Of a DNA stretch of 5,526 nt, positions 1 to 5,526 are shown piece by piece; within the stretch, counting starts at the first letter, position 1, and every line of letters begins with the position of its first letter. The notes below the pieces were generated by a model that was given only the letters and a program-made list of their open reading frames with translations, did not search any database and was not told where the DNA came from. The position numbers and the translations under genes were made by a program. Source of the stretch: a virus; the UHGV virus genome UHGV-0372727, one strand, 5' to 3'.

Positions 1-369
1 CTATCAGCAGAGATCAAAAAGATAAACGCGGATGCATGCAGCGGAATGGCTCAGGCGGCATACTATTATGCAGCAGGCGAGACCCAGAAAGCAGAAGCAA
101 AGATGCTCGAAGTAAAAAAGAGAACCGAAGAGGCAACCGCAGAACTGCGAGAGCTTCAATACTGGACCGAGATTGCAAACACGATCATCAAGCTGGCACA
201 AGTGGTAGGAAATTTGACGATCGGAGGAAAAACAGGAAAACTGATCAGAGAATACACGGAAAAAAGAATGAGCGAAACACCCCCCAGGAACTCAACAACA
301 GTAACACAACATTACGATCCGGAGATGCAATTCAAAGGAGTGGATAAAACCGTAACAACAAAATGGTAA
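1..369 (+). CDS. 3' portion (5'-truncated by the window edge) of a structural-protein gene. It is most plausibly the C-terminal ~120 aa of the VP2-like pilot protein if the genome is circular. The track's ATG at 46 is an internal codon.
   Basis: Frame 1 is open from nt 1 with no stop until TAA at 367-369. The translation (…LSAEIKKINADACSGMAQAAYYYAAGETQKAEAKMLEVKKRTEEATAELRELQYW…) is helical/coiled-coil-like with normal composition. It is in the same phase (frame 1) as the 3'-truncated VP2 ORF that runs off the other end of the window. Confidence 0.5.
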   Translation, partial: LSAEIKKINADACSGMAQAAYYYAAGETQKAEAKMLEVKKRTEEATAELRELQYWTEIANTIIKLAQVVGNLTIGGKTGKLIREYTEKRMSETPPRNSTTVTQHYDPEMQFKGVDKTVTTKW

Positions 370-410
370 GAGAAAAATGATTTTAAAAGGGAAAATTTCA
401 AATAAAACCA
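370..410 (+). promoter_or_regulatory. Short AT-rich intergenic spacer upstream of the Rep gene (possible promoter/translation-initiation region)
   Basis: 41 nt non-coding, extremely A/T-rich (GAGAAAAATGATTTTAAAAGGGAAAATTTCAAATAAAACCA). No SD motif. Positional inference only. Confidence 0.2.
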
Positions 411-1268
411 ATGTGTCTATATCCAAGTATCATCGAGAATCCAAAATACGCCAAATCGAATGAAAACAGCAAAAGAATAAAGGATTATCGCCTAAGATGG
501 ATTCAAATTCCATGCGGACACTGCGAAGAATGCAGACGCGCAAAAGCAAATGAATGGAGGGTAAGATTAATGGAAGAAATAAAATCAAATCCAAAAAACA
601 TTATATTTGCGACACTGACATTCTCCGAAGAGAGCTTAAAAAAGCTAGAATATGACGAAAAGGAACCAAACAAAGCACCTCAAAAAGCAATTAGTCTATT
701 TAGAAAGCGATGGTGGAAAAAATACAAGGCACCACTAAAACACTGGCTAATCACAGAGCTAGGACATGATAACACCAAAAGAATACATCTACACGGCATT
801 ATATGGACAGAATTAACAGAAGAACAATTCGAGAAAGAATGGGGGTACGGCTGGATATTCTTCGGATACGAAGTGAATGAAAGAACAATAAACTACATCA
901 TAAAATACATAACAAAGAGAGACGAAGACAACCCCGAATTCAACGGAAAGATATTCACTTCAAAAAGGATCGGAATAGGCTACATAAACAAAGACACACT
1001 CAGAAGGCATAAATATCAAGACAGATTCACAGAAGAAACGTATAGAACGGAATCCGGAATAAAAGCCGCATTACCAATGTATTACAAACAAAAAATATGG
1101 ACAGATCAAGAACGCGAAGCCCTCCGAATTATAAAGGAGGAGAAGCAGACAAAGTACTACAACAAAACTCCTATCAAAGTAGAAACAATAGAACAATACA
1201 AAGAGTATGTGGACGCAGTAAAATACTGGCAATCAATCAAAAAGTATGACAGAAAGAGAAAAAAATGA
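411..1268 (+). CDS. VP4: Rolling-circle replication initiation protein (Microviridae VP4 / gpA-like HUH endonuclease), 285 aa
   Basis: An N-terminal Cys cluster IPCGHCEEC (aa 34-41) like the conserved VP4 N-terminus. RCR motif I IIFATLTF (aa 64-71). ELGHDNTKRIHLHGIIW (aa 116-132), the HUH metal-binding motif II. NYIIKYITK (aa 161-169), the YxxKYxxK two-tyrosine catalytic motif III. All are in phiX A / gokushovirus VP4 order. TGA stop. Confidence 0.9.
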   Translation: MCLYPSIIENPKYAKSNENSKRIKDYRLRWIQIPCGHCEECRRAKANEWRVRLMEEIKSNPKNIIFATLTFSEESLKKLEYDEKEPNKAPQKAISLFRKRWWKKYKAPLKHWLITELGHDNTKRIHLHGIIWTELTEEQFEKEWGYGWIFFGYEVNERTINYIIKYITKRDEDNPEFNGKIFTSKRIGIGYINKDTLRRHKYQDRFTEETYRTESGIKAALPMYYKQKIWTDQEREALRIIKEEKQTKYYNKTPIKVETIEQYKEYVDAVKYWQSIKKYDRKRKK

Positions 1269-1434
1269 AATATGCAAAGGGTACGCAGACCTAATCATAA
1301 AAAAAGAACAAATAACTCGTGAACTATGGAAAACAGAGTTTACAATCAAGAAGTTGGAAGACGTATTAATACGAAACAAAATACTGATACCAACAGAGGC
1401 AGAGGAGACATCGGAGACAGATCAAGCAACCTAA
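1246..1434 (+). CDS. Hypothetical 62-aa ORF overlapping the Rep 3' end (frame 1) and the next ORF; may be non-coding
   Basis: ORF-track only. It overlaps Rep by 23 nt and the 1326..1682 ORF by 109 nt in another frame. Overprinted genes are common in Microviridae, but there is no independent support. Confidence 0.2.
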   Translation: MTEREKNEICKGYADLIIKKEQITRELWKTEFTIKKLEDVLIRNKILIPTEAEETSETDQAT

Positions 1435-1682
1435 TAAAGCTAATCGGCGCCGAAAGAGTATCTCAACGAAACTTCAAATACGAAGGAACATACTACGTGA
1501 CAGAAGACGGAGAAGTATACGACAAAAACCACGTAATCACTCAAAAAGTACAAAGAACCGGCGTAAGCTTCTACGAAGTAGTTGACTGGGAATACAACGA
1601 AAAAAGGCGACTATACGAGCCTACTATTAGAAGAATAGTAATGATCAAAAACACTAACACTCAATTATCACTAAACCTATGA
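1326..1682 (+). CDS. Hypothetical protein, 118 aa (unknown function; N-terminal third basic, C-terminal part Tyr/Glu-rich)
   Basis: First ATG after two in-frame TGA stops downstream of Rep. Its TGA stop overlaps the next ATG (ATGA at 1679-1682), suggesting translational coupling. Sensible amino-acid composition (…KYEGTYYVTEDGEVYDKNHVITQKVQRTGVSFYEVVDWEY…). Confidence 0.5.
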   Translation: MENRVYNQEVGRRINTKQNTDTNRGRGDIGDRSSNLIKLIGAERVSQRNFKYEGTYYVTEDGEVYDKNHVITQKVQRTGVSFYEVVDWEYNEKRRLYEPTIRRIVMIKNTNTQLSLNL

Positions 1683-1849
1683 ATGAAAAAGTAAAGAAGA
1701 TCGTAAAATGGATCGCGGTAATAGCGGCTGCGATCGGCGCGGCAGCTGCCGTGATCATGGAGCAGGGATGCACTCACAAGCACTTCCTCAAAGCAAATGG
1801 CATCAAAATCGACTCAATCGAAGTATCAACATCAACAAAGATCAAATAA
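1679..1849 (+). CDS. Small single-pass membrane protein, 56 aa (MNEKVKKIVKWIAVIAAAIGAAAAVIMEQGCTHKHFLKANGIKIDSIEVSTSTKIK). Candidate lysis protein/amurin-like; not in the supplied ORF track because it is short.
   Basis: Hand-translated frame-2 ORF. The ATG overlaps the upstream stop (ATGA). Basic N-terminus (KVKKIVK), a ~18-20 residue Ala/Ile/Val hydrophobic helix, and a polar 28-aa tail. TAA stop at 1847-1849 is followed 1 nt later by the next ATG. Locally GC-rich codons (GCN Ala run). Confidence 0.5.
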   Translation: MNEKVKKIVKWIAVIAAAIGAAAAVIMEQGCTHKHFLKANGIKIDSIEVSTSTKIK

Positions 1850-1850
1850 C

Positions 1851-2156
1851 ATGGACAACAAATTCAGAAATCAGTTACTTACTGAAAACAAACAAAGAGA
1901 AGAGGAACTCAAAAGTGTAAACCTCGAAATCGAAGAAAGAGCAGTATCAAAAAAAGGCCCGTTCGTACTGATTCGCAACAAAAACAACAAATGGGTAATC
2001 ACAACGTGCGGCGCACTCGTAAACGGGAAGGAATTCGACACTAAAGAGGATGCCGAAAAACATCTAGATAAAAAAACGTGGGATGACATCTTGACCGCAA
2101 CACTCATATTCATCTCACACGTAAATAGTCAAACGATAAACACTCAAGAAGAATAA
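1851..2156 (+). CDS. Hypothetical protein, 101 aa (MDNKFRNQLL…). I prefer the internal ATG at 1851 over the track's 1797, because 1797-1849 overlaps the membrane-protein ORF.
   Basis: ATG sits 1 nt after the upstream TAA. TAA stop at 2154-2156 is 3 nt before the capsid ATG. A KGPFVLIRNKNNKWVITTCGALVNGKEFDTKEDAEKHLDKKTW segment resembles a small beta-rich domain. Confidence 0.5.
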   Translation: MDNKFRNQLLTENKQREEELKSVNLEIEERAVSKKGPFVLIRNKNNKWVITTCGALVNGKEFDTKEDAEKHLDKKTWDDILTATLIFISHVNSQTINTQEE

Positions 2157-2159
2157 GCC

Positions 2160-4202
2160 ATGAAGAAAACACTAGGAGGAGAAAGACTCCGAAGCGAAAG
2201 CAAAATGGAGGTATATCTGCCTAATTTCGGCAGATCATCGCACAACGTGGGGAAAATAATCCGAACATCACAAGCATGCGGCACGATCGTTCCCTATTGG
2301 TGCCAAATAGGTTTGGATGGAACGACGTTCTATATCGACATCACGACAAAAGTAAAGACTTTGCCAACAACCGGACCTGTATTCGGAAGCTTCAAGCACC
2401 AAATCGACGTGTTCGTAATTCCGATCAGGCTCTACATTGCAGCGCTGCATAATAACGCCTTGGGAGTGGGGTTGAACATGAGCAAGGTATTGCTACCATG
2501 TTTTGGAGTCAGCACCGCCATCGCATCAATCTATGAAAACGATACCAACAGGGGACAAGTCAACCCGAGCTCGCTACTCGCATACCTGGGAATAAGGGGA
2601 CTCGGACGCTCCAAGACCAATTCACATATACGAAGATTTCCCGCGATGTTCAATCTGGCATACTGGGACATATTCAAAAACTACTACGCCAATAAACAAG
2701 AAGAAAACGCATATGTAATCACCGGAATAAACCATATCTGGAAGAGTATCAGTGTAGGAGATGGAGTTAAGTGGCTCAAGACATGGACGGAAAACAAAAG
2801 CCAAGCATACAGGATCGCTCCAACAGCTGATAAACCGTTGTACATCATGCTAGAGTTCGAGGAGAATGTCTCGCCCGAAGTGGTCAACGAAATCCAGTTC
2901 TTAACGAATATTCCCGACTCAACGCAGAAATTAAACGAGCTGACAAGACTCGGCGACTCCTTTGTATTCGAACGAACAGATCCGGAGGCATTGGGAATTA
3001 GGGAACCAAGCAACCTAAGAAAAGCAACTAAGGTCTACGCATACAAAGTCAAAAAGACTATCCAGATCGCATACAACATGGATATGGTCGGAGAGAATTC
3101 GATAACAATGCCAGACAACCAGAAAATCAAATTAACGCCGTTCCCATTAAAAAACATCGACGATGAACGAACCAAAATCTTAGCGGCACCCAGCACCTCG
3201 GTATACGAGCTAAACACTCAAAAAATGCCATACGCAGCAGCAATAAAAACTATATCACTACCAAACTATGACCGCAGCACAAAATATAACAGTACAAACT
3301 CATGGTATTCACAAGCAGGATTGGCAGTAAAAACATACCTTAGCGACAGATTCAACAACTGGCTAAACACCGAATGGATCGACGGAACAACAGGGGGGAT
3401 TAATGCAATTACAGCGGTAGATGTAACCGATGGAAAACTCACTATGGACGCTCTGATTCTTCAAAAGAAGATATTCAACATGCTAAACCGCGTTGCGATC
3501 ACAGACGGCACATACCAAGCATGGAGAGAAGCGACATACGGAATTAGAAGCGCAACGCTGCCTGAATCTCCTATATTCTGCGGTGGGATGCAAAGCGAAA
3601 TCGCATTTGATGAGATTGTATCAAATGCAGCAACAGACGAGGAGCCACTGGGAACACTTGCCGGGCGAGGAATTGCAACTATGTATAAATCCGGAAGAGG
3701 CCTGAAAATCAAATGCACGGAACCTAGTATGATCATGGCCCTAGGCTCGATCACACCTCGAATTGATTACAGTCAGGGCAACAAATGGTGGACAAGATTA
3801 GAGACTATGGATGACTTCCATAAGCCAACACTAGACGCGATCGGATTTCAAGAACTTATCACAGAAGAAGCAGCGGCATGGAATACAGAACTTGAGGAGA
3901 ACTTCACTCCCAAATACCATTCTCTAGGAAAACAACCATCATGGATCGAATACACAACAGATGTAAACGAAACATACGGCGAATTTGCCGCGGGAATGCC
4001 TTTAGCATTCATGTGCTTAAATAGAGTGTACGAAGAAAATGAGGACGGCTCGATCAAAAACACATCAACGTACATTGACCCTACGATATACAACAACATA
4101 TTCGCAGAGTCAAGACTGAGCTCGCAAAACTTCTGGGTACAAGTAGCATTTGATGTAACAGCACGCCGAGTAATGTCGGCAAAACAAATTCCAAATTTAT
4201 AA
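2160..4202 (+). CDS. VP1: Major capsid protein (Microviridae VP1 / F-like), 680 aa
   Basis: Uninterrupted 2043-nt ORF. N-terminal region LPNFGRSSHN…GTIVP…DGTTFYIDIT…KHQIDVFVIPIRLYIAAL matches the conserved gokushovirus VP1 N-terminal block (…FFVPLRL…). A downstream AYWDIFKNYYANKQEEN region matches the W..(Y/F)FRD.N block. Its size fits the larger Alpavirinae/gokushovirus-type capsid proteins. An alternative start at ATG 2205 (MEVYLPNF…) is possible. Confidence 0.92.
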   Translation: MKKTLGGERLRSESKMEVYLPNFGRSSHNVGKIIRTSQACGTIVPYWCQIGLDGTTFYIDITTKVKTLPTTGPVFGSFKHQIDVFVIPIRLYIAALHNNALGVGLNMSKVLLPCFGVSTAIASIYENDTNRGQVNPSSLLAYLGIRGLGRSKTNSHIRRFPAMFNLAYWDIFKNYYANKQEENAYVITGINHIWKSISVGDGVKWLKTWTENKSQAYRIAPTADKPLYIMLEFEENVSPEVVNEIQFLTNIPDSTQKLNELTRLGDSFVFERTDPEALGIREPSNLRKATKVYAYKVKKTIQIAYNMDMVGENSITMPDNQKIKLTPFPLKNIDDERTKILAAPSTSVYELNTQKMPYAAAIKTISLPNYDRSTKYNSTNSWYSQAGLAVKTYLSDRFNNWLNTEWIDGTTGGINAITAVDVTDGKLTMDALILQKKIFNMLNRVAITDGTYQAWREATYGIRSATLPESPIFCGGMQSEIAFDEIVSNAATDEEPLGTLAGRGIATMYKSGRGLKIKCTEPSMIMALGSITPRIDYSQGNKWWTRLETMDDFHKPTLDAIGFQELITEEAAAWNTELEENFTPKYHSLGKQPSWIEYTTDVNETYGEFAAGMPLAFMCLNRVYEENEDGSIKNTSTYIDPTIYNNIFAESRLSSQNFWVQVAFDVTARRVMSAKQIPNL

Positions 4203-4206
4203 CACC

Positions 4207-4530
4207 ATGAAAACAGCAAGAAGTAGAAAAGGATGCATCAATGATCCAAACCTCACATACCAAGCAGACCCAAGAGAGGTAAAACTGAGGAAGATAATCA
4301 ACGGCGAAGCCAACAACATGGAGGATGGAGTATTTCCAACAATCTACACGGAAAAAAAGGATGGAGTACAACCTGAATTCGACATAAGGACAGATCGATT
4401 CGAGGTAGCGATAGACGCGATAGATAAGATTAATCAAAGCGCAGCAAACCAGATCGCAAAAAACAAGGGTGAAACTGAAGCCGTAAAAGATTTCGGGACA
4501 GGAGTAAAAACCGATCCCGAAAAGAGCTAA
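4207..4530 (+). CDS. Hypothetical protein, 107 aa, between the capsid and pilot genes (possible scaffolding/minor structural protein)
   Basis: Starts 4 nt after the VP1 TAA. Acidic, low-complexity C-terminal half (…FEVAIDAIDKINQSAANQIAKNKGETEAVKDFGTGVKTDPEKS). Followed by the hairpin terminator. It occupies the slot of spike protein G in phiX-type genomes. Confidence 0.5.
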   Translation: MKTARSRKGCINDPNLTYQADPREVKLRKIINGEANNMEDGVFPTIYTEKKDGVQPEFDIRTDRFEVAIDAIDKINQSAANQIAKNKGETEAVKDFGTGVKTDPEKS

Positions 4531-4559
4531 AGCAGCCGTATAAAGCTCTACCAAAACTC

Positions 4560-4593
4560 AAAGAGGGGGGATGTTTCCGCCCCCCCCTCTTTT
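4560..4593 (+). terminator. GC-rich hairpin followed by a T-run: putative intrinsic terminator and/or ssDNA secondary-structure signal
   Basis: AAAGAGGGGGG (4560-4570) pairs perfectly with CCCCCCTCTTT (4582-4592), an 11-bp stem with an 11-nt loop ATGTTTCCGCC. A TTTT run immediately follows. It lies directly after the 107-aa ORF stop. Confidence 0.6.
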
Positions 4594-4686
4594 AACCCTC
4601 ATAAATACGTGTGGCACAGGGCGGTAGACGTTTATACATATATAACAAGAACATAAGGTGTAAATTCTTTTAAGAAAAGAACGAAA
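4594..4686 (+). promoter_or_regulatory. Intergenic AT-rich region upstream of VP2; putative promoter / regulatory region
   Basis: The longest non-coding stretch in the window. Contains GTTTATACATATATAACAAG with TATAAC-like elements. No Shine-Dalgarno motif before ATG 4687. The promoter call is by position only. Confidence 0.3.
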
Positions 4687-5526
4687 ATGAGCTTTAAAAA
4701 AATACTGGAGTTACTCGAAAAAGGAGAGGATCTAACAAGCCCTCTCTCGGGCATGATAGGCAACGTCTCAGGGATTTTCAACATGCTAGGTATAGGCAAA
4801 AGGAAACAGATAAGACAGCAAAAAGAGATGGCAGAGAATGCGGCCAAAATAAACTACAAATACGGAGAAATGGCGGCGGAGAATGCATTCGAAAGACAGC
4901 AAGTATTATACAACAGAACCTACCAAGACCAAAGCTACGCTAACAAAGTCGCACAAATGGATGCAGCAGGATTGTCTCCAGGCCTAATGTATGGTGGAGG
5001 TGGGGCCAGCGGTGGGGGGGCCGGATCGACGACAGGTGCCCCCATGGGGGCAACGGGTGCTACCGGTGCAGGATCAGCAGCCGACCCTAATGCACAACTG
5101 CAAGCATTGATGTCACTACGACAGGTGCGGATGAGCGAGCGAAAGAACGAAGCGGAAATTAACCTACTTAATACTCAAGCAGATGCACTCAAGGCAGAAG
5201 CGGGTAAAAACAAAGAGGAAACCCAATCAATAATCGAAAAGAGGCTATGGCAAGTAAAACAAGAGATGTTTGAAGGGTGGAAAGGCTTCATTGACACAGC
5301 AAACCAACTATGGGATCAGATGGTAAAATGGCAACCCACAAAAAAAACAACGATCGACGGCAAGGAAGTCGAAATACCTAAATACTTCGAAATAGAGGAT
5401 GACAAATTCGGCAAAATTGTATTCGGAGAGGAATCATTCCAGGGCGATATGATGACAGCTGAAAAACAGATCCTCGAAGGAACGGCGGCGATCAAAACTC
5501 TAGAGAGCATCTACGCAGACAAAAAA
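4687..5526 (+). CDS. VP2: DNA pilot / minor capsid protein (Microviridae VP2 / H-like), 3'-truncated by the window end (280 codons visible)
   Basis: Frame 1 is open from ATG 4687 to the last base. Hydrophobic N-terminal segment (SPLSGMIGNVSGIFNMLGIG). Conserved VP2 signature …AENAFERQQVLYNRTYQDQSYANKVAQMDAAGLSPGLMY…, followed by a Gly-rich tract GGGGASGGGAGSTTGAPMGATGATGAG and a helical C-terminal part. The supplied ORF track does not list it because it lacks a stop. Confidence 0.8.
   Translation, partial: MSFKKILELLEKGEDLTSPLSGMIGNVSGIFNMLGIGKRKQIRQQKEMAENAAKINYKYGEMAAENAFERQQVLYNRTYQDQSYANKVAQMDAAGLSPGLMYGGGGASGGGAGSTTGAPMGATGATGAGSAADPNAQLQALMSLRQVRMSERKNEAEINLLNTQADALKAEAGKNKEETQSIIEKRLWQVKQEMFEGWKGFIDTANQLWDQMVKWQPTKKTTIDGKEVEIPKYFEIEDDKFGKIVFGEESFQGDMMTAEKQILEGTAAIKTLESIYADKK

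What the first reader, a model, noticed from the sequence alone, without database searches (positions are those of the whole stretch)
1679..1849. Unannotated 56-aa single-TM protein translationally coupled between Rep and capsid: candidate single-gene lysis protein
Gokushovirus-like and Bacteroidetes-associated microviruses have no characterised lysis gene. This ORF is too short for the supplied ORF track. It has the hallmarks of a real gene: an ATGA overlap with the upstream stop, the next ATG 1 nt after its TAA, and clean topology (KVKKIVK basic N-terminus, a 17-20 residue Ala-rich helix WIAVIAAAIGAAAAVIM, a polar 28-aa C-tail). That architecture resembles phiX174 E and other single-gene lysis proteins whose N-terminal TM domain carries the activity. 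Unlike E it is not embedded in another gene. It could be a new lysis-protein family, or a small membrane protein with another role (e.g. superinfection exclusion).
Basis: partly seen in the sequence, partly recalled or inferred. Interest (0 to 1): 0.62.

Follow-up and report, generated by a model that had tools for sequence, protein, structure and literature searches.

The report
Membrane-tethered mini-protein, candidate microvirus lysis gene
A tiny 56-residue gene in a human-gut single-stranded-DNA phage is real and strongly conserved, descends from a family of miniature phage lipoproteins, and is the phage's only plausible membrane-acting lysis factor, although nobody has tested that function.

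Summary
ORF 1679-1849 encodes 56 aa, starts in an ATGA overlap with the upstream stop, and ends 1 nt before the next ATG. It carries the only strongly hydrophobic stretch in any + strand frame of this 5.5-kb circular microvirus genome.

It is a genuine gene. It is intact in 37 distinct relatives, and its dN/dS of 0.08 is the lowest in the genome. The two alternative frames give values above 1.8.

The "phiX174 E-like" reading needs revision. ORF56 is homologous to 60-67-aa proteins with a canonical lipobox (..FTSC) that occupy the same slot in the nearest outgroup clade (mature-region hhalign P = 8e-6). Its invariant Cys31 aligns with their lipobox Cys. Its own box (EQGC) fails the lipobox rule at position -3. 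Constraint has also shifted from the tail to the N-terminus and helix. This suggests a lipoprotein that became a permanently anchored single-pass protein.

The lysis role is circumstantial:
- The genome has no muralytic gene.
- Relatives carry Amidase_2, Peptidase_M15_3 or DUF5675 genes, and none of those genomes has a lipobox gene.
- In phages with 71% identical capsids, a mini-lipoprotein and a DUF5675+TM cassette replace each other in the same slot.

Against this, about 45% of related clusters have neither. It is not a member of the E or colicin-lysis families. I score it as a new variant of a known kind, of moderate to high interest.

The parts
1679..1849 (+). ORF56 coding sequence (56 codons plus TAA)
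   Evidence: Intact in 37 variants with dN/dS 0.09. Called as a gene in public assemblies.
1679..1682 (+). ATGA start/stop overlap with the upstream ORF118 (TGA at 1680-1682)
   Evidence: ATGA is present in every relative. Translational coupling is inferred, not shown.
1679..1708 (+). Basic n-region M1-K10 (MNEKVKKIVK, net charge +3), predicted cytoplasmic
   Evidence: M1, E3 and K10 are invariant. M1 and E3 are also conserved in the homologous FTSC family.
1709..1759 (+). Hydrophobic Ala/Gly-rich helix W11-M27. It is an ancestral lipoprotein signal-peptide h-region and probably now a permanent TM anchor.
   Evidence: KD 2.44. AlphaFold predicts a helix at 3-29 with pLDDT 82-91. Nearly invariant. 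dN/dS is 0.027 for codons 1-30.
1760..1771 (+). E28-Q29-G30-C31, a degenerate lipobox. Cys31 aligns with the lipobox Cys of homologues.
   Evidence: E is 102/103, Q 102/103, G 103/103 and C 103/103. The PROSITE PS51257 rule fails only at position -3 (and direct reading).
1769..1846 (+). Periplasmic tail C31-K56 (26 aa), with family-wide invariant G41 and D45 and a low-confidence beta-hairpin prediction
   Evidence: Mature-only hhalign against the FTSC family gives P=7.6e-6. AlphaFold predicts strands at 31-37 and 47-53 with pLDDT 62-66.
1847..1853 (+). TAA-C-ATG junction to the downstream ORF101
   Evidence: the junction is conserved. The in-frame upstream ATG at 1797 is present in only 15 of 37 relatives, so ORF101 starts at 1851.
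1326..1682 (+). Upstream neighbour ORF118, function unknown and fast-evolving
   Evidence: dN/dS 0.51. No family match.
1851..2156 (+). Downstream neighbour ORF101, conserved across the wider group directly upstream of the capsid gene. It marks the 'slot'.
   Evidence: jackhmmer finds 46 homologues among related genomes.

Best explanation
ORF56 is a Sec-targeted, membrane-tethered mini-protein. Its N-terminus is cytoplasmic, it has one Ala/Gly-rich helix, and a 26-29-residue tail sits in the periplasm.

It is a diverged member of a family of phage mini-(pro)lipoproteins. These occupy the accessory slot just upstream of the ORF101/capsid genes in gut microviruses of the Bacteroidales-associated (Alpavirinae-like) group.

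In this clade the lipobox has been spoiled at position -3 (Leu/Phe replaced by an invariant Glu). The most likely result is that the former signal peptide is no longer removed and now serves as a functional transmembrane anchor.

Its most likely job is to be the phage's single-gene lysis effector. It would be made together with the structural proteins and accumulate in the inner membrane. There, through its helix and its membrane-proximal EQGC/tail, it would disable a membrane-associated step of cell-wall precursor supply or polymerisation, or otherwise destabilise the envelope. Growing cells would then burst without any phage muralytic enzyme.

What is shown: the gene is real, the constraint pattern, homology to lipobox proteins, and absence of any other membrane or muralytic gene. 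What is inferred: topology, the lack of cleavage, the lysis role, and the target.
For: The gene is real and essential-looking:
- 37 of 37 variants are intact.
- dN/dS is 0.082, the lowest in the genome.
- There are 189 protein clusters in metagenomes, all on contigs of about 5.5 kb.

Membrane targeting:
- It has the only hydrophobic segment in the genome.
- It has a basic N-terminus.
- AlphaFold predicts a helix at 3-29.

Lipoprotein ancestry:
- The family HMM hits the slot proteins of L072-L075 at E=3.6e-5 to 2e-3.
- hhalign gives P=4.8e-5 over the full length and 7.6e-6 for the mature parts only.
- Cys31, G41 and D45 are invariant across both families.
- Those homologues, and several unrelated slot proteins, pass the strict lipobox rule.

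Loss of cleavage:
- Glu at -3 is invariant.
- Pairwise identity for n-region / h-region / tail is 0.93/0.90/0.69 here, against 0.64/0.70/0.85 in the canonical-lipobox family.

Lysis role:
- The window has no muralytic domain.
- 10 of 36 related genomes without a lipobox gene carry DUF5675 (Tlde1/YkuD-like), Amidase_2, Peptidase_M15_3 or LAS-like genes, against 0 of 19 genomes with one (Fisher p=0.010).
- L042/L045 (49-aa IGGC lipoprotein) and L085/L091 (DUF5675 plus an 80-aa TM ORF) have 71% identical capsids, and the two cassettes sit in the same slot.
- Other relatives carry unrelated 26-60-aa TM ORFs there. This matches the rapid turnover known for single-gene lysis proteins (PMC7693330).
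Against: - There is no experimental evidence of any kind.
- About 18 of 40 related capsid clusters, including bajarodmic virus 724 (56% capsid identity), have neither a hydrophobic ORF nor a muralytic gene in any + frame. A conserved soluble protein could therefore be the real lysis factor, with the slot genes being dispensable accessories.
- After collapsing to clusters, the exclusivity is not significant (p=0.12).
- The Rep-to-capsid interval may simply be the only place where accessory genes fit, so sharing a slot need not mean sharing a function.
- G30 and C31 remain invariant, which would fit continued lipidation as well.
- A dN/dS as low as Rep's is unusual for known small lysis proteins.
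- The tail model has low confidence (pLDDT 62-66).
- The host is only inferred (a Dysgonomonas prophage and a Bacteroides MAG at 39-40% capsid identity).
Confidence: 0.45

Rival explanations
1. It is still a true lipoprotein. Lgt and LspA of the Bacteroidales host process it despite Glu at -3. The 26-residue lipopeptide then acts from the periplasmic leaflet of the inner or outer membrane as a release or lysis factor. This would be functionally analogous to colicin-release (BRP) lipoproteins or entericidin B, that is, envelope permeabilisation rather than a block in wall synthesis.
For: - It is homologous to canonical-lipobox proteins, with Cys aligned to Cys.
- G30 (position -1), Q29 (position -2, allowed by PROSITE) and C31 are invariant.
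- The Cys position (31), the basic n-region and the uncharged h-region all fit the rule.
- BRPs are prolipoproteins of 44-49 aa with mature parts of about 28 aa that cause quasi-lysis (PMC2896534).
- A source database labels one FTSC-family member 'Lysis protein' (P0307).
Against: - Glu at -3 violates the lipobox rule. No other slot lipoprotein in my sample has a charged residue there.
- Constraint lies on the helix rather than the tail, the opposite of the canonical family.
- Similarity to BRPs disappears once signal peptides are removed (P=0.038 for FTSC and 0.16 for ORF56). ORF56 against BRP over the full length gives P=0.25.
- BRP-type permeabilisation is not known to release 25-30 nm virions through intact murein (my own knowledge).
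Confidence: 0.2
2. It is a superinfection-exclusion or receptor-masking factor. This would be a small envelope-anchored protein, like T5 Llp or the Cor proteins, that inactivates the phage's receptor or entry route. It would protect infected cells and keep progeny from being wasted on cell debris. It would not be a lysis protein.
For: - Small phage lipoproteins are classic exclusion factors (my own knowledge of Llp and Cor).
- Strong purifying selection suits a specific protein-protein interaction.
- Many related microviruses manage without any membrane ORF, as expected for an accessory function.
- Weak NCBIfam hits to entry-exclusion and other lipoprotein families occurred, but only at the level of signal-peptide composition.
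Against: - An exclusion gene has no reason to be mutually exclusive with endolysin-type genes, or to be swapped for a DUF5675+TM cassette in the same slot.
- This genome would then have no recognisable lysis function at all.
- A 26-aa tail is much smaller than Llp or Cor.
- There is no PADLOC match.
- The exact protein is never seen on a contig longer than 10 kb, so there is no evidence of lysogeny.
Confidence: 0.15
3. It has some other membrane role. Examples are tethering replication or assembly to the membrane, assisting DNA delivery or virion maturation, or acting as a holin- or spanin-like helper to an unidentified lysis protein.
For: - Its constraint is as strong as for Rep and the pilot protein, which suggests a core function.
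- It is tightly packed with the morphogenesis genes.
- Relatives that carry endolysins also carry small TM ORFs that could be holins.
Against: - There is no endolysin for a holin to serve and no i-spanin partner.
- Slot proteins are replaced by unrelated families or lost in close relatives. That is atypical for a core morphogenetic factor.
Confidence: 0.15
4. It is a chance ORF, or an overprinted non-coding stretch, and not a gene.
For: It is short (56 codons) and matches no family in Pfam, PHROGs, NCBIfam, PADLOC or PDB.
Against: - 37 of 37 variants are intact.
- The third-position variation pattern and dN/dS of 0.09, against more than 1.8 in the other frames, indicate coding.
- Homologues exist in another clade.
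Confidence: 0.01

Closest known systems
phiX174 protein E and other single-gene lysis proteins (amurins: Qbeta A2, phage M LysM, MS2 L)
   Same: It is a single small protein in a tiny phage that has no endolysin. It has an N-terminal hydrophobic helix under strong constraint and is expressed among the morphogenesis genes. Such proteins turn over quickly between related phages.
   Different: There is no sequence similarity (no Pfam or PHROG hit). The gene is not overprinted inside another gene. It is 56 aa rather than 91 aa. It descends from a lipobox protein and keeps an invariant Cys at the periplasmic end of the helix. The target and any chaperone requirement are unknown, and the host phylum is different.
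Colicin-release lysis proteins / bacteriocin release proteins (Pfam Lysis_col)
   Same: The precursor is of the same size class (44-49 aa against 56-67 aa), with a basic n-region, an h-region, a Cys and a polar tail of about 26-30 aa. Both are lethal or lytic without a muralytic activity. The FTSC homologues begin CSASYML.., resembling CQANYIR...
   Different: Similarity is driven by the signal peptide and is not significant for the mature parts. There is no HMM hit at E<=10. ORF56's own lipobox is degenerate. BRPs are plasmid genes of Enterobacteriaceae that act through OmpLA (PMC2896534).
Microviral slot mini-lipoproteins (FTSC family in L072-L075 and P0254-P0300; analogues with LTSC, VQSC, IGGC, GVSC and LLAC boxes). 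These are undescribed in the literature I could search.
   Same: The FTSC family is demonstrably homologous, occupies the same slot and has the same length class (its 60-aa variants share ORF56's spacing). It shares M1, E3, W11, C31, L37, G41, D45, T53 and K54.
   Different: Those proteins have canonical lipoboxes and their mature tails are the conserved part. The other box families show no significant sequence similarity to ORF56.
Phage lipoproteins Rz1 (o-spanin), T5 Llp and Cor
   Same: They are small phage-encoded envelope proteins with an N-terminal signal peptide followed by a Cys.
   Different: Rz1 needs an endolysin, a holin and an i-spanin partner, and none is present here. Llp and Cor are larger exclusion factors. 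There is no sequence similarity (the best hhalign control against Rz1 gives P=0.009 over 10 columns at the box).

Membership tests
Bacterial lipoprotein (PROSITE PS51257 rule) | Lys or Arg within the first 7 residues | tested here: met
   K4, K6 and K7.
Bacterial lipoprotein (PROSITE PS51257 rule) | Cys between positions 15 and 35, preceded by an uncharged stretch (positions -10 to -5 not D/E/R/K) | tested here: met
   The Cys is at position 31 and positions 21-26 are AAAAVI.
Bacterial lipoprotein (PROSITE PS51257 rule) | Position -1 in [AGS], position -2 in [LIVMFYSTAGCQ], position -4 in [LIVMFWSTAG] | tested here: met
   G30, Q29 and M/L/I27.
Bacterial lipoprotein (PROSITE PS51257 rule) | Position -3 in [LIVMFWSTAG] | tested here: not met
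   E28 in 102 of 103 family members and D in one. The regex scan passes the slot proteins of L042, L048, L060, L066 and L072-L077, but not ORF56.
Bacterial lipoprotein (PROSITE PS51257 rule) | Actual diacylglyceryl modification and cleavage by signal peptidase II | not testable with these tools
   This needs labelling, mass spectrometry or globomycin. No SignalP or LipoP was available.
Microviral FTSC mini-lipoprotein family (this work) | Significant profile similarity over the mature region, with the Cys aligned | tested here: met
   HMM E=3.6e-5. hhalign P=4.8e-5 for the full length and 7.6e-6 for the mature parts.
Microviral FTSC mini-lipoprotein family (this work) | Same genomic slot (upstream of the ORF101 homologue and the capsid gene) | tested here: met
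Colicin-release lysis protein (Lysis_col / BRP) | Sequence match to the family profile | tested here: not met
   No Pfam hit at E<=10. hhalign against 8 genuine BRPs gives P=0.25 for the full length and 0.16 for the mature parts.
Colicin-release lysis protein (Lysis_col / BRP) | Canonical lipobox and the conserved mature motif CQANYIRDVQGG | tested here: not met
   ORF56 has EQGC|THKHFLKANG.
phiX174 E lysis protein (Pfam Microvir_lysis) | Sequence match to the family profile | tested here: not met
   No Pfam or PHROG hit.
phiX174 E lysis protein (Pfam Microvir_lysis) | Gene overprinted within the scaffolding gene | tested here: not met
   It has its own frame and overlaps its neighbours by only 4 nt.
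Single-gene lysis protein (functional class) | Expression alone causes lysis; the phage lacks a muralytic enzyme | tested here: inconclusive
   Absence of a muralytic domain is shown. Lytic activity cannot be tested here.
Spanin (o-spanin / u-spanin) | Outer-membrane lipoprotein with an i-spanin partner or a C-terminal TM, alongside a holin and an endolysin | tested here: not met
   The genome has no second membrane ORF and no endolysin.

The most novel reading that the evidence does not exclude
Gut microviruses of Bacteroidales carry a previously undescribed and rapidly diversifying class of miniature envelope-tethered peptides, either lipoproteins or, as here, a lipoprotein turned signal-anchor. 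These would be their single-gene lysis proteins. They would kill from the periplasmic face of the membrane by hitting an essential envelope target in Bacteroidota, making them a new family of 'protein antibiotics' for a phylum in which none is known.
Probability: 0.35. Interest if true: 0.8.

Novelty: new variant of a known kind. Interest (0 to 1): 0.6.

Why it matters
How non-phiX microviruses get out of their hosts is an open question. These are among the most abundant phages in the human gut. Only predicted peptidases have been noted, and only in a minority of genomes (PMC3394797, PMC9239249).

This work provides a concrete, testable candidate in a very common gut microvirus. The exact protein occurs in at least 139 assembly blocks. 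It also places the candidate in a wider set of slot proteins:
- several mini-lipoprotein families;
- small TM ORFs;
- DUF5675, M15 and amidase cassettes.

If the lysis role is confirmed, suppressor mapping would reveal a vulnerable envelope step in Bacteroidota. The flip from 'cleaved lipoprotein' to 'retained anchor' would also be a clean case of a signal peptide acquiring a function of its own.

Tried and rejected
- Nucleotide and protein searches of deposited phage genomes with the whole window and with ORF56 found nothing. The capsid's best deposited relatives are only 56% identical.
- An exhaustive profile search of 1.84 billion representatives found only the same narrow family, chimeric assemblies, and one spurious 769-aa Cys-rich repeat protein.
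- Homology of ORF56 to the abundant VQSC slot family (2394 hits) and to the LTSC, IGGC and GVSC families is not supported (HMM E>=0.08; hhalign P=0.09 and 0.26). I treat them as positional and architectural analogues only.
- I pursued the link to colicin lysis proteins because one homologue is labelled 'Lysis protein' in nr. Real BRPs were fetched from plasmids. The full-length hhalign signal (P=6.8e-5 for the FTSC family) collapses to P=0.038 when signal peptides are removed. Control lipoproteins (EcnA and others) give P=0.002-0.04. I rejected it as a membership claim.
- I considered signal peptidase I cleavage under the Bacteroidetes 'Q-rule' (PMC5837995), because of Q29. I rejected it because positions -1 and -3 relative to Q29 would be E and I.
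- AlphaFold with the narrow alignment gave only the helix. With the joint alignment it gave a low-confidence hairpin. I did not take this to a fold search, because a 26-residue model at pLDDT of about 63 would give meaningless matches.
- The genome-collection scan for a host gave one close hit, a lone 5.7-kb scaffold in an Acinetobacter lwoffii assembly. I regard it as contamination.
- PADLOC and PDB sequence searches were empty.
- Literature searches for microvirus or Microviridae combined with lipobox, lipoprotein, DUF5675 or single-gene lysis found no prior description.
Full report
**What the window is.** The 5526-nt window is a complete circular microvirus genome with every gene on the + strand. 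The genes are:
- a pilot protein (4687-5526, continuing at 1-369);
- Rep (411-1268, PF23343);
- ORF62 (1246-1434);
- ORF118 (1326-1682);
- the target ORF56 (1679-1849);
- ORF101 (1851-2156);
- a 680-aa major capsid protein (2160-4202, Phage_F);
- a VP3-like ORF107 (4207-4530);
- a G/C-rich hairpin in the only non-coding gap.

Sixty-six related genomes were recovered from IMG/VR through the capsid protein. Thirty-seven of them also contain ORF56.

It is not a chance ORF.
- In 37 distinct nucleotide variants the ORF is always 56 codons long and both junctions are preserved. The single apparent break, L013, is a contig linearised inside the gene.
- Variation is concentrated at third codon positions (40 of 57, against 8 of 57 at second positions).
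- dN/dS is 0.09 in frame, against 1.8 and 2.3 in the other frames.
- Compared gene by gene, ORF56 has the lowest dN/dS in the genome at 0.082. Rep is 0.099, pilot 0.091, capsid 0.142, and the neighbours ORF118, ORF62 and ORF101 are 0.51, 0.27 and 0.25.
- It is also the only segment in any + strand frame of the genome with a 17-mer of KD >= 1.6.

The exact protein is present in 139 assembly blocks of public metagenomes. It is always on contigs under 10 kb, and ordinary gene callers call it there.

Two minor corrections apply. The ORF sits between ORF118 and ORF101, not directly between Rep and capsid. The upstream in-frame ATG of ORF101 at 1797 is not conserved (15 of 37), so ORF101 does start at 1851.

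**What it is.** No library knows this protein: Pfam, PHROGs, NCBIfam, PADLOC and PDB sequences all give nothing. An exhaustive HMMER search of 1.84 billion representatives finds only the same narrow family.

The informative evidence came from synteny. In more distant relatives (capsid 38-56% identical), the position just upstream of the ORF101 homologue and the capsid gene very often holds a small protein. This protein has a basic N-terminus and a hydrophobic stretch, followed directly by a canonical lipoprotein box and Cys: LLTSC, MIGGC, VQSC, GVSC, LLAC, FTSC, TTGC, TIGC. Several of these pass the strict PROSITE PS51257 rule.

ORF56 has an invariant Cys31 in exactly that place. G30 and Q29 are acceptable at positions -1 and -2. 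An invariant Glu28 sits at -3, which the rule forbids.

For most of these families I could not show sequence homology to ORF56. For one I could. The 60-67-aa 'FTSC' proteins of the nearest IMG/VR outgroup clade (L072-L075, capsid about 49% identical):
- are hit by the ORF56-family HMM at E = 3.6e-5 to 2e-3 in a database of 884 ORFs;
- align by hhalign at P = 4.8e-5 over 44 columns;
- align at P = 7.6e-6 with 84% probability when only the parts from the Cys onward are compared.

In the joint alignment M1, E3, C31, G41 and D45 are invariant, and W11, I19, L37, T53 and K54 nearly so. The 60-aa FTSC variants have the same spacing as ORF56. ORF56 is therefore a diverged member of a family of phage mini-prolipoproteins.

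**A flip in constraint.** In the canonical-lipobox FTSC family, mean pairwise identity is 0.64 for the n-region, 0.70 for the h-region and box, and 0.85 for the mature tail. That is the expected pattern for a cleaved signal peptide with a functional lipopeptide.

In the ORF56 family the pattern is reversed: 0.93, 0.90 and 0.69. This agrees with dN/dS of 0.027 for codons 1-30 against 0.17 for codons 31-56.

Together with the invariant acidic residue at -3, the simplest reading is that this clade has lost signal peptidase II processing. The former signal peptide would then be retained as a functionally important Ala/Gly-rich transmembrane helix (AAAIGAAAA, with small-xxx-small spacing). This is an inference. 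The continued invariance of G30 and C31 would also fit a lipoprotein that tolerates Glu at -3. I put retained anchor against true lipoprotein at roughly 55:35.

AlphaFold gives a confident helix at 3-29. With the joint alignment it also gives a low-confidence hairpin, with strands at 31-37 and 47-53 and pLDDT 62-66.

**What it does.** Nothing here is experimental. The case for lysis rests on four points.

1. The genome has no muralytic domain and no other membrane protein.

2. Relatives do carry wall-active genes in the same Rep-to-capsid interval, usually with a small TM ORF beside them:
   - Amidase_2 in a Dysgonomonas prophage (E=1.6e-16);
   - Peptidase_M15_3 in a Bacteroides MAG and in L089;
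   - DUF5675 (Tlde1/YkuD-like) in L040, L047, L085, L091 and L097;
   - weak LAS-like genes in L078 and L102.

   None of the 19 genomes with a lipobox gene has such an enzyme, against 10 of 36 genomes without one (Fisher p = 0.010 by genome).

3. Phages L042/L045 carry a 49-aa IGGC lipoprotein. L085/L091 carry DUF5675 plus an 80-aa TM ORF. Their capsids are 71% identical and their ORF101 homologues 62% identical, and the two cassettes occupy the same slot. This looks like a lysis-cassette swap.

4. The slot shows the turnover typical of single-gene lysis proteins. It holds several unrelated lipobox families, two-TM and single-TM mini-ORFs, and even a modular chimera of one family's signal peptide with another family's tail (P0305).

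**Caveats to the lysis case.**
- After collapsing to clusters of 70% capsid identity, the exclusivity is not significant (p = 0.12).
- About 18 of 40 clusters have neither an enzyme nor any hydrophobic ORF in any + frame. These include bajarodmic virus 724, one of the closest deposited relatives at 56% capsid identity. The true lysis factor of the whole group might therefore be a conserved soluble protein.
- The interval may simply be the only place where accessory genes fit.

I therefore give the lysis reading about 0.45, or 0.65 if the 'still a lipoprotein, BRP-like' variant is included. I give a superinfection-exclusion role about 0.15 and other membrane roles about 0.15.

**Comparison with known systems.** Functionally it would work like a single-gene lysis protein such as phiX174 E. 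However, it fails every membership feature of the E family that I could test: there is no profile match and it is not overprinted.

It resembles colicin-release lysis lipoproteins in size and layout, and one homologue is even labelled 'Lysis protein' in nr. When I compared it with eight genuine colicin-release proteins fetched from plasmids, the similarity proved to reside in the signal peptide. Mature-only P values were 0.038 for FTSC and 0.16 for ORF56, and control lipoproteins scored similarly. It is not a member of that family.

It lacks the partners a spanin needs.

The literature I could search describes M15 peptidases, and amidase or peptidase accessory genes, in microviruses (PMC3394797, PMC9239249). 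It does not mention small lipobox or TM proteins in this slot.

**Host and ecology.** The host is inferred to be Bacteroidales. The evidence is the distant prophage in Dysgonomonas, a Bacteroides MAG contig, and the published association of Alpavirinae with Bacteroides and Prevotella (PMC9239249). The sample names of contigs carrying the exact protein look like human gut metagenome cohorts, judging by their naming style. There is no Shine-Dalgarno motif upstream, which is consistent with Bacteroidota by my own knowledge. A close relative found as a lone scaffold in an Acinetobacter assembly is probably a contaminant.

**Verdict.**
It is a real, highly constrained, membrane-tethered mini-protein and the best lysis candidate. 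It is a derived lipoprotein-family member rather than an E-like protein, and the lysis role is untested.
- Novelty: a new variant of a known kind, namely small membrane- or lipid-anchored lysis or envelope effectors.
- Interest: 0.6.

Noticed in passing
window 4538-4637 (core 4560-4592): There is a perfect 11-nt G/C-rich inverted repeat, AAAGAGGGGGG / CCCCCCTCTTT, with an 11-nt loop. It is nested in a 15-nt imperfect inverted repeat and lies in the only sizeable non-coding gap, after ORF107. It could be a terminator and/or a replication origin.
   Followed up: partly
L040:1748-2276, L047:2388-2928, L085:4900-5380, L091:1208-1688, L097:2261-2764: Related microviruses carry a DUF5675 (Tlde1/YkuD-like L,D-transpeptidase fold) gene. 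In four of these loci (L040, L047, L085, L091) an overlapping ORF of 80-120 aa was also seen. It is hydrophobic (KD 2.06) in L085/L091 and only weakly so in L040/L047. It ends in an EF-hand-like D(I/L)NQDG(E/K)IGK motif. No such partner was examined in L097. The pair may be an undescribed microviral endolysin/holin pair.
   Followed up: partly
L070:3511-3936 and L071:2759-3243: A microvirus prophage in Dysgonomonas sp. 521 encodes an Amidase_2 protein immediately upstream of its capsid gene. A Bacteroides MAG contig encodes Peptidase_M15_3 followed by a 48-aa TM ORF.
   Followed up: partly
L069 (NZ_JACWEU010000076.1, whole 5673-nt scaffold): A phage with 87% capsid identity and an intact ORF56 appears as a stand-alone scaffold in an Acinetobacter lwoffii genome assembly. 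This is most likely contamination rather than host evidence.
   Followed up: no
P0305 (71 aa; metagenome protein): This is a chimera of the FTSC-family signal peptide with the tail type of the LTSC family (..YTKGDTTTTIIKYEQVGNIRK). It suggests modular recombination among the slot lipoproteins.
   Followed up: no
P0252 (769 aa; representative library): A Cys- and Pro-rich repeat protein matches the ORF56 tail profile five times (..PLKVNGVCVDTIQVSATH..; summed E=1e-10). It looks like a chance or low-complexity resemblance amplified by the repeats.
   Followed up: no
window 1246-1682: ORF62 overlaps the end of Rep and the start of ORF118 in different frames. ORF118 is the fastest-evolving gene (dN/dS 0.51). 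Its counterparts in distant relatives share only a C-terminal Q-x-x-L-F/W ending. Its function and true start are unknown.
   Followed up: no
L120 (PQ006946.1, bajarodmic virus 724) and about 18 of 40 related capsid clusters: These genomes have neither a muralytic-type gene nor any hydrophobic segment in any + strand frame. Their route of host lysis is entirely unaccounted for.
   Followed up: partly
L085 (8197 nt of a 9558-nt contig) and L014/L067 (11.6-kb contig): These contigs contain more than one genome length, with two capsid gene copies in L085. They are presumably concatemeric assemblies of circular genomes.
   Followed up: no
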